Both the position numbers and the translations under genes were made by a program. The notes below the pieces were generated by a model, which was given only the letters and a program-made list of their open reading frames with translations, was not told the origin of the DNA and did not search any database. Positions 1-64,000 of a DNA stretch of 64,000 nucleotides are shown in pieces. This stretch comes from Methyloversatilis sp. (GTDB lineage Bacteria > Pseudomonadota > Gammaproteobacteria > Burkholderiales > Rhodocyclaceae), in the NCBI RefSeq assembly GCF_051861465.1, contig NZ_JBHYCQ010000007.1, positions 140,321 through 204,320 of the forward strand, given 5' to 3'. How positions within the stretch are numbered: position 1 is the first letter of the stretch; each line of letters opens with the position of its first letter.

Positions 1-331
1 CCGATTCGTGCGGGAGATTGGGCAGCGAGGCCACGAAGGCCTGCATGTCGGCCAGCACCGCGGCCAGGCGCTCTTCGCCGGCCTTCAGTGCGTCACCCAG
101 CCCGGCGACTTCGGCCATCACCGCCGACGTGTCCTCGCCCTTCGCCTTCAACTGGCCGATCTGTTTCGAGGCGGCATTGCGCTTGGCCTGCAGGTCCTGG
201 GTGTCGGTCTGGATGCGCTTGCGTTCCTCTTCCAGCGACTGAAAGCGCGCGGCGTCAAGCGTGTAACCGCGCGTGGCGAGGCGTTCCTGAACGAAAGCGA
301 GCTGGCTGCGCAGCAGTTGGGCGTCTAGCAT
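1..331 (-). CDS. serS: Seryl-tRNA synthetase, N-terminal part (runs off the window start)
   Basis: Manual translation from ATG at 331: [26 protein letters not shown]...EEERKRIQ...[13 protein letters not shown]...LPNLPHES, the SerS coiled-coil arm. Not in the ORF track because it is open at the edge. Confidence 0.95.
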
Positions 332-509
332 GAATGTGAACCTGTAGCGGTGGAGTCGGAGCGCGGGCACGCGGGCCGGGCCGTCACACACCGCGTGCGC
401 AGGGCGTTCCGGCACGATCGTCGTGCACACGTTGCAACATAAAATTCTAACAGCGACCACCGCCTGCAACGGTATAGTAAGGCAGCCTTTCCCTTCTCAC
501 GCAATCGTC

Positions 510-776
510 ATGCTTTCACTTCGAGACTGTCTCGATCACAGCAATCTGAGCGAACTGGAAGTCGGCGTGCTCGCCGACTACACCGGTCTGCCGACCATGC
601 TCGCCGCCACGCTGGCGGGCGCCATGCTGCAAAGCGAAGGCGGTGCCGACCTGATGCTGCGCATCCTGCAGGACGCCGACAAGCAGGCGTCCGAGCAACT
701 CGACCTCGATCAGCGCGCACGCACCAAAGCGGCGATCGAACGCTTCTGCACCGTGCATCGTCCCGAGTTGCACTGA
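510..776 (+). CDS. Small conserved hypothetical protein (88 aa)
   Basis: MLSLRDCLDHSNLSELEV...; genome-typical codon usage; resembles a small uncharacterised proteobacterial family. Confidence 0.7.
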   Translation: MLSLRDCLDHSNLSELEVGVLADYTGLPTMLAATLAGAMLQSEGGADLMLRILQDADKQASEQLDLDQRARTKAAIERFCTVHRPELH

Positions 777-804
777 GGCGACCCACTTTGGCAGCGACCG
801 AACT

Positions 805-939
805 GTGGGAGCGACCGCCCGGTCGCGATCCGCACTTCGCCCAGGTGACGGCGCACGTTTGACGTGCGGAATCGCGAGCGGGGCTCGCGCCCACAAAAAA
901 AACGCGACCCGGCTGTGGGAGCGACCGCCTGGTCGCGAT
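805..939. repeat. Cluster of three GTGG-class REP palindromes (805-829 +, 871-894 -, 915-939 +)
   Basis: GTGG-GA-GCGACC-GCCY-GGTCGC-GAT twice, plus an inverted GTGG-GC-GCGAGC-CCC-GCTCGC-GAT, between convergent genes. Confidence 0.85.
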
Positions 940-959
940 CCGCGCTTCGCCCGGAGTGG

Positions 960-1634
960 TTACCCGCGCGAACGCCGGCGGCTCAGACCGCCGACCAGCG
1001 CGAGCCCGGCTGCGAACAGGGCCCAGACGCCCGGCTCGGGCACCGGGGTGACGGTCAGAGAAATATTGTCGACGCCGGTGTTGAAGCTGTCGGGACCGAA
1101 ACGCAGCACGAGTCCGTTGGCGCTCGATACGCCGGGCATGAAGCTGATCGGCGTCAGGCCGGCGTCGAAGGCGACGGAGTTCCACAGCGTGGCGCCAGTG
1201 AGCAGATCGAGCACGACGGCGGATGAGCCGTCGTTGCGGTTCAGGTAATCGCCGAAATCCATCGAGTTCAGCGTGACGATCTGACCGCTCCCCGGCGTGA
1301 AGGTGAATTCAGCGCTGTACTGCGAAGAATTCAAACCACCCCAGGCAACATTCACCAGACCGCTGTAGCCCTCCGCCCAGAAATTCAGGCTCGGCGCAGA
1401 TGTTTGACCGGTGCTCGCCAGCAGCGATCGATGCGACACGTCGAGCACGCCGGCGATGTCGCCGTAGCTCTGGCCTATGATCAGGCCGCTTGTGCAGATC
1501 TGGTTACCGTCGTTGCCGCAGATGTTGCCGGAAAAATCGAGCAGCACGCCTGTTGCGGCCGCAGCCGGTGCGGATGCGAGCAGCGCGGTCAGCCCGAGCG
1601 TGGCAAGCAGGGTCGGAATCCGGTGACACGTCAT
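960..1634 (-). CDS. PEP-CTERM sorting-domain protein
   Basis: Signal peptide; C-terminal VPEPGVWALFAAGLALVGGLSRRRSRG. Confidence 0.92.
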   Translation of the reverse strand: MTCHRIPTLLATLGLTALLASAPAAAATGVLLDFSGNICGNDGNQICTSGLIIGQSYGDIAGVLDVSHRSLLASTGQTSAPSLNFWAEGYSGLVNVAWGGLNSSQYSAEFTFTPGSGQIVTLNSMDFGDYLNRNDGSSAVVLDLLTGATLWNSVAFDAGLTPISFMPGVSSANGLVLRFGPDSFNTGVDNISLTVTPVPEPGVWALFAAGLALVGGLSRRRSRG

Positions 1635-1670
1635 GAAGCACTCCTTGTGGGCCTGAAGGTGTCACACGTG

Positions 1671-1686
1671 AGCAAAAAACAGGCCG
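1671..1686 (-). promoter_or_regulatory. sigma54 -24/-12 promoter of the PEP-CTERM gene
   Basis: Minus strand CGGCCTG-TTTT-TTGCT (GG-N10-GC), 37 bp upstream of the ATG. Confidence 0.7.
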
Positions 1687-1740
1687 CGACCCGCAAGTAA
1701 TTGAACTATTTGATATTTACCCACCAGGCTGCGCGCGAAC

Positions 1741-1757
1741 TGTAAAGTCGGGCGACA
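1741..1757 (-). promoter_or_regulatory. 17-bp PEP-CTERM enhancer-like motif (probable PrsR site)
   Basis: TGTCGC-CCGA-CTTTACA in gene orientation; near-identical motif at 13361-13377 upstream of another PEP-CTERM gene. Confidence 0.65.
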
Positions 1758-1872
1758 CGCCTTCTGCATGCACTGTAGTGCACGCACTACACGACAATCA
1801 CATCTGTCGTGATACCGGGCCGGTGCATGGCTGCCTAGCATGGGCACCATGAACCGACCGGCAAACCTCCCG

Positions 1873-2643
1873 ATGATGTCGCACCGCAAGCGCGGCTTCC
1901 GGCTCGGCGTCTATGTGTTCAAGGACGCCGAAATCGTCGATTTCACCGCGCCGCACGGCGTGTTTTCGGTGGCGCGACGGTTCGACCCGGAACTCGACGT
2001 CTTCCTGATCGCCGATGCGATGCGGCCGGTGCAGGCGCAGGCGGGTTTCACCGTGCTGCCCAACTACAGCTTCGCCGACCAGCCGGCGATGGATGCCTTC
2101 CTGATTCCCGGCGGCGCCGGCACGCGACAGGAAACCTGGAACACACGACTGCACGACTACATCGACGCGCTGCCGGCGACCTGCCTGCTGACCAGCGTGT
2201 GCACCGGCTCGTGGATCTACGGCCACATGGGCCTGCTCGATGGCATTCCGGCGACCAACCGCAAGGAACCCGACCGGCTCGAAGCATCGCACCTGGGCAA
2301 GTTGCCGATCGACCGGCTGGCCGAAATCGCGCCCGCCTGCCGCATTTCGCGCGCCCGGGTGGTGGACGCCGGCCGCATCGTCACCGCCGGCGGCATCGCC
2401 TCGGGCATGGAACTGGGCTTTCACCTGCTGCGCCGCGCCGGCTATGACGAAGGCTTCATCCGCGAAGTGGCGCGCTGCATGGAATACACCGCCGCCTACG
2501 ACACCTACGCACACGACATCGAATACGCGCCCAACCCGGTTCCGTGCCACGCGATGCCGGAGCCGATTTCGCCGCAGTCAACGCATTCGCAGTCAGCACC
2601 GCAGCCCGTCCCGCTTTCCCAGCCCGCCCCTCTTTCCCAGTAA
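1873..2643 (+). CDS. DJ-1/PfpI family protein (isonitrile-hydratase-like)
   Basis: EIVDFTAP, LIPGGAG, nucleophile-elbow SVCTGS and IVTAGGIASG motifs. Start is uncertain (1840, 1873 or 1876). Confidence 0.88.
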   Translation: MMSHRKRGFRLGVYVFKDAEIVDFTAPHGVFSVARRFDPELDVFLIADAMRPVQAQAGFTVLPNYSFADQPAMDAFLIPGGAGTRQETWNTRLHDYIDALPATCLLTSVCTGSWIYGHMGLLDGIPATNRKEPDRLEASHLGKLPIDRLAEIAPACRISRARVVDAGRIVTAGGIASGMELGFHLLRRAGYDEGFIREVARCMEYTAAYDTYAHDIEYAPNPVPCHAMPEPISPQSTHSQSAPQPVPLSQPAPLSQ

Positions 2644-2664
2644 GTCCCTCCGAGGAGATCGTCC

Positions 2665-4026
2665 ATGAGCACATTCAGAAACCCGTTCGACGCCAACGTG
2701 AAACTCAGCGGCTGTTCGTGCGGGCGTCACCACAGCCAGGCCGAACACGAACAGGCGGAGCTGCTGTCGGAAGAAGCCATGCTCGACCGCGTGGTCGAAG
2801 GCGCGGTGATGCGCGCGCTGTTCCCGCACGACGAAACGCGCCGCAACTTCATCCGCGCCGTCGGCACCAGCACGGCCATGGCGGCGATCTCCACCTTCCT
2901 GCCGCTGGGTACGGTGAAGGATGCCTTCGCATCGCCCGGCCCGCTGGAAAAGACCAAGCTCAAGGTGGGCTTCATCCCCATCACCTGCGCCACGCCCATC
3001 ATCATGGCGCACCCGCTGGGTTACTACTCGAAGCAGGGCCTCGACGTGGAAGTCGTGAAGACCGCCGGCTGGGCGGTGATCCGCGACAAGTCGCTGGCGA
3101 AGGAATACGACGCCGCCCACATGCTGTCGCCGATGCCGCTGGCGATTTCGGTCGGCGCCGGCTCCAACCCCATCCCCTGGACGATGCCCGCAGTCGAGAA
3201 CATCAACGGCCAGGCGATCACGCTGGCCGTGAAGCACAAGGACAAGCGCGACCCGAAGATGTGGAAGGGCTTCAAGTTCGCCGTGCCCTTCGACTATTCG
3301 ATGCACAACTACCTGCTGCGCTACTACCTGGCCGAGCACGGCATCGACCCGGACGCCGACGTGCAGATCCGCTCGGTGCCGCCGCCCGAAATGGTGGCCA
3401 ACCTGCGCGCCGGCAACATCGACGGCTTCCTCGCGCCCGACCCGGTGAACCAGCGCGCGGTGTATGACGGCGTGGGCTTCATCCACACGCTGACCAAGGA
3501 CATCTGGGAAGGTCACCCGTGCTGCGCCTTTGCGGCCAGCAAGGAATTCGTGACCACCATGCCCAACACCTACAAGGCCCTGCTGCGCGCCGTCATCAGC
3601 GCCACCGCCACGGCCAGCAACCCGGCCAACCGCAAGCAGATCGCCGAGGCGATAGCGCCGGCCAACTACCTGAACCAGCCGGTCACTGTGGTCGAACAGG
3701 TGCTCACCGGCACCTACGCCGACGGTCTCGGCGGCATCCAGAAGGTACCGGGCCGCATCGGCTTCGAGCCCTTCCCGTGGGAATCCTTCGCCGTGTGGAT
3801 ACTGACCCAGATGAAGCGCTGGGGCCAGATCAAGGGCGACATCGACTACCAGAAGATCGCCAAGGAGGTGTTCCTCGCCACCGACGCGGCCGCACTGATG
3901 AAGGAAGTGGGCCTGCCGGTGCCGACCAGCACGACCAAGAAGTTTTCGGTCATGAAGAAGGAATTCGACCCGGCCAAGCCGGAGGAATACCTGAACAGCT
4001 TCAAGATCCGGAAAGTATCTGCATGA
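2665..4026 (+). CDS. cynA: CmpA/NrtA-family ABC substrate-binding protein, probably for cyanate
   Basis: Tat-like RRNFI, GFIPITCATP and HPCC motifs; same operon as cyanase. Confidence 0.85.
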   Translation: MSTFRNPFDANVKLSGCSCGRHHSQAEHEQAELLSEEAMLDRVVEGAVMRALFPHDETRRNFIRAVGTSTAMAAISTFLPLGTVKDAFASPGPLEKTKLKVGFIPITCATPIIMAHPLGYYSKQGLDVEVVKTAGWAVIRDKSLAKEYDAAHMLSPMPLAISVGAGSNPIPWTMPAVENINGQAITLAVKHKDKRDPKMWKGFKFAVPFDYSMHNYLLRYYLAEHGIDPDADVQIRSVPPPEMVANLRAGNIDGFLAPDPVNQRAVYDGVGFIHTLTKDIWEGHPCCAFAASKEFVTTMPNTYKALLRAVISATATASNPANRKQIAEAIAPANYLNQPVTVVEQVLTGTYADGLGGIQKVPGRIGFEPFPWESFAVWILTQMKRWGQIKGDIDYQKIAKEVFLATDAAALMKEVGLPVPTSTTKKFSVMKKEFDPAKPEEYLNSFKIRKVSA

Positions 4027-4874
4027 CGCGCAACAAGCCCTGGCTGGCACCGCTGCTGTCGGTGCTGTTCTTCGCGCTGTTCGTCGGCGTGTGGTACCTC
4101 GCGACTTCGACCACGGCGGCGCCAACCGCCGGGCCGGCAGTCGACCCCGAGTACGCCGCACTGCTCGGTGCGCAGGCGGCGACCGGCGGGCAGTCGGCCA
4201 TGCCCGGCCCGGGCGAGGTGGCAGCCAAGATCTGGGAACACGTACTGGACCCGTTTTACGACCGCGGCACCAACGACAAGGGCCTCGGCATCCAGATCGG
4301 CTACTCGATCGCCCGCGTGCTCGGCGGCTACCTGCTGGCCGCGCTGGTGGCGATTCCGCTCGGCTTCCTGATCGGCATGTCGCCGCTTGTCTACAAGGCG
4401 CTCGACCCCTTCATCCAGATCCTCAAGCCGATCTCGCCGCTGGCCTGGATGCCGCTCGCGCTCTACACCATCAAGGATTCGGGCATTTCCGCCATCTTCG
4501 TCATCTTCATCTGTTCGCTGTGGCCGATGCTGGTGAATACCGCGTTCGGCGTCGCGTCCGTCCGCCGCGAGTGGCTGAACGTGGCGCGCACGCTCGAAGT
4601 AAAGCCGATCCGCCGTGCCTTTCTGGTGATCCTGCCGGCGGCCGCGCCGACCATCCTCACCGGCATGCGCATTTCCATCGGCATCGCCTGGCTGGTCATC
4701 GTCGCGGCCGAAATGCTGGTCGGCGGTACCGGCATCGGCTACTTCGTGTGGAACGAGTGGAACAACCTCTCCATCACCAACATCATCACCGCCATCCTGC
4801 TGATCGGGCTGGTCGGCATGCTGCTCGACCACCTGCTGGCCTGGGTCGCGCGCGCCATTTCGTGGAGAGAGTGA
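4023..4874 (+). CDS. cynB: Nitrate/cyanate ABC permease
   Basis: ATG at 4023 overlaps the cynA stop; LKPISPLAW and EAA-type loop; multiple TM segments. Confidence 0.85.
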   Translation: MTRNKPWLAPLLSVLFFALFVGVWYLATSTTAAPTAGPAVDPEYAALLGAQAATGGQSAMPGPGEVAAKIWEHVLDPFYDRGTNDKGLGIQIGYSIARVLGGYLLAALVAIPLGFLIGMSPLVYKALDPFIQILKPISPLAWMPLALYTIKDSGISAIFVIFICSLWPMLVNTAFGVASVRREWLNVARTLEVKPIRRAFLVILPAAAPTILTGMRISIGIAWLVIVAAEMLVGGTGIGYFVWNEWNNLSITNIITAILLIGLVGMLLDHLLAWVARAISWRE

Positions 4875-4890
4875 CCATGGGAGACACCCG

Positions 4891-5754
4891 ATGACCCAGC
4901 CCTTCCTGAAGATCGAAGGCCTGAAACGGCAGTTTCCGCAGGCCGGCAAGCCGGATCCCGATCCGGTGTTCGAAGACGTGCATTTCGGCATCGAGCGCGG
5001 CCAGTTCGTGTGCGTGCTCGGCCACTCCGGCTGCGGCAAGACCACCATCCTGAACATCCTCGCCGGTCTGGATGAAGCCACCGCCGGCCACGTCATCATG
5101 GACGGCCGCGAAGTGCGCGGACCGTCGCTCGACCGCGGCGTGGTGTTCCAGAGCCACGCATTGATGCCCTGGCTCAGCGCGCTGAAGAACGTCGAATTCG
5201 CCGTGCGCAGCCGTCACCCGGAATGGACGCGCGAACAGGTGCGTGAGCACGCGGTGAAATACCTCGAACTGGTGCACTTGGGCCAGGCGCTCGACAAGAA
5301 GCCGGCCGAACTGTCCGGCGGCATGAAGCAGCGCGTCGGCATCGCGCGGGCGTTTTCGATCGAGCCCAAGATGCTGCTGCTCGACGAACCCTTCGGCGCG
5401 CTCGACGCGCTCACCCGCGGCAGCATCCAGAGCGAGCTGATCGGCATCGTCGAAGCCACCAAGCAAACCGTGTTCATGATCACCCACGACGTGGACGAAG
5501 CCATCCTGCTGGCCGACCGCATCGTGCTGATGACCAACGGCCCGCGCGCCAAGATCGCCGAAATCGTCGTCAACCCGATGCCCCGGCCGCGCGACCGCGA
5601 AACCCTGCACCAGCAGCCCGAGTTCTATCCGCTGCGCAACCACCTGGTCGACTTCCTCGTGAAGCGCTCGCGCGCCTTCGCGCCCGGCGCCGACTGGGAC
5701 CCGAAAAACCCGCCCCTCGTGTATCCCGGCGCCCCCGCCCGCGCGGCCGCCTGA
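4891..5754 (+). CDS. cynD: Nitrate/cyanate ABC ATP-binding protein
   Basis: Walker A GHSGCGKT, signature LSGGMKQ, Walker B LLLDEPF. Confidence 0.88.
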   Translation: MTQPFLKIEGLKRQFPQAGKPDPDPVFEDVHFGIERGQFVCVLGHSGCGKTTILNILAGLDEATAGHVIMDGREVRGPSLDRGVVFQSHALMPWLSALKNVEFAVRSRHPEWTREQVREHAVKYLELVHLGQALDKKPAELSGGMKQRVGIARAFSIEPKMLLLDEPFGALDALTRGSIQSELIGIVEATKQTVFMITHDVDEAILLADRIVLMTNGPRAKIAEIVVNPMPRPRDRETLHQQPEFYPLRNHLVDFLVKRSRAFAPGADWDPKNPPLVYPGAPARAAA

Positions 5755-5785
5755 CCCACCCTCACACCATCCAAAGGAGAAGCAC

Positions 5786-6229
5786 ATGAAACGCGAAGAC
5801 GTCACCGACCTCATCGTCGAAGCCAAGGTTGCCAAAGGCCTGAAGTGGGCCGACATCGCCAGCGCCATCGGCCTCAGCAAGGAATGGGTCACCGCCGGCC
5901 TGCTCGGCCAGATGACCTTCACCGCCGAACAGGCCGCCATCATCGGCAAGATGCTCGACCTGCCGGCCGACGCCGTCACGCAACTGCAGGTCGTGCCCTA
6001 CAAGGGCTCGCTGCCCACCTCCGTCCCGACCGACCCGCTGATCTACCGCTTCTACGAACTGATCAGCGTGTACGGCACCACCTTCAAGGCCCTCATCCAC
6101 GAAGAATTCGGCGACGGCATCATGAGCGCCATCGACTTCAAGATGGATCTGGCGCGAGAAGCGAACCCGGCGGGGGATCGGGTGAGCATTACGATGAGCG
6201 GGAAGTTTTTGCCGTACAAGACGTATTGA
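5786..6229 (+). CDS. cynS: Cyanase (cyanate hydratase)
   Basis: PTDPLIYRFYE...IHEEFGDGIMSAIDF...GKFLPY. Confidence 0.97.
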   Translation: MKREDVTDLIVEAKVAKGLKWADIASAIGLSKEWVTAGLLGQMTFTAEQAAIIGKMLDLPADAVTQLQVVPYKGSLPTSVPTDPLIYRFYELISVYGTTFKALIHEEFGDGIMSAIDFKMDLAREANPAGDRVSITMSGKFLPYKTY

Positions 6230-6249
6230 AGGCACTGATGCGAAGTGCT

Positions 6250-6274
6250 TGACCGGCGCCTCAGGCGCTGGTCA
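6250..6274 (+). terminator. Hairpin after cynS, possible terminator
   Basis: TGACCGGCGCC-TCA-GGCGCTGGTCA, 20 bp after the stop; weak U-tract. Confidence 0.4.
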
Positions 6275-6544
6275 TATTGAGGCCGCGTGACCCGGGAGAG
6301 CATGCGGCTTTTATTCGTCTGGCGCATCGTGAATCTGGTTAACCGTCCAGGTGATGCAACCGAAGCCCCGGTCCTTACCGTTAAGTCCGGGGGCCGGTCG
6401 GATCATGAATTCGGAAGGTCCAGCCCGTCGCGAAGGGGGCGGCCATGCACCGCGCGCGTGACCTTAGATCAATGGAAACATGCGGAATCGAAAAACAGCG
6501 GGGCGCTGTGGCCAACACTGCGAATGTCCCTGGATTCCGAATGT

Positions 6545-6775
6545 TCATCGCCCGTCGTCGACGAGCCGCGCGACCAGCCGATGCACGAGGGGTGCCAGAA
6601 CCAGCACCACCGGGAAGGCGACGGCCCACGCCGCAAGCCAGGCGCCGGCCCACAGGCCGGCATAGCGCTCACCGAAGCCGACTGCCCGGTAGGTCGAAAT
6701 GCCGGAGACCAGCAGGGACATCAGACCCGACAGGATCAGGCCGAAGAGCACGGGTGCATATTTCCGGGGCAGCAT
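6545..6775 (-). CDS. DUF2798-type small membrane protein
   Basis: MLPRKYAPVLFGLILSGLMSLLVSG...WAVAFP pattern; two TM segments. Confidence 0.8.
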   Translation of the reverse strand: MLPRKYAPVLFGLILSGLMSLLVSGISTYRAVGFGERYAGLWAGAWLAAWAVAFPVVLVLAPLVHRLVARLVDDGR

Positions 6776-6800
6776 GGAAGTTCTCCAGACAGGGTTGAGT

Positions 6801-7370
6801 TCAGGCGCTGGCCATCAGGCGGTTCAGGCTTTCGGCGACGTGCCGGCCGAACATGCGCGCGGTCTTGATGTCGCCCGGCACGAAAGCGTCGGCCGGCGCC
6901 GAGTGATCGGCCTGAGCCATCAGGCCCGACCACGAACCGAGTCGATTCGCGGCCTCGTCGTACGGCACGCCGCTGTGCTGTTCGGGGAGGATGGGGTTGC
7001 CGACCCAGATCATGCCGTGCTGCATGCAGAAGACGAACAGGGACAGCAGCGTCGATTGCTTGTCGCCGGCCGGCAGCGACGACACCGTGAACCCCGCGGC
7101 GAGCTTGCCCTTGAGCTGCTGGGTGCGCCACAGACGACCGGTGGCATCCATGAAGGACTTGAATGGCGCGGAAACGCCGCCGAGGTAGGTCGGCGAGCCC
7201 AGGATGAATCCGTCATATCCGGCGAGCTCGTCAGGTGTGCGGGCGGCGTCTTCGGCCTTGACCAGGCAGGCTTCGACGCCTTCGACCTCGCAGCTGCCGG
7301 CGAGCACCTGGCGCGCGATGTACTCGGTGTGCCCGTGGGCGCTGTGATGAATGATGGCGAGTCTATTCAT
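6801..7370 (-). CDS. Flavodoxin family (WrbA-like) NAD(P)H:quinone oxidoreductase
   Basis: HSAHGHT, LGSPTYLG and GDKQSTL motifs. Confidence 0.9.
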   Translation of the reverse strand: MNRLAIIHHSAHGHTEYIARQVLAGSCEVEGVEACLVKAEDAARTPDELAGYDGFILGSPTYLGGVSAPFKSFMDATGRLWRTQQLKGKLAAGFTVSSLPAGDKQSTLLSLFVFCMQHGMIWVGNPILPEQHSGVPYDEAANRLGSWSGLMAQADHSAPADAFVPGDIKTARMFGRHVAESLNRLMASA

Positions 7371-7413
7371 GAGATGAATTCCTTCGGGGTTTTCAGTACG
7401 CCCGCATGGCGGG

Positions 7414-7908
7414 TCAGTGTGTGAGCCGGGCGAGCGCGGCGGCCGCCAGGTAAAGGCCGCTGCCGAACACGGCGTGATTCGCCACGGTGCGCAGGCCGTT
7501 CTTCAGCGGTGTCGGCGTCTTCGTCGCGGCGAAGCCCGCGCCCATTGCCGGCTGCATCACGAACCAGGGCGCAGCCACCGTGACGATGCCGACGATCAGG
7601 GCCGGCAGCCAGGTCGGCTGGTCGAGCCAGGCAGCGCCCTGCACGGCGATCAGCAACCCTGCGTAGGCAATGCCGATGAGGTAGTGGGTCAGCCAGCCCA
7701 GACCGAGTTCGAACTTGACCGGCTCGGCTTTCGAGATCGCTGCGTGCGCAAAGCGGCCACGCGGAAGGTGGCCGACCCAGCGGCCGACGAGGGCGAAGCC
7801 GGTGGTCGGGACACCCAGGCGCGCGAGCAGCAGCAGCCAGGCATCCATCACTGCGGTAGCGCCGATTCCGACGACTGCGATGTGGCCGATGACATGGGAG
7901 GAAAGCAT
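7414..7908 (-). CDS. DUF2938-family membrane protein
   Basis: GIGATAVMDAW, VGRWVGH, GWLTHY, MQPAMGAG; AAGGAG RBS before the ATG at 7908. Confidence 0.85.
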   Translation of the reverse strand: MLSSHVIGHIAVVGIGATAVMDAWLLLLARLGVPTTGFALVGRWVGHLPRGRFAHAAISKAEPVKFELGLGWLTHYLIGIAYAGLLIAVQGAAWLDQPTWLPALIVGIVTVAAPWFVMQPAMGAGFAATKTPTPLKNGLRTVANHAVFGSGLYLAAAALARLTH

Positions 7909-7951
7909 CGAAGACTCCTTGATTTCATTGACATCCGAACGTGTCAAACCC

Positions 7952-7982
7952 ATGATAAAAGTTGAAGTCAACTTTAAGTCAA
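7952..7982 (-). promoter_or_regulatory. MerR-type promoter with a 19-bp spacer and operator palindrome
   Basis: Minus strand TTGACT-TAAAGTTGACTTCAACTTT-TATCAT; the spacer is exactly 19 nt and contains the AAAGTTGA/TCAACTTT inverted repeat. Confidence 0.9.
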
Positions 7983-7990
7983 GGGGTTTC

Positions 7991-8419
7991 ATGGACATTT
8001 CGGAAGTCGCCCGGAAATCGGGCGTGGCCGCATCGGCGCTGCGCTACTACGAACGCAAGGGCCTCATCCGCTCGCTGGAGCGCGATGGCGCCCGACGCAA
8101 GTTCTCGCCGGCGGTGCTCGACCAGCTCGCGCTCATCGCACTGGGGCAGGCGGCCGGATTCTCGCTGGACGAGATCCGGGTGATGTTCACGCCCGGCGGC
8201 GAGCCGAACATCGACCGCGCCCTGCTCTCTTCCAAGGCCGATGAGCTCGAACGCATGGTCAGGCGTCTGAAGGCCATGATCGAGGGGCTGCGGCACGCTG
8301 CGGCCTGCCCCGCGACGAGCCATGCCGAGTGCCCTTCATTCCAGCGGCTGCTGAAGGCCGCGTCCGCCGGTGCACTGGAGAACAGACAGCGGCGGCTCGC
8401 TCCCCGCGGAGGCGCGTAA
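7991..8419 (+). CDS. MerR-family transcriptional regulator
   Basis: MDISEVARKSGVAASALRYYERKGLI HTH; C-terminal C-x7-C; divergent from the 19-bp-spacer promoter. Confidence 0.92.
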   Translation: MDISEVARKSGVAASALRYYERKGLIRSLERDGARRKFSPAVLDQLALIALGQAAGFSLDEIRVMFTPGGEPNIDRALLSSKADELERMVRRLKAMIEGLRHAAACPATSHAECPSFQRLLKAASAGALENRQRRLAPRGGA

Positions 8420-8509
8420 GCCTTGCCGCTCTCTTCAGACAAACAAACGGTGGCGGGTCGTGTCATCACAAGACAACGGCGGGCAGACCCTGAGCACCCG
8501 ATTCCCTCC

Positions 8510-9187
8510 TCAGTCGCCTCCTCCGCCGCAACCACCGCCGTCACCGCCCCCGTCCGATCCACCGTCGCCGAAGCCATCGGTGCTGCCGTCGACGCCGTCG
8601 CTGCAGAAGTCGCTGCCGCAGTAGGGCGTGCCGCCGCCGCTGTCTGCGCCGGCGCGCCGCACGCCGCCGCAATCCGGCAGGTAACTGAACCCGCCGGCGA
8701 TGTTCAGCTTGGCGTCCAGCGCGAACAGCAGCGGCAGACGGCTCGGTGCGCGCGGGTCGATGTGCTCTTCGCGGCAGGCGAACCACCAGCAGCGGCGCAG
8801 GCCTGCGTTCTTCAGCCGGTCGTCGGTCAGCACCACCGCCGGCGTGTGGTGCAGGAAGCGGCCGAAGCCCTGGCGGCAGAAGCTGTCGTAATTCTTCGTG
8901 CACAGAATGAATTCGTGCCACAGGTCATCCACCACCTGACTGGGCATGGCCACGAATTTGCGGCCGCTCTTCAGGTGCGCCAGGAAGAACTGACGCAGTC
9001 CGTTCGCCACGAGCTGACAGTCCTTCAGCGACAGTTGCGGGTGACGCGCACGCAGCTTTTCGAACAGGCCCTTGGGCAGTTCGGCATGGCGGATATGCGC
9101 TTCGCGGCGCAGCGCGACATAGCGCAGGTGAAACACCAGCGCCACCCCCACGGCGGCGATGGCGAGGACGACGAGCAGTGGATGCAT
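8510..9187 (-). CDS. Membrane-anchored glycine-rich-domain (GRDP-like) protein
   Basis: N-terminal TM; PSQVVDDLWHEFIL...Y..FC...FGRFLHH motif; Gly/Asp tail ending GGGCGGGGD. Confidence 0.75.
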   Translation of the reverse strand: MHPLLVVLAIAAVGVALVFHLRYVALRREAHIRHAELPKGLFEKLRARHPQLSLKDCQLVANGLRQFFLAHLKSGRKFVAMPSQVVDDLWHEFILCTKNYDSFCRQGFGRFLHHTPAVVLTDDRLKNAGLRRCWWFACREEHIDPRAPSRLPLLFALDAKLNIAGGFSYLPDCGGVRRAGADSGGGTPYCGSDFCSDGVDGSTDGFGDGGSDGGGDGGGCGGGGD

Positions 9188-9209
9188 GGACCGGTTCGAT
9201 CGCTCCGCT

Positions 9210-9995
9210 TCAGCCTGCCTTCGGCACGACGCCATGTCCCGGCAGCAGATGCTCACTGCCCGGCGGAAGGTGGAAGGTGCTTTTGAAGTTGGTATTCCAC
9301 AACGTGTTGAGGGTGGCGCTCTGGTTTTCGTCCAGTTCCCCGAACACTTCGGAATCGACCAGCCTTTCCGCCGAGATGATGGTGGGCGACACGATCTGCG
9401 CACCCGAAAGCACCTCGAAAAACGCCAGGCCGGCATAGATGCCGCTCTGGCCGCAGTGCGGCACCACCTGAATCACCGCCGGCTCATTGCTGGTGTCGAC
9501 GTTGCGACCGATCAACAGCAGCCGCGACTGGACCGGAAATCCGTAGTACTTGTATTTCATCGTCCGGCCCGCGCTGGTCCTGTATTGAAAGGCCGCGTGC
9601 AGGTAACCCGGCAACTCCAGGTTTCCGAAATCGAAATCCCGATACACCCAGATCGACTTGCCGTCCCGCACGGTCAGCAGATAGCCGTAGAACTTCTTCC
9701 GCAGCGGCATCAGCTCCTCTTCCTTGGAACGCCAGGGCACGACCAGCAGTTCATTGATCATGCGCAGCACCCCCTCGAAGGGCGCCGGCGAAAAAACCTG
9801 GGTAATGACGGACGTGAGCCCGAACGCCAGCGTCACACTGCCGACCGACGTGAGTACTTTCTGGACGAACGAATCGGGTACGAAGTGCGCCAGCAGAAGA
9901 ATGAGAAACCCGACAATGAACAGCAGGGAGAGGCTGAACAGCTTCTGACGCTTGTCGCGCAAAGCCACCACTTCGGTCGACGCAGTTTTATTCAT
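9210..9995 (-). CDS. Hypothetical protein, two N-terminal TM helices plus a beta-rich domain
   Basis: Clean 261-aa ORF with GAGG RBS; somewhat lower GC than its neighbours. Confidence 0.7.
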   Translation of the reverse strand: MNKTASTEVVALRDKRQKLFSLSLLFIVGFLILLLAHFVPDSFVQKVLTSVGSVTLAFGLTSVITQVFSPAPFEGVLRMINELLVVPWRSKEEELMPLRKKFYGYLLTVRDGKSIWVYRDFDFGNLELPGYLHAAFQYRTSAGRTMKYKYYGFPVQSRLLLIGRNVDTSNEPAVIQVVPHCGQSGIYAGLAFFEVLSGAQIVSPTIISAERLVDSEVFGELDENQSATLNTLWNTNFKSTFHLPPGSEHLLPGHGVVPKAG

Positions 9996-10283
9996 GAAAA
10001 CCTCGGGAAATTGCGCCTTCAATCTGCCAAGGCGGGACTTCGGTTCATCGTTCTTTCTTAGCGCGCAATGCTGACGTGCGCGGCTGCCGCGTGGAATGGT
10101 AACGGCGGCGGACCTCGGGGTTCAAACGATTTGCAGGCATGTTTGCGCATTCGGACTGCAATCGCTGCCGGAGCAGCCGAGCGGATCGCCCGCTGGCAGA
10201 ACGGCTCAGGTGCAGAGACCGATCCGTGAAGCATAATTCCGATCTCATGCATTCAGCGGCGCACGGAAACCCGGCGGATCGTT

Positions 10284-10841
10284 ATGGCACGAATCGAAGG
10301 CAAGCTCGCGAAGTGGAATGACGACCGGGGGTTCGGCTTCATCGAACCGACCCACGGCGGCGACGAAGTGTTCGTGCATATTTCCGCCCTCCCGCGCGAC
10401 GGGCGCCGGCCGATGAATGGAGAAACCCTGCTGTTCGAGGTGCAGACCGACGCGCAGGGCCGCAAGCGCGCGGCGTCCGTCGAGCGCCCGGGCCGCGTTG
10501 CGTCCCCGGCGTACGAGACGCGTCGGCCATCGGCATCGCGCAGCACGGAACGTCAAGGCACCGGGCTGTTCGGCTATCTGTCGCTGATCGCGATAGTCGG
10601 GCTTGGTGGCTACCTGATCTATGGCCAGATCGACGCGCACCTCGTGCAACGCATTAACGGAACTGCACCAGTCAATTCCGGCTCGTCAGCGAACGCAAAC
10701 TTCCGCTGCGACGGCCGCCAGCATTGCAGTGAGATGACGTCCTGCGACGAGGCGACCTTCTTCAACAAGAACTGTCCAGACACGAAGATGGACGGTGATA
10801 ACGATGGCGTGCCGTGCGAGCAGCAGTGCTCGGCTTTCTGA
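10284..10841 (+). CDS. Cold-shock domain - TM - Excalibur Ca-binding domain protein
   Basis: KWNDDRGFGFI/VFVHISA (CSD), a central TM segment, and C-terminal CDGRQHCSEMTSC...DGDNDGVPCE. Confidence 0.88.
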   Translation: MARIEGKLAKWNDDRGFGFIEPTHGGDEVFVHISALPRDGRRPMNGETLLFEVQTDAQGRKRAASVERPGRVASPAYETRRPSASRSTERQGTGLFGYLSLIAIVGLGGYLIYGQIDAHLVQRINGTAPVNSGSSANANFRCDGRQHCSEMTSCDEATFFNKNCPDTKMDGDNDGVPCEQQCSAF

Positions 10842-10992
10842 GCCGAAGTCCGTCACGCGAACCATTGTCCTTCCGGCGATGCGAAATCGCTCACGCCGCC
10901 CGTCATGCCCGGCTTGCTGGCCGCATGGCTGCCAACGATGATCGGGATTCGTAGAGATCACGTCGATCTCTTCCGCCATCGGGAGCCCACTG

Positions 10993-11982
10993 ATGAAAGC
11001 GACCACCGTCCTTGCGAGCCTGCTCGCGTGCAGCACCTTCAATGCCTTCGCCGTCACGCTGCCGCCTGAACCGGTGGCACGCGACGACCTGTTTGAACTG
11101 ACCGGCCTCACGCTCAGCATTTCGGCGCCTGGCATTCTGGCGAACGACAGCGGCACCGGCGTGATCGTCAGCAGCTTCTTCGATCCGGGGTCGGGCACGC
11201 TGAACAACGTGGTCACCAACGGCGCCTTCCTGTACACGCCCGAGCGGGGCTTTGCCGGCACGACGACGTTCAGCTACGCCATCCTCGACGAGTACAACCG
11301 CGCATCGAGCGCCACGGTCACGATCGATGCCAGCACGACGCTGCCCCAGGCACGCGACGACTATTACACCCTGAGCGACCTGACCCTCGACGTGTCGGCG
11401 CCGGGTCTGCTGGCCAATGACCGCGGCGGCATCGGCGAGGTCATCGTGTCCAGCTACTTCGACCCGACCTCGGGCACGCTGAACAACGTGGTGACCAACG
11501 GCAGCTTCAGATACACCCCTGAGTACGGCTTCGCCGGTGTAGCGAGCTTCACTTACAGCAGCGTGGACGAGCTCGGCCGCAACGCCAGCGCCACCGTGTT
11601 CATCGATACCGCCGCGTCGATTCCGGTGGCGTTCGACGACACCTTCACGGTGCTCAGCGGCGGCACGCTCGACATCCTTGCGCCCGGCCTGCTGGCAAAC
11701 GATCGCGGCGGCATCGGCGACGTCATGGTGTCGAGTTTCTTCGATCCGAGCAGCGGTACGCTGGACAGCGTCATCACCAATGGCAGCTTCCGCTACCTCG
11801 CCGACCCGGGCTTTACCGGTCTGGCGACCTTCCAGTACTTCTCGATCGACGAACTCGGCCGCTCGAGCTCGGCGCGGGTCAATATCAATGTGGTGGCAGT
11901 CCCCGAACCGGGCACCTGGGCCATGATGCTGGCCGGACTGGCTGCTGTCGGATACGCCGGTCGGCGCCGCGCGGCGACCTGA
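10993..11982 (+). CDS. PEP-CTERM protein with three tandem Ig/cadherin-like repeats
   Basis: Three ~96-aa repeats (A.DD.....L...APGLLAND...GTL..V.TNG.F.Y.P..GF.G...F.Y...DE..R...A.V.I); VPEPGTWAMMLAGL tail. Confidence 0.92.
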   Translation: MKATTVLASLLACSTFNAFAVTLPPEPVARDDLFELTGLTLSISAPGILANDSGTGVIVSSFFDPGSGTLNNVVTNGAFLYTPERGFAGTTTFSYAILDEYNRASSATVTIDASTTLPQARDDYYTLSDLTLDVSAPGLLANDRGGIGEVIVSSYFDPTSGTLNNVVTNGSFRYTPEYGFAGVASFTYSSVDELGRNASATVFIDTAASIPVAFDDTFTVLSGGTLDILAPGLLANDRGGIGDVMVSSFFDPSSGTLDSVITNGSFRYLADPGFTGLATFQYFSIDELGRSSSARVNINVVAVPEPGTWAMMLAGLAAVGYAGRRRAAT

Positions 11983-12069
11983 GCGCGCTGCACAGGCTGA
12001 GCGCAGCGGCCGCGCCCCTCCGGCGGCCGTCGCGGGTCGATGAATGCCTGGCCTCCCGCCGGGCAACGT

Positions 12070-13224
12070 TCAGCCGTGCCGCCGCGCGGCCCGCGCGCGC
12101 ACCCTGCGGACGTGACGCCGCATGTCTTCGATGGCGTAGGCAGGCCAGCGCGTAGTCTGCGGATCGGCGCGCAGCGCCTGTTCGATTTCGTCGCACATCT
12201 CGATCAGGCGCGGGTTGCCGGTCAGTTCGGCGCACAGCAGCAGCGTGGGGTGCAGCGGATGGGTGTACAGGCGTGACGCGCTGAGCGGCGTCGTGCAGTA
12301 CAAGGCTTCATAGCCGGCCAGTGACTCGACGGCACGCAGCAACGGCAGCAGGCGGGCCTTCATGGCGCGCTCGAGCCACCGGATCACCGGTTCGATCTGC
12401 ACCGCATCGGTCAGCGGAATGAACCCGGACAGATGCTGTGCCGGCAGCGGCTGCAGCGGCACCGGCCAGTCACCCAGCCAGCACTCCAATGGATAGAACG
12501 AAGTGCCCGCGAGCTCCCGCGACACGCGCGCACCGTCGAGTACGGCATCTTCATAGACCGCCTGCGCCAGCACGGTGAGCCGGCTGCTGCCTTCCATATG
12601 AATGCCGTAAGCGTTCGGGCGGTCGTCAATGGCGCGCAGCCGTATCGTGTGATCGCCCCACGCGCCCTGCTGCCTGAACACGCTGATTTCGTAATCGCGC
12701 TGCGAAAACTCATACGGATAGCGCTCGAAGCCGTTCTGTTCGAGCAGCGGCAGCAAGGCCGCTTCGAGGCGCTGCATCAGCGCCTGCTTGCCCGGCAGCG
12801 CCCGCTGCGCCTGCCAGGCGCGGTAGCGCTCGTCGAGCCGTGCGGCGATCCGGTCGTAATTGGCCCAGGTGTTGGGCACCTTGCAGAAGGCGTCATCTTC
12901 GAGCGTGTCGATGGCGAACACCTGGCGGTAATCGTCGACGTAGCGCTGCGCGTAATACGCCTGCGTGAAGGCGTTGCCGCGTTCGTTCAGGTCTTGCGTC
13001 GTGAGCTTGCCGTCGCACTGCTGCCACAGCAGCGCGCAGCCGCTCAGCGTGCGCTGGCCGACAGGCGCCCTATACGCATCGAACGTCGCAGCCGCCAGAT
13101 CGTTGTTGAGCGCCCACGCAAGATAGAAACCGATATGCGTGGCGCTTGCCTCGTCGGGATCCGGAAGTTCGGTTTCGAAGTTGAGCAGATAGGATTCTGC
13201 ATCGTCGTAGCGGTTTGAGACCAT
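12070..13224 (-). CDS. Hypothetical two-domain protein
   Basis: 384-aa ORF; the N-terminal YDDA...ATHIG.YLAW...DGKL...DLNE.GNAFT..YY pattern is a recognisable but uncharacterised family. Confidence 0.75.
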   Translation of the reverse strand: MVSNRYDDAESYLLNFETELPDPDEASATHIGFYLAWALNNDLAAATFDAYRAPVGQRTLSGCALLWQQCDGKLTTQDLNERGNAFTQAYYAQRYVDDYRQVFAIDTLEDDAFCKVPNTWANYDRIAARLDERYRAWQAQRALPGKQALMQRLEAALLPLLEQNGFERYPYEFSQRDYEISVFRQQGAWGDHTIRLRAIDDRPNAYGIHMEGSSRLTVLAQAVYEDAVLDGARVSRELAGTSFYPLECWLGDWPVPLQPLPAQHLSGFIPLTDAVQIEPVIRWLERAMKARLLPLLRAVESLAGYEALYCTTPLSASRLYTHPLHPTLLLCAELTGNPRLIEMCDEIEQALRADPQTTRWPAYAIEDMRRHVRRVRARAARRHG

Positions 13225-13360
13225 CTTCCGGGCGTCCTCATGCGCGAGAAGTGAGAAGGCATAAACGGTGTGAAAGCCACTTTAGCGAAAAGTGATCACA
13301 CGCGCCGGGCGGGTGCGGTGGGCAGGGCGGGTGGAGACTGCAGGACACGACAGCGCCAGG

Positions 13361-13377
13361 TGTCGGCGTTCTTTACA
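13361..13377 (+). promoter_or_regulatory. 17-bp PEP-CTERM enhancer-like motif (second copy)
   Basis: TGTCGG-CGTT-CTTTACA, 75 bp upstream of a GG-N10-GC element. Confidence 0.65.
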
Positions 13378-13451
13378 GCGCGGCTCGGACGGACAGTGCC
13401 CTCCCGCAACACGCCCTTGATTCAATGCCGTTATTCGTCAATCCCGAGGTG

Positions 13452-13467
13452 GGGCGTACTTCTTGCT
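13452..13467 (+). promoter_or_regulatory. sigma54 -24/-12 promoter
   Basis: GGGCGTA-CTTC-TTGCT (GG-N10-GC). Confidence 0.6.
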
Positions 13468-13837
13468 AGCTCGCAGCCGGCCGTCTACACATTCAACCGG
13501 GTACACCATGACGACGCGTGAGCTGAGTGCAGCGATGGCAGGTGGCGTGCCGTCCCTCATGCCGAGCCGTCGGCGGGTCAGCCCCTCAGGACGCGCGAAA
13601 ACCATGCCCTGATCCTGCTCCCTTTGCCGCCCCCGGTCGCTGCGACCACGGCGGCGCAGTTCTCCCCGCGGCGTCGAAGCAGTCCATGGGCTGCCTCAGA
13701 GGCCTCCGTTCTCCCACTCGCGATGTCCCGACGTCCACACGAGCCCTCGCTCCTTGTTTGCATACCCTGCAGCGCGCCGTGCCGGCGGGGCATGCCGCGC
13801 ACGTTTCATCCGTCTTCTCAACGGCACCTGGTGATCC

Positions 13838-15067
13838 ATGAAAACTCGAACACACCTCAAACTGGGCATGCTGGCCGTGGCCATGCTGGCCGTCAGCGGC
13901 AGCGCCCGTGCGGCAACATCGATCGACATCAGCGTCAACGGCGTCTACAGCCTCGTCAACGCGATCAACTTTCAGCCGGGGCAGGAATTGATTTCGGTCT
14001 CCATCGCCGAAGAAAACGCCTTTGCCCGGTATCTGTCGTCATCGCTGACGATGAAAGTCCTGTCGCTCGGTGTGCGCGGCGAGCTGGCCGCGGCGCCGCC
14101 CAATATCGAACGTGTCGCACTGTTTGCTGAAATCAGCGCAACCGCTCCCCCGGCCCCGCTGGTCTACAGCGCCCAGGCCGGCACCGTGGTGCTGCAATCC
14201 GATCTGGGGGCCACCGGCGGCGCCGAAATATTCACCCAGACGAAGACGCAACCGTATCTGTCGAGTATCCGGATGGACTTTTCAGAAGATGCCAGCCGTA
14301 CCATCGTGTTCACGGACTCGTCCGAAGCCACGCTGTTGCCAAAGTATGGCTACGGACCGCTCAGTCCGATCGCCGTGTCGCAGATCCGGGGCAGCCTGAC
14401 CGGCACGATGGCGCTGAAGAGCGAATACAGCGTCAATTACCGGGTCGACAGCGCATTCGACCGGTTTCTGGGCTGGCTCGACAACGTCAATGCCACCGAC
14501 TTCAGCATATACAACGCGGTGAAGCGCGCGATCCTCCAGCACCAGCAGGAGAAGTGGGAGCACGCAACGCCTACCGAACGCAAACTGTTCTGGAGAAGCC
14601 GCAATGGCGGGACGGGTATCCGGGGCGAGGTGATATTCGAGGGCATTTCGGTCCATACGGCGTCGCCCGGCGTTCTGGTCTATACCGCGACGCTGCCCGA
14701 CGCCCCGACCATGGACGTGCCGCTTGCATTCACGCAGAACAATGTCGGTGCCGTGCTGGACGTGGCGTTCGACGGGCAGACGCTGGCCAGCTTTCGCGGC
14801 GATGACTACCTGACCGACGAAATCAACCTGCTCAACATCGACATTTCCAGCTTTGCCGGCAGGACCGGCGAGCTGACGTTCACGATCAACACCAGCGGCC
14901 CCGACAGCGCGGAAATCTTCGTGGCCGAGCGCCTCGGCGGTCTCAAGTTCGCGGCCACCTCGCTCACGCCGGTGCCCGAACCCGGCACCTGGGCGATGAT
15001 GCTGGCGGGTCTGGCAGTCTTGGCCGGCTGCGCGGGTCGCCGGCGCCGGACAGAAACGCATCACTGA
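13838..15067 (+). CDS. PEP-CTERM protein with an unassigned 350-aa body
   Basis: Signal peptide ending in ARA; VPEPGTWAMMLAGLAVLAGCAGRRRR tail. Confidence 0.9.
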   Translation: MKTRTHLKLGMLAVAMLAVSGSARAATSIDISVNGVYSLVNAINFQPGQELISVSIAEENAFARYLSSSLTMKVLSLGVRGELAAAPPNIERVALFAEISATAPPAPLVYSAQAGTVVLQSDLGATGGAEIFTQTKTQPYLSSIRMDFSEDASRTIVFTDSSEATLLPKYGYGPLSPIAVSQIRGSLTGTMALKSEYSVNYRVDSAFDRFLGWLDNVNATDFSIYNAVKRAILQHQQEKWEHATPTERKLFWRSRNGGTGIRGEVIFEGISVHTASPGVLVYTATLPDAPTMDVPLAFTQNNVGAVLDVAFDGQTLASFRGDDYLTDEINLLNIDISSFAGRTGELTFTINTSGPDSAEIFVAERLGGLKFAATSLTPVPEPGTWAMMLAGLAVLAGCAGRRRRTETHH

Positions 15068-15093
15068 GTCGCAGCACTGGTGACGCAGTTTCT

Positions 15094-15175
15094 GTGGGAG
15101 CGGCGGCCTCGCCGCGATCAGTGCCGCGATGATCGCATTGCAACGTGCGCATCGCGGCGAGGCCGCCGCTCCCAC
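15094..15175. repeat. REP doublet (REPIN), GTGG-GCGGCG class
   Basis: Two inverted copies of GTGG-GA-GCGGCG-GCCT-CGCCGC-GAT; the spacer is shared with the 29.1 kb and 52.8 kb copies. Confidence 0.9.
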
Positions 15176-15193
15176 AGGGGCCCCTCCCGCGCT

Positions 15194-16390
15194 TCAGCCG
15201 AACACCGGCAGTGGTGCGAAGCGGCCCTTGAGTATCGTGTCGGCGGCGCCGACCTTGAGCCAGCCGTCGATGGCGCTGGCGTACACCGAGCGGAAGTCGG
15301 TGGTGTGGACAAGATTGTCGCCTGCGTCCAGCGCGCCCAGATCGGATGGCGTGCCGTAGTGGCCGCCCTTGACCTGCCTGCCGGCGAAGAACATGACGTT
15401 GGCGGTGCCGTGGTCGGTGCCCAGACTGGTGTTCTCCGGTACCCGGCGCCCGAACTCGGAAAAGATCAGCAGACTGACGCGGTCGGCCTGACCGATGCGT
15501 TCCATGTCGCGCAGGAAGCCGTGGATCGAATCTGAGGTGTAGGTGAGCAGACGCTGATGCAGGTCGGACTGCTGCACGTGGGTATCGAACGCGTTGTTGC
15601 GATAGCCGACGTAGTACAGACGCGTCGGCAAGCCGGCCGCAATGCAGGCGGCCACCTTCGGCAGGCCGAGCGGGAGGATGCCGTAGTCCTGCGGGGTCTT
15701 GTACTTCGACCACGCGTCGCGCACCGCCAGGGACGATTCGCGCGCGCTGACCGCCACCTGTTCGAGGAAGCGGCGCGACGGGTTGTCCGCACTCGCCACG
15801 CTCACGTCGTCGAGCAGCGCGCGCGCCTGGTGGAAGGCGCTGCGCACGAAGCGGTCCGGCTCGTCGAACACCACCGGCGTATGCACGCGGCTGCGCACCG
15901 CGAGCGACTGCGAGGTGTCGATGTTGAGCAGGTAGTTCGGCACCGCTGCGGGCGACATGGCGTCGGCCAGCCGGCCGACCCAGCCGTAGTCGTCGCCGCT
16001 GTTCGGCGTTGCCGTGTGCAGGTAGGCCATCGACGTGAAGTGCGAGAACGACGGATTGTCATAGCCGCAACCATGCACGATGGCAAGCCGGCCGTCCTTC
16101 CACAGCCGTTCGAAACCGGCCATGCCCGGGTTGAGGCCGAAGCGGTCGTCGAGCTTGCGCGCCTTGGCCGGGCGGATGCCGATGGTCGGCCGCAAGCGAT
16201 AGTAACGGTCGTCGGCGTAAGGCACGACGGTGTTCAGGCCGTCGTTGCCGCCGGACATTTCGAACACCACCAGGATGCGGTCTTCGGCTTCGGCCGCCGC
16301 GGCAGCGCGCGCGATGGTGCCGAAGACGCCGGACATCATCAACCCGGCGGACGCCTTCAGGATGCGGCGGCGGTTATGGTCTGTGGTCAT
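15194..16390 (-). CDS. DUF1501-family Tat-exported protein
   Basis: RRRILK Tat motif; GGNDGLNT, SHF.SM, FDTH, FSEFGRR, GTDHG. Confidence 0.92.
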   Translation of the reverse strand: MTTDHNRRRILKASAGLMMSGVFGTIARAAAAAEAEDRILVVFEMSGGNDGLNTVVPYADDRYYRLRPTIGIRPAKARKLDDRFGLNPGMAGFERLWKDGRLAIVHGCGYDNPSFSHFTSMAYLHTATPNSGDDYGWVGRLADAMSPAAVPNYLLNIDTSQSLAVRSRVHTPVVFDEPDRFVRSAFHQARALLDDVSVASADNPSRRFLEQVAVSARESSLAVRDAWSKYKTPQDYGILPLGLPKVAACIAAGLPTRLYYVGYRNNAFDTHVQQSDLHQRLLTYTSDSIHGFLRDMERIGQADRVSLLIFSEFGRRVPENTSLGTDHGTANVMFFAGRQVKGGHYGTPSDLGALDAGDNLVHTTDFRSVYASAIDGWLKVGAADTILKGRFAPLPVFG

Positions 16391-16430
16391 GGTGCGGACT
16401 CCTGCAGCGCGGGGCGTGGGTGCGCTCGGC

Positions 16431-18254
16431 TCAGCCGAGTTGATATTCGGGCCGGCTCAGCAGCACATGCAGCAGCAGGCGCAGCGAATCTTCGGCGTAG
16501 GTGGCGGTGGCCTTCATGTCACGCGTGCCCAGTTCCTGTTCCAGGAAGGCTGACAGCTTGTGTCGCGTCGCCGCGTCGAGCTGCACCGACAGGAAGCGGC
16601 GTTCCAGATAGGTGACCACCTCTTCCGGCGTGCTGCAGCCGGCGTTCAGCACCATGCCGGTCAGATCCAGCCGGGCCACCGTGCGCGAAATCGGCTTGAC
16701 CCGCTCGACCGCCATCTGCCAGCCGCGATAGCTGCCGTAGCGCGTATTGAAGTCTTCGTCGCGGTCGCCGCTGAGGGTGGACATCGCCATCATTTCCATG
16801 CCGCCGTCGGCACCGCCCGGTTTGGTGGCGGTGGTCAGGTCGAGGCCGCTGCGGATGCGTTCATGCACGTAGCGGATTTCATAGCCGGCCTGCGCGGCCG
16901 GATAGCGGTCGCCGGGAATGTAATTGATGTCCGGCAGCGCCACATCGAGTGCAAAGTTGCCGCGCTCCAACAGCAGACCCGGCGTGATCCAGCTGCGCCC
17001 CTGGGGCCAGCCGGCCACGGTCGGCGGATGCATCAGGCGCTGGCCGAGCGCGGCCGTGGTTTCGTTGAAGTCGGGTACGCCGGGCACTTGAGTCAGGCCA
17101 AGCTTGCGATAGGTGGACACCACCAGTTCGACCGGTCCCTTGATGCGCGTCGCCACCGACTCGGGCGCATGGAAGTCGCGCGACATCAGCAGCATTTCGA
17201 GGAAGGCCGCGATGTCATAGTTGACCGCTTTGAGACGCCGGCCCAGTTCGTCGGCCAGCGCCGGATCGACATCGTCGCGCACGAACTGGCGGTACAGCTT
17301 CGCTGCCAGAAAGCGCGGCGTGACCGGCTGGTCGAGAATGATGTCGATCACCTGCACGCCGTCGAAGTTGCCACGCCGGCCCAGCACCTCCTTGCTTGCG
17401 TCGTCGTGCTTGGCGGCGTCGATGTGGAAGGCCACGCCCTCGAAGTTCCAGCCGGTGAAGGCACGGGCCGCTTCGCGGATGTCGTGCTCGCTGTAGTGCC
17501 CGACACCCATGGTGAACAGCTCCATGATTTCGCGGGCGAAGTTCTCGTTCGGTGCGCCCTTCACGTTCACGCCGGCGTCGAGGAAGGCCAGCATGGCCGG
17601 GTCCTGCGCGACGCCGATCAGCAATGTGCGGAAGTTGCCCAGCCCCTGGCGCTGGAACAGTTCCAGCTGGTTCAGCATCTTGCGGTAGTCGCGCACCTTG
17701 TCTTCATTGGTGGCGAAGTGGCCGTGCCAGAACAGCGCCATCCTTTCCTGCAGCGGGCGCGGCGACGTGAGCATACGGTTCGCCCACCAGTAGGCGACGC
17801 GGTCGGTTTCGAGCTTGCTGGCGCGCAGCCAGTAGAAGAACTTGTTCACCACCGGCTGCATGCGACGGTTGCCGCCGTCCTTCACGCGGACGCCAATCAC
17901 CTCGCCTTTGTCGCGGGCAGCATCGGTGGTGGCCGGCCGGCTGGCCGGGAAGGGGTCCAGCCCCTCTTCGAATACGCCGGAGTGATCGAACGGCGGCAGT
18001 TCGGCAGCGGGCGCGCCTTCGAAGTACACGAGGCGGCGCACCGCTTCGGCGGGCGTCAGGCGGGCGAATGCGTCGATGTCGTCTGGCGTGCCACCGAAGC
18101 CGGCACGTTCGAGCAGATGCGCGGCGCGCGCCCTGTTCCAGTCGGACGGGCCGATCGGGGCCAGATCGCCGGCAAACGGCGATGCGGCCGACGACAGGGT
18201 GCTGAACAGAACGATCGCGAAGGCAACGAGCGCGGTCAGGGGGAATCGGGACAT
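16431..18254 (-). CDS. DUF1800-family protein
   Basis: AAHLLERAGFG, LFWHGHFAT, PNENFAREIMELFTMG, PPTVAGW, RPEYQL. Start placed at MSRFPL (18254). Confidence 0.92.
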   Translation of the reverse strand: MSRFPLTALVAFAIVLFSTLSSAASPFAGDLAPIGPSDWNRARAAHLLERAGFGGTPDDIDAFARLTPAEAVRRLVYFEGAPAAELPPFDHSGVFEEGLDPFPASRPATTDAARDKGEVIGVRVKDGGNRRMQPVVNKFFYWLRASKLETDRVAYWWANRMLTSPRPLQERMALFWHGHFATNEDKVRDYRKMLNQLELFQRQGLGNFRTLLIGVAQDPAMLAFLDAGVNVKGAPNENFAREIMELFTMGVGHYSEHDIREAARAFTGWNFEGVAFHIDAAKHDDASKEVLGRRGNFDGVQVIDIILDQPVTPRFLAAKLYRQFVRDDVDPALADELGRRLKAVNYDIAAFLEMLLMSRDFHAPESVATRIKGPVELVVSTYRKLGLTQVPGVPDFNETTAALGQRLMHPPTVAGWPQGRSWITPGLLLERGNFALDVALPDINYIPGDRYPAAQAGYEIRYVHERIRSGLDLTTATKPGGADGGMEMMAMSTLSGDRDEDFNTRYGSYRGWQMAVERVKPISRTVARLDLTGMVLNAGCSTPEEVVTYLERRFLSVQLDAATRHKLSAFLEQELGTRDMKATATYAEDSLRLLLHVLLSRPEYQLG

Positions 18255-18517
18255 TGCGGATCGCTTCCGGAACAGGACGGCGCTCAGGCTATTCCTGCCC
18301 CACTTCGCATTTCCAGAGCCATTCTTTCCGATGTAACTCGGGATTTTCTGGAATCTTGCTGCCTTGCCCTGCCGCGCGCCGGGCATCGCGACCGTCGTAC
18401 ACCTGCAACGGGCGCGTCACCCCGCGAGGGCGTATGCCCCGACACCTGGCGCGGGGCCTCGCCCCCGGTTTCCCGGCGCGCGGTATGCTGCGCCGCACCC
18501 CGTCCTGACTGCCCGCC

Positions 18518-19120
18518 ATGAATCGCCTCTACCAATATTTCTTCCGCGGCCTGATCACCTTCCTGCCGGTGGCGCTCACCGTTTACGTGCTGGTGCTGTT
18601 CGTCACCTGGACCGAGCGGCTCGCGATGTCGATCATCCGGCCGATCATCGGCGACTTCTACCTGCCGGGACTGGGCATCGCCATCGGCGCGCTCATGATT
18701 CTGGCCCTCGGCGCGCTGGTGTCTCAGCGTTTCACCGGGCGCCTGCTGTCCTGGGTGGAATTGCCGTTCACCAATCTGCCGGTGGTGAAGAGCATCTATT
18801 CCTCGCTGAAGAACTTCGCCGACTACTTCGCTCCGCATCCGGAATCGGCGCAACAGGTGGTGCTGCTGCGGATGCCCGGCAACGAACTGGGCATCGCCGG
18901 TCTGGTGACCCGGCAGTCGATGGCCGGTCTGCCTGCCGGCCTGGGCGAACTGGAAGATCAGGTCGCGGTTTATCTGCCCATGGGCTACATGATCGGCGGC
19001 TACACCGTGTTCGTGCCGCGCGCCTGGGTGACGCAGGTGGACATGTCGGTCGAAGAGGCGATGCGCATGGCACTGATCGCCTACATGTCGTCGAACCGGG
19101 CAAAACCGGACGGACGATGA
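18518..19120 (+). CDS. DUF502-family membrane protein
   Basis: FFRGLITFLPVALT, PVVKSIYSS, VYLPMGYMIGG. Confidence 0.88.
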   Translation: MNRLYQYFFRGLITFLPVALTVYVLVLFVTWTERLAMSIIRPIIGDFYLPGLGIAIGALMILALGALVSQRFTGRLLSWVELPFTNLPVVKSIYSSLKNFADYFAPHPESAQQVVLLRMPGNELGIAGLVTRQSMAGLPAGLGELEDQVAVYLPMGYMIGGYTVFVPRAWVTQVDMSVEEAMRMALIAYMSSNRAKPDGR

Positions 19121-19269
19121 CCGGAATGGCGCGCACCGGCATCGTCTGTTCTGCCGGACTGCGCATGCGCCCGGCGCGGCGCGCGCCGTCAGACGTCGCC
19201 GACACGGGGCGGCGCACCGGCACGGATCGCAGTACCCTTTACGCACAACGACTCACGGGGAGAACTGCC

Positions 19270-19842
19270 ATGAATACTGCTCAACTTGTCACTGCGAGTC
19301 TGCTCGCGCTGTTGCTGGGCGCGTGCGGTCAACCGGCCGAACCCGAACCTGTCGCAGCGCCGCCGGCTGCGGCGACCGCTCCGACGACCGAAGTCAGCCC
19401 GGCGCCGGTCGCCGAAGTTACGGCGACGCCTGAGCCCGCCGCCGGGAACGTGGCGGAACCGATGGCCGCCGCGACCGCCCCCGTCGCTGAACCGGCACCC
19501 GCTGCGGCCGCGCCTGCTCCTGCCGCAGCCGCGCCGGCCGCAGCAACCGAGGTCGCCGCCATGGCCACCGGCGGTGATGTCGTGAAGGGCTGGAAGGCCT
19601 GGCGGGCGGCGGCGTGCGAACGCTGCCACGGCCCGGCGCAGGAAGGCATGGTCGGACCTTCATTGATCGCGTCGCTGAAGACACTGTCGAAAGACGACTT
19701 CAAGAAGGCCGTGCTCGAAGGGCGCATCGCGCTCGGCATGCCCGGTCACCCCTTCCTGGCCGACAAGATCGATGACCTGTATGCGTATCTGAAAGGTCGT
19801 TCGGACGGCAGCGTAGCGAACGTGCGACCGGACGGCGCCTGA
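19270..19842 (+). CDS. Lipoprotein class I cytochrome c with a long Ala/Pro linker
   Basis: Lipobox LLGAC; ~90-aa Ala/Pro/Glu linker; CERCH heme motif; distal GMP. Confidence 0.88.
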   Translation: MNTAQLVTASLLALLLGACGQPAEPEPVAAPPAAATAPTTEVSPAPVAEVTATPEPAAGNVAEPMAAATAPVAEPAPAAAAPAPAAAAPAAATEVAAMATGGDVVKGWKAWRAAACERCHGPAQEGMVGPSLIASLKTLSKDDFKKAVLEGRIALGMPGHPFLADKIDDLYAYLKGRSDGSVANVRPDGA

Positions 19843-19908
19843 CCGCCGCCTGACCCCTCTGTGGGAGGGGCCAGGCCGACTGCCTCGCCCGGATGGCGAA
19901 ACAGCGGA

Positions 19909-20547
19909 TCAACGCCGCGCTTCGGCCGGCTGCGCCCACCTGACCAGCCGGTGCAGCGCCGCTGCAGCCAGAAACGCCGCGATCAGGCTGATCAGCCCCC
20001 ACTTCAGCAGCACGCTGTAATGCCCCAAGGCAAACAACGCCTCGCCGGGGCCGTCGGCACCCGCTGCCAGAAACATCAGATGCGCCATGTTTTCGCTGAC
20101 ATCGGCGAGCCCGGCCAGCGGGGCCGCGAACGTGGCCGCCTGACCGACGCGGCGCGGCATGCCGCCGAGCGACGCTGCGGCGCGTGTGCAAAGCATCCAC
20201 AGGAAGATCGAGTACGCCGCCATGAAGGCGAAATCGGCCCACAGCGTCTGCCGCGCGGTTTTCAGGCGCGCCTCGGGCGGGCGCGCTTCGACGCGCTGCT
20301 GCGCCGCGTCCGGCGAACCGGCGGTCGCAGTACACCCTTGCTGCACGCGCTGCGCCGCGGTGTCTGCACACTGGGCGCCCCAGCTCCGGACGATCAGCCG
20401 GGCACAGTCGGCCGAGCCCGCGAACTGCAGGCTGAGCATGCCGTGCGGTGTGCACGACATCTGCAGGTTGCGGTTGGTGGCCAGCACGAAGGCGCCGGTC
20501 ACCGTCGTCAGCAGCAGCGCGGCGATCAGCCGCACGGCGCTGGTCAT
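19909..20547 (-). CDS. Hypothetical multi-TM membrane protein with a Cys-containing periplasmic loop
   Basis: ORF with 4-5 hydrophobic segments and a D..EN motif; start is uncertain. Confidence 0.65.
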   Translation of the reverse strand: MTSAVRLIAALLLTTVTGAFVLATNRNLQMSCTPHGMLSLQFAGSADCARLIVRSWGAQCADTAAQRVQQGCTATAGSPDAAQQRVEARPPEARLKTARQTLWADFAFMAAYSIFLWMLCTRAAASLGGMPRRVGQAATFAAPLAGLADVSENMAHLMFLAAGADGPGEALFALGHYSVLLKWGLISLIAAFLAAAALHRLVRWAQPAEARR

Positions 20548-20770
20548 GCCAGCCGCGCGTTCAGCGGCCCGTACGGGCGTTCCGGATGACATGTTCAGCC
20601 CTCATGGTTCGCGCGATCCAGGGCGTTCCCTGCTCCGCGCCTGATCGCAGCATTCACTGCCCGCACTTTGTGCGCAAGTGCCGGATCGGCAGAACCTGCG
20701 GCGCATCGGCCTGTCTGTGCCGCAGGCATGCAGGGTCTTTAGCCCTGACATGCAAACCGGAGGCGGCGCA

Positions 20771-21145
20771 ATGCTGAGCGAACTGATCGTGGCGGGTGTG
20801 GTGGGCGTGATGCTGTTCTTCACGGTGGCGGTCGCACCAGGCATCTTCAAGGTGTTGCCGCAGCAGTGGGCCAGTGTGTATGTGCGCAATTTCTTCCCGA
20901 AGTACTACGCCGTGCTCGGCGCCGCCTGCCTGATCGCCACCGTGATCGACGCGCCGCCGGCGGTGCGCATGGCGGCGGCCGTCAGCACCGCGCTGTTCGC
21001 CATTTCGCTGTGGGGCGTCACGCCGGCCGTGAATGCCGCCACCGACCGCGGCGACCGTCGCCGCTTCGGCCTGCTGCACGGCGTCAGCGTCGGGCTGAAC
21101 GTCATCATCCTGATCGCGCTGGTGTGGGCGCTCTGGGCCGCCTGA
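20771..21145 (+). CDS. DUF4149 (TMEM205-like) membrane protein
   Basis: FFTVAVAPGIFKVL, FFPKYY, RRFGLLHGVSV. Confidence 0.85.
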   Translation: MLSELIVAGVVGVMLFFTVAVAPGIFKVLPQQWASVYVRNFFPKYYAVLGAACLIATVIDAPPAVRMAAAVSTALFAISLWGVTPAVNAATDRGDRRRFGLLHGVSVGLNVIILIALVWALWAA

Positions 21146-21275
21146 TAGGTGGTGGTTATCGGGTCATCGAAACTTGGTATTTCACAGCCTTCGCGGCACT
21201 TCGGATACTCGTTCCGATGACCCGCGCAGTCTCCCGGTTCGGGTCGTCACCGCCCGTCAACCAAGGAGTCACCCG

Positions 21276-21575
21276 ATGAATACGCTCAAAGAGACGCTGC
21301 GCAGCGCGTCGCTCACCCTGCTGTTGTCGATCGCCGCCGGCACCGTTCAGGCCGGCCCGGACGAGACATCCGTCTACTTCATGGATTTCTCCGGAAAGAT
21401 GCGCACGATGGAGGTCATGAAGAAGATGGACAGCGATGGCGACAAGATGGTCAGCAAGGCCGAATTCATGAAAACGATGGAAATGAGCTTCGGCAAGATG
21501 GACAAGAACGGCGACGGCATGCTCGACGCGAAGGAATGGATGGGCGAAAAGCATTACGGCGGCGGCAACGGCTGA
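21276..21575 (+). CDS. Secreted Met-rich EF-hand protein (99 aa)
   Basis: AAGGAG RBS; Sec signal ending VQA; loops DSDGDKMVSKAE and DKNGDGMLDAKE. Confidence 0.88.
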   Translation: MNTLKETLRSASLTLLLSIAAGTVQAGPDETSVYFMDFSGKMRTMEVMKKMDSDGDKMVSKAEFMKTMEMSFGKMDKNGDGMLDAKEWMGEKHYGGGNG

Positions 21576-21600
21576 TCGGTTGGCCAGACTTTCCCGCGAT

Positions 21601-21631
21601 CACCCCGCCCGGCTAACCGCCGGGCGGGGTG
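21601..21631. terminator. Perfect 13-bp hairpin between convergent genes
   Basis: CACCCCGCCCGGC-TAACC-GCCGGGCGGGGTG. Confidence 0.65.
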
Positions 21632-22221
21632 GTCACGAGACCGGCGTGCGTCGCCGAGACGCGCAAGGGCTGGACGCAGGGCAGCCGGACGATGCGCATG
21701 CGCCCCGGGCGACTCACGATGATCGCCGCAACACGCGCACCGGCCGCGGGCACGGCACCGCGGCAGCCTCTGCGCCACCAGTCGTAGATCCGGACCACAT
21801 CCCAGTCCGAACGGAAATGCAGCAGCTTCACGGGCAGGCTGCGCCGCGTTATGGGTGCGGCCGTCATGTCGGCGAGCGCGGCTTCCAGCCGAACCAGTTC
21901 GCCCAGCCAGGGCAGCGACTGCAGCGACTGCTGCTGCGCGAACCCGCCGCCGGACACGATCTGTTCGGCCTGCCGCAGCGTGATGACACCACGACGTTCG
22001 ACGACCAGGCGCCGCACCAGCGCTCGGAAACATCGGCGGCCGAGCATGTCGGCACTGCACGGAAAACGCCGGCGCAATGCGTCGGTGATCCGATGCTCGA
22101 GTGCCCGCCAGTAGCGCGCGAGCAGCGCATCGGTCAGCCCGGCGTCCGCTTCGATGCCCAGCGACCGCGCCGCCACGGCCCGCCGCAGCCCTTCCAGTCC
22201 GTTGTCGGCGGTGCGCGTCAT
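21613..22221 (-). CDS. DUF2063 (HvfC/BufC-like) domain protein, divergent
   Basis: Y......I.DAL...FP.....LG...F..L.R and WLGELVRLE.A patterns. Confidence 0.55.
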   Translation of the reverse strand: MTRTADNGLEGLRRAVAARSLGIEADAGLTDALLARYWRALEHRITDALRRRFPCSADMLGRRCFRALVRRLVVERRGVITLRQAEQIVSGGGFAQQQSLQSLPWLGELVRLEAALADMTAAPITRRSLPVKLLHFRSDWDVVRIYDWWRRGCRGAVPAAGARVAAIIVSRPGRMRIVRLPCVQPLRVSATHAGLVTTPPGG

Positions 22222-22431
22222 CGTGTGCCGCCCGCGCCGGGGTGGCGATCGGCGTGCCGCGCCGCTGCGCAGGCCGTCAAACTGTCAAGGTGGATGGGCA
22301 TACTGTGCGAGGGGCATTCCGCAACGACACACCGGTCATTGTCGTCAGCCCGTGCCGCCCCCGGAAATGACAAGTTTTCATCGGGCGATAAACCATGCTT
22401 ATCGCCCGAAGGCCCTCTTCAGGAGTGAAAC

Positions 22432-23343
22432 GTGGAGCTTTATCAGATCCGCTACTGCCTCGCCGTGGCCGAAACCTTGAACTTCACGCGCGCGGCAGAA
22501 CGCTGCTTCGTGTCGCAACCGGCACTCACCAAGGCCATACAGAAGCTGGAAGACGCATTGGGCGGACTGTTGTTCGACCGCAGCAAGGTGGCGGTCAGCC
22601 TGACGGATTTCGGGCGCTCGATGCTGCCCAGCCTGCAGCAGATCTATGCCGCGACCAGCCAGACGCGCGAGCTGGCACGCCGCCTGCAGCAGGATCGCTC
22701 GGAAGTGGTGCGCGTCGGCATCATCTGCACGATAGATCTGAACGCCATCTTCCCGGCCTTCCTCGCGTTCCAGCAGGCCTTCCCCAAGGCCGACATCGAG
22801 TTCCGCGAAGGTTCGATGGAGGCGCTGATCGACGCGCTCGACAAGGGCGACATCGATGTCGCGCTGCTCGCGTCACCGTTTGCCATCGCCCGGCGCTTCA
22901 GCGGACCGGTGCTGTACACGGAGGATTTCGTGGTGGCGCACGGGCCGGCGCACCGCTTCGGCCAGCGGGCTGCCCTGTCGCTCACCGATCTGCAGGACGA
23001 GGCCTACTGCCAGCGCAGCCTGTGCGAGTACAGCCTCTACATCGAGCGCGTGATGGCCGAACGTGGCGTCGACGTGAAGGTCGTGCAGCAGACACCGCGC
23101 GAAGACTGGGTGCAGACCATGGTCCGGGCCGGTGTCGGCATCGCCTTCATGGCCGAATCGACCGCGGTCTCGGGCGGCCTGTCATTCACGCACGTGCCGG
23201 ACGCGCGGTTCGTGCGCGAAGTGCGCGCCATGGTGTTGAGCGACCGCCCGCACTCCGGCGCCGTCGGGCAGTTGCTCGCCTTCCTGCCCGGGTTCGACTG
23301 GTCGCGCATCCCCTGCCTGAAAAAGTCCGACGCGACGGGCTGA
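22432..23343 (+). CDS. LysR-family transcriptional regulator
   Basis: LNFTRAAERCFVSQPALTKAIQKLE HTH. Confidence 0.95.
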   Translation: MELYQIRYCLAVAETLNFTRAAERCFVSQPALTKAIQKLEDALGGLLFDRSKVAVSLTDFGRSMLPSLQQIYAATSQTRELARRLQQDRSEVVRVGIICTIDLNAIFPAFLAFQQAFPKADIEFREGSMEALIDALDKGDIDVALLASPFAIARRFSGPVLYTEDFVVAHGPAHRFGQRAALSLTDLQDEAYCQRSLCEYSLYIERVMAERGVDVKVVQQTPREDWVQTMVRAGVGIAFMAESTAVSGGLSFTHVPDARFVREVRAMVLSDRPHSGAVGQLLAFLPGFDWSRIPCLKKSDATG

Positions 23344-23378
23344 ACGCCCAAGGCCGCCCCATACCCACCAATCGGCGA

Positions 23379-24758
23379 TCAGTCGAGTTGCAGCAGGCGG
23401 CCGAAGGGCACGTGCGCGCGCCGCGCGGCTTCCGGTACCGCCCACAGCACGGGCCAGCGCGGCCGGAAGCGCGCCGGGCCGTCGAGGTCGGTCAGCACGA
23501 CGGCGATGTCCGGCCGATGACGATCGGCTTCTTCGAGCAGCGGCGTGAAGTCGGTGCCGCCCCCCCCTGTGAAGGTGAGCCCCCCCAGATCGGCGCGCCC
23601 GGCGGCGAACTGTTCGACGCGCTGCACCCGGTCGTCACCGATGATGAGTATCAGCCCGGCTTCGAGCCGGCGGCTGATGGCTTCGATCTCGCGCGTGAAG
23701 CGGGCCATCAGCGCGTCGTCGATCGAGCCGGACACATCGACGATCAGCGCCAGCCGCGGCACGGTCTTCGCCGCGCTGAAGCCCGGTTCCCACGGCATGC
23801 GGTGGCGCGGGCCGGCGCGGCCCTGATTGGCGATATAGGAACGCGACGGCCGCGACCACGACAGGTCGCGCTTCGGCGACAGGCTGCGCGCGAGCTGGGT
23901 GCGCAGCACCTGTTCCCACGGCGTGCGGCTGCGCGGCAGATCGGCGATCAACGTGCGCAGCATCGAATGCGCGCCATCGTTGGCGTGGCCGCGGATCAGC
24001 CGCTCGCTCCACTCGCGCGCCTGCTCCGCTTCCGCCTCCGGCGGGCCGCGCGTGTCGGGGCCGGGCACCAGGTCGCGTTCCGATTCGCAGCCGAGCACCC
24101 TGACCCGGCCCGACTTCGGGCCATCGGGTCGCGCAACGGCCTGCGTGCCGTCGGCCTGCGGCGTGGGGGTGGTCGCACCGCCCGCCGTATCGGCGTCCTG
24201 GCCACCGTGCTGGCGCGGCGTACGGCTGCGCCCGCCCGATGGCGGCGGCCGGCGATCGTCGATGGCGCGGTACAGGCGTTCGACATCCCATTCCAGCAGC
24301 GATTTCTCGACCGGCTGGTCGATGCCCAGCACGGTCGTCAGCAGGCGGTCGAGCTGCACGGCAGTGGCCGGCTGACGCAGCCATTCGAGGTGGGACAGCG
24401 CGCTGTTGATCAGCGCGTCGGCACACAGATTGAACAGCTGCAGGTCGGCGTCGCCCAGCACCTGCTGCAGTTCGACGAAGCGCTGCGGGTGGCGCAGCGC
24501 GATGTGCAGCACCTCGTGCGCCACGCGAGCGGCCTGTTCCTCGATCGGCAGTCGCTCGAAGGCGGCGCTGTAGCAGATGGTGTGGCCGTCGGTGGTGAGC
24601 GGCGCCGGCGTGATGTCGGCGTCGGCCGGCAGATCGCGATGGCGCACCCACAGCGCCAGCCCGCCGGTGGCCGGGGCGAATTCGACCATGCGCTGCACCG
24701 CGCGCGTGCCGCGATGGATGTACAGCGAGTGGCTCGCCGACGGGGTGCCGTCAGGCAT
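23379..24758 (-). CDS. DUF2201 putative metallopeptidase plus vWA domain protein
   Basis: AHEVLH (HExxH); MIDAS DVSGS; GGGGTDF; VLTD. Confidence 0.9.
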   Translation of the reverse strand: MPDGTPSASHSLYIHRGTRAVQRMVEFAPATGGLALWVRHRDLPADADITPAPLTTDGHTICYSAAFERLPIEEQAARVAHEVLHIALRHPQRFVELQQVLGDADLQLFNLCADALINSALSHLEWLRQPATAVQLDRLLTTVLGIDQPVEKSLLEWDVERLYRAIDDRRPPPSGGRSRTPRQHGGQDADTAGGATTPTPQADGTQAVARPDGPKSGRVRVLGCESERDLVPGPDTRGPPEAEAEQAREWSERLIRGHANDGAHSMLRTLIADLPRSRTPWEQVLRTQLARSLSPKRDLSWSRPSRSYIANQGRAGPRHRMPWEPGFSAAKTVPRLALIVDVSGSIDDALMARFTREIEAISRRLEAGLILIIGDDRVQRVEQFAAGRADLGGLTFTGGGGTDFTPLLEEADRHRPDIAVVLTDLDGPARFRPRWPVLWAVPEAARRAHVPFGRLLQLD

Positions 24759-25848
24759 CGCGGCGCTGGTCGACGTAGCGCAGGTAGGCCGGGCTGTCGA
24801 GAATGGCTGCCGCCAGATCGCCTTCCAGCGCCTTCTGCATCAGCAGTTCCATCGCCAGCGTCTGCGCCTCGCGGATCGGCAGCGGCACCGTGCCCCGGAT
24901 GTCCGGCAGCTGGTCGATGATGTCGAGCCCGCGCGTCATGCGCGGCGCATCGGTACAGGCGGCGAGCAAACCGTAGATCAGGCCGTACAGGCCGTCGAGC
25001 GTCTGCGGCAGCAAGGCGGCGGTGGCCGGGCCGCGCGGCGTGTCGAGCAGGCGCATCACGTCGGCACCGGCCCGCAGTTCGCGCAGCACGCCGAAGAATT
25101 CGGCCGCGTTGGCCGCGCCGATGCGGCCCTGCACGAACAGCCGCTGCGCCGCTTCGGACACGCCCGACTTCAGCACATTCGAAATGTCTTCCCAGCCGCG
25201 CGGGCTGGCGCCGATCAGGTAGTCGTTCGCAAGCTGGGCCTGCGTGTCGTCGAGCTTGTCCGGCCGCACCTTCAGATAGGCCATCACCTCCGGCGCGAAA
25301 CCCATGGCCAGCGCGTGCGACAGGAAGGCGTCGATCACCGTCTGCACGTTGAAGTGAAACATGCGGTCGGCCAGTGCGGTGCCCATGTCATGGCACACGG
25401 CGCCGTGAAAGCTCGCATTGCCGGCGGCGATCACCTGCCAGCCATCGGGCAGCCGGTAGTTGCCGACGCGCCGGTCGAGAATGAGCGAATAGGCGGAAAT
25501 CTGCAGCCGCTGGTCGGCCGCGGTCAGCTCGTCGAGAAACAGGATGCCGTCGGGCGCGTCGGCGGCGGGCAGGAACTCGGGCGGAAACCACACCGTCTTG
25601 CCCTGCACCTCGTCGGCATAGATGGCGCCGCGGATATCCACCGGTTCGATCGTGGTCAGACGCAGATCAACCAGCGGCACGCCGTAGTGCGCCGCCACCT
25701 GACGCACCACCGACGACTTGCCGACGCCGCGCGAGCCCCACAGCATGGTCGCGCGCCGGCGCAGCACCGGGTCGGCGAACTGTTCGATCAGCGCCGCCCT
25801 GGCGGCGGCCACCGACACCGGCGGAATGTTCATCGGATTGGCAGACAT
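24751..25848 (-). CDS. MoxR-like AAA+ ATPase
   Basis: Walker A GSRGVGKS, Walker B ILFLDE, ALADRMFH; its stop overlaps the next start by 8 bp. Confidence 0.92.
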   Translation of the reverse strand: MSANPMNIPPVSVAAARAALIEQFADPVLRRRATMLWGSRGVGKSSVVRQVAAHYGVPLVDLRLTTIEPVDIRGAIYADEVQGKTVWFPPEFLPAADAPDGILFLDELTAADQRLQISAYSLILDRRVGNYRLPDGWQVIAAGNASFHGAVCHDMGTALADRMFHFNVQTVIDAFLSHALAMGFAPEVMAYLKVRPDKLDDTQAQLANDYLIGASPRGWEDISNVLKSGVSEAAQRLFVQGRIGAANAAEFFGVLRELRAGADVMRLLDTPRGPATAALLPQTLDGLYGLIYGLLAACTDAPRMTRGLDIIDQLPDIRGTVPLPIREAQTLAMELLMQKALEGDLAAAILDSPAYLRYVDQRRDA

Positions 25849-25889
25849 CGAACCTCGCGTGTGAATTGAATGGCCGGGCTGCTGACGGA

Positions 25890-26903
25890 TCAGCCCGTTT
25901 GCAGCGTCGGTGCGCCCGTATCAGGCAATGGCGCACGCCAGGCCGCAGCACTCAGACGGCGCGGCAGCGGCGGCAGTTCGATGCGCGGCATTTCGCGCAT
26001 GCTGAAAAACAGCACCAGCAGCAGCGGCGGCGAATTGAACAGCAGCATGTGGATGACCGAATCTTCCGAAATGCCGAAATACGGTACCGCTGCAGCCGCG
26101 AGGATCAGGCCGATGCAGGTCGCCACCGGAATCGTGCGGCGCAGGAACACGCCCCAGCGCGCCGCGCGCCAGTCGGCATGGAAGGCATCGGGCGGTCGCG
26201 ACAGCGTGCGGTCGAGATGGGCGACGGTCTGGTCAAGCTTGCGTTCGGCATCGGCGCTGCGCGCCACCCCCCGTCCGCGCAGGCGCACCGTGCCGCGCCA
26301 GCCGCCCTCGTCGGTCAGGCTGCGGCGAAAGCAGTCCCAGTCGCGGCCGAGCACTGCCAGCAGATCATCCGGCAGCTCGACCGTGCCCTCGCCACCCTCG
26401 ACCAGTTTCAGTTCGGCCGGCACGCCCTTGACCGACGACACCTCCATCGTCAGCAAGATGCCTGCACCGCGCGCATCGGCGTCGGTCAGCACCGGCGCGT
26501 CGACGGCCGTGTCGTCGCGCCACAGCCCGTCACCGCCGCCCAGCCGGTACGACAACCCGATGACGAAACATCCGATCGTGCGGAACTGCCGCTGCACGTC
26601 GATCGCCTCGACGCGCGCCAGCAGCTCGCCCGGCGGCGCACCCTCCGCGACCAGCCGGGCCGCCACGCCCGACGCATGCGTGAGCGTACGGGTCAGCCGG
26701 TAGCGATCGGCCGCCGGCTGGTCGAGCTGCAGCACCTCGACCAGCGACGCACCGCCCGGCGCCTCGGCGCCATGCGTGACCGGCCGGAACACCAACTGCC
26801 GCCTGAGCCGGTCGCTCGCCGGCAGATCGACCGGCCGCCCGCGCCGGACGAAGGGTTCGACCAGCGCGAGGATGTCGTGGTGGGACAGCGGTGCCGTCGT
26901 CAT
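25890..26903 (-). CDS. Hypothetical protein with two C-terminal TM helices
   Basis: Starts MTTAPLSHHDIL; first gene of the apparent three-gene operon. Confidence 0.75.
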   Translation of the reverse strand: MTTAPLSHHDILALVEPFVRRGRPVDLPASDRLRRQLVFRPVTHGAEAPGGASLVEVLQLDQPAADRYRLTRTLTHASGVAARLVAEGAPPGELLARVEAIDVQRQFRTIGCFVIGLSYRLGGGDGLWRDDTAVDAPVLTDADARGAGILLTMEVSSVKGVPAELKLVEGGEGTVELPDDLLAVLGRDWDCFRRSLTDEGGWRGTVRLRGRGVARSADAERKLDQTVAHLDRTLSRPPDAFHADWRAARWGVFLRRTIPVATCIGLILAAAAVPYFGISEDSVIHMLLFNSPPLLLVLFFSMREMPRIELPPLPRRLSAAAWRAPLPDTGAPTLQTG

Positions 26904-27164
26904 CGCGCCGCCTTCAGGTGCAAACCTCCGAATCGCCTCATGCGTGCCGCGCTCCGCTCGAATTGACTGCCCGGCGCAGTGTAGCGCAGCGAAAAAGCCC
27001 CGCATGCTGCAGCGCCGCGGGCCGGTGCGCCCCACTGTGGTCCGGTCGGCTGTCGCGCGACACTGGCCACGGCATGACCGCATGCGGGCAGTCATCCCCC
27101 GGCGGCATCAGCTTGACGATGTAGTATTCCACCCGGTTTTCTCACCGAACACGAAAGGACATAA

Positions 27165-28205
27165 ATGGCCAGCCAACGCCGCCGCAGGAACAAGGACACA
27201 GGGCTGGTCGCGCTGTTGCTCGATTCACCGTGGTATGTCAGCGTGATCTTCGGCGTCGCCATCCTCGTCGGCTTCAAGCAGATCCTGCCTTCGATGTGGA
27301 AGGACAACCCCATCCTCACGACCGTTGCGACGGCGCTGTCGAACATGGCCTGGCTGCTTGCCGGCATCTGCTTCCTGCTGGGCGCGCTCGTATTCGTGAA
27401 GACGGTCGTGATGCGCGCCGGCGCGGCGCCGGCGCCCGAACCGGCAGACCGGGGGACCCGGGCGTCGCGGCCGAGGCGGGCGCCCGATGGCGTGGCCTCG
27501 AACCGCTCCGGATCCGTGTCGGGGACGGAGGGGGTCGGTGCGCCGGGCGCCCGCGCGGCTGCGCCAGGTGCAGCGGCGTCGCCCGCACCCGCATCCTCGC
27601 CCTTACCTTCCATTTCTCCCTCTGCCGAGGCGTGGTCGATCGAACTGATGCGCGCCATCGAATGGAAGCGCTTCGAAGACCTGTGCCAGAAGTTTTATGA
27701 AATCAAGGGCATCCGGAGCGTCACCACGCCGCTCGGCCCGGACGGCGGCATCGACGTCCGCCTGTTCCAGGACGCCTCGGACCGCGCCACCTCGATCGTG
27801 CAGTGCAAGGCGTGGGGCGAACGTTTCGTCGGCGTGAAGCCGGTGCGCGAATTGCTCGGTGTCATGACGCATGAAAAGGTCGCCAAGGCCTTCTTCATGA
27901 CGAGCAGCCGGTTTTCCGACGACGCAAAGGCGTTCGCGCGCAGCAACCGCATCACGCTGATCGATGGCGACATGTTCCTGATGATGATCAATCGTCTGCC
28001 CGCCGCCTCTGCCGAAGCGCTGCTGCGCTTTGCCACCGCCGGCGACTACGGCACGCCGACCTGCCCCAAATGCGGACAGAAGATGAAGGCAGTCGCGGGG
28101 CGCGAGGGGCGTCCTGATTTCTGGGGCTGCACTGCCTATCCGCGCTGCCGTCAGCGCCTCGGCATGCGTCGGGATGATGCAGCGGCCGCGGTCAGCGCGA
28201 CCTGA
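27165..28205 (+). CDS. Membrane-anchored Mrr-family restriction endonuclease with a topoisomerase-type Zn ribbon
   Basis: Two TM segments; FEDL, DGGID...IVQCK (Mrr catalytic); CPKCG...FWGC..YP.C. Confidence 0.88.
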   Translation: MASQRRRRNKDTGLVALLLDSPWYVSVIFGVAILVGFKQILPSMWKDNPILTTVATALSNMAWLLAGICFLLGALVFVKTVVMRAGAAPAPEPADRGTRASRPRRAPDGVASNRSGSVSGTEGVGAPGARAAAPGAAASPAPASSPLPSISPSAEAWSIELMRAIEWKRFEDLCQKFYEIKGIRSVTTPLGPDGGIDVRLFQDASDRATSIVQCKAWGERFVGVKPVRELLGVMTHEKVAKAFFMTSSRFSDDAKAFARSNRITLIDGDMFLMMINRLPAASAEALLRFATAGDYGTPTCPKCGQKMKAVAGREGRPDFWGCTAYPRCRQRLGMRRDDAAAAVSAT

Positions 28206-28911
28206 CGGCGTCTTGCAGCGCGTGTGCGAGTTCGATGACGCTGTCGACCGCGATATCCACCGGCACCCCGGGTTTCGATTCGCCACGTCCCGGGCCGTGC
28301 TCGTCCGGGCGGGCGATGAAGGCGGTGCGCAACCCGGCGGCCGCGGCGCCGGCCAGGTCGGACGAATGGGCGGCAACCATCATCGTCTGTCCGGGAGCGA
28401 GGTCGAAGGCGTCGGCGGCCGAGCGGTAGACGATGGCCTTGGGCTTGTAGTCGCGCGCCAGTTCGGCACCGGTGATGGCGTCCCACGGAAAGTCGTTGCG
28501 TCGCGCGAGATCGACCATCAGCGCGATGTGGCCGTTGGAACACGGCGCGAGCCGGTAATGCGGGCGCAGTGCGGCGAGCCCGGCGGCCACATCGGGCCAG
28601 GCGTCGAGCCGGTGCCAGGCGAGCGTGAGTGCATGTCGCGTGGCCTCGTCGGCGCGCCCGGCGCCGAACGCGGTCAGCACGATATCGAGATTGCGCCGGT
28701 GCAGCGCGTCGAGCTTCATGAAGGGCAACCGGCCCGCCCTGACCTCTTCCATCGCCGGCTGGTATTCCGCGCGCCAGGCATCCGCCAGCGCCGGCCCGTC
28801 CACGTCGATGCCGGCCTGCCCGAGCAGCATCTCCGCCTCGCGCGCGATCGCCGTGCGCCAGTCGACCAGCGTGCCGAACACATCGAACACCAGCGCCTTC
28901 ACGTCATGCAT
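28192..28911 (-). CDS. Haloacid dehalogenase type II (HAD)
   Basis: FDVFGTLVDW, SNG, YKPK, AAHSSDL. Confidence 0.92.
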   Translation of the reverse strand: MHDVKALVFDVFGTLVDWRTAIAREAEMLLGQAGIDVDGPALADAWRAEYQPAMEEVRAGRLPFMKLDALHRRNLDIVLTAFGAGRADEATRHALTLAWHRLDAWPDVAAGLAALRPHYRLAPCSNGHIALMVDLARRNDFPWDAITGAELARDYKPKAIVYRSAADAFDLAPGQTMMVAAHSSDLAGAAAAGLRTAFIARPDEHGPGRGESKPGVPVDIAVDSVIELAHALQDAVRSR

Positions 28912-28997
28912 CGCCGTCTCCAGCCAGATTCAAAAGGTGCAGCTTAACGAAGTGCCGACGGCGGCGCCTTCACTGCAATAAGCTGGTGCGGGTGGGT

Positions 28998-29275
28998 CTG
29001 AGGGGTGCCCGTTCTGGCTGAGGGGTGCTGGCATTGGCTGTGGGAGCGGCGATCCACTGCTGGCCCTGCATGGCCAGCCGGCTCTGCGGGCGGCGAGCAG
29101 TGCTCGCCGAAACCCCCGCTCCGCCCTCGCCGCGATACGCACTCTGCACAACGACGGTCGCGGCACTGATCGCGGCGGGGCCGCCGCTCCCACAGGGCGC
29201 TTCTTCCACGGGGCGCCTGTCCCACACGGGCGCTGCTCCCACCGGGACCGCGCACAGGGGCCGCGCTCCCCTACG
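28998..29275. repeat. REP doublet (29040-29193) with a 71-bp insert, flanked by ladders of truncated REP heads
   Basis: GTGG-GA-GCGGCG [71 bp] GCCCT-CGCCGC-GAT, the shared spacer, then an inverted REP; 20-bp units on the left and 13-18-bp GTGG/GTAG stubs on the right. Confidence 0.85.
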
Positions 29276-29281
29276 AACCGC

Positions 29282-30073
29282 TCAGGGCTGGCGCGTCACG
29301 GCGGCGCGGATGTCGGTGAGCTTGGCACGGACGCGTTCCGCGTTGGCTTCCCCCATGCGCAGCATGATTTTCTGCCCCTCCGACAGCTTTTCCAGTTCCG
29401 GGTCGGCAAAGGTGTAGAGCACCTTGGGCTGCTTCAACCGGATCGGTGTGGGCACGACCGGCGTGGCGAGCAGGTGGTCGATCACTTCGACCAGGCGATT
29501 GTTGAAATAGCCATTCGGGTAGCCCAACTCGACGTACTGCTGCTGGAACATCGGGTAGTGGCGCACGTACAGATCGACCAGGTGCGTAGTGGGCACCATG
29601 TCGGCCAGCTGCACATACACGTCATAGCGTGCGCCGTTGGTGGCGTCGAGCGTCAGCGTGTCGCCGCTGCCGGCGGTCACAGGCGCGCCCGGCACCGGCT
29701 TGACCGGCATCAGCCGCCGCGTCACCCGTTCGCGCGGCAGGTTGTCGATGGTGACGACGATGCGGCGCACGATGTCGGTCGAACTGAAATACTTGTCGAA
29801 CGAGGCGCCGAACAGGCCGGCCAGTCCGTCGCGCATCACGACGTCGCTGTCGACCGGGGCGGCATCGGGTGACGCCGGAGCAACGTCGGGCGGCGGTGCG
29901 ATCGGATAGTTCGGAACCTCGACCGGCGTTTCGGCCGGCGCAGGTTCCGCCGGCGGCGCGACCGCCACCGACGGTGCATCGGCAGGCGGCGATTCCTTCT
30001 GCATATATGTATACAGCGCAGCCGCGCCGGCCAGTACCACGACAACCAGCGCGCCCTTTGTCCATGTGTTCAT
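29282..30073 (-). CDS. DUF3014-family membrane-anchored protein
   Basis: N-terminal TM, Pro-rich linker, RRIVVTIDNLP, YLELGYP-like motif, GQKIMLRMG. Confidence 0.85.
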   Translation of the reverse strand: MNTWTKGALVVVVLAGAAALYTYMQKESPPADAPSVAVAPPAEPAPAETPVEVPNYPIAPPPDVAPASPDAAPVDSDVVMRDGLAGLFGASFDKYFSSTDIVRRIVVTIDNLPRERVTRRLMPVKPVPGAPVTAGSGDTLTLDATNGARYDVYVQLADMVPTTHLVDLYVRHYPMFQQQYVELGYPNGYFNNRLVEVIDHLLATPVVPTPIRLKQPKVLYTFADPELEKLSEGQKIMLRMGEANAERVRAKLTDIRAAVTRQP

Positions 30074-30230
30074 CGGAAGTCCTCCCGTTTTTGTTTGAAT
30101 GTCGACGATTGACCCGGGATGCTTCACTTGATTTCCCACTGAAGCATGTCGGGATGTAACGCGTTGCCAGCTCAAGGGCCTTCCATTGGACCTACCATCC
30201 ACCTTTGGACACCGCTTACGGAACACCGCC

Positions 30231-31112
30231 ATGAACGACAGCCCGATCGAACTTGTCATCGCCGCGCGCCACGCCGACCTGGGCAATGGCCTCGTGGTGC
30301 GCCGCGTGCTGCCGTTTTCGAAGCGGCGCATGGTCGGGCCCTTCATCTTCCTCGACCACGCAGGGCCGCTGACCATCGCCGCCGACGCCGTGCGCGCCGC
30401 CGACGTGCGGCCGCATCCGCACATCGGCCTGTCGACGGTGAGCTATCTGCTCGGCGGCCAGATGACGCATCGCGACAGTCTGGGCGTCACGCAGGTGATC
30501 CGCCCGGGCGAGGTGAACTGGATGACGGCCGGGCGCGGCATTTCGCATTCGGAGCGCTTCGAGCACCCGGCGTCGTTCGCCGGCGGCGGCCTGGAACTGC
30601 TGCAGTCGTGGGTGGCGCTGCCGGAGGCCGACGAAGAGTGCGACCCGGCGTTCGACACCTATCCGGCCGACGCGCTGCCGGTGGCTGACGAGAACGGCGT
30701 CTGGATGCGCCTCATCGCGGGCGAGGCGTACGGCTTGCGCAGCCCGGTCAGGACGCATTCACCGCTGTTCTACGCGCATGCCGCGCTGCAGCCGGGCGCG
30801 CGTCTGGCGCTGCCTGACGCGCACGCCGAGCGGGCCCTCTATGTCGTGTCGGGCAGCATCGACATCGCCGGCCACACCTTCACCGCCGGCCAGATGGCCG
30901 TTTTCGCGCACGACGCCGACTGCACGCTGCAGGCGATCGAGCCTTCGACCGTCACGCTGCTCGGCGGTGAACCGGTCGGCCCGCGGCACATCTGGTGGAA
31001 CTTCGTGTCGTCGCGCAAGGCGCGCATCGAACAGGCCAAGGCCGACTGGCAGGCCGGGCGTATCGCCTTGCCGCCGCACGACAATCAGGAATGGATTCCG
31101 CTGCCGGGGTGA
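30231..31112 (+). CDS. Pirin family protein
   Basis: GPFIFLDH, HPHIG, HRDSLG, WMTAGRGISHSE. Confidence 0.95.
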   Translation: MNDSPIELVIAARHADLGNGLVVRRVLPFSKRRMVGPFIFLDHAGPLTIAADAVRAADVRPHPHIGLSTVSYLLGGQMTHRDSLGVTQVIRPGEVNWMTAGRGISHSERFEHPASFAGGGLELLQSWVALPEADEECDPAFDTYPADALPVADENGVWMRLIAGEAYGLRSPVRTHSPLFYAHAALQPGARLALPDAHAERALYVVSGSIDIAGHTFTAGQMAVFAHDADCTLQAIEPSTVTLLGGEPVGPRHIWWNFVSSRKARIEQAKADWQAGRIALPPHDNQEWIPLPG

Positions 31113-31137
31113 AGTTGGAGTGGGGAGCCAGCTTGAG

Positions 31138-31238
31138 CTGAGGGGTGCTGGCTTTGGCTGTGGGATGCTGGCTCTGGCTGTGGGATGCTGGCTCTGGCTG
31201 TGGGAGGGGCGACTCCCCACAGGTGCCGCCCCCACAGC
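31138..31238 (+). repeat. Three tandem 20-bp units leading into a collapsed REP remnant
   Basis: CTGAGGGGTGCTGGCTTTGG, then CTGTGGGATGCTGGCTCTGG x2, then CTGTGGGAGGGGCGACTCCCCACAG. Confidence 0.8.
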
Positions 31239-31251
31239 AGATGGAACCGGT

Positions 31252-32931
31252 TCAGCCCGGCACCAGCTTCCGGTTGGCTGCGCCGGGCAACATGCGCAGC
31301 GCGGGGCCGTTTGCCACAGTGTAGGTGCGGCTCTTCACCGTGCTGACATAGCGCCATTCGGCGCGGCAGGACTGCGCGGTGACGGTGACCAGCATGAAGC
31401 CGCGGCGCGCCGTGTCGGCGTACTGCAGCGGGCCGATGATCTGGGTCAGCCCGGCGGCCACGGCGAGCGGATTTTCGGCCGGGAAGTATTCTTCGAAGCC
31501 GGGCGAGGTGACCGACGACGTGGCGAATTCGACGCCGACGCGATTGCCGGCGAAATCGGTCAGATCGCTGGCCCAGGCGTTGTGCGTGTCGCCGGCCAGG
31601 ACGACCAGATTCTTGTCCAGCGCGCGGGCAGTGCCGAGCAGGGTTTCGCGGGCGATGGCGTAACCGTCCCAGGCGTCGAGGTTGTACGGAATCGCCGGCT
31701 GCGCGAGCACGAATTGCTCCTGCGGCGTCAGCGTGGCGGGCGCGGTCTGCGCCTTGAACACGAGCGCGCTGTAGTCCGTGAAGCTGATCTGGCCCAGCAC
31801 CAGCGGCGCCGGAATGTTCATGCGGCCCATCAGCACCTGCTGGCCGAGCATGTCCCACGTGGTGTCCGACTGCGCCAGTTGCAGGCCCAGCCAGTCGCCC
31901 TGTTCGGCGCCGAGCAGCGTGCGGTTCGGGTCGGTCAGATCGGCGGTGAAGCGCGCGGTGTCGAAGCCGCTGGTGCCGAAGTAATTCGCGTAATCCATCT
32001 GCTGGTCGCGACCGATGACGCGGGTGTCCAGCATGTGCAGCGACAGCAGGTTGCCGAAGCGGAAGCTGCGGTAGATGCGGTCCGGGCGCGCCGGATCCGG
32101 CAGGCGGGTCGGCATCCACTCGTGATACGCGCGGATGGCCGCGGCGCGACGATCGGCGAACGCACCCTCGACGCCTTCGGTGTGGTTTTCCGCGCCTTCG
32201 CGCCAGGTGTCGTTGGTGATTTCGTGGTCGTCCCACACCGCGATGACCGGCAGCGCGGCGTGCAGCGCCTGCAGATCGACGTCTGTGCGGTACTGCGCGT
32301 GACGGATGCGGTAGTCGTCCAGCGTGATGATTTCGTCGGCCGGCTCGGACACGCGGCCCAGCGCGGCGGCGTCCTGCGAGGCGTAACCGCTGCGCGCGTA
32401 TTCGTAGATGTAGTCGCCCAGATGCACGGCCGCGTGCAGATCGTTCAGCTTCGCCACTTCGGCATATACGTTGAAGTAGCCGGCCGGGAAGTTGGAACAG
32501 GACAGCACGGCCAGCTTGATCTGGTCGATGGCGCCGGCCGGCAGCGTGCGCGTGCGCCCGGCCGGCGACAGCTGGCCGTCGGCGCGGAAGCGGTAGTGCA
32601 GGCGGGCATTCGCCGGCAGGCCCAGCACGTCGGCCTTCACCGTGTAGTCGATGTCGGCGCCGGTCAGCACGCGGCCGCGGCGGATGATGCGCGCGAAGGC
32701 GGCGTCGAGCGCCACTTCCCACAGCACGGCGACCGTGCCCGGACGGGTCGGCGTGACGCGGGTCCAGATGATGACGCGGTCGGTCAGCGGATCACCGCTC
32801 GCCACACCGTGCTGGAACAGGCTGCCGGGTGCGGCCAGCGCACTGGCCGAGCGGACGACGGCCGAACCGGCGAGCGCGCCGGCACCGACGCCGCGCATGA
32901 AGTCGCGGCGGGAAAACATATTGCTGGGCAT
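31252..32931 (-). CDS. phoD: Alkaline phosphatase D, Tat-exported
   Basis: SRRDF Tat motif; FQHGVASGDP, HLGDYIYE, WDDHE, LDTR, DAWDGY, GDTH. Confidence 0.95.
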   Translation of the reverse strand: MPSNMFSRRDFMRGVGAGALAGSAVVRSASALAAPGSLFQHGVASGDPLTDRVIIWTRVTPTRPGTVAVLWEVALDAAFARIIRRGRVLTGADIDYTVKADVLGLPANARLHYRFRADGQLSPAGRTRTLPAGAIDQIKLAVLSCSNFPAGYFNVYAEVAKLNDLHAAVHLGDYIYEYARSGYASQDAAALGRVSEPADEIITLDDYRIRHAQYRTDVDLQALHAALPVIAVWDDHEITNDTWREGAENHTEGVEGAFADRRAAAIRAYHEWMPTRLPDPARPDRIYRSFRFGNLLSLHMLDTRVIGRDQQMDYANYFGTSGFDTARFTADLTDPNRTLLGAEQGDWLGLQLAQSDTTWDMLGQQVLMGRMNIPAPLVLGQISFTDYSALVFKAQTAPATLTPQEQFVLAQPAIPYNLDAWDGYAIARETLLGTARALDKNLVVLAGDTHNAWASDLTDFAGNRVGVEFATSSVTSPGFEEYFPAENPLAVAAGLTQIIGPLQYADTARRGFMLVTVTAQSCRAEWRYVSTVKSRTYTVANGPALRMLPGAANRKLVPG

Positions 32932-33087
32932 GGGAGCACTCCGGGCGATGAATGGCCGCGAGTGTGGTGAGCGCCGGTGACACACCGATGACGGATTGTT
33001 GACGACAGCTTCAGCCAGGCGACACGCCGCTGTCACACGCGCGCTCTATCGTCGGCGGCAATCTCGTCACCTTCCGGAACACGCCCG

Positions 33088-33660
33088 ATGAACAAAGTCC
33101 TGCTGGCGCTCTGCGCTGCCTTCTCGATCGCCCTGCCCGCCCACGCCGTCACGCTCGAAAGCGCCACACTGAACGGCAATCTGCTTGACGCGTCGTTCAG
33201 CACGCCGTCGCTGATCGCACTCGACATTTCGCTGCTGAACAGCGATCCGCTGAGCTTCAGCTTCGTGCTCGACGCCGACGACATCACGGCCGGCGGCGTC
33301 GATGTGAACGCCATCCTGCGCGACGTCAGCGGCTTCGGCATCGGATCCTTCACGCTGACGACCGGTGGCGCACCGATCTCGGTGGTGACCGGTTCGTTGC
33401 TCGCCACCACGGTGAACGGTGATCTGCTGTCCAGCGACTACTTCGCCGGCGCACCGGTGGCCGAGTTCTACTTCGGCAACCCCTTCCTCGAAGACGGCCT
33501 GGTCGACTGGCGCATCGGCTTCTCCGGCCTGTCCGCAGGCGACCGCTTCACCCTCGACCTCGCCACCACCCCCGCCGTGCCGGAGCCGCGCGAATGGATG
33601 CTGATGCTCGCCGGCATCGGTCTGATCGGCGTCAGCGCCGCGCGCAAGCTGGGCCGCTGA
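33088..33660 (+). CDS. PEP-CTERM protein
   Basis: Signal peptide ending AHA; VPEPREWMLMLAGIGLIGVSAARK tail. Confidence 0.9.
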   Translation: MNKVLLALCAAFSIALPAHAVTLESATLNGNLLDASFSTPSLIALDISLLNSDPLSFSFVLDADDITAGGVDVNAILRDVSGFGIGSFTLTTGGAPISVVTGSLLATTVNGDLLSSDYFAGAPVAEFYFGNPFLEDGLVDWRIGFSGLSAGDRFTLDLATTPAVPEPREWMLMLAGIGLIGVSAARKLGR

Positions 33661-33729
33661 ACAGCGCGAAACGATGCGGGAAAGGCCGCCTGACCCGCAA
33701 ACTCGCCAATCCGTGTCGTCAACGCGTCG

Positions 33730-34049
33730 ATCGCGGACGGGGTCCGCTCCTACGAAAGGCAACCCCGTCGCGCTTTCGTAGGAGCCATCCACGGCCGGCC
33801 TTGCATGGCCGGCCGGCTCTGCGGGCGGCGAGCGATGCTCGCCGAAACCCCCGCGCCGCCCCCGCAGGCGAATCCCGTCTCCGAAACAGCGACGTCGCGT
33901 GATCGACGCACCGATCGCGGAAAGGTCCGCTCCTACGAAGGGCAACCCCGTCCCGGTTTTCGTAGGAGCTTGCCCTGCAGGCGATCCCGGTCTTCGAAAT
34001 ACGACGTCGCGTGATCGACACGCGAATCGCGGACAGGGTCCGCTCCTGC
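33730..34049. repeat. BIME-like array of five GTAG-class REPs upstream of the RAYT
   Basis: Alternating inverted GTAG-GA-GCGGAC-nnn-GTCCGC-GAT (33730-53, 33914-36, 34026-49) and forward GTAG-GA-GCYTGC-CCY-GCAGGC-GAT (33778-, interrupted; 33962-85), with repeated spacers. Confidence 0.9.
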
Positions 34050-34092
34050 GAAAAACATCGCCGATCTCGCGCAGGTAAAATATGCTTTATGG

Positions 34093-34536
34093 ATGCTGAA
34101 CTCACCGCATCAAAGCCGCCTTCGGATCGGTCGCCACTCCATCGCGGGGCAGGTCTATCACGTGACGATCGTGACCCGCGACCGCATTGCCTTCTTCGCT
34201 GATCTCCGGAATGCGCGCACAACGGTGCTGACGCTGCGCGCCGCGTCGGACCTCGGCGATGCGGAGACGCTGGCCTATGTGCTGATGCCGGAGCACCTGC
34301 ATTGGTTGATGATGCTCGGACCACACCGACCCTTGCACCGCGTGGTGCATGCGTTCAAATCCGTCAGCGCCCACCGGGTCGGTCAACCTGTCTGGCAGCG
34401 CAGCTTCCACGACCACGCCCTGCGGTCCGACGAAGACTGCGTCGTCGCCGCGCGTTACATCATCGCCAACCCGGTGCGACGCGGTCTGGTCGAGCGAGTG
34501 GGCGACTATCCGCACTGGGACGCTGTCTGGCTTTAG
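34093..34536 (+). mobile_element. rayT: REP-associated tyrosine transposase (RAYT/TnpA-REP, HUH Y1 family)
   Basis: YHVT, MPEHLH (HUH), WQRSFHDH, YIIANPVRRGLV, DYPHW; REPs on both sides. Confidence 0.93.
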
Positions 34537-34552
34537 TGGGCGCCGATCAGCC

Positions 34553-34638
34553 ATCGCGGACAGGGTCCGCTCCTACGAAAAACGTCGACGTTGGCCGATG
34601 CCTTGCCGCTTTTCGTAGGGGCCTGCCCCGCAGGCGAT
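34553..34638. repeat. GTAG REP pair downstream of the RAYT
   Basis: Inverted GCGGAC-type copy at 34553-76; forward GTAG-GG-GCCTGC-CCC-GCAGGC-GAT at 34615-38. Confidence 0.9.
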
Positions 34639-34715
34639 CCAGCCCACAAACACGCGCCATCGCGTGATCACCGCGCAGATCGCAGCGTGTCGAGGACACC
34701 GCCGCTATCCCGCCA

Positions 34716-36491
34716 TCAACCCCGGCCGAGCCACTGTTTCAACAAGGCCTTGGCCGGGGCGCTGACGCGGGGGGCGATGGCGATCTTCGCCTGATCGGCA
34801 GGGGCGGCGTCCAGGCGGACGCGGAATTTCATCAGTTCGTCGCGGCGGAAAGCGTTGATCTTGACCTCGTCGCCCGGCTGGCGGCGCTTGAGCAGGGCGT
34901 CGAGCGAACTGGCGGTGATGCGCAGGTTGTCGAGCGCGACGAGCACGTCGCCGGCTGACAAACCGGCGCGCTGGGCGGCGCCATGGTCGAGCACCTGGGT
35001 AAGCTTCACGGTGTCGCCTTCGTTGGCGGTCTTCGCGCCCAGCACCGGCGTGCTGCCAGCGGCCTCATAGCCGAGCTCGACGCCGACCGCGCGCAGCAGG
35101 TCGTCCAACGGCAGGTCTTCGGTGCCTTCGGTCGCCTCGGCGAAGAACTTCTTCAGCTTCAGCCCGCTGACCGCTTCGGCGGCGCGGCGCACGCCGTCTT
35201 CCGGCACGCCGATACCGGCCTGGCCGTGTTCGAGCCACAGGCGGCGCATCACGTCGTCGAGCGATACGGCGCCGCGCGTCTTGCTGCGCAGCGTGAGATC
35301 GAGCGCCAGCGCGACCAGCGCGCCCTTGGTGTAGTAGCTGACGATGGCATTCGGCGCGTTCTCGTCCTGCCGGTAGTACTTCACCCAGGCGTCGAACGAC
35401 GAATCGGCGAGGCTCTGCTTGAGCCGGCCGCCGCCGCGCATCACCTGGGTGACCGTCTTGGCCAGCAGCTTGAAGTAGTCGTCCTGTGTGATGACGCCCG
35501 AGCGCACCAGCGCCAGATCGTCGTAGTACGAAGTGAAGCCTTCGAAGGCCCACAGCAGGCGCGTGTAGTTTTCGCGCGAGAGGTCATAGGGCTCGAACGC
35601 GGCCGGCTTGATGCGCTTGATGTTCCATGCGTGGAAATACTCGTGGCTGCACAGGCCGAGAAAGCCGCGATACGCGTCCGACATCGCGCTGGCGCCGGGC
35701 GCCGGCAGGTCGTTGCGCGAACACAGCAGCGCGGTGCTCGACCGGTGCTCCAGCCCGCCGTAGCCGTCGCCGACCGCCATGACCAGAAACACATAGCGCT
35801 CGAACGGCGCCGGCTCGCCGAACAGCCGGATCTGCCACTCGCAGATGCGGCGCAGGTCTTCGCACAGGCGCGCGGCGTCGATGTCGTGGTGGCCGGTGAT
35901 CGCCACCTCGTGCGGCACGCCGCAAGCCTTGAAGGTGTGCAGCGCGAAGCTGCCCATTTCGACCGGATGATCGATCAGCTCGTCGTAACTCGCCGCGCGG
36001 TACAGCCCAAAGCCATGCCGCCTGGCACCGGCGCGCCCACCCGCCTCGGGCAGCGTCGTCGCCACCCGCCATTCCTTGTAGGTGCGCCCGGCCGGCGGAC
36101 GGATGTCCACCTCGCATGGCTGCTGCTCGGCGCCCTGCACCATCAGGAACACGCTGGAGCCGTTGAAGAAGCCATGCGTGGTGTCGAGATGCGCAGCGCG
36201 CACCGAAAGATCCCACGCATACACCTCGTAGCGCACGCGCAGCACGCCTTCGCACGGCGCGGCTTGCCAGGTGTGCTTGTCGATCTTGGTCAGCGGCACC
36301 GCGCGAATGCCGTCGCGCGCCTCGATGCGCACGATGTGGCGCGCGAATTCGCGAATCATGTAACTGCCGGGAATCCAGGCCGGCAACGACAGCCGTTGGC
36401 CGTCGGGCGCCGGCCTGGCGATATCGATCTCGACCTCGAACAGGTGGGCTTCGGGATGGCTGGGCGTAATGCGGTAGCGGACGGCGCTCAT
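34716..36491 (-). CDS. M61 glycyl aminopeptidase family protein with a PDZ domain
   Basis: PAWIPGSY, GGLEH, SHEYFHAWN, LWAFEGFTSYY; C-terminal PDZ. Confidence 0.93.
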   Translation of the reverse strand: MSAVRYRITPSHPEAHLFEVEIDIARPAPDGQRLSLPAWIPGSYMIREFARHIVRIEARDGIRAVPLTKIDKHTWQAAPCEGVLRVRYEVYAWDLSVRAAHLDTTHGFFNGSSVFLMVQGAEQQPCEVDIRPPAGRTYKEWRVATTLPEAGGRAGARRHGFGLYRAASYDELIDHPVEMGSFALHTFKACGVPHEVAITGHHDIDAARLCEDLRRICEWQIRLFGEPAPFERYVFLVMAVGDGYGGLEHRSSTALLCSRNDLPAPGASAMSDAYRGFLGLCSHEYFHAWNIKRIKPAAFEPYDLSRENYTRLLWAFEGFTSYYDDLALVRSGVITQDDYFKLLAKTVTQVMRGGGRLKQSLADSSFDAWVKYYRQDENAPNAIVSYYTKGALVALALDLTLRSKTRGAVSLDDVMRRLWLEHGQAGIGVPEDGVRRAAEAVSGLKLKKFFAEATEGTEDLPLDDLLRAVGVELGYEAAGSTPVLGAKTANEGDTVKLTQVLDHGAAQRAGLSAGDVLVALDNLRITASSLDALLKRRQPGDEVKINAFRRDELMKFRVRLDAAPADQAKIAIAPRVSAPAKALLKQWLGRG

Positions 36492-36709
36492 GTCGGATGG
36501 CTGACGTGGAAACAGCTGCGATTTGACCACAGCGCCGGCCTGTCGCGTCACCGCAGCGCAGCGAATCCGATTCAACCCCGGTGCGGACCAGGTCCGCATC
36601 GTCCTACACGGGGTGTCGGCTGCACCGACATTCAACGCCGCGCACCCCGCTTACAGTGACACCACGGTTGAAGCACACGCCACCCCGATTCACTGCAAGG
36701 AGACTGTTC

Positions 36710-37225
36710 ATGAACAACGCTATCGATCAACTGCCCGAACACCCGCAACGCCGCACCCTGATGACGCCGGCCTTCCGCCTCGCCACCGCCGCCGCCCTCG
36801 CGCTGACGCTCGCCGCCTGCGGTCAGCCCGAACAGGACGCGACCATCGGCCAGAAGCTCGACACCGCCATTGCCGCCACCGAAAAGAAGGCCGACGAACT
36901 GGGCGAACGCGCCGAAGCCACCGCCGACCGGGCGCAGGCCAATGCCGCAGAAGCGACGCGCGACGCACGCGTATCAGCCGGTGAAACCACTGCCCAGATG
37001 GGCGACTTCATCGACGACGCCGCCATCACGGCCGCCGTGTCGGCCCGCCTCGCCGGCGACCCGGACCTGAGCGCCATCAAGATCGACGTCGACACCCGCG
37101 ACGGCAAGGTCACGCTGAGCGGCCCCGCACCGACCGAAGCCGCCCGCGCCCGCGCCGCCGAACTGGCCATTTCGGTCAAGGGCGTACAGGGCATCGACAA
37201 CCAGCTGGTCGTGACCGCCGGCTGA
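36710..37225 (+). CDS. BON-domain lipoprotein
   Basis: Lipobox LAAC; DDAAITAAV...IDVDTRDGKVTLSG. Confidence 0.9.
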   Translation: MNNAIDQLPEHPQRRTLMTPAFRLATAAALALTLAACGQPEQDATIGQKLDTAIAATEKKADELGERAEATADRAQANAAEATRDARVSAGETTAQMGDFIDDAAITAAVSARLAGDPDLSAIKIDVDTRDGKVTLSGPAPTEAARARAAELAISVKGVQGIDNQLVVTAG

Positions 37226-37325
37226 CACCGCGACAGATCGCCAGTCGTGCGCAGACCCGGCGGCACCGCCCCGGTCGCGGCCGAAACGACGTCCTGACCC
37301 ACTTTCTTTCTCGAGGAGAGATGAC

Positions 37326-38012
37326 ATGCCGAACTTTCAGTCCCGCGGCCAGGCGGCCGCCACTCGAATCCGCACATCGCGTTTGCCGATCGCGCGCGGA
37401 GCCGGCGCCGTGCTGTTGGGTCTGATGCTCAGCGCCTGCGGACCGAAGGAAGAGGCAGTCACCCTCAGCGAACCCACGGTCGACAAGGAACTGGCGATCG
37501 TGCTGAATCAGACCGAACAGGTCGCTGAAGACATCAAGGCACAAGCCGGACGCGTTGCATACGAAGCCGACATCGACGCCGCGGCCGAACGCCGCGCCGC
37601 CATCCGGCGCGATGCGCAACTTGCCCGCGCCGACGCCGCGCGCGAAGCGGCAGAGGGCGACTCGTCGCCTCAGTCGCAGCCAGACTCGTCGCCTGAATTG
37701 CCGCCCGGCTCGTCGCCCGACCCGCAATCGGTCCCGATGGCCGCCAACGACCTGCCGCCCACCGCCGCAGGACAACCCGCCGACACCACCCCGCCCGTCG
37801 ACGACGCCATCATCACCGCCCGCATCGAAGCATTGATCGAGAAGGACGCCGAACTGGCTGCACTCGACATCGACGTCGCCACCCTGGACGGCAAGGTCAT
37901 CCTCAGCGGCACCGCCCCCTCCGAAGCCCTGCGCGCCCGCGCCGCCGAACTGGCCGTGACGATAGACGGGGTGATCGGAATCCTGAATCAGGTCATCGTG
38001 AAACCGGCCTGA
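37326..38012 (+). CDS. Second BON-domain lipoprotein (paralog)
   Basis: Lipobox LSAC; DDAIITARI...IDVATLDGKVILSG. Confidence 0.88.
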   Translation: MPNFQSRGQAAATRIRTSRLPIARGAGAVLLGLMLSACGPKEEAVTLSEPTVDKELAIVLNQTEQVAEDIKAQAGRVAYEADIDAAAERRAAIRRDAQLARADAAREAAEGDSSPQSQPDSSPELPPGSSPDPQSVPMAANDLPPTAAGQPADTTPPVDDAIITARIEALIEKDAELAALDIDVATLDGKVILSGTAPSEALRARAAELAVTIDGVIGILNQVIVKPA

Positions 38013-38067
38013 CCCAGGGCGGATGCGCTGAACGGCGCGATGACTCGATGACCAAGCGTTGAATGAA

Positions 38068-38091
38068 GGCCCGCCCAGAGCGGGCTTTTTC
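38068..38091 (+). terminator. Rho-independent terminator
   Basis: GCCCGC-CCAGA-GCGGGC followed by TTTTT. Confidence 0.75.
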
Positions 38092-38442
38092 GCGTTCAGG
38101 TGGCCGCGGCGCAGGGACACGAGGTATATGCATATGAATTTTCCGAGTGCTGCGCCATCCGTACGCCCGCTTGCAACAAAGACTTCACGTCACCAAAGTA
38201 GAGGACAGGGGCATGAACAGGTAAAGTTCGAAGGGGGTGCTGCGGGCCAAGGAACAGGGGGAGCTTTCTGACGCCGGATTTCATTCGGAAGTTATGCAGC
38301 GCAGCGCAGCACACGCAGTTGATGGCGAAAGGGAAACGAATAGATGCGTGACAGTGAAATGGGGATGGATCGACTGTACATCCGTCAAAACTGTTGCAGA
38401 GATCAAAGTTAGGCATCGCATTGCGCGTCTTTGGGGAATAGC

Positions 38443-38865
38443 TTGAAACCACACATCACACTCCTCACGCTCGGAGTTGATGACCTCGAACGTTCAGTAG
38501 CGTTCTACCAAGGAGGTCTAGGCTTCAATACAGAGGGAATCATAGGCGCAGAGTTTGAAAAAGGAGCAGTTGCCTTCTTCAATCTACAAGCCGGCCTGAA
38601 GTTGGCTCTTTGGCCTCGCAGCAGCATTGCCGCAGATACTGGCCTCACAAGGAACCCGCCCTCCTCTACAGATTTCACCATTGGCCACAACGTAGGTTCG
38701 CAAGTCGAAGTAGATGAAGTCATGGACCAAGCCACCAAAGCTGGAGCCGCGATCGTCAAACCAGCCCAAGCCACGTTCTACGGTGGCTATGCCGGCTACT
38801 TCAAAGACCCGGACGGTCATATTTGGGAAGTCGTCTTCAATCCAACCATTTCCTCGCTGGGCTAG
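38443..38865 (+). CDS. VOC/glyoxalase family protein (low GC)
   Basis: ITLLTLGVDDLERSVAFY...FYGGYAGYFKDPDGHIWEV; TTG start after GGGA; GTTAGGC at 38408-38414. Confidence 0.9.
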   Translation: MKPHITLLTLGVDDLERSVAFYQGGLGFNTEGIIGAEFEKGAVAFFNLQAGLKLALWPRSSIAADTGLTRNPPSSTDFTIGHNVGSQVEVDEVMDQATKAGAAIVKPAQATFYGGYAGYFKDPDGHIWEVVFNPTISSLG

Positions 38866-38899
38866 GGTCCGCAATGCATTCCTGCGAGACAGCGACGCC

Positions 38900-39316
38900 C
38901 AACATATGACAAGGCATTCAGTTCTTGACTCCACGTTGCATCGTCCGTCGATCACCTCGAGATTGTTCAGGCATTAGTGAATCTTGGCGCAAGCATTGAC
39001 CATAGAAGCGGTACTTTTGGCGGAGCGTCCATTAACGACGCTTCGTCCAGAGGCCATCTCCAAATTGTTGAATATCTTTTGAGCCGGGGCGCCGAGCTTG
39101 CTTGACGTTAGCGAACCAGAAAGAAAACCACTGTTTGCAGCCGTCTATGGCGGGCATCTTGAGATAGTTGAGTGCCTTCTTCACTCCGGCATCGATCACA
39201 AAATCAAATACACCGGCAAGACCATGGAAAATACGGGGGCGCGCGAGTTTGCGCTGGAGCGAGGCCAACGAGACATCGCTACGATTCGTGAAAAATGGGA
39301 GAAAGAAAATGCATAG
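38900..39316 (+). pseudogene. Ankyrin-repeat protein pseudogene
   Basis: LHVASSVDHLEIVQALVNLGA...RGHLQIVEYLLSRGAEL, continuing in another frame LDVSEPERKPLFAAVYGGHLEIV; TGA at 38926-28; GCTT duplication at 39096-39103. Confidence 0.85.
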
Positions 39317-39326
39317 CCTAAAGGAG

Positions 39327-39405
39327 CCCTATCCGGCGCTCAGGCTCGCTCCCTTCGGTCGCTGAACGCTGCGCGATAAAGCACCGCGCAGGATCCTTTG
39401 ATCAG
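39327..39405 (+). mobile_element. Degenerate integron attC-like site
   Basis: GCCCTATCCGGCGCTCAGGCTCGCTCCCTTCGGTCGCTGAACGCTGCGCGATAAAGCACCGCGCAG, 10 bp after a gene stop; the right-hand boxes are lost. Confidence 0.6.
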
Positions 39406-39471
39406 TGCGACAAAAGCAAAGCCGAGATCGCCTGAATGGAACTCCCACCTCAAACCCATGAAGGAAACTGG

Positions 39472-40095
39472 ATGCATTGGAAAAGACTTCGTACAGCGGC
39501 AATTCTCGCCGCGTGCTCAGCAGGGCTCATTGCATGCACCACAAAAAATCCTGTCAAGACAACTGATTATGGAACCGCGGGGATTGGCTCCATCAATGTC
39601 GATCAGAGACGTGCCTTCCTCAATTGCCACCTGGCAGGCGATTCGGCGACAAAGATCGTGGAGTTGCGTGCCGAAGGCAAAAGCGACGAGCAAATCATAA
39701 AGCACTACACAGCGATCAGCGACACGGGTTGGCTTCGGTTGATTTACGATCTGCTGCCGATTGTCGCCGAGGATAATCCACAAGCAGGTAATCGAATCGA
39801 GTATGGACGTGAGTTGTATGGCAGATGTCTGGGCGATCAGTTCGAACCCGAGGCAGCGCACATCGCAACCCTTTGTTACCAGCAGAGCCAGTTTTTGCTG
39901 ATCGCTTTCAGTTATCGGGACTCTGGCGAGCCAATGGAATCCGTTTATACAAAGATGGGGGCTAGTGGGAGAGCAAAATTGATTACCGACGGATTGCTGT
40001 TGCGTGCAAAAGAGGTCAGCAAACTACAGGAATCCAAGTTTCGGCTGGAGACGTATTACGGATGCCTGGGACATCCAGACAAGACGCCAATTTAG
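39472..40095 (+). CDS. Low-GC hypothetical lipoprotein with an internal duplication
   Basis: GAAGGA RBS; lipobox LIAC; two Cys-bounded helical halves. Confidence 0.75.
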   Translation: MHWKRLRTAAILAACSAGLIACTTKNPVKTTDYGTAGIGSINVDQRRAFLNCHLAGDSATKIVELRAEGKSDEQIIKHYTAISDTGWLRLIYDLLPIVAEDNPQAGNRIEYGRELYGRCLGDQFEPEAAHIATLCYQQSQFLLIAFSYRDSGEPMESVYTKMGASGRAKLITDGLLLRAKEVSKLQESKFRLETYYGCLGHPDKTPI

Positions 40096-40289
40096 AGAGG
40101 ATGGTTATAAATCATGGTCTTGTTGTTTGTTCTTTGAGCTCTAAATCCATTACCGAAAAAATTGGGCACGTGCCGATTTTTTTTCAAGCACTTCCTTTCG
40201 ACCGGAAAGAGCAAAGGTAGGGAATAGACCACGGTTTCTACACTCCGAGCACGCCGTATCTATTCCCATCTCCTTCCTCCAGGCTATTG

Positions 40290-40487
40290 CTATTCGAGCG
40301 ACTTTTCCCCCGTCGGCACCGGAGCCGCTTCATCCGGCGCCTTCGGCGTGTCCGAGTTGTGATGCACCTTGTGCGTCTTTTTCCCCGGCTGCGGCGTCTT
40401 GTCGGCGTCGGGGGCGATGTCTTCGCCGTGTTTCTTCTTTTCCTGGCGCACCTTCTTGTCGTGCGCAATATCGCGTGGGTCTGTCAT
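40290..40487 (-). CDS. Small hydrophilic hypothetical protein (65 aa)
   Basis: MTDPRDIAHDKKVRQEKKK...; high-GC codon usage resumes here. Confidence 0.5.
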   Translation of the reverse strand: MTDPRDIAHDKKVRQEKKKHGEDIAPDADKTPQPGKKTHKVHHNSDTPKAPDEAAPVPTGEKSLE

Positions 40488-40794
40488 CGCCTGTTTCCTT
40501 CGCTGGTTGATGGGCTTCCTCACCGGCCACGCGTGCCATCCGTGCGGCACCGCCGGCTGTCGCACAACGAACACCGCCCGACCTGCGCCCACTGCACCGT
40601 GAGCTCACTGCCTGGCGGGCGGTTCATCGCGTCGATGAGGCGCTGTGTGGATGCTGGGCGCAGGCGGGCCGACTGTCTGTCGGCTGGCGCACAAGGGCGA
40701 TGGGTGGGCGGGCGATACCCCACTCGATGCAAAACGGGGCACCCCGGCCGTTGCCGGGGTGCCCCGCCAAGAGTGCGCGGCATGACGACGCCGC

Positions 40795-41691
40795 TTATCT
40801 GACCTTGGCACGCATCGCGTCTTCTTCCTTTTCGATCCACAGCTTGAGCGTTTCGACGTGCTCGGTTTCTTCGCGCACGAACTCCTTGGCGACCTTGCGG
40901 ATGTCCGGGTCTTCGGTGGTGTTCGCGACGGCGTCGTAGAACTCGAAGCCGCGACGTTCGCCCTGCAGTGCGGCCTTCAGTCCGTCCAGCCGCGTCAGTG
41001 CCGGGGCGCCGGCCCACAGCGCAGTCATTTCCGGCGACGAGTTGTCCGGCCAGGACGAACTGGCGGGCAGTTGCACGGCGACGTCGTAGCGGGCGCACTT
41101 GGCCTTGGCTTCTTCGAGATGCATGCGCGAGTACCTGGCCAGCTGGGTGAACAGCGAGGCGACATCGGCGTTGCCGCAGGCGGCCATCGATTCGGCGAGC
41201 GGGTCGTAATGCACCACCGCATCGTTTTCGACCTTCACCGAATAGCTCAGGAACTCGTCCAGCGAGCGGATCTGCACGCCGCCCTTGTAGATCGCGGCGG
41301 CAATCGAGAGCGCCAGGCCCTTGCCGGGGATCGTCGTATCTCCTTCAAACGACACAATGATGTCTTCGTTGCGGACGAAGCACTGGCAGGCCAGCCGATG
41401 CTGCGGCGGCATGTCGTTGACTTCGGCGTCCATGATTTCTTCCTTGCTGATCTTGCCCATCTGGCGCAGCACTTCCTTTTCCTTCTCGGTCAGCGCAACG
41501 CCATAGCGCACGCGCTTGTCGATGTGACTGACCTCGACGATGCAGGACGCGCAGTCGCCGTCCTGACGGTCGAACGGGATCGGGATCTTGTGCGATTTGG
41601 CGAAGGCGAGCAGCGTGCCGCGGTCGCCTGCGACGGCATAGACGGTGATGTCGCACGGCATGGCCGGCGAGGTAAATGTAACGTTTGCCAC
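40795..41691 (-). CDS. FeSII (Shethna II)-like [2Fe-2S] ferredoxin fused to a rubrerythrin/ferritin-like domain
   Basis: GTG start with AGGAG RBS; VAGDRGTLL..A....IPF..QDG.C.SC...LTEKE..VL...GK...D.PP..RLACQ; C-terminal E...ExxH four-helix bundle. Confidence 0.85.
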   Translation of the reverse strand: MANVTFTSPAMPCDITVYAVAGDRGTLLAFAKSHKIPIPFDRQDGDCASCIVEVSHIDKRVRYGVALTEKEKEVLRQMGKISKEEIMDAEVNDMPPQHRLACQCFVRNEDIIVSFEGDTTIPGKGLALSIAAAIYKGGVQIRSLDEFLSYSVKVENDAVVHYDPLAESMAACGNADVASLFTQLARYSRMHLEEAKAKCARYDVAVQLPASSSWPDNSSPEMTALWAGAPALTRLDGLKAALQGERRGFEFYDAVANTTEDPDIRKVAKEFVREETEHVETLKLWIEKEEDAMRAKVR

Positions 41692-41727
41692 GTGAGTACT
41701 CCTGTTTGAGGGGTGGAACCCTCGAAC

Positions 41728-41743
41728 CGCAGGAAGCGTGCCG
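41728..41743 (-). promoter_or_regulatory. sigma54 -24/-12 promoter
   Basis: Minus strand CGGCACG-CTTC-CTGCG, 37 bp upstream of the GTG. Confidence 0.65.
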
Positions 41744-41918
41744 CCGCCGGGCCGCGACGTTGGCGAGGATCAAGCGGACGGCATTCAGTTCGAACAGGAA
41801 TGGAGAGCGCGGCCGCAATCGCGGACTTCGCCGGTCTTGCTGCGGCGGGCGGGCTCGCCGCTGCGCCGTGTTCAATGCCGGGGCACGTCAGGCGTCGTAG
41901 CGGGCTCGCCCCGACCTT

Positions 41919-42560
41919 TCAGATCAGCGCCAGCTGTGCCGCCCCGCCGCGCGGCGCCGGCTCGGCGGACAGCCACTGAGCCGGGTACTGGCGCATCCAG
42001 CCGAGCGCGCGCTCGGGCGGCGTGGCGAGCCAGTCGGCGTAGTCGTCGGGATCGAGGATGACGACCATGCGTTTCTCGTCTTCGGGCTTGTGCATGTGCT
42101 GCATGATGGGGTGACCGGCGGCGCTGATCGTCAGCATCGAAAACGAGTACTGCACGCCGTCGCCGATCGGTCGCGATTCCCACAGCCCGGCGATGCCGAG
42201 CGGCGCGCCGTCGCGGTGAGTGATGCGCCAGCGTACCGCGCGACCACTGTCGTAACAGGGCTCGAAGATGCCGTCGGCCAGGATGATGCAGAACTGCCCC
42301 TGCTTCCAGGCGTTGCGAAAACTCGGCTTCGTCGCCGCCGTTTCGCTGCGCGCGTTGTAGGTGCTGCGTACCAGCTCGGGCCTGGCCCAGTGCGGCAGCA
42401 GGCCGAAGGTGGCGAGCACACCGTCGTCGCGCGGCTCGTTGGTGCGGATCGGCGCAACATGACCCGGAAAGGCTTCGGGCTTGAATTCGCCCGGCGGGTA
42501 GACGGCCTTGATGGCACGGTCCCAGGCGGCTTGTCGGGCGGGGGTGAAGTTTGCACACAT
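41919..42560 (-). CDS. SOS response-associated peptidase (SRAP/YedK/HMCES family)
   Basis: Cys2 (MCANF), TYNARSET, FEP, AGLWE, H..M.H.HKP.DEKRMVVIL. Confidence 0.93.
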   Translation of the reverse strand: MCANFTPARQAAWDRAIKAVYPPGEFKPEAFPGHVAPIRTNEPRDDGVLATFGLLPHWARPELVRSTYNARSETAATKPSFRNAWKQGQFCIILADGIFEPCYDSGRAVRWRITHRDGAPLGIAGLWESRPIGDGVQYSFSMLTISAAGHPIMQHMHKPEDEKRMVVILDPDDYADWLATPPERALGWMRQYPAQWLSAEPAPRGGAAQLALI

Positions 42561-42888
42561 GGCTTGCGCCCGCTACGCCTTCGGCACGGCCGGCTCGGGC
42601 TCTTCGGGCCTGAACCTGATTTCACACCGCTCGCGAATGCCCTGCATCGTTCCGCCTTCCCCGTCCATGATCATCGTCGCGCATCTTTACAGGCAACGCG
42701 TCACATACAGTCTGCCCTTCAGGCTCGGGTGACCCGATATCGCCGCCGACAATCAAGCAGCGCGCGTGACCCACGCATCTGACAGGCCGGCGACCTTTGT
42801 GTGCGTGCAGGGTATGCGTTTCCAATCCGAGCCAATCTGGATCAAGCGACACATCGCGTCGCCGCGGACGAAAGACTGACCTCAGCCC

Positions 42889-43086
42889 TCAGCGCGCCGC
42901 CCGAAACCCTGAGCATCGATGCCGAACCAGGACAGGCGTCCATTCGTCCACGATGCAGTCGTCGTCCTGCCGGTCGCTGGTTTGCCGGTGATGGCGCGGG
43001 CAGGGCAGCGCGGCCGGATTGAGCACGGAAAAGTGCTTGCCTTCCGGCCACCGGACCGGCTGCGCCTGAGGCGCCCGGGTGACCTT
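42889..43086 (-). pseudogene. Decayed copy of the 3' end of the RES toxin gene
   Basis: VRWPEGKHFSVLNPAALPCPRHHRQ..DDCIV..TP aligns with [35 protein letters not shown] (45529-45730). Confidence 0.8.
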
Positions 43087-43109
43087 AGCGGTGCAGCACC
43101 GCCCGCCCG

Positions 43110-44747
43110 TCACGAATTGATGCGGAACCGGCTGACGGCCCCTTCGAGTGCTCCGGCCAGCCGGCTCAATTCTTCGGCGCGCTGCAGAGAATCGCTGGTC
43201 GCTTCTCGCGTTTCGTCGCTCATTTGCGCAATCTTCTCTATACCCTGGGCAATATCGGTGCTTGCCTGTCGCTGCTCGCCAAGTGCGAGGCTGATCGAGC
43301 CGACCGCCTCCTTCACGAGCCGCGCACCGTTCTCCAGTTCCGAAACGGCATCCCGTGCCAATTCTGCGCTTTGCGTGCCATGGATCGCGAGATCGCGGCC
43401 ATCTTCGATTGCGCCGATCGCCAGCCGTGCGTTGGCCTGCACGCGCTGAATCATGTCATTGATCTGGTGGGTCGATTGGCTTGTGCGCTCGGCCAGCTTG
43501 CGTACTTCATCCGCCACCACCGCAAAACCCCGCCCCTGTTCGCCCGCACGGGCGGCCTCGATTGCCGCGTTGAGCGCAAGCAGATTGGTCTGTTCGGCGA
43601 TTTCCTGGATCACCTTTGCGATGCTGGAAATGCTCTCCGCGCTGGTACCCAGCTCACTCACGACCGCCGCTGAAGAAGCCATGCGTTCGGAAACACGACC
43701 GATGACGCCGACCGCCTGATGGATGACAGTGACGCTCGAGCGCACCTCTTCGGCGGCGCAACTGCTCAACCGATCAGCATCGCTTGCATGATCGGCAACC
43801 ATGGAGATACTGGTACTCATTTCCTCGACCGAGGCGGCAATGGTCTGTGCGGCGTCGCTCTGCGACATTGATGCCTCAGCTACCCTGCGCTCGTTGTTAC
43901 GCAGGACATCCGCTGCCCCGACGAGCCGGTCGGCATCGGCGCGTATCGAACGGATGCTGTCCTGCAGGCCGGCCTGCATGCTTTCCATGGCAGCGAGCAG
44001 ACTGCCTTTGTCATTTGGCCCGACGACAATGGTCTGCTGCAGATCGCCATCTGCGATCCGGCGCGCCACGGCTGCTGCATAGGCGGGTTCGCCGCCGAGC
44101 TGACGCAGCACACCGCGTACCACGAGTACCGACGCAAGCACGCACATCAGCAGCGCCACCGCACCGAGCAAGGCAACGATGAGGCGGCTGCGGTCAAGCG
44201 CAGCTTCCGATTCGGCGCGCATGGTTGCGGCGACTTTTTCGAGATGTTCGATCTGCTTCAACAGTTCTCCGCGCGTCTCGCGCCATGCAGGTGTTTCGTT
44301 GCTCACCAGCAAGGCCTGCGCAGCGACCGTGTCGCCGGTCCGTACGAGATCAACCACCTTTGCCTGCTGCGGAGCCCAGCGCTGCACCGCTGCGGCGATC
44401 CGCTCGGCCGCCGCAGCGCCGCCGTCCAGCGTCTCGGCCTGTGCGGCGATGCGCGGCAGGGTTTCGTCGAACAGCTTCTTCGCCTGCGCCAGGTTGTCGT
44501 ATGCCTTCTTGTTTTCCGGGTCGAGCAGAATGTTGCGCAGCGCCTGGCCCATTTGCAGGCCTTGAGCGTATGCCCGTGTCACGTCGCGCTCGGCAGCGAG
44601 TTCATTGTCGATGAAGCCGGTCAAGCGTTCGCCTCCCGCCTGCATCTGCCACAGCGCGCCGGCCAGCGCGACGACAAAAAGACCGCAGCTGACCACAGCA
44701 AGCAACGTCAGTTGCCCGCGTACTGTCATGGTGGAATTCAGTTTCAT
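43110..44747 (-). CDS. Methyl-accepting chemotaxis protein
   Basis: TM - four-helix sensor - TM - HAMP; [34 protein letters not shown]. Confidence 0.95.
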
Positions 44748-44976
44748 GGGAGGCCTTGGAAGCAGTGAACAGTTATTGTTGAATGGAAATCGAATGGTCA
44801 ATTTTCGATATCGGCGGTCAGTTCAAGAACTTGAACTCCGTTGCGAACTGGCGTTGCTGGACGAGGGGCAGGCCTCCAGTTGCGATGCGTGCGCCGGGAT
44901 GCTGGCGTCAGACCGCTAAGGACACCGCGGGAACTGATCGATACGGTTGCGGCCCGATGCGACGATGTTTTGCGCT

Positions 44977-45330
44977 TCATCGGCGATCCGCATGTCTTGC
45001 ATCGATCTGCCAGCAAGCCGCCGTGAAATGCACGAAGGCATCCTGCACATGGGGCCGAAAGGCCTCATGCAGAGTTTCGACCACCCGTGCACGGAGGGCC
45101 ATATCGACCTATTGCAGTGCAATTCCAACCGTGCCGAGCACGGTGAAACAGCGTTCGAGATCGGCCGTCGGCAGCGTACATTCGACATACAGAGGCGGGA
45201 TGTCGACTTCCTGCCAGCCGCTGCGCTCCAGCGCTTCGCTCACATGAGTACGATCCGCGAAGGCGACCTGGCCGGGCGGCGTACCGGCAGTGCGGGCAAC
45301 AACGATGTGGCTGCGCGCTCGGCAGTAGTC
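44977..45330 (-). pseudogene. C-terminal fragment of a class I SAM-dependent methyltransferase
   Basis: PGQVAFADRTHVSEALERSGWQEVDI.P..V.CTLP..DL...FT.LG.VG.ALQ*VD...RARVVETL..AF.P.V.DA.VHFTAACW; in-frame TAG at 45109-11; N-terminus absent. Confidence 0.65.
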
Positions 45331-45528
45331 ACGAAGAGATGCTCGGCGGCACCGCGCCAGGCGACAGCGCTGAACGCGCTGCTTGACGGCCTCAAGCATG
45401 CCGCCGCGTGTCCGGCACCGCGCGATAGGGAAAACCCGACTTACCGCCGCATCCTCCGCGTGGCTGCATCGAAGGCGCTTGAGCAACGCATTGCATTGCA
45501 TTGCATTGCAGCGCAGGCAAACCTGAGC

Positions 45529-46266
45529 TCAGCCGGTAACACACCGCCCGAAATCCCCCGCTTCGATGCCGAACCAGGCCAGGCCCGGCGTCTTTTCGAC
45601 GACGATGCAGTCGCCGTCGAGCCGGTAGCTCAGTTGCAGATGGTGGCGCGGGGCGGACAGCACGGCCGGATTGAATACGGCGAAGTTCTCGCCCTCGGGC
45701 CGGCGCACCGACTGCACCAGCAGGCCCGGATGACCTTCGCGGTGGATGCGCGCGCCGACCGACTGCGGAAAGCTGTAATCGGCCGGATGCAGCAGCGCCG
45801 GCCAGTCGCCGGTGAGCGGCCGGAAATCGAGCAGCGCGGCGGCACAGCCCACGACATACACCTTGCGCTCGGCCACCACCGATTCGCGCTCGAAGCCGGC
45901 GTCGGCCAGCAGACCCTGGCGCCAGTGCCAGGCCGATTCGTACACCGTCGTGTCGACCGATTCCGAGCCGTACCACACGCCGTGGCGCCCGTCGGAATAG
46001 CGGCTGGCCTGCCAGTTCTGGAACGGCCAGGCGATGGCGTTGAACCACTCGGCGTCTTCGAACGGACGGTGCAGCACCGGCGTGGGCGAGCGATAGGGCG
46101 GCGGCTTGGCGTCGCCTTCGACCTTCTGCGCCAGCGCCCATTCGGCCGGGTCGTCGGTGAGGTCGTCGAACAGATCCTGCGAGGTGCGCAGCGACACGAT
46201 GTTGCGGAACACGTCGCGCTGCACCTCGGCCAGTGCGAGGCGGGCGAACAGGTCGCCGAGACTCAC
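45529..46266 (-). CDS. RES-domain toxin (NAD+ phosphorylase family)
   Basis: [30 protein letters not shown]; the GTG start overlaps the antitoxin TGA. Confidence 0.9.
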
Positions 46267-46658
46267 TGCCCGCGTGCCCGGTCGAGATAGGCACGCACCA
46301 TCAGCAGACCGGCAAAGCCCCATTCCCGGATCACCTCGACCGGACTCAGATTGTCGAAGGCGCGGTTGCGGGTGCTGATCCAGCGATAGACGAGGTCGCG
46401 GTTCTGCGGAAACAGCAGACGAAGATTCTTGTGGATGCCGAGCAGATGACCGACCCGCTCGTACTGGTCGCGGCTGGTGCCGATCGGCTCGCCGCGCCGG
46501 TAACGCGCCAGTGCGGCGCGGTTGCTGGCGGCAATGCCGAGCAGCGCGGCCTGATCTTCGGTGGATAGTTTCCAGTGATCAAGCAAGGTCATGACCATGC
46601 GGGCCAGCGCGCCGCGGTCTTCGGAAGCGCTGACACCCTTGTCTGCAACGGCGCCCAT
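46263..46658 (-). CDS. Xre/MbcA/ParS-type antitoxin
   Basis: [14 protein letters not shown]...[12 protein letters not shown]...W....NRAFD..SP. Confidence 0.9.
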
Positions 46659-46946
46659 GGGCGGCTCCTGTCGGATCGGGATGGAAATGGCAGCATAGCA
46701 CCCGTACGTTGTCAATCAAACAATAAGTGTTTCGATAAATCTTCGATCTGCGTGCTTGCCGAGGGCGCCGACCCGGAAGCCGTCTCGCGGAATGGCACCC
46801 TCGTCATGTCGCGCCGCGCAGGCAACAGGTGACACTGTGCGCCGTGAATGGCTGGCGCAGCCTCTTGCGGGCGGCCACAGCCCGTCGGATCCTTGCACCT
46901 TCCGGGCCGACGATATAATTCGCGCTGATACCCGGGAGCGCACACC

Positions 46947-47591
46947 ATGAAGAAAACTGATCAATTATTCGCAGCCAACCGCAAGTGGGCGGCGAAGATG
47001 CAGGCCGATGATCCGCAGTTCTTCGAACATCTGGCCACCCTGCAAAGCCCTGAATACCTGTGGATCGGCTGTTCCGACAGCCGCGTGCCGGCGAACCAGA
47101 TCGTCGGGCTGATCCCGGGCGAAGTGTTCGTGCATCGCAATGTTGCCAACCTGGTCGTGCAGACCGACCTGAACTGCCTGTCGGTCATGCAGTACGCGGT
47201 CGACGTGCTGAAGGTGAAGGACATCCTGGTGGTCGGCCACTACGGCTGCGGCGGCGTGCGCGCCGCGCTGCACGACATGCGTTTCGGCCTGATCGACAAC
47301 TGGCTGCGCAATGTGCAGGACGTGCGCAACCACCACCGCGCCCTGCTCGACGCAGTGGCCGAAGGCGAACTGCAGGAAAACCGCCTGTGCGAGCTGAACG
47401 TGATCGAACAGGCGGTGAACGTCTGTGAAACCACGGTGATCCGCGACGCCTGGGCGCGCGGCCAGGAAGTGCGCGTACACGGCTGGATCTACGGCCTCAA
47501 GGACGGCCTGGTGCGCGACCTGCGCATGGAAGCAGGCAACGAGGAAGAATTGCGCGACAACTACGATCTGGCGCTGAAGTCGCTCGATTGA
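46947..47591 (+). CDS. can: Beta-class carbonic anhydrase
   Basis: WIGCSDSRVP, HRNVAN, GHYGCGG. Confidence 0.96.
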   Translation: MKKTDQLFAANRKWAAKMQADDPQFFEHLATLQSPEYLWIGCSDSRVPANQIVGLIPGEVFVHRNVANLVVQTDLNCLSVMQYAVDVLKVKDILVVGHYGCGGVRAALHDMRFGLIDNWLRNVQDVRNHHRALLDAVAEGELQENRLCELNVIEQAVNVCETTVIRDAWARGQEVRVHGWIYGLKDGLVRDLRMEAGNEEELRDNYDLALKSLD

Positions 47592-47631
47592 CCCGGCCGG
47601 CTGACCGGCGCGCAGTGCCCGCCGGTCATGT

Positions 47632-50600
47632 TCATTCGCTCCGGCGCCCGCCAACCGGCGCCACGTCCACCACTTCCACCGCCTGCCCCGGCTCGCCGAC
47701 CGTACGCAGTTCCGGCCGGTACATGTCTTCCATGAAGGTGCCGGGCACGGTGTAGCGGCCCGGGCTGACGACTCTCACCATATAGACAAGGTTGATCGGC
47801 GCGCTGTCGAGCTTGAGGGCGGCGACGAAGCGGTCGTCGCGGAACTCGCGGTGCTTCACGCGGTTGTCGGTCATCGTGTCGGCGATGCGCATCGACTGGC
47901 CGTTCGGCAGCTGCAGCGAAAACTCGGATGCCTGCGGGCCCTGCGACAGGTTCTGGTTCTCGATCTCGAGCCCGGCGGGCAGGCGGTCGACCAGCAGGGC
48001 GTCATCGGCGCGGCGCGTCGGTTTCACTTCGACGCGCACCAGCATGAGATCCCCCACCTTCAGCGCGCGGCCGTCCCACGGCCGGCCATCGGCGTCGAAC
48101 CAGCTGCGCTGCACGCTGCCGAGCCGGTTTTCGGGCGGCGGCGTGACCTTCGGGTAGCCGCTGGATTCGACTTCGACGTACAGCGGGGCGTCACCGGTGT
48201 TGACCAGCGTGACGCCGCGCCGCGCGGCCGGGGCGTCGACCGGCAGCATCATCGGCCGGGCGCCGCCGTAGCGCTCGCCGCCTTCGACCTGCAGTGCCCA
48301 GGGTTTGCCGGCGCCCAGCCCCGCGGCGCGGCCAGCCATGACGAGCGCGATCTGTTCCTGCGTGGACAGCCAGTGCCGCTGCGCGCTGTCGGCCGACAGT
48401 TCGAACAGCAGGTTGGCGGCGCGCTCGAGCTTCACGTCGTGACGCGACAGCAGCGCGTACAGCATGGCGCGGTCGCGCAGCGGACTGCCGTAGTCACCCA
48501 GCCATTCGTACTCGTTGTCGTTGCCGCTCAGGCCGTAGGGCCGACCGAGCGCTTCGTCGAGCGCGACGCGCGAACGCGCCTCGTCGCCCATGAGCTTCAG
48601 CGCCAGACCCAGGTGGGCCAGCGCGAGCGGCGACTTCGCCAGCTGCCGGTGTTCGTCGTGCAACAGGCGCAACGTCGCGAGTGGCGCGCGCTGTTCGCGC
48701 GCCAGCACATAGCCCAGGTGGGCGGCATTGGCGAAGCGGGTGTGCGCGCCGCGCACCAGATCGGCTTCACCTGGCTGAGCGGGCTGGGCAAGCTGCGCCA
48801 GCGTGCGCACAGGCAGGCGCGGCATCTGCGACGGGGCGAGCTGGAATTCCTTCAGCATCCAGTCCTGCATGCGCCGGGCGAAGCTTTCCGGCACGGTGAA
48901 GCCGCCTTCGCGCGCGTCGATCAGGAAGCCGGCGACATAGGCGGTGATCCAGTACTCGTATTCGCCGCCACTGCCCCACATCGTCATGCCGCCCTGCGTG
49001 CCCTGCATGCCGGCCAGGCGGCCGATCGCCGCCTCGACCAGCGCGGCGCGCTCGGCGCGGGTATGTGGCTTCAGGCCCAGTTCGGCGGCATAGGCTTCGT
49101 CGATGATGACGTGCGGCCAGGCGGCACTGACCGTCTGTTCGGCGCAGCCGTAGGGATAGCGCAGCAGGCCGCGCACCTGTTCGCGGATGTTCAGCGGCGG
49201 GCTGGACGCGGCGGTCACGTTGAGCGAGGCGGACGCCGGCCAGAAGGTGTCGAGCACCGACGCGTCGACGACGTGACGCGCACCGGCGTCGATCTTCACG
49301 CGCCGCACCTGACGCTGCAGGGCGACCGGCGGCGTGACCTGAAGCGCGGCTTCGCGCTCGATGTGGAGGGGTTTGACACCGCCGGTGGCGTCGAGCGTCA
49401 GCGTCAGTCGCGCAAGCCCTTCGGCTTCGACCGCCTCGGCGGCGAAGCGCAGCGTGTCGCGCTGCTTGGGCGCCAGCGTCAGCGTGCGGGTGCCGTCGGC
49501 GATGCGCGCGGGCGACTCGGCCGCCAGCACGAGGCGGATCTGCTGCGACGTGTCGGTCAGATTGGTGACTTCGAGCGCCACGGTGGCGCGGTCACCCGGC
49601 GCGATGAAGCGCGGCGTGGACAGTTCGGCCACGATGGGCGCGGCGACGACCAGCTCGCGTTCGCCGCGGCCGAAGCGATCCGGCGTGGAGGCGACCGCCA
49701 TCAGACGCAGGCTGCCGTTGAAGTCAGGCAGCATGAGCGCGATGTCTGCCTCGCCCTGGTCGTCGAGCTTCACCGGGCCGGAGAACAGATCGACCAGCTT
49801 CACCTTTTTGGGCATGCTCTGCGAATCGCGCATGCCGGCGTCGCCGCCCCATTTGAGCTTGCCGCGCGTGCCATCCATCTTTTCGATCAGCCGGCCATAG
49901 ATGTCGAGCAGATCCGGGGCGTAGCGCTGCTTGCCGAAGAAATAGCCATGCGGGTCGGGCGTGGCGAACTGCGTGATGTTCAGAATGCCCTGATCGACCG
50001 CCGACAGCGTCACCCAGGCCTGCTGGCCGGTCGCGCCGTCGACCTTCACCCTCACCGTCGTCTTCGTTTCCGGCTCGACCTTGGCCGGCGCCTCCAGCGC
50101 CACCTTCAGCCGGCGGTCTTCACGTGCCAGCGGAATATGGGCGAGCCCGAGCGCGCGCGCCGGTGTCACGCGGCTGCCTTCGCTGCCCGGCCGGAACGCC
50201 AGTACGGAGACATAGAGGTCGTGGCGATTCCAGCTCGCATCGAGCGGCAGATTGATGGCGGTGCCGGCGGCGCTCACCTTGACGCGTCTGGCCCACAGCA
50301 CGCGGTCGCCCTCGATCAGCACCAGCGCCTCGCCGTCATGCGGCGGCGTGAGGTGCGCCTTGACCGTGTCGCCGGCGCGGAACGGCGCACCTTCCAGACG
50401 GATCTGCACGCGGTCGGGCCGGTTGCCAAGCGCCTCGTCGCCCTGCGCGCCCCAGCCGGCGTAGAAACGGTAGCGCATCGTCAGGCCGTGCTGCGGGTCG
50501 TCGATTTCCAGCCGGTAACTGCCCCAGGTGACCGGGAAGCTGAGCTTGCCCTGCGTCTTCAGGGCAATGGTGCGGCTGTCGACCAATTCGTCGGCATCGC

Positions 50601-52725
50601 TGAAGCCGGAGTGCCAGCCGCGCTGGTCGTCGAAGCGCCAGTAGTACTGCCGCTCTTCCTTGAACAGCCGCACGTTGGCCTTGTCGAGCGCGGCCGGCGT
50701 GCCGTCGGGCAGGAAGCGGCCGACCTCGAATTCGGCCAGCGACGATTCGCGCGCCACGTCGGCCTCGAACAGCGGACGCACCCCGATCAGCGCGGGCGCC
50801 GGCCACCAGGCGCGCTCCAGCGAGCGCACCACCGGCCGGCCACCGGATTCGAGCAGGCTCAGGCTGGTGCGCAGGCGCAGCGGCGAGCGTGCGGTGCCCG
50901 GGTCGTACGGCACCGCCAGCTGTGCGGCGCCGCTGTCGTCGAGTGCGGTTTCTTCCAGCTCGCGCCGGCCCTTGAGCGCGTCATCGGCGAAGTCGCCGAA
51001 GATGAAGCCGGGCTTCTGCGGCAGCGCGAAGCGCAGGCGCTCGGTGGCGAGCGCGCCCAGCAGGCGGTTGCCGGCGGCCGGCGCGCCGAACAGGTAGTCG
51101 CCCTGCACCGTGATGTCGAACGGCGCGCCGTCGGTCAGCACGCTCTCGGCACTGGTCAGTGCAAGCCTCATGCGTTCGGGCAGGAATTCTTCGACCTTGA
51201 AGCGCATCACCGCGTCCGGCCGCTTGGCACCCGGATCGGCGCGCAGTTCCAGCGTCCAGGCGCCGGTCTGGGCATCACCGGGTATCGCCAGCGTGTGCCG
51301 GAAGTAACCGGGCTGCTCGCCCGAGGGCGGCCACACGCGCTGACTGACGGTGCGCCCGTCGGGGCGCTTGAGCAGTACGCTGAGGGGCTGCGCAGCCACC
51401 GGTTTGCCATCGGCGTCGCGCGCCAGCACCGACACGTCGAAGCTTTCGCCCGGCCGGTACAGGTCGCGCCCGCTCCACACGAACAGCTTGTTGTTCGTCG
51501 GCAGCAGGCCCGCGGTGTCGAATTCGGACAGGTCAAGCGCGGCTTCACCCAGCGACACGACCGACAGCTCGCGTCCGCGCCGCGCGATCACCAGCCGGGC
51601 GTCGGCCGGCACGGCGTCGAAAGTGGCGCGGCCGTCGCCTTCGGCCTTGACCGACGCGACGCGCTTGCCATCGCCGTCCAGCACCTCGAATTCTACGCCG
51701 TCGAGCGCCGCGCCCGAACGCAGCGAGGTGGCAAAGGCATCGACCCGGCCGCCGTTGCGGTGCAGGTGCAGGCCGATGTCGCTGACGTAGAAATAGGTGG
51801 TCTGGTAGTCACCGGAAAAACTGCCCGGCACATTCATCACCGCGACATACACACCGGGCTCGCGCAGTTCCTTGATGTGTTCGACCGGCAGGAAGCTCAC
51901 GTGCCGGCGGTCGCGCTTGTCGTCGGTCTGAAAGCGGCCCAGATACACGCTGGACGACAGGTCCTTCAACTGGTCGATGTACCACCCGGAGGTGCGGCCG
52001 CGAAGGTCGACGGTGCCGCCGTCGTAGTACTCGCCTTCGTACTCGCCCTCGTACGCGCCTTCGCCCTGCGCCGCGTCCTGTTCGGCGCTGCGGCGGATGC
52101 CGTACACCTTGTCGAGGAAGGCGGGCAGCTGGGCCGGCTCGACGCGCAGGAACTGCACGTCGACCTCGGGCGTGTTGATGGTGACGACCGGCAGGCCACC
52201 GTTTTGCCCGGCCGGCAACACCGTGCCACGACTGGCGAAGAAGAACGCCGGCGGCATGTCTTCGACCAGCGTTTCGCACTGGTGGGTGCCTGCGAGTTGA
52301 TCGCCGGCGCGTGACGCAACGCCGACCGCCACGTCGATGCGATAACGCCGCTTCGGGAGCACACCGGAGAAATAGGCGATGCGCGGGTTGTCGCCCAGGT
52401 ACCAGTTGCCGACCACCTTGCCGCCGGCTTCTCGTGTTTCGCTGTCGCCCAGATCGGTGACTGTCATCAGTTCGCCCAGCGGCAGCTTGCGCGCCAGCGG
52501 CCGGCTGAAGGTGACCGCCAGCGCCGGTCCCGCTTCACGGCTGCGCGCGTCGCATCGCAGCACTGCGAACGGCGTATCGGGATCGTCGCCGAGGGCGGCG
52601 ATCGGCGCGTCCGGACTGCGCGTCGTCTGCCACCAAAGTGTCGCCGCGACCGCAGCCACCAGCACGAACACTCCCGCCCAAAGCTTGCCGCCTGCCTTCA
52701 TGACCATGCCCGTTCCGTCTGTCAT
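47632..52725 (-). CDS. Bacterial alpha-2-macroglobulin (YfhM-like)
   Basis: 1697 aa; RDLYRPGE, VEEFLPERM, PDFNGSLRLMAV, thioester YPYGCAEQ, EDMYRPE. Start may be a few codons downstream. Confidence 0.95.
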   Translation of the reverse strand: MTDGTGMVMKAGGKLWAGVFVLVAAVAATLWWQTTRSPDAPIAALGDDPDTPFAVLRCDARSREAGPALAVTFSRPLARKLPLGELMTVTDLGDSETREAGGKVVGNWYLGDNPRIAYFSGVLPKRRYRIDVAVGVASRAGDQLAGTHQCETLVEDMPPAFFFASRGTVLPAGQNGGLPVVTINTPEVDVQFLRVEPAQLPAFLDKVYGIRRSAEQDAAQGEGAYEGEYEGEYYDGGTVDLRGRTSGWYIDQLKDLSSSVYLGRFQTDDKRDRRHVSFLPVEHIKELREPGVYVAVMNVPGSFSGDYQTTYFYVSDIGLHLHRNGGRVDAFATSLRSGAALDGVEFEVLDGDGKRVASVKAEGDGRATFDAVPADARLVIARRGRELSVVSLGEAALDLSEFDTAGLLPTNNKLFVWSGRDLYRPGESFDVSVLARDADGKPVAAQPLSVLLKRPDGRTVSQRVWPPSGEQPGYFRHTLAIPGDAQTGAWTLELRADPGAKRPDAVMRFKVEEFLPERMRLALTSAESVLTDGAPFDITVQGDYLFGAPAAGNRLLGALATERLRFALPQKPGFIFGDFADDALKGRRELEETALDDSGAAQLAVPYDPGTARSPLRLRTSLSLLESGGRPVVRSLERAWWPAPALIGVRPLFEADVARESSLAEFEVGRFLPDGTPAALDKANVRLFKEERQYYWRFDDQRGWHSGFSDADELVDSRTIALKTQGKLSFPVTWGSYRLEIDDPQHGLTMRYRFYAGWGAQGDEALGNRPDRVQIRLEGAPFRAGDTVKAHLTPPHDGEALVLIEGDRVLWARRVKVSAAGTAINLPLDASWNRHDLYVSVLAFRPGSEGSRVTPARALGLAHIPLAREDRRLKVALEAPAKVEPETKTTVRVKVDGATGQQAWVTLSAVDQGILNITQFATPDPHGYFFGKQRYAPDLLDIYGRLIEKMDGTRGKLKWGGDAGMRDSQSMPKKVKLVDLFSGPVKLDDQGEADIALMLPDFNGSLRLMAVASTPDRFGRGERELVVAAPIVAELSTPRFIAPGDRATVALEVTNLTDTSQQIRLVLAAESPARIADGTRTLTLAPKQRDTLRFAAEAVEAEGLARLTLTLDATGGVKPLHIEREAALQVTPPVALQRQVRRVKIDAGARHVVDASVLDTFWPASASLNVTAASSPPLNIREQVRGLLRYPYGCAEQTVSAAWPHVIIDEAYAAELGLKPHTRAERAALVEAAIGRLAGMQGTQGGMTMWGSGGEYEYWITAYVAGFLIDAREGGFTVPESFARRMQDWMLKEFQLAPSQMPRLPVRTLAQLAQPAQPGEADLVRGAHTRFANAAHLGYVLAREQRAPLATLRLLHDEHRQLAKSPLALAHLGLALKLMGDEARSRVALDEALGRPYGLSGNDNEYEWLGDYGSPLRDRAMLYALLSRHDVKLERAANLLFELSADSAQRHWLSTQEQIALVMAGRAAGLGAGKPWALQVEGGERYGGARPMMLPVDAPAARRGVTLVNTGDAPLYVEVESSGYPKVTPPPENRLGSVQRSWFDADGRPWDGRALKVGDLMLVRVEVKPTRRADDALLVDRLPAGLEIENQNLSQGPQASEFSLQLPNGQSMRIADTMTDNRVKHREFRDDRFVAALKLDSAPINLVYMVRVVSPGRYTVPGTFMEDMYRPELRTVGEPGQAVEVVDVAPVGGRRSE

Positions 52726-52771
52726 CGCCCGCCGCGATTATCCGCGATCCGTACGATGATCATGCGAAGGT

Positions 52772-52898
52772 GTGGGTGCGAAATTGTGGGAGCTGTTCCT
52801 GTGGGCGCGGCGGCCTCGCCGCGATACGCACTCTGCAATGCGATCCTCGCGGCACTGATCGCGGCGAGGCCGCGGATGCCAAAGGCCGCCACTCCAAC
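52772..52898. repeat. REP doublet (from 52801) preceded by two truncated GTGG heads
   Basis: GTGGGTGCGAAATT | GTGGGAGCTGTTCCT | GTGG-GC-GCGGCG-GCCT-CGCCGC-GAT; the right-hand REP carries a 16-bp interruption. Confidence 0.85.
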
Positions 52899-53022
52899 AG
52901 GGACCTCTCCCCAAGATGTTGCGCTCGTGCTGCGAACTTCATCGTGCAAGGTGCCTGTCGGATTGGACGCCTGTGTGACCTGCAGCTATGATTTTTCGCC
53001 CGCAAATCAATTGCTTTCAGCC

Positions 53023-53886
53023 ATGCCCCTGATCGAACTGCACTGCGCTCGCCCCGAAACGAGTGCGGAAACGCTGCGCACCAGCCTGTCGGTGCTGCTC
53101 GCCCGTCTGTACGAACGCGACCGCGGTCTCGATGCGGCGCATCTGCGGGTGCTGGTGCTGCGCGAGGACACGGCAGGTCCGGCCGGTACCGCACCCCCTT
53201 TGTCGCGCGAGGACGAAGCGGGTGGATTCACGATCACCTTGTCGGCACCGTTCGTCGAACAGTCGCTGGCGGGTGAACCGGAACACGTGCTGCAGCTGGT
53301 GCATGCGCTGCATCGCGAACTGTGGCGTGGCGAGCTGGCGCTGACGCCCGCAGGCGAAGCCGCCGGCGACGCACTCGCCGCGCAGTTCGCGCCGATCGCC
53401 CGACTGATGCTGGACGAGTACCGCGCCAACCGTGCCAGCGCCTGGTCGCTGCCGGCCGGCGCCGATCTGCTGTTGCCGCATCTGCTGCGCCTGCTCGACG
53501 AACTGCCCGAGGCCAGTCGGCGTGCGCTCGCCGACTACCGTGCCGACGGCGATCTGGACACGCTGACCGGCCTGGCGATGGCGCGGCTGACCCATCTGAT
53601 GCAGACGGTGGCGTTCAGCCTCGGCTATCTCGCCGGGCTGCAGCGCAGTGCGGCGGACATCGCACCCGAGTTGAAAACCGGGCTCGACGCGTCGCTGATC
53701 GGCCGCGAATGGCCGCGCATCGCGGCCCTGCTCGCGGGCGCAGCCGCCGGCGAGGGCGAAGCGCGTGCGCTGCAGATGGGCATGCTGGCGACGCGCATCA
53801 TCGCCGTGCTCGGCAGCATGGGCCTGCATGCCCGCACGGGCGACGACGGTGCTGTGTGGATGGACGTGGCGGCGACGCTGCATTAG
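53023..53886 (+). CDS. Hypothetical protein (287 aa)
   Basis: Starts MPLIELHC; genome-typical codon usage; helical, no recognised motif. Confidence 0.7.
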   Translation: MPLIELHCARPETSAETLRTSLSVLLARLYERDRGLDAAHLRVLVLREDTAGPAGTAPPLSREDEAGGFTITLSAPFVEQSLAGEPEHVLQLVHALHRELWRGELALTPAGEAAGDALAAQFAPIARLMLDEYRANRASAWSLPAGADLLLPHLLRLLDELPEASRRALADYRADGDLDTLTGLAMARLTHLMQTVAFSLGYLAGLQRSAADIAPELKTGLDASLIGREWPRIAALLAGAAAGEGEARALQMGMLATRIIAVLGSMGLHARTGDDGAVWMDVAATLH

Positions 53887-53979
53887 CGGACGTCCGGCGG
53901 CACATACGGGGCAGCACATGGGGCGGCGGACACTGTGGCACCGGATCATTGCGGAACCATTCGTCACGGCAAGAAAACC

Positions 53980-54076
53980 GTCACCTGACGATCAAGCGAT
54001 TGCAACGGGGATCCTCTAGCTTTGCGGCTCGGCAAGGTCACGCATCACGGATGCGGACCGGTTTGCCGAATGACAC
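53980..54076 (-). ncRNA. c-di-GMP-I (GEMM)-like riboswitch with an atypical P2
   Basis: Minus strand GUCA-UUC-GGCAAACC...GCCGCAAAGCUAGAGGAUC...GAUCGUCAGG-UGAC: the conserved blocks are in the right order and a P1 pairing (GUCA/UGAC) is present. Confidence 0.5.
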
Positions 54077-54117
54077 AGTCCCGCGACAGCGCGGGTCGCA
54101 CTGCACAAGGCCCCAGG

Positions 54118-54819
54118 ATGACACCCCGAGTTCTGCACCACGCTGCCAACGACACCCGCTTCCATCCGTTTCCGTTCGCCCGCCCGGCGCCCCGGCTGAC
54201 CCTGATCCAGCGCGCGTCTGCAGCGCCGACGGCATGTGCGCCCATCGCCCATCGCGCGCCTTTCGCCGACTTCGAATTCCCGCTCGCCGGCACTGAGGCT
54301 GATCTGGCCGCAGCCGCCACGCTGGTCGAGCGTTGCTATGGCCGGCGCGGTTATCCGGCGCAGCGGCCTGAATCGACCCACGGTGAAACGACCTTGCTGG
54401 CGCGCTGGGCCGGCCGCCTGGTGGGTACGGTGACGGTACGCTGCGGCGTGACGCAGCGCCTGCACGCCGAAACCGGCTTTGCGGAACACGTCGGCGCGTT
54501 GCGCGAACAGGGCTGCCGGCTGATCGAATACACGCGCTTTGCCATCGATCGTGATGCGCTGATGCATGCCGGACAGGACATCGATCTTGCGTTCGAATTG
54601 ATACGCCGTGCGCTGCGGCTGGGCCGCGTGTCGCTGGAGGCGACCGATGCCGTGATCGAGGTGAATCCGCGTCATGTGCGCTACTACCAGCGCGCATTCG
54701 GCTTCCGTGCGTTCGGGGCCGAACGCCGCTGCGAACGGGTCGGCGCGCCGGCACGGCTGCTGCATCTGAACCTGGTGGCGGCCGATTCCGCCAGCCGCCC
54801 CGGACTGGCACTGCACTGA
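54118..54819 (+). CDS. N-acyl amino acid synthase (FeeM-like GNAT; exosortase-associated acyltransferase type)
   Basis: Y.RRGY, E.TRFAID, IEVNPRHVRYYQR.FGF, RV.APA.LLHL. Confidence 0.85.
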   Translation: MTPRVLHHAANDTRFHPFPFARPAPRLTLIQRASAAPTACAPIAHRAPFADFEFPLAGTEADLAAAATLVERCYGRRGYPAQRPESTHGETTLLARWAGRLVGTVTVRCGVTQRLHAETGFAEHVGALREQGCRLIEYTRFAIDRDALMHAGQDIDLAFELIRRALRLGRVSLEATDAVIEVNPRHVRYYQRAFGFRAFGAERRCERVGAPARLLHLNLVAADSASRPGLALH

Positions 54820-54853
54820 GTCGCGCAGCCGACCGCACGCCGGAAAAGGACGG

Positions 54854-56782
54854 TCAGCGCAGCGGCAGGATTTCCGCCGCCACCGCCTCGCCCTGAACGC
54901 CCCGGAAGCCCAGTGCGTGCAGTGCAGGCAGCGTTTCGGCATGTTCCACCGCGACCGCGACCGGCAGGATGGACAGCGCGGAGGCGATGCCGGTCAGCGA
55001 GGACACGTAGGCGCCCGAATCCGGATTGAGCAGGGCTTCGCGCGTCAGCGTGACCGAGAACTTCACGTGTTGCGGCCGCAGGCGGCGCAACAGACTCAGT
55101 GCGTTGGCATGCAGGCCGAAGTGCTTGATGCCGATCGCCAGCCCGCGCGACTGCGCCAGCTGGGCAAACGCTTCTGCTGCGTCCGGGTCACCCAGCAGGG
55201 CGACTTCGGAAAACTCGAGGATGAAACTGCCGCGACGTGCGTCGTGCCGGTAACCGCCGACCCAGCGCAGGATGTCCGGATCGCCGAGCGCCGCGGCGCT
55301 CACATTCACCACCGTCGCCAGACCGTCGCGTCGCGCCTGCGCATGTTCGAGCGCGCGCATCAGACAGGCGCTGTCGAGCGCAGCCGATACGCGGGCTTCG
55401 CCGGCGTAGGTCATGTACTCGGCGGCGCGGATCAACCGGTCGCCGGCGTCGAGCGCGGCACGCAGCTCGACATGCAGCGCGCCGGCGACGCCGCTGGCAT
55501 CGAGCCCGCGTGTGGCCTGCGACGCGAAGGCGATGCGCCCCTGCCCGATCAGATCCCGCACGGTGCCGCGTACCGCACCGCCGGCCGATTCGATGTCCTG
55601 CGTGTGCGCCAGCGGAAACTCCTGCGTGTCGCCCGGCAGCCACAGGTGCAGCGCGCGGTCAGCCGCGGCCAGCCAGCGCGCGGCGTCACAGTCGCTGCCG
55701 CAATCGGCAGCGCCGCCGCGCCAGGCGTCGGGATCAGAGGTGCCGGCGGCACGCGCCAGCCCATTCAGCCGCGCGCGCAGTGCCGCAAGCACCTGCCGCG
55801 CCGGCGCTTCGGTGGTATCGACAAGCATCGCAAAACAGGCGCCTTCGACCCGACCGCACAGGCCGCCATTGGCAGCGTCACGGATGTAATTTGCGGATTC
55901 GGTCAGCAGATCATCAACCGTCTGCCGACCGTATTGATGATTCAGATCTTCAAGTCCGTCGATGCGCAGCAGCGCGAGCCAGCCGCCGCGCTGACCGGCT
56001 TCGATGCGGGCTTCGAGTGCCGCACGGAAGCCGCGACGGTTGGCCAGCCCGGTCAGTTCATCGACCAGCGCCTGGTCGCGGAAGCGTTCGGCGCGGGACG
56101 ATTCGGCGTCGAGCGCCTGTGCCAGCGCACCCAGCATGCGGTTGAAGGCGCCGACCAGCGGCTGCAGTTCGGTCGGCACGCGGGCTTCGTCGATCGGAAC
56201 GAATTTGCGCGAAGCGGCCGCCACGGCCGAGCGCTGCACGCGACGCAACGGCCTGAGTCCCCAGCGCAATGCAGCCAGACCGAGCGCACCGGCCGCCGCC
56301 AGCCCGCCGCCCATCCAGACCAGCAGTGTTTGCGCGACCGTCCACAACTGAAGGTAGGCCCAGTGCGGATGAGGTTCGACCAGCACGCTGCCGGCGATGC
56401 GCCAGCCGGCCATGATGTCGGCCGTCTGGGCGCCGGACGCCAGCGGCAGCAGGTCGACGAACCACTGCGGCGCGCCACCGGCAAGCCGGGCAGGCGCTTC
56501 GCGACTGGCCACGATGCGCTGCTGCGCGTCACGCACGGCGATGCGCCGCAGATAGCTCTGGTCGAACACCGGCTCGACCAGACTTTCGGCGTTCTGCAGC
56601 GACGGCTCGCCCCCGGCGGTCAGCGCGACGGTCAGCGACAGCGCGATCGATTGCGCCTGACTGGCCATCTGCGCCTCGACGCGATCGCGCGACACCCACA
56701 GCGCCGTCAGCAGTGCCGCGACGAAAGCCGCCACACCAACGCCGAGCAATGCCGCCAGCAGACGCACGCGCAGGCTGTTCAT
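54854..56782 (-). CDS. lapD: LapD-like c-di-GMP receptor (periplasmic - HAMP - degenerate GGDEF - degenerate EAL)
   Basis: N-terminal TM, GW...G...V.PHP..AY..LW, DELTGLANR; RVEGACF replaces GGDEF; no EAL motif; start overlaps the lapG stop. Confidence 0.85.
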   Translation of the reverse strand: MNSLRVRLLAALLGVGVAAFVAALLTALWVSRDRVEAQMASQAQSIALSLTVALTAGGEPSLQNAESLVEPVFDQSYLRRIAVRDAQQRIVASREAPARLAGGAPQWFVDLLPLASGAQTADIMAGWRIAGSVLVEPHPHWAYLQLWTVAQTLLVWMGGGLAAAGALGLAALRWGLRPLRRVQRSAVAAASRKFVPIDEARVPTELQPLVGAFNRMLGALAQALDAESSRAERFRDQALVDELTGLANRRGFRAALEARIEAGQRGGWLALLRIDGLEDLNHQYGRQTVDDLLTESANYIRDAANGGLCGRVEGACFAMLVDTTEAPARQVLAALRARLNGLARAAGTSDPDAWRGGAADCGSDCDAARWLAAADRALHLWLPGDTQEFPLAHTQDIESAGGAVRGTVRDLIGQGRIAFASQATRGLDASGVAGALHVELRAALDAGDRLIRAAEYMTYAGEARVSAALDSACLMRALEHAQARRDGLATVVNVSAAALGDPDILRWVGGYRHDARRGSFILEFSEVALLGDPDAAEAFAQLAQSRGLAIGIKHFGLHANALSLLRRLRPQHVKFSVTLTREALLNPDSGAYVSSLTGIASALSILPVAVAVEHAETLPALHALGFRGVQGEAVAAEILPLR

Positions 56783-57504
56783 CACTTCACCTCCGCACGC
56801 ACGCGGTCGAGCAGTTCGCGCCACTTGCGCAGTTGCTGTGGCGAACCCAGTTCGCGGTCGCCGCCGCCCTGCACCTTCCAGACGCGGTCATCGTTGAAGC
56901 TGTAGACCGGCGTCAGGTCGGGCCGCTCGCGCGCCGGCATGAAGCGCTTTTCGAGGTTGTCCATCACCCACGGCTCGGCGCCGGGGTCCGGGTAGTAGGC
57001 GAGCACCATGTGGTTTTCCAGCCGGCCCTCGCGCAGCAGACGCACGTAGGTGATGCGCAGCTTGTCGGCCGGCATGCCCAATTCGCGCAGCGCGAAGTAC
57101 TTGGCCAGTGCGTAGTCTTCGCAATCGCCGGCGGCGACCGCGGAGAATTCGACCGGCGTGGCCCAGTAGTCTTCCGATTTCCAGAGCACCGGATCGGTCA
57201 CGTAACGCGCGCGGTTGGCAATCTGGTTGATGCGCTCGACGCGCAGCGCCTCGTCGGCGATGTGGCTGGCGGCGTTGAGCGAGTCCGCCAGTTCGGCCAT
57301 GCGCGGCCCGGCCTTGCTGCCGAATCGCGCGTCCATGCGCTGTTGCAGCTCAGCGCGCACGGCCAGCAGATAACCCTGATAGGAGAAGGCGGCGGCCTGC
57401 GCCGCACCGACGGCCAAGACCGCCACGAGCGCGCACGCGACCCAGCCGCGCGCGCGAAGCAGGCGGCGGGGCAGCAATATCGACGGGTTTGTGGTGGCAG
57501 GCAT
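56782..57504 (-). CDS. lapG: LapG-like transglutaminase-like cysteine protease (C93)
   Basis: DYWATPVEF...GDCEDYALAKY...NHMVL...VMDNL; Cys-His-Asp triad intact. Confidence 0.92.
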   Translation of the reverse strand: MPATTNPSILLPRRLLRARGWVACALVAVLAVGAAQAAAFSYQGYLLAVRAELQQRMDARFGSKAGPRMAELADSLNAASHIADEALRVERINQIANRARYVTDPVLWKSEDYWATPVEFSAVAAGDCEDYALAKYFALRELGMPADKLRITYVRLLREGRLENHMVLAYYPDPGAEPWVMDNLEKRFMPARERPDLTPVYSFNDDRVWKVQGGGDRELGSPQQLRKWRELLDRVRAEVK

Positions 57505-57570
57505 CCGGGAACATCCAGGGACAGTTCTCCTTTAACGGTCGCAGGCCCGCCCGGCTTGACCCGGCGCGCG

Positions 57571-58266
57571 TCACCAGAACTGCCACTGGCCGGAATGGAT
57601 GACCCACAGACCGAGCAGCAGGTTGGTCACGCCGTGCGAAACGATGGACAGCCAGAGGCGTCCGGTGGCGCGATACAGCCCGCCATAGACGAGGCCGGCG
57701 ATGATGCCGGCCGCCCACTGGCCGTGCTCGAATCCGAACGCGATCGAACTGAACAGCACGCTGCGCAGCGTAACCGACTGTGCCAAGACGGTCAGGAAGT
57801 TCGGGCTGTCGAGCCAGCGCATGATGAAGGAACGCCAGAACAGCTCTTCCATGATGGGCACGACGACCGCGGCACCGAAAATGCGGATGACGACCAGCGT
57901 GATGATCAGCGCGCCGGCGTCGTCGAGCGGCCGGTACCCGTCGCCCGGCTTGAATGCGAACGGCGGGAAATCGAGCCAGATCCACAGCGCCCAGACCGCG
58001 ACGCCCAGCGCCACGGCGGCCAGCCACGCGGACACGCCGGACAGCGCTGACGGTGCAGCAGTCGCAGCGGGGCGCAGCTCGATGTAGTCGCGGCTGAACA
58101 CCGTCAGTGCAGCGAGCACGCAGGCGATCTGCAGCGCATACATCCAGCGCGCGTCGACGCCGAGCGCCCCGGCGAGCGGTGCGGCGATGATGAGGAACAG
58201 GATGTAGAGCGCGAACGGCAGGATGCGCGCCAGCGCGGCACGGCGCGGTGTGATCGTGGAACTCAT
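57571..58266 (-). CDS. CAAX prenyl protease-related protein (PEP-CTERM-associated type)
   Basis: ARILPFALY, VVPIMEELFWRSF, FGFEH, HGVTNLLLG. Confidence 0.88.
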   Translation of the reverse strand: MSSTITPRRAALARILPFALYILFLIIAAPLAGALGVDARWMYALQIACVLAALTVFSRDYIELRPAATAAPSALSGVSAWLAAVALGVAVWALWIWLDFPPFAFKPGDGYRPLDDAGALIITLVVIRIFGAAVVVPIMEELFWRSFIMRWLDSPNFLTVLAQSVTLRSVLFSSIAFGFEHGQWAAGIIAGLVYGGLYRATGRLWLSIVSHGVTNLLLGLWVIHSGQWQFW

Positions 58267-58372
58267 GTCGGAAGGATGACGCGACAGGCCTGTTTCGGGA
58301 CAGCGAATGATAAGGCCGCCGTGCGACAGACACATGGCAGCGCAGCACGGTCGGCCGATATCGGAACGTCGT

Positions 58373-59737
58373 TCAGTCGGCCGGGTGCCAGCGCGGCAAC
58401 CACCCGGCCTCGTCGGCCGCCGCAACGAAGGGCGGCGCGATGTCGCAACCGGGCATCCAGACCGGACGCCCGTCGACGCACACGATGGGGACGCGATCGC
58501 GCAACCAGGGCGGCAGGCCGCATTCCTGCGCGATCTGCTTGATGCCGGCACGCGGCCGTCCCGGACCCCGCGGCAGACGGTCGCCGGGCGCCCGGGCACG
58601 CACGGTGACATGCGCCTGCGCAACGACCGACGCTGCAAGCCCCTGCCCGCTGACCGGTTCGAAACGGATCTGCCCGGCACCCCATGCCTGCAGCGGCTCC
58701 CCCGACCACCTCCGCTCGGCAGGCGGATCGAAGTCGGGCATCAGCCACAGTGCGCCGCGATGGCTGATGCCCGCCACACCGGCGTGCGCCACCGGACAGG
58801 CCGAGGTGGCCTGCGCCACGGCGAGTTGACGGCGCCATTCGTCCAGCCAGGGTTCGTTGGGCAATGTGCGCGCGCCGTGCTGCCGAAGCAGCCAGCGCAG
58901 CAGATTGCGCTGGCGCGCGGCATCGAGCGCGATCAGCCCATCGAGTCGGTAGCAGTGGCCCCACTGCGTGGCCTCCGCGAGGGCTTCGGCGTCGCGCGCG
59001 GCAAGCTCGTCGAGCAGGGTCTGCGCTTCGGCCAGGCGTCGCGCGACCCCTGCCATCGATTCGGCGGCGCGCGGCCAGCGCGCAGCCAGCACGGGGAGCA
59101 CCTCGCGACGCAGGTAATTGCGTGCGTAGCGGGTGTCGGCATTGGATTCGTCGTCGATCCAGTTCAGGCCGTGTGCCTGTGCATGGGCTTCGAGCGCGCT
59201 GCGCGGCACGCCGAGCAGCGGCCGCAGCGTGGCGACGCGATCGTCATCGGCGGCGCGCCATGCGGGCATGCCGGCCAGCCCGAGCAGGCCGGCGCCGCGC
59301 ACCATGTTGTGCAGCAGCGTTTCCGCCTGATCGTCGGCATGGTGGGCGGTCAGCAGCGTGTCGAGGCCGCGGTCACGCGCATGCGCGTGCAGCGCCGCAT
59401 AGCGCGCGTCGCGCGCGGCACATTCGAGTCCGTCGGGCGAGACACGCGACACGTCGACACGCAGCACGCTGAACGGCAGATCGAGCACCTGGCACTGCGC
59501 GGCGCAGAAATCCGCCCAGCGATCCGCGTTCGGACTGAGGCCGTGGTGGACATGGGCACATTCGAGCCGCCAGCCGTGCTGCGCACGCAACAACGCCAAG
59601 CCGTGCAGCAGTACGGTTGAATCGAGTCCGCCGCTGTAGCCGAGTAACAGGCGGCTGCCGTCGGTGCACTGCGCCGCGAGCGCGGTGGCAATCGGGCCGG
59701 ACAGGTCAGGCGACGGCCTGCTCCTTGAATTTGCCAT
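58373..59737 (-). CDS. tilS: tRNA(Ile)-lysidine synthetase
   Basis: [32 protein letters not shown]. Confidence 0.95.
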
Positions 59738-60674
59738 AGGACATCAGTCGCTCGATGCGGCGCTCCACCAGCTGGGTCGGGGTGAGATCGGCAAGTTGCC
59801 GCTGCGCTTCGGCCAGTGCGCGCTTGAGCGACGCGGCAACCGTGGCGTGGTCGCGATGTCCGCCACCTGCGGGTTCGTTGACGACCTTGTCGATCAGCCC
59901 CAGGGTTTTCAGGCGCGACGCGGTGATGCCCATGATTTCTGCGGCGTCGGCCGCCTTGTCGGCGCTTTTCCACAGAATGGACGCACAGCCTTCCGGGGAA
60001 ATGACCGAATAGGTCGAGTACTGCAACATCAGCAAGGTGTCGGCCACGGCGATCGCCAGTGCGCCGCCCGAGCCCCCCTCGCCGATGATGGTGGCGATGA
60101 TGGGCACGCGCAGTTCGGCCATGGCATACAGGTTGTGGCCGATGGCTTCGGACTGGCCGCGCTCTTCGGCGTCGATGCCGGGGTAGGCGCCCGGCGTGTC
60201 GATGAAGGTGAACACCGGCATGCCGAATTTTTCGGCCAGCTTCATCAGGCGCAGCGCCTTGCGATAACCCTCGGGACGCGGCATGCCGAAGTTGCGGAGG
60301 ATCTTTTCCTTCGTGTCGCGCCCCTTCTGGTGACCGATCACCATGCAGGCGTGGCCGTTGAAGCGGGCGATGCCACCGACGATGGCGTGGTCATCGGCGA
60401 ACGAACGGTCACCATGCAGTTCCTGGAACTCGGTGAACATCAGGCGGAAGTAATCGAGCGAGTACGGACGCTGGGGATGGCGCGCCACCTGGGCGATCTG
60501 CCACGGCGTGAGCTTGGCGTAGATGTCCTTGGTGAGCGACTGGCTCTTTGCTTCCAGGCGGGCGATCTCTTCCGAGATATCGACCGCCGAATCGTCCTGC
60601 ACGAAACGCAACTCCTCGATTTTCGCCTCAAGTTCGGCGATCGGCTGTTCAAAATCGAGAAAGGTGGTTTTCAT
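59706..60674 (-). CDS. accA: Acetyl-CoA carboxylase carboxyltransferase alpha subunit
   Basis: [33 protein letters not shown]. Confidence 0.97.
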
Positions 60675-60821
60675 CGGCGGAGGTGGCTGAAACGGAGAGG
60701 AACAGGATTTTACCGCGTACGCCGCCTGTTCGGTCGGCAATGCGCTTCCCGGAGCCAGGTGCTCGACAGAGGGGGATGCGGGGTGTCGCGAGCGCCACGC
60801 AACCGCGGCGCAGGAGGCGCT

Positions 60822-61259
60822 CTACTTGATGCGGCGCAGGTGCGAGCGGCCGACCGGCTTGTCCGGTGTGGTCAGCACGGGCTGCTCGCTGCGTTCGGAA
60901 GCCGCCGCCGGCGCCACGTCTGCGCGCACGGTCTGCCCCGGCGTGACTTCGAATGCCATGCCATGACCGTTCTCGCGCGCATAGATCGCCGCCACGCAGT
61001 CGACCGGGATGGTCAATTCCTGCGCGACACCGCCGAAACGGGCCGAGCAGGTGATCAATTCGTTGCCCATGACAAGTTGATGTACCGCTTCACGCCCGAT
61101 GTTCAGGATGATCTGGCCATCCTTCACGTACTGGCGCGGGACGCCCGCGCGCTCGTCGACGACGACCGCGATATAAGGCGTGAGCCCCTGGTCCGCACAC
61201 CAGTCGAACAGCGCACGGAGCAGATAGGGTTTGGTCGAAACGGAACTCATCACATCCAT
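60822..61259 (-). CDS. sspB: ClpXP specificity-enhancing factor SspB
   Basis: KPYLLRALFDW, IYARENGHGM.F, HLRRIK. Confidence 0.95.
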   Translation of the reverse strand: MDVMSSVSTKPYLLRALFDWCADQGLTPYIAVVVDERAGVPRQYVKDGQIILNIGREAVHQLVMGNELITCSARFGGVAQELTIPVDCVAAIYARENGHGMAFEVTPGQTVRADVAPAAASERSEQPVLTTPDKPVGRSHLRRIK

Positions 61260-61286
61260 GCAGTTTGAACGAAGACTCCTGACAGA

Positions 61287-61883
61287 CTAACGACGCATCA
61301 CTTTTTCGGAAGGCGTGAGCGCATCGATGAACCCTTGACGGGAAAAGATACGTTCAGCGTACTTCATCAGAGGCGCGGCAGACTTGGGAAGTTCGATACC
61401 GTAGTGATCAAGTCGCCATAGTAATGGAGCAATGGCAACGTCCAGCATGGAAAATTCCTCGCCCAGCATGTACTTCTGCTTGGCGAAGATCGCCGTTAGC
61501 TCGGTGAGACGATCACGCAAGTGCACGCGCGACTTGTCAGCCGTACGTGCGTTCTTTTCCAGCGGCTCGATGTGCGAGAACAGTTCGTTCTCGACCGTGT
61601 GCAGTAGCTGACGCGCGCGAGCCCGCATGATCGGGTCCGGCGGCATCAGTTGCGGGTGCGGAAAGCGCTCGTCGATGTATTCGTTGATGATATTGGAGTC
61701 GTACAGGATGAGGTCGCGATCAACCAGCACCGGCACGCGGTTGTATGGATTGATGACCGCAATGTCTTCAGGCTTGTTGTACAGGTCGACATCGATGACC
61801 TGGAAATCCATGCCTTTTTCGTAGAGGACAATACGGCAGCGATGGGAAAAGGGATCGGTGGTCCCCGAGTACAGATTCATCAT
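61287..61883 (-). CDS. sspA: Stringent starvation protein A
   Basis: MMNLYSGTTDPFSHRCRIVL, NPYNRVPVL, HPQLMP.DP. Confidence 0.95.
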   Translation of the reverse strand: MMNLYSGTTDPFSHRCRIVLYEKGMDFQVIDVDLYNKPEDIAVINPYNRVPVLVDRDLILYDSNIINEYIDERFPHPQLMPPDPIMRARARQLLHTVENELFSHIEPLEKNARTADKSRVHLRDRLTELTAIFAKQKYMLGEEFSMLDVAIAPLLWRLDHYGIELPKSAAPLMKYAERIFSRQGFIDALTPSEKVMRR

Positions 61884-61989
61884 CGTGTTGACACCCCAGG
61901 AGTACTCGGCATCCCGCACCACGCGACGTACGCGTGATGGGGTCGCTTCGCGATGACCGAGAGCTTGCATGACTTTCGGGCGTATTTGA

Positions 61990-62748
61990 TTAATGGACGT
62001 CTTTCCAGTACTCGCGCTTGAGCAGGTATGCCAGCGTGAGCAGGACGGAAAGACCGAGGATGACGAGCAGGCCGGTCTGGCGACGCTTTTCGGCACCGGG
62101 TTCGGCCATGAAAACAAGGTAGGCAACCAGATCGCCGATCGCCGAATCGTACTCGGTCTTGCTGAGTTTGCCCGGCTTCGTGAGTTCGATCTGCAGCGAA
62201 TCGACTTCGCCGCCGTGACCATCGGACACCTTCACGTGCTTCGCAGTCTGCTCGCCCTGCAGTTCGTACAGGACGTGCGGCATGCCGACGTTGGCGAAGG
62301 CCGTGTTGTTCCAGCCGGTCGGGCGGGCGTCGTCGCGGTAGAAGCCGCGCAGGTAGGTGTACAGCCAGTCTGCGCCACTGCCATCACCCGAAGCGCGCGA
62401 ACGTGCGACCACGCTCAGGTCGGGCGGTGCTGCACCGAACCACTTGATGCCGTCGGCGCGCGTCATGCCGACGCGCATCGTTTCACCGACCTTGTCCGCG
62501 GCGAACAGCAGGTTGTCCTTGATCTGCTCGTCTGTCAGACCGACGTCGTTCAGGCGGTTGTAGCGCATGTACGAGGCCGAGTGGCAGTTCAGGCAGTAAT
62601 TGACGAACATCTGCGCGCCGCGCTGGATCGCGAGGGCATCACGGAATTTCTCGGTCGGTGCGCGATCGAGCTGTACGTGGCCGCCTGCGGCCATCGCAAC
62701 CAAGGGGGCGAACAGGGCGCCCAGAAACAGGTTTTTGAGTTGTTTCAT
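61990..62748 (-). CDS. petC: Ubiquinol-cytochrome c reductase cytochrome c1
   Basis: FVNYCLNCHS, PPDLS, MPHVL; C-terminal TM. Confidence 0.96.
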   Translation of the reverse strand: MKQLKNLFLGALFAPLVAMAAGGHVQLDRAPTEKFRDALAIQRGAQMFVNYCLNCHSASYMRYNRLNDVGLTDEQIKDNLLFAADKVGETMRVGMTRADGIKWFGAAPPDLSVVARSRASGDGSGADWLYTYLRGFYRDDARPTGWNNTAFANVGMPHVLYELQGEQTAKHVKVSDGHGGEVDSLQIELTKPGKLSKTEYDSAIGDLVAYLVFMAEPGAEKRRQTGLLVILGLSVLLTLAYLLKREYWKDVH

Positions 62749-62762
62749 GATCTGTCTGGCTT

Positions 62763-64000
62763 TCAGTGTCCGGTCACGCGATCAGGTACGGGCTTCGTCT
62801 TGTCGATCGCGGTGTACCAGGGCATCGCGATGAAGAAAAGGAAGTAGATGATCGTGCAGATCTGCGACACCAGCGTGCCCATCGGCGTCGGTGCCTGCAC
62901 GCCCAGATAACCCAGGATCAGGAAGGCAATGATGAAGATGGTCAGCGCTGCCTTGTAGATCGGACCGCGATAGCGGATCGACTTCACCGGCGAGCGATCG
63001 AGCCAGGGCAGCAGGAAGAAGATCATCACGGACAGGCCCATGAAGATCACGCCCCACAACTTCGCATCGACCCAGAAGAAATTCACCGTGTTGGCGCGCA
63101 GGATCGAATAGAACGGCGTGAAGTACCAGACGGGCGCAATGTGCGACGGTGTCTTCAGCGGGTCGGCCGGAATGAAGTTGTTGTATTCCAGGAAGTAGCC
63201 GCCGAACTCGGGCGCGAAGAACACGACCGCAGAGAAGCAGATCAGGAAGACCACGACACCGACGATGTCCTTCACCGTGTAGTACGGGTGGAACGGAATG
63301 CCGTCGAGCGGAATGCCTGTCTTGGGGTCCTTGTGCTTCTTGATGTCCACACCATCCGGGTTGTTCGAACCGACTTCGTGCAGCGCAATGATGTGCGCGG
63401 CAACGAGACCGATCAGCACCAGCGGCACGGCGATCACATGGAACGAGAAGAAGCGGTTCAGCGTCGCATCACCGATCACGTAGTCGCCACGCAGCCAGAT
63501 CGACAGGTCGTTGCCGATGACCGGGATGGCCGAGAACAGGTTGATGATGACCTGGGCGCCCCAGTACGACATCTGTCCCCAAGGCAGCAGGTAGCCCATG
63601 AAGGCCTCTGCCATCAGCAGCAGGAAGATGGCGCAACCGAAGATCCACACCAGTTCGCGCGGCTTGCGGTACGAGCCATACATCAGCCCGCGGAACATGT
63701 GCAGGTAGACCACGACGAAGAACGCCGAAGCACCGGTCGAGTGCATGTAGCGGATCATCCAGCCCCATGGCACGTCGCGCATGATGTATTCGACACTGGC
63801 GAAGGCGACCGGAACACCCGACGCATTCAGTGACGCGTCCGGTTTGAAGTGCATCACCAGGAAGATGCCCGTGACGACCTGGATCACCAGCACGAGCAGT
63901 GCGAGCGAACCGAAGAAGTACCAGAAGTTGAAGTTTTTCGGCGCGTAGTACTCCGCCAGATGTTCCTTGTACATCGACGTCAGCGGGAAACGCTGGTCGA
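62763..64000 (-). CDS. petB: Ubiquinol-cytochrome c reductase cytochrome b (start beyond the window end)
   Basis: NFWYFFGS, RYMHSTGAS, LPWGQMSYWG, PVWYF. Confidence 0.97.
   Translation of the reverse strand, partial: DQRFPLTSMYKEHLAEYYAPKNFNFWYFFGSLALLVLVIQVVTGIFLVMHFKPDASLNASGVPVAFASVEYIMRDVPWGWMIRYMHSTGASAFFVVVYLHMFRGLMYGSYRKPRELVWIFGCAIFLLLMAEAFMGYLLPWGQMSYWGAQVIINLFSAIPVIGNDLSIWLRGDYVIGDATLNRFFSFHVIAVPLVLIGLVAAHIIALHEVGSNNPDGVDIKKHKDPKTGIPLDGIPFHPYYTVKDIVGVVVFLICFSAVVFFAPEFGGYFLEYNNFIPADPLKTPSHIAPVWYFTPFYSILRANTVNFFWVDAKLWGVIFMGLSVMIFFLLPWLDRSPVKSIRYRGPIYKAALTIFIIAFLILGYLGVQAPTPMGTLVSQICTIIYFLFFIAMPWYTAIDKTKPVPDRVTGH

Follow-up and report, generated by a model that had tools for sequence, protein, structure and literature searches.

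REPs and RAYTs are widespread, and RAYT action in cells has largely been inferred from in-vitro work; we know of no demonstration of RAYT activity in living cells beyond a few excision reads. Hairpin-stimulated slippage, as at bacterial VNTRs, yields perfect head-to-tail units, rapid changes in copy number and lagging-strand dependence.

Tandem REPs, REPINs and BIMEs have been described together with an in-vitro amplification model (Nunvar 2010, 2013; Bertels & Rainey 2011; Ton-Hoang 2012; Di Nocera 2013; Corneloup 2021). In the BIME model (Ton-Hoang et al. 2012, NAR, PMC3333891, Fig. 7B), a Y1/HUH enzyme acts on the REP hairpin with a GT[AG]G guide, single-stranded DNA is cut at (C)C|T either 5' or 3' of the REP, and primer extension and strand transfer add a tandem unit. 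Cleavage by E. coli TnpA-REP occurs inside C|T (PMC3333891, PMC8266576), with the consensus CC|T (PMC3333891), and in the S. maltophilia enzyme a CT-to-TT change abolished cleavage (PMC8266576). Under the guide rule from Marinomonas enzyme data, a GTGG guide predicts CC or CA, not CT. In the REP/RAYT literature, which we covered incompletely, we found neither ladders of hairpin-less REP heads nor a replichore bias, and an earlier description is possible. Here we describe such ladders in a window of 64,000 nucleotides (C7:140321-204320 of a Methyloversatilis draft genome of 3.83 Mb and 65% GC), in the remainder of that genome and in its relatives.

Results

REP-head ladders in the window

The dominant repeat of this genome, GTGGGAGCGGCGGCCTCGCCGCGAT, occurs in 140 copies at ≤5 mismatches and in a further 42 copies with a nested element in the loop. 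These and the other REP statistics are based on a Hamming scan (a fuzzy-regex search misses ~40% of copies). As in described REP/REPIN-RAYT systems, the repeat is a high-copy short extragenic palindrome with a 5' GT[AG]G head, it forms heads-outward inverted doublets such as that at about 15096-15175 (68 heads in the opposite orientation were found within 120 nt 3' of REPs, among 102 REPs), and a single-copy Y1/HUH transposase gene lies between its own REPs. Two RAYT genes are present in the genome (two PF01797 matches). The features concerned are the following, with positions counted in the window unless a contig is named.

28912-29281: intergenic interval of the main site, flanked by two minus-strand ORFs
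29000-29019 and 29020-29039, plus strand: left ladder, two 20-nt units GAGGGGTGCCCGTTCTGGCT and GAGGGGTGCTGGCATTGGCT (read from the sequence)
29040..29193: REP doublet (REPIN) with heads outward, left head at 29040
29052-29122: nested two-hairpin element of ~71 bp in the loop of the left REP
29193-29169, minus strand: right REP of the doublet, GTGGGAGCGGCGGCCCCGCCGCGAT
29209-29194, minus strand: right ladder, stub 1, GTGGAAGAAGCGCCCT, 16 nt
29225-29210, minus strand: right ladder, stub 2, GTGGGACAGGCGCCCC, 16 nt
29242-29226, minus strand: right ladder, stub 3, GTGGGAGCAGCGCCCGT, 17 nt
29274-29243, minus strand: outermost degenerate unit or units, GTAGGGGAGC..., equal to GTAGGGGAGCGCGGCCCCT plus GTGCGCGGTCCCG (read from the sequence)
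31131-31205, plus strand: array of 20-nt units GTGGGATGCTGGCTCTGGCT, 3.7 copies, directly past a stop codon (TRF period 20)
52772-52785, plus strand: stub GTGGGTGCGAAATT before the REP at 52801
52786-52800, plus strand: stub GTGGGAGCTGTTCCT before the REP at 52801
52801-52825, plus strand: intact REP GTGGGCGCGGCGGCCTCGCCGCGAT
about 15096-15175 (feature 15094..15190): canonical REPIN
15190-15176, minus strand: single stub GCGGGAGGGGCCCCT beside the canonical REPIN
34093..34536, plus strand: RAYT gene of the window (Y1_Tnp, 147 aa) with GTAG-type REPs on its flanks
C19:25556-25999, minus strand: RAYT-1, outside the window, with GTGG-type REPs on its flanks, an HLH and a later Y

The stubs listed in the original prediction, which had been made from the letters of the window, are all present. 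Those of the left ladder (29000-29039) have degenerate heads and tails without likeness to a REP, and the right ladder was called independently by TRF (29187-29246, period 16, 3.7 copies). TRF also picked up the array at 31131-31205, which the prediction had overlooked. The ladder unit GTGGGAGCTGTYCCT of the 52772-52825 site is present at six unrelated loci.

Two further elements accompany the REPs of the window. After the 20-nt array, positions 31191-31240 hold a head-to-head remnant, GTGGGAGGGGCGACTCCCCACAG, without a hairpin, and then another CCCCACAG; the remnant looks like a collapsed or excised REPIN, and collapsed forms of this kind also lie at C9:67584 and C9:67859. The ~71-bp two-hairpin repeat (ATCCACTGCCGGCC...GAAACCCCCGC; window copies at 29052-29122 and 33787-33857) was found in the loops of REPs from two different families, and follows a GTGG head in about 35-42 copies in this genome.

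The RAYT encoded in the window is not the cognate of the laddered family. In its surroundings (33730-34660), GTAG-type REPs GTAGGAGCGGACC... and GTAGGAGCCTGCC... alternate, their heads are preceded by TTC and not by CT, and they carry zero stubs. RAYT-1 is the likely cognate of the laddered GTGG family, whose REPs it would bind and cleave. The best RAYT matches were in Methyloversatilis sp. XJ19-13 (93%) and XJ19-49 (87%), and this homology assigns the genome to Methyloversatilis.

Stub enrichment, polarity and junctions

We defined a stub as a head-like motif in the same orientation, with at least 6 of 8 matches to GTGGGAGC, located 9-24 nt upstream of a REP, a threshold at which the background is about 16%. 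Counts were compared with 200 dinucleotide shuffles and with reverse-complemented flanks; a reversed-sequence null with a loose head definition was uninformative. At least one stub was found 5' of the head in 91 of the 178 GTGGGAGCGGCG-type REPs, compared with 28.0 in the shuffles (maximum 38), and at least two stubs in 43 of 178, compared with 4.7. The total came to 164 stubs for the 178 REPs (33.7 ± 5.9 in shuffles), and with the flank reverse-complemented just 16 of 178 REPs had a stub. Exact copies of GTGGGAGC numbered 27 in the 120 nt upstream of REPs, against 0.4 expected. The intact REP was 3'-most, that is innermost, in 34 chains and 5'-most in one, in a test that is blind to stubs 3' of an intact type-A REP. 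Both the excess over shuffled background and the innermost position of the intact REP had been predicted from the window, and both hold genome-wide.

Junctions were nearly uniform at the last base. The base at −1 of the head was T in 109 of 115 REPs, and the preceding dinucleotide was CT in 74/115 and TT in 32/115 (28%), with CCT predominant. Most GTGG heads are therefore preceded by CT, as had been proposed, and the E. coli cleavage rule that was invoked for them fits the CT junctions but fails for the 28% that are TT.

Each ladder unit opens with the first 4-16 bases of GTGGGAGCGGCGGCCTCGCCGCGAT, lacks a hairpin and ends in YT; units are 12-21 nt long (9-23 nt at the extremes), with a bimodal distribution at 15-16 and 20 nt, and unlike BIME units they contain no complete REP palindrome. 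Across the whole genome, 10 of the 13 best-scoring tandem arrays with a period of 10-25 were REP-head ladders sharing one 8-nt head. Perfect arrays include (GTGGGAGCTGTCCCT)x5, (GTGGGAGAGGTCCCT)x3 and (GTGGGAGCGGCGGCGTTCTT)x3, the last lying inside a five-unit array of that 20-mer.

Complete REPs also occur in tandem with a 38-nt period, in the relative G018 (C2:25-163) and in this genome (C14:79027-79090, minus-strand coordinates), with the recurring linker TGGC[AG]CCGGCCCT, and may be the full-length counterpart of the ladders. Contigs of this genome end in REP-head arrays or have N gaps inside them (C13:1-77 and C18:26676-26765, with a further case on C8 near 28445-28663 in minus-strand coordinates), so that assembly appears to break at ladders, and the real number of copies is underestimated.

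Two unit classes differ in replication strand

Two or more identical units were present in 41 arrays. Unit and REP shared a prefix of exactly 8 nt (GTGGGAGC) in 22 of these arrays, of 3-7 nt in 10 and of 11-16 nt in 9, and the base following the 8-nt prefix was T in 18 of 22 arrays. Class I units are REP prefixes of 11-16 nt that extend into the hairpin loop, e.g. GTGGGAGCGGCGGCCT, ending at loop CC|T (units spanning the head through loop CC|T are seen at C3:349825 and C1:411107, for example); the class also takes in ...GGTTTT 20-mers, and copies usually number 1-3. Class II units join the constant GTGGGAGC to a foreign tail (such as TTGCT, TGTCCCT, TGTTCCT, TTCCT or TGAGACCT) and form long perfect arrays of up to 30 identical units, the maximum being in a relative. 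The tails of class II match neither the REP nor the adjoining flank, and identical unit types and tails turn up at unrelated loci. A model in which tails are copied from neighbouring 5' sequence was rejected, since they have only (C)CT in common with the outer flank. Bounding of class II units by C|T on the complementary strand was also rejected, as it fits GTGGGAG... arrays but fails for GTGGGAT... arrays (e.g. 31131-31205).

We assigned ladders in this genome to replication strands from GC skew over ±40 kb, whose amplitude is small and which left 73 of the 178 REPs unassignable. Class I ladders were on the G-rich strand, which carries leading-strand sequence, in 19 cases and on the lagging strand in 6, while class II ladders were leading in 3 and lagging in 22; a second classifier gave lead:lag ratios of 19:11 for class I and 6:23 for class II (p = 0.0014). 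In G169, whose chromosome is complete, dnaA is at 2.005 Mb and the sampled GC skew switches sign accordingly; 43 REPs there had at least two perfect-head stubs. Class II lay on lagging-strand sequence in 26 of 27 cases (binomial 4 × 10−7), the one exception lying close to the predicted terminus, at 89 kb from position 1, and class I was split 9:7, a weak bias. When all ladders were pooled, strand bias was absent, emerging only after the split by tail type. The two sides of doublets bear different classes, which trade sides between replichores.

The outer gene was on the strand of the ladder in 26 of 33 class I and 24 of 37 class II cases, and these counts of flanking-gene direction reject transcription as the cause of the strand asymmetry. 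Oriented insertion of an asymmetric REPIN, with distinct X and Y spacer ends, was likewise rejected, as class tracks strand within each spacer-end type. REPs and REPINs themselves have no fixed orientation relative to replication. Independence from both gene direction and REPIN orientation indicates that the strand rule must arise in place, and the position of class II on lagging-strand sequence means that the hairpin it adjoins is the one exposed on the lagging-strand template. The window follows the rule: skew on C7 is negative, the three ladders with foreign tails (29000, 31131 and 52772) read along the plus strand, and the one with REP-like units (29194-29242) reads along the minus strand.

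Ladders are associated with one REP family and one RAYT

Within this genome, stubs were found at 68 of 131 REPs of the GTGG family (52%), compared with 1 of 47 in the GTAGGTTG... family, 0 of 23 in the GTAGGAGCGGACC... family and 0 of 19 in the GTAGGAGCCTGCC... family, such that the three GTAG-headed families had stubs at 0-2%. We surveyed 21 genomes of the genus with a three-head ladder pattern, scoring RAYT-1 orthologs at ≥85% identity; the reversed-pattern control gave zero matches in all 21.

Own genome (G000): 22 three-head ladder matches, 84 exact GTGG REPs, RAYT-1 ortholog present (100%)
G014: 34 ladder matches, 116 exact GTGG REPs, RAYT-1 ortholog present (93%)
G018: 95 ladder matches, 211 exact GTGG REPs, RAYT-1 ortholog present (87%)
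G169: 198 ladder matches, 197 exact GTGG REPs, RAYT-1 ortholog present (85%)
G005: 5 ladder matches, 38 exact GTGG REPs, no RAYT-1 ortholog
G003, G008 and G013: 0 ladder matches, 57, 67 and 65 exact GTGG REPs, no RAYT-1 ortholog
All other genomes of the genus: ≤5 ladder matches, ≤10 exact GTGG REPs, no RAYT-1 ortholog

Abundant ladders were confined to the four genomes that carry a RAYT-1 ortholog, the remaining 17 having at most 5 matches; these four form one clade, and the cross-genome association is thus close to a single phylogenetic observation. REPs of G003, G008 and G013 have the same head and stem (GTGGGAGCGGCGCCC[CT]CGCCGCGAT) and a RAYT that is ~58% identical, and stubs were found at 8 of their 48 REPs, which is chance level, although the heads-inward doublets of these genomes make them an imperfect hairpin control. 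At their loci (L065-L094), the loop is CCCC or CCCT, heads face inward ~30 nt apart and no conserved CT precedes the head. Slippage-type VNTRs can form in any suitable sequence with no dedicated enzyme, whereas the ladders are confined to one REP family and to RAYT-1 genomes.

Beyond the genus, occurrence was sporadic in evenly drawn sets of genomes (150 from the order, 400 from the class), with 1-2 matches in each of six other genomes. We also looked at 80 RAYT loci of other taxa, where a Lysobacterales MAG (L140:1967-2050) had (GTGGGAGCGGCTTCT)x3 adjoining a REP, GTGGGAGCGGCTTTAGCCGCGAT, and starting 12 nt past the RAYT gene, and two further loci were weaker ladder cases. The Lysobacterales array is a REP-prefix ladder in another order. 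In a Pseudomonas MAG (L167:1012-1421), a 24-nt unit, GCCACAGGGGAGTGGGACACAGGA, is repeated 17 times next to a RAYT gene, and a genome of another family (G155:C23:25427-25496; L027, L030) has (GTGGGAGGGGCCCATGGCCTT)n, in which the tandem unit is 21 nt long and includes a short palindrome of its own, GGCC CAT GGCC.

Turnover at the orthologous locus

The main site was compared among relatives with one genome per species. The left array has 2 units here, about 19-20 in G014 and at least 6 in G018. In G014 (95% flank identity) it consists of GTGGAGGGCTGGCTCTGGCT in about 19 copies, and the right side carries an additional innermost REP-like unit, GTGCGAGCGGCGGCCT; in G018 it consists of at least 6 perfect units of GTGGGGTGCTGGCTCTGGCT, and a second full REP takes the place of the right ladder. 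G015 and G010 have BIME-like arrays from other REP families at the orthologous site. The site is a REP hotspot, and its flanking genes in G010 and G015 are 91-97% identical to their counterparts in this genome: G010 (L025, G010:C45:53350-55000) has about 11 tandem doublets of ~120 bp from the GTAGGAGCGAGCC/GTAGGAGCGACCC family, and G015 (L026, G015:C29) a GTAG BIME. Copy number shifts wholesale from species to species and, as at slippage-type VNTRs, the units are perfect, head to tail and differ in number among relatives. These differences among species indicate that units are gained and lost as units, fast and in place.

The expected variation among relatives was thus found at this locus in three species, with 2, about 20 or at least 6 units. 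The original prediction had also read the stubs as fossils of repeated RAYT cut-and-rejoin or re-insertion, an ordered record that should decay with distance. Identity of stubs to the first 12 nt of their own REP was 0.76, 0.74, 0.73 and 0.69 for ranks 1-4, so a gradient is nearly absent, and the ordered record is contradicted by the many perfect arrays (up to 30 identical units), by long-array tails that are mostly neither REP nor flank, and by unit types that recur at unrelated loci. Perfect arrays, flat identity, foreign tails and recurring units together point to amplification as units, in place.

Discussion

The ladders described here are polar, specific to a single REP family and to genomes with RAYT-1, turned over in place and, in class II, asymmetric with respect to the replication strand. 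Our preferred interpretation, which we consider about evenly balanced between right and wrong, is that the stubs are REP-head minisatellites, built and resized directly 5' of an intact REP of the RAYT-1 family by replication-coupled, RAYT-dependent amplification. The REP region would become single-stranded at the fork, where RAYT-1 would nick the YT|GTGG (SCC|T) junction; a free 3'-OH, provided by the nick or by a nascent strand that has stalled at the hairpin, either at its foot or at its loop, would be rejoined to the 5'-phosphotyrosyl end, and every such nick-rejoin event would add one head-containing unit. The scheme would be the nick, extension and strand transfer of Ton-Hoang et al. 2012 (Fig. 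7B) on a much shorter segment. Once two units were present, stall-induced slip-back of lagging-strand synthesis at the hairpin could expand or contract the array.

Several observations bear on RAYT-dependent amplification. The lagging-strand bias of class II is consistent with an enzyme that acts on single strands at the fork, for instance a Y1/HUH transposase, and the CCT-dominant junctions match the CC|T of E. coli TnpA-REP. The unit type that ends at loop CC|T and the published asymmetric REPIN excisions, in which ~6 bp of one REP stay behind, also count in its favour. Against it, the scheme gives no source for the class II tails, and the same tails at unrelated loci argue against simple in-place copying, which does not predict such recurrence; the 28% TT junctions, the CC or CA expected for a GTGG guide, the single clade behind the cross-genome association and the weak class I bias in G169 also count against it. 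We infer that RAYT itself cuts and rejoins the units. The RAYT reading of the original prediction accordingly keeps the polar head-specific ladders, the YT junctions and the association with one RAYT/REP family, and loses the ordered record. That half of the REPs are laddered, that species differ, that ladders co-occur with the RAYT and that the strand is fixed make the ladders look like a by-product, or read-out, of REP processing at the fork. In a stronger form of this reading, which is tenable but in our judgement leans towards the improbable, the ladders would be direct in-vivo products of the RAYT at the fork, one unit per nick-rejoin on the lagging-strand-template side, and stubs might also serve as landing sites through which REPINs regain their symmetry.

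Slippage could in principle suffice with no enzyme, if a hairpin on the lagging template stalled Okazaki synthesis after GTGGGAGC and the nascent end slipped to the previous head, with minisatellite dynamics to follow. The strand of class II is indeed the one on which the nascent lagging strand passes from ladder into hairpin, the modal 8-nt prefix includes the first 2 nt of the REP stem and so stops close to the stem foot, and arrays are perfect and hypervariable. Yet equally good hairpins of other REP families in the same genome are essentially stub-free, and the REPs of G003, G008 and G013, which have the same head and stem, bear no ladders and no stubs above chance level; a first duplication would require the tail to be already in the flank, where it is absent; and class I units stop in the loop, not at the foot of the stem. 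We regard slippage alone as unlikely, though still a serious rival. We give the same standing to the serial excision and re-insertion suggested by the original prediction. Asymmetric excision would leave a footprint made of the last 6-8 bp of one REP (GTGGGA/GC) and a new REPIN would land beside it, such that the ladder counts cycles and stubs possibly serve as landing pads. Asymmetric excisions in P. fluorescens do leave about 6 bp of the right-hand REP, and pairing of a 5' tail with a complementary target has been proposed there (PMC3116915); the constant part of the class II unit is 6-8 nt, the side of the footprint would be fixed relative to the lagging-strand template, as seen, and the site is a REP hotspot with different families in G010 and G015. 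However, 30 identical units would demand 30 mutation-free cycles at one site, a decay gradient is absent, a bare footprint does not explain a tail of 5-13 nt per unit, and class I units (12-16 nt) exceed the footprint in length.

Selection for functional arrays beside REPs, whether as multimeric protein-binding sites, 3'-UTR RNA elements or RAYT titration sites, would suit the well-conserved heads and the location of most ladders downstream of a gene and on its sense strand. Neither copy number nor unit sequence is kept among close relatives at the same locus, however, and the strand rule tracks replication and not transcription, which leaves selection a very small probability.

If the stronger form of our reading is correct, the class and side of a ladder would for the first time allow the strand, site and frequency of RAYT activity to be read from a genome. 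Ladders are abundant, family-specific, strand-asymmetric and fast-evolving, and would thus offer a simple assay of RAYT activity and its coupling to replication, in which array length at known loci is compared between cells that have the RAYT and cells that lack it, or is followed once the locus has been inverted. They are also rich hypervariable markers in Methyloversatilis and appear to account for many contig breaks in draft assemblies, and the Lysobacterales case (L140) suggests that they occur more widely.

Comparison with known systems

The ladders resemble the BIME model in having CCT|GTGG at most junctions and in the unit type that stops at loop CC|T. Known BIME products, however, are whole REP or BIME units of tens to >100 bp that keep their hairpins, whereas ladder units are short (12-21 nt) and hairpin-less, lie strictly 5' of the head, fall into two strand-distinct classes and often have non-REP tails. 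The excision footprints of P. fluorescens SBW25 (Bertels & Rainey 2011, PMC3116915) are similar in involving GTGGGAG-headed REPs and in leaving a head piece of ~6 bp on one side only, but they are single events in reads and not fixed arrays, and no tails, amplification or replichore bias were reported for them. Ordinary slippage is not specific to one repeat family, whereas the ladders occur only with one RAYT. Elements of the IS200/IS605 type (IS608, ISDra2), which transpose as single strands at the lagging-strand template, resemble the class II ladders in a strand preference set by the direction of the fork, and their hairpin likewise has a guide tetranucleotide on its 5' side; there the IS element itself is oriented, whereas here REPs and REPINs are unoriented and just the type of the flanking ladder follows the strand.

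Follow-up and report, generated by a model that had tools for sequence, protein, structure and literature searches.

The window, i.e., the whole 64,000-nt stretch of Methyloversatilis DNA analysed here, carries a RAYT gene and REP hairpins of two classes, both as empty hairpins and as hairpins interrupted by a 71-nt module (copy A at site A and copy B at site B, Table 1). The RAYT product (34093-34536) matches the Y1_Tnp domain and its relatives are named REP-associated tyrosine transposase, which supports the original prediction that copy B adjoins a RAYT; orthologues of this gene are present in L085, L109 and L110. The window RAYT has class-2 REPs on either side, of which one is filled, and a second RAYT (L108), 61% identical, has class-1 REPs as neighbours, again with one filled. 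Tabulation of the flanks, as had been proposed, gave two host REP classes, each tied to its own RAYT.

Table 1. Positions within the window of the module copies, their host REPs, the empty REPs used for comparison and the RAYT gene.
Feature	Position	Strand	Remarks
Empty class-1 REPIN, state 0,0	15094..15175	.	REPs 15094-15118 (+) and 15151-15175 (-), both with loop GCCT
Class-1 host REP, 5′ half	29040..29051	+	Head GTGGGA and stem arm GCGGCG; head/arm also in empty REPs 15094 and 52801
Module copy A, 71 nt	29052..29122	+	Two hairpins
Copy A hairpin 1 stem	29059-29065 / 29072-29078	+	Loop CTGCAT
Copy A hairpin 2	29086-29119	+	Basal stem GCGGG/CCCGC, apical stem CGGCGAGC/GCTCGCCG, loop AGT, bulge AAACC
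Class-1 host REP, remainder	29123..29136	+	Loop remnant GCCCT, 3′ arm CGCCGC, tail GAT
REPIN spacer beside copy A	29137-29168	.	
Empty inverted partner REP of site A	29169-29193	-	GTGGGAGCGGCGGCCCCGCCGCGAT; REPIN state 1,0
Class-2 REPIN, left part	33730..33786	.	Inverted REP, spacer and host REP 5′ part
Inverted class-2 REP	33730-33753	-	GTAGGAGCGGACCCCGTCCGCGAT
Class-2 host REP, 5′ part	33778-33786	+	GTAGGAGCC
Module copy B, 71 nt	33787..33857	+	71/71 identical to the orthologous-site copy in L085
Copy B hairpin 1 stem	33792-33800 / 33807-33815	+	Loop TTGCAT
Copy B hairpin 2	33821-33854	+	Loop GAT
Class-2 host REP, remainder	33858..33873	+	GCCCCC, 3′ arm GCAGGC, tail GAAT
Empty class-2 REP, for comparison	33962..33985	+	GTAGGAGCTTGCCCTGCAGGCGAT
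RAYT gene, 147 aa, Y1 HUH transposase	34093..34536	+	Y1_Tnp PF01797, E = 3e-7; class-2 REPINs on both sides
Second empty class-2 REP	34615-34638		
Empty class-1 REP	52801..52825	+	Spacer homologous to the site A spacer

Both copies were recovered where the original prediction had placed them, and the pairwise comparison of 29052-29122 with 33787-33857 reproduced the identity of 64/71. Each copy interrupts a REP of a different class, as had been claimed: class 1 at site A, which reads GTGGGAGCGGCG, module, GCCCT-CGCCGC-GAT, and class 2 at site B, which reads GTAGGAGCC, module, GCCCCC-GCAGGC-GAAT. The likeness between the copies extends about 8 nt past the 71 bases (GCCC(T/C)CGC), and this extension is the remainder of the host REP loop together with the 3′ arm. 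The empty form of the site-A-class REP, in which a sequence ending in GTGGGAGCGGCGG is joined directly to CCTCGCCGC, was found as a loose end in the sequencing run of the window's own organism. The module has no ORF and, when the junctions are read directly, no terminal inverted repeats, in agreement with what had been stated. The two copies differ at element positions 7, 10, 15, 25, 48, 49 and 69, and positions 10 and 25 indeed form one compensatory T-A to C-G swap. The accompanying claim that the other five differences are unpaired holds for positions 15, 48, 49 and 69, which lie in loops or in the tail, and for position 7 in copy A only, this base forming an extra G-C pair in copy B.

As single-stranded DNA, both copies fold into the two hairpins that had been described, with folding free energies of -24.9 and -29.5 kcal/mol and z-scores of -3.7 and -3.3, and 0/200 shuffles folded equally well. 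Hairpin 1 begins 5-7 nt from the left end, while hairpin 2, which together with its basal stem is a 34-nt imperfect palindrome, stops 3 nt short of the right end. The two hairpins resemble neither each other nor the REPs that flank the RAYTs. Among the Methyloversatilis copies, hairpin 1 shows compensatory changes at three pairs (for pair 10-25: CG 20, UA 19, AU 1), and its covariation score was reached by 0/500 shuffles. The same copies are uninformative for the covariation of hairpin 2, because the search word fixed its 5′ arm, and a metagenome set was used instead. In 70 distinct metagenomic contexts, the basal helix of hairpin 2 covaries (pair 6-35: CG 34, GC 19, AU 11), with a score of 0.185 vs 0.051 in shuffled sets (0/500) and <=0.051 for slid partners. 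The covariation that had been proposed as a check is seen, relative to shuffles, as compensatory changes in hairpin 1 and, for hairpin 2, at the level of the family. Wobble pairs show no strand asymmetry (12 G-T vs 9 A-C), and a terminator-like T run is absent after either hairpin on both strands.

A comparison based on 8-kb genome pieces recovered 72 module copies from seven Methyloversatilis genomes and MAGs. Sequencing runs were used as assembled contigs only; in the run of the window's own organism, the module has a depth in the hundreds to ~2100, compared to 16-20 for the flanking DNA, and its copy number is tens to ~100 per genome. Chance or artefact is ruled out by this copy number together with the fold z-scores. 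With 72 copies and compensatory changes in hairpin 1, the view of a structured, non-coding, multi-copy element is upheld, and the module is neither restricted to the two sites of the window nor found mostly outside REPs: it has many sites, all of them REP-associated, with 0/72 copies outside a REP context. The host flanks belong to a class-1 REP in 25 copies and to a class-2 REP in 21, and the other copies lie inside tandem arrays, beside an IS, or with variant or chimeric REP flanks. All of the recovered copies are intergenic. Module copies were also observed just downstream of genes.

Within Methyloversatilis, the orientation and the junctions of the module are constant, with the host stem running into N-TCCAC on the left and CGC(T/G)CC running into GCCC on the right. 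Directly 3′ of the module stands GCCC, both at the IS junctions and in each of the three host REP types; the left-junction base varies (A, G, C, T), with no conserved target word on that side. Head-to-tail arrays of 1-4 copies with a period of 72, which the original prediction had not noted, are found inside single REP loops. The second-position copies of three different arrays form a distinct subfamily and are not duplicates of their neighbours, and some species have perfect tandem copies. Subfamilies are class-specific (TCCCACGGTCGG in class 2 vs ATCCACTGC(C/T)GG in class 1), a 41-nt deletion variant is present on both sides of the RAYT in L109, a 53-nt variant is common to L062, L180 and L193, and the copy in L096 is chimeric, with a class-1 left flank and a class-2 right flank.

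The module is a member of a wider family of two-hairpin structured repeats, likewise not noted in the original prediction, which occurs in other bacteria and in other host palindromes. In the metagenome scan, this family was defined by hairpin 2 (basal stem, 8-bp apical stem and AAACC bulge) and an upstream hairpin with a TGCA loop. Six different apical stems sharing this architecture gave 115 matches vs 0 in shuffled sequence, and the upstream hairpin was present in 60/86 contexts, compared to 12.3 expected; its loop core is TGCA, its spacing is constant at 8-10 nt, and its stem exists in 37 different versions. Another lineage carries the module within the loop of a different palindrome, and empty forms of this palindrome also occur. 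A known RNA family is ruled out by Rfam, which gave nothing at gathering score in the window (chance-level matches only, E ~0.5) and no match over the members in 20 family loci at E <= 0.1. The original prediction had not recognised the element as described, and this stands: with no Rfam match, a literature search by organism, concept and literal sequence also found no description of the element or of the family. The wider family is a candidate new structured-repeat or DNA/RNA motif family of environmental Proteobacteria. A tRNA or tmRNA was rejected since ARAGORN found none in the gamma-group loci, despite their T-arm-like flanks, and a plasmid-borne element was rejected for want of a plasmid match. 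The Rfam matches within the 20 family loci were three tRNA genes elsewhere in L148, and the sole match to a viral contig was a chance 19-mer within other sequence.

REPINs with identical 31-nt spacers were found in the states (0,0), (1,0), (0,1) and (2,0), and L014 and L062 are paralogous composite REPINs of one genome that have an identical spacer and marker and opposite occupancy. Since REPINs with identical spacers exist in every occupancy state, the module comes and goes as one discrete unit among same-lineage REPINs. At one orthologous REP, three genomes carry 4, 1 and 1 module copies, and at five orthologous sites occupancy is kept across species. The expectation that empty sites exist was borne out for REPs of the same lineage, which occur both filled and empty, but not in the form of a clean filled/empty pair at one orthologous REP, as none was found among the orthologous loci compared. 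Orthologous loci differ by the replacement of whole REPINs, whose turnover is too fast for such pairs: at the orthologue of site A (L102), empty class-2 REPINs stand in place of the filled class-1 one. The orthologues of site B are filled, with an identical copy in L085 and the 41-nt variant in L109. When the empty loop is reconstructed by deleting 71 or 72 nt, the result misses the observed empty loop by one base, with filled loops reading GCCC(T/C) and class-1 empties reading GCC(T/C). The module co-propagates with its host REP, and as subfamilies track the REP class and deletion variants are common to neighbouring REPs, it spreads largely by hitch-hiking on the REP that carries it.

On the bottom strand, hairpin 2 is preceded by GTAG, GGAG or GTGAG among the relatives of the module. 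This tag reads GGAG and GGCG in the window copies and GTAG in L162, L144 and the delta group, and L162 carries GTAG on both hairpins, hairpin 1 being generally without a tag. On the same strand, the module is preceded by GGGC whichever of the three host REP types carries it, and by GGGT in the delta group. This word also belongs to the host loops and is missing at the junctions inside tandem arrays. Module orientation was not biased relative to the sign of the local GC skew (20 vs 19), the 8-kb skew being a weak proxy for replication direction. We saw no RAYT flanked by free hairpin-2 units and no tnpA flanked by hairpin 1 and hairpin 2, both RAYT loci examined having REP flanks, and a RAYT gene was absent from the 115 metagenomic loci carrying family members.

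We consider it very probable that the 71-mer is a real, structured, REP-loop-resident and non-autonomous repeat. For its origin and spread, we propose an account to which we give about even weight, namely that a non-autonomous two-hairpin module would enter REP loops via the RAYT and would then be amplified as a passenger. The 71-mer belongs to a family of small non-autonomous modules, each made of two hairpins. Hairpin 1 has a freely covarying stem and a conserved YTGCAK loop; hairpin 2 follows 8-10 nt downstream, and in it the basal stem covaries, the apical stem measures 8 bp, the loop has 2-3 nt and an AAAC(C) bulge lies on the 3′ side. The Methyloversatilis module occupies the apical loop of REP hairpins in two REP/RAYT systems, singly or in arrays. 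Entry may occur by strand transfer, with the resident HUH/Y1 enzyme (RAYT) acting on the REP loop where it is exposed as single-stranded DNA, in a hairpin that is extruded or replicating. Judged from sequence features, mobilisation of the module by the RAYT at this strand-transfer step is possible and somewhat doubtful. The module would be a plausible RAYT substrate because, on the opposite strand, hairpin 2 resembles a tagged REP, with G(T/G)AG followed by a long bulged palindrome. Later amplification would take place mainly as a passenger of REP/REPIN copying, and the tandem arrays could arise when further modules insert next to one already in place, or else by read-through or slippage. In favour of this account are the high copy number and the restriction to REP contexts, the gain and loss as a unit, the constant GCCC junction and the REP-like tag. 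Against it stand the lack of a clean filled/empty orthologous pair, the empty loop that deletion does not restore, the variable left-junction base, the unbiased orientation, the unlikeness of the hairpins to each other and to the REPs beside the RAYTs, and the absence of a RAYT gene from the 115 metagenomic loci. A more far-reaching and rather unlikely extension is that the two-hairpin unit represents an unrecognised class of minimal mobile element that targets the single-stranded loops of other palindromic repeats (several REP classes in Methyloversatilis, another palindrome elsewhere), a hyperparasite or cargo layer on REP/RAYT-type systems that would be widespread in GC-rich Proteobacteria, with the TGCA loop and the AAAC bulge serving as HUH recognition or cleavage signals.

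The same data could also be explained by passive cargo, a lesser possibility that we nevertheless take seriously, where one or a few ancient accidents, for example a REP doublet landing in a REP loop, made 'long-loop' REPs. The module would then have no mobility of its own and would be spread by the RAYT copying the host REP or REPIN, by template switching or gene conversion (homologous or short-homology) between REPs, and by tandem slippage. Such passive co-amplification and gene conversion fits the class-specific subfamilies, the 41-nt variant on both sides of the L109 RAYT and the five conserved orthologous occupancies equally well, and it is further favoured by the shared 53-nt variant, the perfect tandem copies of some species, the L096 copy, which looks recombinant, and junctions that are not reducible to simple insertion. 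However, the same module with the same junction is found in three host REP types that have almost no flanking homology, and in a different palindrome in another lineage, which, together with the identical-spacer REPINs in all occupancy states and the distinct subfamily of second-position array copies, argues against mere cargo. The strong cross-lineage conservation and covariation of both hairpins would likewise be unexpected for inert cargo, and the conservation of loop and bulge sequences while the stems covary across distant contexts could point to a structure selected by the host. This would be an RNA domain (for example a 3′-UTR processing or stability element, or a small-RNA core) or a DNA site bound by a conserved protein, which the REPs merely distribute in Methyloversatilis. 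In keeping with this, element words are present in RNA-labelled runs and metatranscriptomes, the unit sits between intrinsic terminators in a small-gene-like arrangement in one metagenomic group, and copies lie just downstream of genes. We judge a host-selected structure improbable, however, as the RNA runs are unstranded contigs that may contain DNA, the wobble pairs lack strand asymmetry, neither strand has a terminator-like T run, Rfam gave no match, and the element, with ~100 copies per genome, tandem arrays, truncation and rapid turnover, behaves like a repeat and not like a regulated gene.

The module could also be taken for the long terminal repeat of the adjoining 1.42-kb IS4-family IS, with the solo copies as IS remnants or MITEs, since all seven observed ends of this IS abut the module plus GCCC and the IS in L178 is flanked on both sides by an inverted unit of REP head plus module. 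An IS that inserts into the middle of a palindrome would nonetheless acquire just such inverted flanks; the IS carries its own 16-bp terminal repeats, and its terminal repeat has no copy in the window. The depth of the IS is 0 in X1 (own organism) and X5, where module depth is in the hundreds, which contradicts the module being an IS end, and it is also 0 in X38, where module depth is only ~3. In run X25, one contig lies over the right end of the IS. The window's genome lacks this IS. The module is thus no IS end, one of the outcomes that the original prediction had named as refuting, and we regard this origin as extremely improbable.

PATEs are non-autonomous IS200/IS605 derivatives that have left and right sub-terminal hairpins and neither terminal inverted repeats nor target duplication, and their movement, as single-stranded DNA, depends on a Y1 HUH transposase supplied in trans; their ends match those of a complete IS of the same genome. 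For IS200/IS605 elements, insertion takes place 3′ of a fixed word of 4-5 nt and is biased with respect to the replication strand. Like PATEs, the module has sub-terminal hairpins at both ends and no terminal inverted repeats or target-site duplication, as its flanks in the 72 copies, GCGGCG on the left and GCCC on the right, are not a direct repeat. In these copies the ends of the module (ATCCAC... and ...CGCTCC) are not complementary, which, together with the missing direct repeat, sets it apart from MITEs. It differs from PATEs in that no tnpA with hairpin 1 and hairpin 2 at its sides was found, and from IS200/IS605 in its variable left-junction base and in having no strand bias detectable with the weak GC-skew proxy. 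BOX elements of Streptococcus pneumoniae (boxA-boxB(n)-boxC) have a middle module in variable tandem number between constant ends. The module is likewise a modular small repeat of variable tandem number between constant ends, whereas the sequence, host phylum and end modules of BOX are unrelated and have no REP/RAYT context. In the BIMEs of enterobacteria, REPs and other short conserved motifs, in some cases including an IHF site, follow one another in constant order and orientation, with ~100 copies per genome. The module is also a composite of a REP and conserved motifs in fixed order and orientation with ~100 copies, but the extra motifs of BIMEs lie between REPs, whereas the module lies inside a single REP hairpin and may be tandemly repeated there. 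A nested REP-like doublet, i.e., a BIME-like mosaic (BIMEs are mentioned in PMC3116915), describes the element better than a structure unrelated to REPs.

REP and REPIN elements are mobilised by RAYTs (Nunvar 2010; Bertels & Rainey 2011, PMC3116915; Di Nocera 2013, PMC3733652). The module resembles them in consisting of short, GC-rich, high-copy, intergenic palindromes, in its lack of an ORF, terminal inverted repeat and target duplication, and in its association, by way of its host REPs, with a single-copy Y1 transposase gene that has its repeats on both sides. The bottom strand of hairpin 2, with G(T/G)AG and a long bulged palindrome, also recalls the degenerate GTAG tags and the bulged long-stem families of REPs (PMC3733652). 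A few REPINs are inserted into or beside other REPINs (Bertels & Rainey, PMC3116915), and head-to-tail REP dimers are reported to be rare (PMC3733652). Unlike a REPIN, in which two inverted REPs form one long hairpin, the module consists of two unlike hairpins in direct order; it further differs in lying inside the loop of another REP with fixed orientation and junction, in forming a family of tens to ~100 copies and not a sporadic accident, and in the tag of the window copies, which is GGAG or GGCG and not GTAG. REP hairpins, and their loops in the case of IS1397, are specific insertion targets (PMC3184786). IS1397/ISKpn1, IS621 and ISPpu10 target REPs but are kb-sized and encode a transposase, whereas the module is 71 nt long and non-coding. 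The IS4-family IS beside the module behaves like these insertion sequences.

The copying of REPs and REPINs by RAYTs is not known to have been shown directly, and the 71-nt loop marker offers natural substrates and read-outs for this process. Among REPINs that are identical in all else, it can be absent, in the left REP or in the right REP, and in one to four copies, and these states allow strand transfer, gene conversion and the copying of REPs to be traced in vitro as well as in genomes. In short-read assemblies of Methyloversatilis, breaks are caused by the nested repeats and by the IS that targets them.

The 71-nt module is a real, structured two-hairpin unit, present in tens to ~100 copies per genome and nested in the REP loops of two systems of REPs and REP-associated tyrosine transposases (RAYTs). 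With its arrays, its gain and loss as a unit and its wider family, the finding is larger than a reading of the sequence alone could show. Comparison of the two copies in the window (A and B, Table) bore out the predicted 64/71 identity, with differences at element positions 7, 10, 15, 25, 48, 49 and 69. The compensatory change from T-A to C-G is present (positions 10 and 25), and the remaining five differences lie in loops or the 3′ tail, as had been claimed, except that position 7 adds one hairpin-1 pair in copy B. When each copy was folded as ssDNA, the two proposed hairpins were reproduced, with energies of -24.9 (A) and -29.5 kcal/mol (B) and z-scores of -3.7 and -3.3, which none of 200 shuffles equalled for either copy. 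The module has neither an ORF nor terminal inverted repeats, in agreement with the original prediction, and no target duplication was seen at the junctions read.

Positions of module copies, host REPs and associated genes and elements (plain numbers are window positions; L-numbers are other genomic or metagenomic loci)
Feature	Location	Details
Module copy A	29052-29122	site A, class-1 REP
Module copy B	33787-33857	site B, class-2 REP
Empty class-1 REPs	15094, 15151(-), 29169(-), 52801	GTGGGAGCGGCG-GCC(T/C)-CGCCGCGAT
Empty class-2 REPs	33962, 34615	GTAGGAGC(C/T)-TGCCC(C/T)-GCAGGCGAT
RAYT gene	34093-34536	Y1/HUH transposase; Pfam Y1_Tnp; relatives annotated as REP-associated tyrosine transposases
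Second RAYT	L108:3001-3591	P0146, strain XJ19-49; 61% identical to the window's; class-1 REP flanks
Module array	L003	four copies
Module arrays	L012, L071, L076, L083, L206	two copies each
Hairpin-1-only form	L011, L085, L091	
53-nt deletion form	L062, L180, L193	
41-nt deletion form	L109/L110	REPs on both sides of RAYT
IS4-family IS	L178:77-1496; also L047:2600, L055:6241, L071:3731, L079:103(-), L094:77(-)	1.42 kb

The claim that REPs of two classes are interrupted was confirmed by the two sites together with their empty counterparts in the window. Site A reads GTGGGA-GCGGCG / module / GCCCT-CGCCGC-GAT, and site B reads GTAGGAGCC / module / GCCCCC-GCAGGC-GAAT. Arrays of ~20-nt units that consist of the REP head without the REP stem (CTGTGGGA / TCCCACAG, e.g. 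GGCTGTGGGATGCTGGCT) occupy window positions 28998-29040, 29196-29260 and 31118-31212; they flank the site A REPIN (two inverted REPs with a spacer) and recur 2 kb away, and similar runs lie beside REPINs at other loci. A PEP-CTERM-like C-terminal sorting motif (VPEP...W..ML.AG.GL) is shared by the ends of several genes (window positions 11899-11942, 14972-15015, 19087-19130 and 33088-33660), one of its bearers being the 190-aa protein immediately upstream of site B.

In X1, a sequencing run of the window's own organism, contigs on site A had a summed depth of ~2100 over the module and ~1100 over the partner REP, with flanks at 16-20. Because unitigs overlap, this means tens to ~100 copies rather than the depth ratio, and the two copies in the 64 kb of the window agree with the estimate. 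An exact scan with a 19-mer from the module, covering one genome per species, matched at least 100 loci; among the matches listed, ~45 loci were from Methyloversatilis (strains XJ19-13 and XJ19-49 and five MAGs), and the others were rejected as chance 19-mer matches. Identity between the window genes and those of Methyloversatilis MAGs is 88-95%, which places the window in this genus. Over 6.9 kb, a Sulfurisoma MAG contig (L048) matches a Methyloversatilis MAG contig (L059) of the same study series at 100% identity, probably reflecting faulty binning or duplication. BLAST within the Methyloversatilis loci among the matches listed recovered at least 72 copies across genomes and MAGs, none of the 72 lying outside a REP context; a repeat confined to two sites, or found mostly outside REPs, had been named as a possible refutation.

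Class-1 REP halves flank both sides of 25 of the 72 copies recovered and class-2 halves both sides of 21, the rest being internal array members, followed by an IS, or bordered by REP sequence that is variant or chimeric. In a divergent species (L058, L076, L162) the host REP is of a third type, GTAGGAGCGGC / ... / GCCCATTGATCGCGAA. The orientation of the module relative to its host REP is constant and its right junction invariant (CGC(T/G)CC / GCCC); the left junction begins with a variable base (A, G, C or T) and continues as TCCAC or TCCCAC. Head-to-tail arrays occur within single REP loops with a period of 72 nt (71 nt plus G), and perfect tandem units are found in three other organisms. 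The downstream copies in L003, L012 and L071 form a separate subfamily (TTCCACGGCTGG...CTTCGC...AAT) and are not duplicates of the adjoining copy. Deletion derivatives also exist and have spread in turn. At L011:3700-4040, a perfect nested palindrome of ~330 bp contains two REPINs and has hairpin 1 alone at its apex (GTGGGAGCGGCG-ATCCACTGCTGGCC-CTGCAG-GGCCAGCAGTGGAT-CGCCGCTCCCAC).

An IS4-family IS adjoins some copies, and the original prediction had allowed for the module being a known IS end. This IS encodes a 441-aa transposase (Nterm_IS4 and DDE_Tnp_1), has 16-bp terminal repeats, and is present directly after the module plus GCCC in XJ19-13, XJ19-49 and one metagenome contig, all 7/7 IS ends seen joining that sequence directly. 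In L178 an inverted REP head plus module lies on both sides, as if the IS had landed in the middle of a long palindrome; in both strains the IS stands at scaffold ends. The module as an IS end was rejected because IS depth is 0 in X1 and in another run, X5, despite a module depth of hundreds, and the IS is thus missing from the window's genome. It is also absent from run X38, where module depth is low, and run X25 has one contig over its right end. The IS targets REP/module structures, and the module is no part of it.

Among 69 copies from Methyloversatilis, representing 43 distinct sequences, three hairpin-1 pairs have both sides changed (9-26, 10-25 and 14-21), with CG 33 and UA 8 at 9-26 and CG 20, UA 19 and AU 1 at 10-25; 0/500 shuffles reached the observed covariation score. 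Judged from these copies, the module structure is under selection. Hairpin 2 appeared invariant in this set, which says nothing, since the search word had preset its 5′ arm and left it uninformative. The hairpin-2 core GGCGGCGAGCNNTGCTCGCCGAAA, scanned against contigs from metagenomes, gave 115 loci, mostly not of the Methyloversatilis type and including at least five conserved contexts besides it. Across 70 distinct metagenomic contexts the hairpin-2 basal helix covaries strongly (pair 6-35: CG 34, GC 19, AU 11; pair 4-37: GC 40, CG 12), with a score of 0.185 vs 0.051 for shuffled sequences (0/500) and at most 0.051 with slid partners. In 0.8 Mb, a search by architecture only (perfect apical stem, GAAAC and at least four basal pairs) detected 115 hairpins vs 0 in shuffled sequence, and revealed another five apical stems with the pattern CG-N5-C / G-N5'-CG. 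A perfect upstream hairpin of at least 6 bp is present in 60/86 contexts vs 12.3 expected, with 37 different stems and a common TGCA loop core, and a fixed spacing of 8-10 nt separates its end from the hairpin-2 core. The basal-helix covariation, the architecture hits and the fixed upstream hairpin therefore make the two-hairpin unit a conserved, structure-defined entity. It had no Rfam 15 match in the window or in 20 family loci, and the module belongs to a broader family of which we could not find a description in the literature, searched by organism, concept and literal sequence. The metagenomic group nearest the 71-mer (delta) has the module in the loop of another palindrome (CCAAGGGGGCTGCGCTC / module / ACCCCTTGGGG), which is uninterrupted in L171 and L174, and repeats the module-inside-hairpin-loop pattern independently.

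In XJ19-49, two paralogous composite REPINs, whose spacers are identical and which are both preceded by the same idiosyncratic degenerate copy, are left empty and right filled (L014) and left filled and right empty (L062). Class-1 REPINs with (near-)identical 31-nt spacers have (left, right) module occupancies of (0,0), (1,0), (0,1) and (2,0), with identical spacers in L011 (0,0) and L184 (1,0) and in L206 (2,0) and L223 (1,0). One orthologous REP holds four copies in XJ19-13 and one each in XJ19-49 and a MAG; L015 and L048/L059, which share another orthologous intergenic region, carry the module there in different REPs and pointing opposite ways; and the L096 copy is chimeric, with a class-1 left and a class-2 right flank. 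Judged from these comparisons, the module is gained and lost as a unit. The anticipated empty and filled sites were found in so far as filled and empty REPINs share spacers, but no clean pair was seen at a single orthologous REP among the Methyloversatilis loci compared. In L102, the site A orthologue (DUF3014 protein 91% identical), empty class-2 REPINs replace the whole class-1 REPIN, and several other orthologous pairs differ by entire REPINs or minimal GTGGGAGC-GCTCCCAC remnants. Deleting 71 or 72 nt regenerates no observed empty loop, filled loops having one extra C. In two pairs (L007:320-345 vs L016:2440-2620; L061:2170-2200 vs L011:3700-4040), one genome has a full REPIN or REPIN nest and the other only GTGGGAGC(G)GCTCCCAC, two REP heads back to back, which may mark a past excision or deletion or be the seed of a REPIN.

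Module subfamilies track host REP class, neighbouring REPs share variant forms and occupancy is conserved at five orthologous sites, which we take as evidence for hitch-hiking with the host REP; the module at site B has a 71/71 match in L085, where the flanking genes are only about 88% identical. Passive co-amplification with gene conversion is a live explanation for the spread of the module, as is a host-selected structural function for the module itself. We rate it as akin to REP/BIME-type mosaic repeats, and consider it rather unlikely that it represents a genuinely new class of minimal mobile element targeting hairpin loops.

As for the mechanism, at least two REP/RAYT systems exist: class-2 REPINs flank the RAYT in the window, and the class-1 REP directly downstream of the second RAYT is filled with the module. 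Since the RAYTs are flanked by different REP classes, there are two REPtrons per genome. On its bottom strand, hairpin 2 forms a long palindrome with a bulge, which in the window copies follows GGAG or GGCG; the preceding word in relatives is GTAG, GGAG or GTGAG, and L162 has GTAG on both hairpins. Hairpin 2 and the word before it resemble the REP families with bulged long stems and the degenerate GTAG tags described by Di Nocera et al. (PMC3733652). Given this resemblance, the module can be read as an inverted REP-like doublet inside the host REP. Bertels and Rainey reported a handful of REPINs inserted in or beside other REPINs (PMC3116915), without describing a dedicated family. As the most economical mechanism, we propose that the RAYT would move the module via the single-stranded hairpin loops of REPs, a proposal made because of the REP resemblances and these loops. 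Counting against it, or not supporting it, are the lack of replication-strand bias in module orientation (20 vs 19), the lack of strand asymmetry in module wobble pairs (12 vs 9) and the lack of a RAYT near family members in the metagenomic loci.

In another metagenomic group, gamma (L149:10520-10740, L203, L210, L165), two bidirectional intrinsic terminators enclose the two-hairpin unit. The flanks resemble a tRNA 3′ end (TGGTGGAGGCGGCGGGAATC, and GCGGGTCCGATTCCCGC), with AT-rich DNA following in L149, and ARAGORN called no tRNA in these loci; the unit may represent a small-RNA gene or the remnant of an integration site. Other family groups have short tandem arrays at L119:1006-1110 (period 81), L142:1735-1800 and L211, of which the latter two are repeats of hairpin 2 alone.

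What the first reader, a model, noticed from the sequence alone, without database searches (positions are those of the whole stretch)
40795..41743. FeSII (Shethna protein II)-rubrerythrin fusion under a sigma54 promoter, with one Fe-S cysteine mutated
Seen: the first ~117 aa track my recollection of Azotobacter FeSII closely (VAGxRxTLL; IPFxCQDGxCxSC; LTxKExxVLxxxGK; DxPPxxRLACQ). Here the first ligand reads PFD-R-QDGDCASC; codon CGT is one base from TGT. The domain is fused to a ferritin-like bundle whose second half has E...EETEH but whose first half has YSRMH in place of ExxH. A GG-N10-GC promoter lies 37 bp upstream; no nif genes are in the window and I found no TGT-N10-ACA NifA site. Established: FeSII gives conformational O2 protection of nitrogenase, and rubrerythrins reduce peroxide. 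Inference: a combined O2 sensor/scavenger for nitrogenase, either rewired or decaying after nif loss.
Basis: partly seen in the sequence, partly recalled or inferred. Interest (0 to 1): 0.68.

Follow-up and report, generated by a model that had tools for sequence, protein, structure and literature searches.

The report
Decaying FeSII–ferritin-like nitrogenase-guard gene
This gene fuses a nitrogenase-shielding iron–sulfur protein (FeSII) to a ferritin-like domain and belongs to a widespread, unstudied family that sits in nitrogen-fixation gene clusters, but this bacterium's copy has lost an essential iron-binding cysteine and appears to be decaying in a sample that has no detectable nitrogenase genes.

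Summary
Window 40795-41691 (- strand) encodes a 298-aa protein. Residues 1-118 align without gaps to Azotobacter FeSII (E 9e-32). Residues 143-289 are a ferritin-like four-helix bundle closest to PDB 2OH3. A -24/-12 sigma54 element lies 36 nt upstream.

Codon 42 is CGT (Arg). All 193 other family members examined have the cluster-ligand Cys there. An independent assembly of the source run at about 17x depth gives the same base.

The fusion is not a one-off. It is a tightly conserved family (more than 1000 database clusters, 202 GTDB species genomes). In 38 of 80 genomes it lies within 10 kb of nif/fix genes, usually with a sigma54 promoter. No curated family or paper describing it was found.

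"SxxH in place of ExxH" is invariant across the family, so it is not local decay, and the domain is not a true rubrerythrin.

The window copy (a Methyloversatilis) carries 14 private amino-acid changes against 11 silent ones. Its five closest relatives carry 3 against 26 in total. Nine of the 14 give residues never seen in the family. The source run has no nifHDKEN contigs, while relatives do.

Best reading: a member of an uncharacterised nif-accessory family that is under relaxed constraint here, an early missense pseudogene.

The parts
40795..41691 (-). CDS, 298 aa: FeSII-like domain, linker and ferritin-like domain. GTG start; stop codon at 40795-40797.
   Evidence: ORF list and sequence. 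The exact protein also occurs on a Logan contig of the source run. It is 94% identical to Methyloversatilis orthologues.
41338..41691 (-). FeSII (Shethna protein II)-type [2Fe-2S] domain, aa 1-118, including the FeSII-specific N-loop. Remaining ligand codons: C47 at 41551-41553, C50 at 41542-41544, C102 at 41386-41388.
   Evidence: phmmer against PDB 5FFI gives E 8.9e-32 with a gapless 1-118 alignment. Foldseek hits 9cu1_N, 5ffi and 8rho. D41, D44, K70, E71, K72, R76, D93, R99 and D118 are conserved in the family.
41566..41568 (-). Codon 42, CGT = Arg, replacing the first cluster-ligand Cys (TGT in all relatives).
   Evidence: Cys in 193 of 193 other family members. Position 41568 is A in runs X2, X10, X16 and X19. 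It is G in the 16.8x contig of run X1, which shows no differences from the window.
41653..41655 (-). Codon 13, TGC = Cys, where every relative has Arg (168) or Lys (25). This is the reciprocal private change R13C.
   Evidence: Position 41655 is G in related runs.
41266..41337 (-). Linker, aa 119-142, predicted with low confidence. It contains the private change P126L.
   Evidence: The AlphaFold model has pLDDT below 50 for residues 118-138. P126 is 93% conserved and Leu is never seen there.
40798..41265 (-). Ferritin-like four-helix bundle, aa 143-298 (COG1633/2OH3 type). Invariant residues are E155, D157, H161, S188, H191, E245, E274, E275 and H278. It has SxxH plus EExEH rather than two ExxH motifs.
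   Evidence: phmmer against 2OH3 gives E 2.7e-19, and 2OH3 has the same SxxH. Pfam PF02915 is above its cut-off. The model shows helices 144-171, 175-201, 234-258 and 262-297, with 10-residue-block mean pLDDT of about 74-93 across them. The top Foldseek hit is 2oh3, followed by ferritins, Bfr and DPSL.
41699..41703 (-). Ribosome-binding site AGGAG, 7 nt before the GTG.
   Evidence: Sequence. Identical in five Methyloversatilis relatives.
41728..41743 (-). Sigma54-type -24/-12 element CGGCACGCTTCCTGCG (GG-N10-GC), 36 nt upstream of the start codon.
   Evidence: It is identical or near-identical in close relatives. Among 80 loci, 62 have such a site within 160 nt and 32 have it at 20-60 nt. Sense-strand sites number 66 against 21 on the antisense strand.
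41760..41773 (-). FNR/CRP-like palindrome TTGATCCTCGCCAA. Relatives have TTGATCCTCGTCAA (9 of 10 consensus positions). It lies inside the roughly 110-nt conserved upstream block. Its function is unknown.
40730..40765 (-). Terminator-like hairpin just after the stop codon: a 13-bp perfect GC-rich stem (40736-40748 pairing with 40753-40765) followed by GUUUUG.
   Evidence: Sequence. The RNA fold gives -53.2 kcal/mol, z = -5.2. The simple scan missed it because the T-run is short.

Best explanation
The gene belongs to a conserved but uncharacterised family of about 300-aa proteins. Each fuses an FeSII-type redox-switch [2Fe-2S] domain through a 25-residue linker to a 2OH3-type ferritin-like four-helix bundle.

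In many diazotrophs the gene sits inside nif/fix clusters behind a sigma54 promoter, often with a NifA upstream site and next to a stand-alone paralogue of the ferritin-like domain.

Inferred function of the family:
- The FeSII module senses oxidation and docks on nitrogenase. Its switch residues and NifH-contact residues are kept.
- The ferritin-like module, which replaces FeSII's free C-terminus, adds a metal-centre activity at that site. O2/H2O2 reduction fed by the [2Fe-2S] cluster is the most likely activity.

The window copy:
- In this Methyloversatilis lineage the gene lies outside any nif cluster, and nifHDKEN are undetectable in the source run.
- It has accumulated replacements at a near-neutral rate, including loss of cluster ligand Cys42 (TGT to CGT).
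- It is therefore most likely a still-intact but functionally impaired relic, an early missense pseudogene. Promoter, RBS, ORF and terminator have not yet been disrupted.

Shown: the architecture, the family, the nif linkage, promoter conservation, the uniqueness of R42, the raised nonsynonymous rate, and the absence of nif contigs. Inferred: nitrogenase docking, metal-centre chemistry, and loss of the cluster.
For: Architecture.

Size and conservation of the family: 1032 hits, the top 120 all about 300 aa with Fer2 and, in all but a few, Rubrerythrin Pfam hits. 202 GTDB species genomes carry it. It collapses to essentially one cluster at 50% identity.

Nif linkage:
- NifA-Rbr-fusion-FixXCBA-NifW-NifV in L006.
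- nifH-nifD-nifK-fusion in L025.
- 38 of 80 loci have nif/fix genes within 10 kb.
- Gene identities were confirmed by NCBIfam equivalogs for NifA, NifB, NifD, NifS, NifX and NifV; NifW scored 115.9 bits, just under its 117-bit cut-off.

Sigma54 and NifA sites.

FeSII switch and contact residues conserved: D41, D44, K70, E71, K72, R76, D93, R99, D118, compared with the roles described in PMC11754109.

Relaxed constraint in the window copy:
- 14 nonsynonymous and 11 synonymous private changes, against 3 and 26 summed over five relatives (Fisher p = 4e-4).
- Pairwise dN/dS is 0.17-0.21 with the window, against 0.035-0.098 among relatives.
- 9 of the 14 replacements give residues never seen in 193 relatives. 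C42 is 100% conserved.

Base call: an identical 18-kb contig at 16.8x in run X1.

Nif status: no nifH, nifD, nifK, nifE or nifN contigs in X1 at >= 80% identity. X12 (a 4.1-Mb single-genome run), X10, X2 and X19 carry them at depths matching their Cys42 copies.
Against: - The ORF, RBS, sigma54 promoter and terminator are all intact, and every invariant residue of the ferritin-like domain is retained. Some function could survive.
- The nonsynonymous-to-synonymous ratio on the window branch is raised but below neutral. A shift in function is not excluded.
- A related population (X16-X18) has the gene at 54x with Cys42 but only 2-5x fragments of nifHDEN. The gene can apparently persist intact without nif, which hints at a nif-independent role in this genus.
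- Absence of nif was judged from assembled contigs of one run against a reference from another genus. It was not judged from the complete genome.
- No biochemical data exist for any member of the family.
Confidence: 0.62

Rival explanations
1. Functional rewiring. The protein still works, in one of two ways. Either the cluster is retained with a non-Cys fourth ligand (Arg42 itself, or the newly acquired Cys13). Or the FeSII domain is now a cluster-less scaffold and the intact ferritin-like domain carries a nif-independent oxidative-stress role.
For: - The changes are reciprocal (R13C plus C42R), both unique to this lineage.
- All invariant ferritin-like residues and all expression signals are intact.
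- In Methyloversatilis the gene is never nif-linked and seems to persist in a nif-poor relative.
- From general knowledge, not tested here: a [2Fe-2S] cluster with three Cys and one Arg ligand exists in biotin synthase.
Against: - Seven further never-seen replacements are spread over both domains and the linker. They include a Pro in predicted helix 1 (Q164P) and Y253D. That looks like general relaxation rather than a targeted change.
- No other family member among 193 uses anything but Cys at position 42, or anything but Arg/Lys at position 13.
- Residue 13 lies in the beta1-beta2 hairpin. The N-domain model was too poor (pLDDT about 41) and no coordinates were available, so its distance to the cluster could not be measured.
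Confidence: 0.2
2. Artefact. The CGT is a sequencing, assembly or MAG-consensus error and the real gene has TGT.
For: It is a single-base difference from all relatives. The only run that holds the sequence is probably the same data the window was assembled from.
Against: - Logan's separate assembly of that run gives an 18,279-bp contig at 16.8x word depth with zero differences over 40700-41800.
- The change comes with 13 other private replacements and 11 silent changes in the same gene. One error would not explain that.
Confidence: 0.03
3. Family-level rival. The fusion is a general ferredoxin-fed ferritin-like oxidative-stress or iron-handling protein. It merely happens to be recruited near nif genes in some genomes and never touches nitrogenase.
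For: - 42 of 80 loci show no nif/fix gene within 10 kb.
- The neighbours in Methyloversatilis and Aquabacterium are hemerythrin, ferritin and iron-uptake genes.
- FeSII's free C-terminal carboxylate caps the NifH cluster (PMC11754109). It cannot do so in a fusion.
- K63 and R92 of FeSII are not conserved.
Against: - The gene sits directly between nifK and nifE-side genes, or between nifA and fixX, in many phyla.
- NifA-type upstream sites are present in 10 loci.
- Many non-linked loci are from obligate diazotroph genera. For example, all Methylocystis species fix N2 (PMC5808792 abstract).
- The FeSII-specific N-loop and its switch and NifH-contact residues are invariant.
Confidence: 0.15

Closest known systems
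FeSII / Shethna protein II of Azotobacter vinelandii (PDB 5FFI, 8RHO; complex 9CU1)
   Same: - About 48-50% identity over a gapless 118-residue alignment.
- Same Cys spacing (42, 47, 50, 102) in the family.
- Same N-loop insertion.
- Conserved D44-K70 and E71-R99 switch pairs, basic residues at 72 and 76, and acidic residues at 41 and 118.
- Association with nif genes.
   Different: - Not a 122-aa stand-alone protein. The C-terminus, whose carboxylate caps the NifH cluster in FeSII, runs on into a linker and a 156-aa ferritin-like domain.
- R92, K63 and K53 of FeSII are N, Y/S and E here.
- Expressed from a sigma54 promoter.
- The window copy also lacks ligand Cys42.
PDB 2OH3, COG1633 'uncharacterized conserved protein' of Magnetospirillum magnetotacticum, and the stand-alone roughly 150-160-aa paralogues beside the fusion gene
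   Same: About 32% identity. Same four-helix bundle, and same SxxH in helix 2 with EExEH in helix 4. The paralogue is adjacent in about 45 of 80 loci.
   Different: These proteins have no ferredoxin domain. H161 of the fusion family is Arg in 2OH3. Their function is equally unknown. No paralogue lies next to the gene in Methyloversatilis.
Rubrerythrin (diiron peroxidase with a rubredoxin domain)
   Same: Ferritin-like bundle fused to a small iron-sulfur electron-transfer domain. The Pfam PF02915 hit is above its threshold. The logic of an Fe-S domain feeding a carboxylate/His metal site is plausible for both.
   Different: The Fe-S domain is an N-terminal [2Fe-2S] FeSII type, not a C-terminal rubredoxin. 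The first ExxH is SxxH, so a canonical six-ligand diiron site is not encoded. Only residues 238-291 match the Pfam model.
NifA/sigma54-dependent nif accessory genes (for example nifW, fixABCX)
   Same: A GG-N10-GC promoter conserved in position, TGT-N10-ACA sites in several relatives, and location inside nif clusters.
   Different: The window copy has no NifA site, no nif neighbour and no sigma54 activator gene within 64 kb.

Membership tests
FeSII (Shethna protein II) | Four Cys ligands of the [2Fe-2S] cluster (C42, C47, C50, C102) | tested here: not met
   The window has R42. C47, C50 and C102 are present. All 193 relatives have all four.
FeSII (Shethna protein II) | FeSII-specific N-loop insertion (helices hN1 and hN2, about residues 59-96), absent from other adrenodoxin-type ferredoxins | tested here: met
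   Gapless alignment of residues 1-118 to 5FFI, E 8.9e-32. Helices are predicted at 69-77 and 83-92. Only 180 relatives at E <= 1e-3 in 1.84 billion representatives, so the domain is not generic Fer2.
FeSII (Shethna protein II) | Redox-switch salt-bridge residues D44-K70 and E71-R99, and NifH-contact residues (E41, R72, K76, E118) | tested here: met
   D44, K70, E71, R99, D41, K72, R76 and D118 are conserved in the window and in at least 98% of the family. Their roles are taken from PMC11754109. This is conservation only; function was not tested.
FeSII (Shethna protein II) | Free C-terminus near residue 122 that is held by R92 of the partner and then caps the NifH [4Fe-4S] cluster | tested here: not met
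   The chain continues for 176 residues. R92 is Asn in 190 of 193 family members.
FeSII (Shethna protein II) | Oxidation-triggered complex with NifH and NifDK that protects nitrogenase from O2 | not testable with these tools
   Needs biochemistry or structural work.
FeSII (Shethna protein II) | The host encodes nitrogenase | tested here: not met
   There are no nif genes in the window. There are no nifH, D, K, E or N contigs in source run X1 at >= 80% identity, with positive controls in X12, X10 and X2. This is contig-level evidence, not a closed genome.
Rubrerythrin | Diiron site made of two E...ExxH half-sites | tested here: not met
   Helix 2 has S188-x-x-H191 in the window and in all 193 relatives. 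Helix 4 has E275-x-x-H278.
Rubrerythrin | Rubredoxin-like CxxC...CxxC domain | tested here: not met
   No such motif or Pfam hit.
Ferritin-like superfamily, COG1633/2OH3 subgroup | Four-helix bundle with significant sequence and fold similarity to 2OH3 | tested here: met
   phmmer E 2.7e-19. Top Foldseek hit is 2oh3, E 5.9e-8, TM 0.70 normalised to the target. Block-mean pLDDT is about 74-93 over the four helices.
[quoted passage not shown] | About 300 aa, same two domains in the same order, high identity over the full length | tested here: met
   70-94% identity over 96-100% of the length to 120 database proteins and 60-94% identity to 80 genome loci. No NCBIfam model reaches its cut-off.
Sigma54 (RpoN)-dependent promoter, NifA regulon | -24 GG and -12 GC with exact spacing, upstream of the gene | tested here: met
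   CGGCACGCTTCCTGCG lies 36 nt before the start. The position is conserved in 32 of 80 loci at 20-60 nt.
Sigma54 (RpoN)-dependent promoter, NifA regulon | NifA upstream activator sequence TGT-N10-ACA | tested here: not met
   None within 300 nt upstream in the window or its closest relatives. Present 40-200 nt upstream of the promoter in 10 other loci.
Sigma54 (RpoN)-dependent promoter, NifA regulon | Transcription start and dependence on RpoN and an activator | not testable with these tools
   No RNA run holding this organism's sequence was identified or examined.

The most novel reading that the evidence does not exclude
The fusion family, not the damaged window copy, would be a second and far more widespread form of molecular O2 protection of nitrogenase. 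An FeSII-type redox switch docks on NifH/NifDK. Instead of merely capping the Fe-protein cluster with a free C-terminus, it brings a ferritin-like metal centre that consumes O2 or H2O2 on the spot, using electrons passed from NifH or ferredoxin through the [2Fe-2S] cluster. This would extend conformational protection from Azotobacter to Methylocystis, free-living Bradyrhizobium, Derxia, Steroidobacteraceae, Polyangiaceae and Terriglobia.
Probability: 0.3. Interest if true: 0.8.

Novelty: new variant of a known kind. Interest (0 to 1): 0.52.

Why it matters
FeSII is the textbook case of conformational protection of nitrogenase, and its mechanism was solved structurally only in 2025. It is usually treated as an Azotobacter speciality.

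A tightly conserved FeSII-ferritin-like fusion, embedded in nif clusters of many aerobic and microaerobic diazotrophs across several phyla, suggests the FeSII module is much more widely used and has been coupled to a metal-centre domain. That gives a directly testable lead on how non-Azotobacter diazotrophs tolerate oxygen. It also offers a candidate part for engineering oxygen-tolerant nitrogen fixation.

The window copy has lesser value. It is a natural ligand knock-out in a sample with no detectable nif genes. It illustrates how an accessory gene erodes by missense changes before any frameshift appears, and it warns annotators that an intact ORF may not be functional.

Tried and rejected
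1. Sequencing error: rejected. A separate assembly of the run is identical at 16.8x, and there are 24 other private changes in the gene.

2. Generic adrenodoxin-type ferredoxin: rejected. The alignment includes the N-loop without gaps, and an exhaustive search finds only 180 relatives.

3. True rubrerythrin: rejected. The family has SxxH and no rubredoxin domain.

4. 'YSRMH is local decay': rejected. S188 and H191 are invariant in 193 relatives and present in 2OH3.

5. Cys13 as a substitute ligand: could not be tested. The AlphaFold model of the N-domain had pLDDT of about 41, and model coordinates are not exposed.

6. Literature: seven full-text searches and five papers consulted found no description of the fusion. 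The Tezcan-group Nature 2025 paper is not in the library, so a mention there cannot be excluded.

7. NCBIfam: no curated family for the fusion, the stand-alone paralogue, or the two small downstream ORFs.

8. The simple promoter/terminator scan found no sigma70 promoter and missed the terminator hairpin, which was then confirmed by folding.

9. A strict 'nif loss causes decay' story was weakened. Runs X16-X18 have an intact copy at 54x with only 2-5x nif fragments.
Full report
**Observation.** The finding's coordinates enclose a 298-codon ORF on the minus strand (40795-41691). It starts at GTG and has an AGGAG ribosome-binding site 7 nt upstream.
- Residues 1-118 align without a single gap to Azotobacter vinelandii FeSII (PDB 5FFI, E 8.9e-32, about 50% identity).
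- Residues 143-289 match one solved structure well, 2OH3, an uncharacterised COG1633 ferritin-like protein of Magnetospirillum (E 7e-19; one search gives 2.7e-19 for the domain alone).
- Pfam gives Rubrerythrin (40.9 bits, cut-off 22.8, residues 238-291 only) and Fer2 (23.3 bits, cut-off 21). No NCBIfam model reaches its cut-off.
- Codon 42 is CGT. The GG-N10-GC element CGGCACGCTTCCTGCG occupies 41728-41743, 36 nt before the start. There is no TGT-N10-ACA within 300 nt.
- tblastn with 21 seed proteins (16 nif/fix proteins including NifA, two of them as duplicate seeds, plus flanking genes from related loci) finds nothing else in the 64-kb window.
- The description is accurate.

**The protein family.**
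- *Size and conservation.* The fusion is not peculiar to this genome. A search of 5.8 billion protein clusters returned 1032 hits. The best 120 are all 294-315 aa, with the same two domains and 70-94% identity over the whole length. [quoted passage not shown]
- *Taxonomic spread.* A scan of one genome per GTDB species found 202 carriers. The 80 fetched include Methyloversatilis (94% identity, which identifies the window's genus), Derxia, Variovorax, Pelomonas, Steroidobacteraceae, Polyangiaceae, Terriglobia, Methylocystis, Methylocapsa, Bradyrhizobium, Rhodopila and Rhodomicrobium.
- *Relation to generic ferredoxins.* An exhaustive HMMER search with the N-terminal domain alone found only 180 relatives at E <= 1e-3 among 1.84 billion representatives. 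Most are stand-alone FeSII-like proteins of 110-127 aa. The fusion collapses into essentially one cluster at 50% identity.

**Link to nitrogen fixation.**
- In a Steroidobacteraceae genome the gene order is NifA - small ferritin-like protein - fusion - FixX-FixC-FixB-FixA - NifW - NifV.
- In Candidatus Methylophosphatis the order is nifH-nifD-nifK-fusion, followed by a stand-alone FeSII-like gene and then nifE-nifN.
- I clustered all ORFs of the 80 loci and named the recurrent clusters with NCBIfam. NifA, NifB, NifD, NifS, NifX, the NifX-associated protein, NifV and the nitrogenase-associated ArsC-like protein scored above their cut-offs. NifW scored 115.9 bits against a cut-off of 117.
- By this count, 38 of 80 loci have nif/fix genes within 10 kb. 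Many of the rest are Methylocystis, a genus in which all species fix N2 (PMC5808792 abstract).
- A stand-alone paralogue of the ferritin-like domain (35-45% identity, same SxxH) lies next to the fusion in about 45 of 80 loci.

**Promoter.**
- A sigma54-type site matching at least 9 of 12 consensus positions lies on the sense strand within 160 nt of the start in 62 of 80 loci. The sites peak sharply at 20-60 nt (32 loci) and at 120-140 nt (the Methylocystis group). Over 400 nt there are 66 sense sites against 21 antisense.
- Ten loci also have TGT-N10-ACA 40-200 nt upstream of the promoter.
- In the window's clade the 110 nt before the start codon are almost invariant while everything further upstream differs. 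This block holds the -24/-12 element and an FNR-like TTGATCCTCGTCAA, which reads ...GCCAA in the window.
- A 13-bp GC hairpin followed by GUUUUG comes straight after the stop codon (fold z = -5.2). The gene therefore looks monocistronic.

**The ferritin-like half.**
In fact S188 and H191 are invariant in all 193 other family members and are shared by 2OH3. E155, D157, H161, E245, E274, E275 and H278 are also invariant.
- The model shows a four-helix bundle whose 10-residue-block mean pLDDT is about 74-93. Foldseek ranks 2OH3 first, then ferritins, bacterioferritins and DPS-like proteins.
- The domain is a ferritin-like protein of the 2OH3 type with a non-canonical metal site. It is not a rubrerythrin in the strict sense: it has no rubredoxin domain and only one ExxH.

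**What is special about the window copy.**
- Arg42 is unique. Cys is found in 193 of 193 other sequences and in contigs of four related runs, including one about 96% identical in DNA.
- Arg/Lys13 has become Cys, which is also unique.
- Compared with its five closest relatives, the window sequence has 14 private nonsynonymous and 11 private synonymous changes. The five relatives together have 3 and 26 (Fisher p = 4e-4).
- Pairwise dN/dS is 0.17-0.21 for pairs that include the window and 0.035-0.098 among the relatives.
- Nine of the 14 replacements create residues never seen at that column: R13C, L30F, C42R, P126L, E156N, Q164P, D229A, Y253D and A291D. They are spread over both domains and the linker. 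This is the pattern expected from relaxed purifying selection.
- The invariant metal-site residues of the ferritin-like domain are all still present, and there is no frameshift or stop codon.

**Is the base real?** The exact protein is encoded on an 18,279-bp contig that Logan assembled from run SRR30785882. That run (X1) holds 100% of the region's 31-mers, and its contig has word depth 16.8 and no differences from the window over 40700-41800. The run is probably the window's own source. This is therefore a second assembly rather than second data, but a consensus error at 17x depth is unlikely.

**Does the organism have nitrogenase?**
- I laid all contigs of X1 on nifH, nifD-nifK and nifE-nifN of the Rhodocyclales relative L025 at >= 80% identity. 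Only 18-56-nt chance matches appeared.
- Positive controls worked. X12 has 4.1 Mb of contigs, the size of a single genome, and carries nifH, nifD and nifEN at the genome depth of about 8.5-10x. X10, X2 and X19 carry nifH at depths matching their Cys42-bearing fusion gene, and X10 and X2 also carry nifDK.
- The window's organism therefore very probably lacks nif.
- One caveat. In X16-X18 the fusion contig is at 54x with Cys42, but only 2-5x fragments of nif genes appear. An intact copy apparently survives in another nif-poor population.

**How it most likely works.**
- For FeSII, PMC11754109 shows the following. Oxidation of the cluster moves the ligand loop (C42-C50), breaks D44-K70 and frees the N-loop. 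R72, N73 and K76 then grip NifH, E41 and E118 contact it, and the free carboxylate of A122 sits over the NifH [4Fe-4S] cluster. NifH can re-reduce the [2Fe-2S] cluster across 12.5 A.
- In the fusion family D41, D44, K70, E71, K72, R76, D93, R99 and D118 are at least 98% conserved. R92, the residue that parks the partner's C-terminus, is Asn, and the C-terminus is replaced by the linker and bundle.
- My inference is that the switch and the NifH docking are retained and the ferritin-like domain is delivered to where the C-terminus would sit. An electron path from NifH or ferredoxin through [2Fe-2S] to the metal centre and on to O2/H2O2 is the most economical guess, by analogy with rubrerythrin. 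None of this has been shown.
- In the window copy, loss of Cys42 sits in the very loop that transmits the redox signal. It should abolish or severely destabilise the cluster.

**Verdict.**
It is wrong in calling the domain a rubrerythrin and in reading SxxH as degeneration.
- The window gene is best seen as an eroding member of an uncharacterised, nif-associated FeSII-ferritin-like family.
- The family is the interesting part: a new variant of a known kind. The Cys-to-Arg change itself is most likely ordinary gene decay.

Noticed in passing
L025:10918-11265 (+), directly after the fusion gene (L025:10001-10897): A stand-alone 115-aa FeSII-like gene (47% identical to the window's N-domain, all four Cys present) follows the fusion gene in the nifHDK-fusion-FeSII-nifEN cluster of Candidatus Methylophosphatis. 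Fused and unfused forms therefore coexist in one nif cluster.
   Followed up: partly
About 45 of loci L008-L087, for example L006:9308-9784: A stand-alone ferritin-like paralogue of about 150-160 aa lies next to the fusion gene, either divergent upstream or downstream. It is 35-45% identical to the fusion's C-domain, has the same SxxH, and resembles PDB 2OH3. It has no curated family and is absent beside the gene in Methyloversatilis.
   Followed up: partly
window 41760-41773 (-): An FNR/CRP-like palindrome lies about 24 nt upstream of the -24 element, inside the conserved promoter block. It reads TTGATCCTCGTCAA in five relatives and TTGATCCTCGCCAA in the window. This is an unusual partner for a sigma54 promoter and could instead mark an overlapping class II promoter.
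   Followed up: partly
Runs X16-X18 (organism F), laid on window 41530-41690 and on L025 nif genes: A related population carries the fusion gene at 54x with Cys42 and Arg13 intact, but only 2-5x fragments of nifH, D, E and N. The gene may be kept without nitrogenase in some Methyloversatilis-like bacteria.
   Followed up: partly
window 43110-44801 (-) and about 42685-45540: A methyl-accepting chemotaxis protein gene lies in a segment of about 2.9 kb that is absent from the otherwise syntenic loci L008 and L009. It is a lineage-specific insertion between the RES/Xre pair and the SRAP gene.
   Followed up: partly
window 45529-46658 (-): An Xre-like antitoxin (Xre_MbcA_ParS_C) and a RES-domain toxin form an overlapping pair, a RES-Xre type II toxin-antitoxin module. 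The Pfam labels come from the Logan contig annotation.
   Followed up: no
window 41919-42560 (-): An SRAP (YedK-like, MCANF... N-terminus) abasic-site-processing protein gene lies immediately upstream of the fusion gene. It is shared with L008 and L009 but not with L010, L011 or L002.
   Followed up: no
window 40290-40487 (-): A small Lys/Pro-rich 65-aa ORF lies downstream of the terminator hairpin. It has no family match. It sits inside the roughly 1.5-kb block (window 41788-40294) that is 91-92% conserved in all four Methyloversatilis genome loci.
   Followed up: no
window 47632-52725 (-): A 1697-aa bacterial alpha-2-macroglobulin gene (MG2, bMG3/5/6/10 and A2M domains).
   Followed up: no
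L039, L042 (gene at about 10001-10870 and 399-1286) and protein P0103: These three family members deviate at 9-10 of the 108 columns that are at least 97% conserved, where the median is 0. All four Cys are kept. They may be other relaxed copies or a divergent sub-lineage.
   Followed up: no
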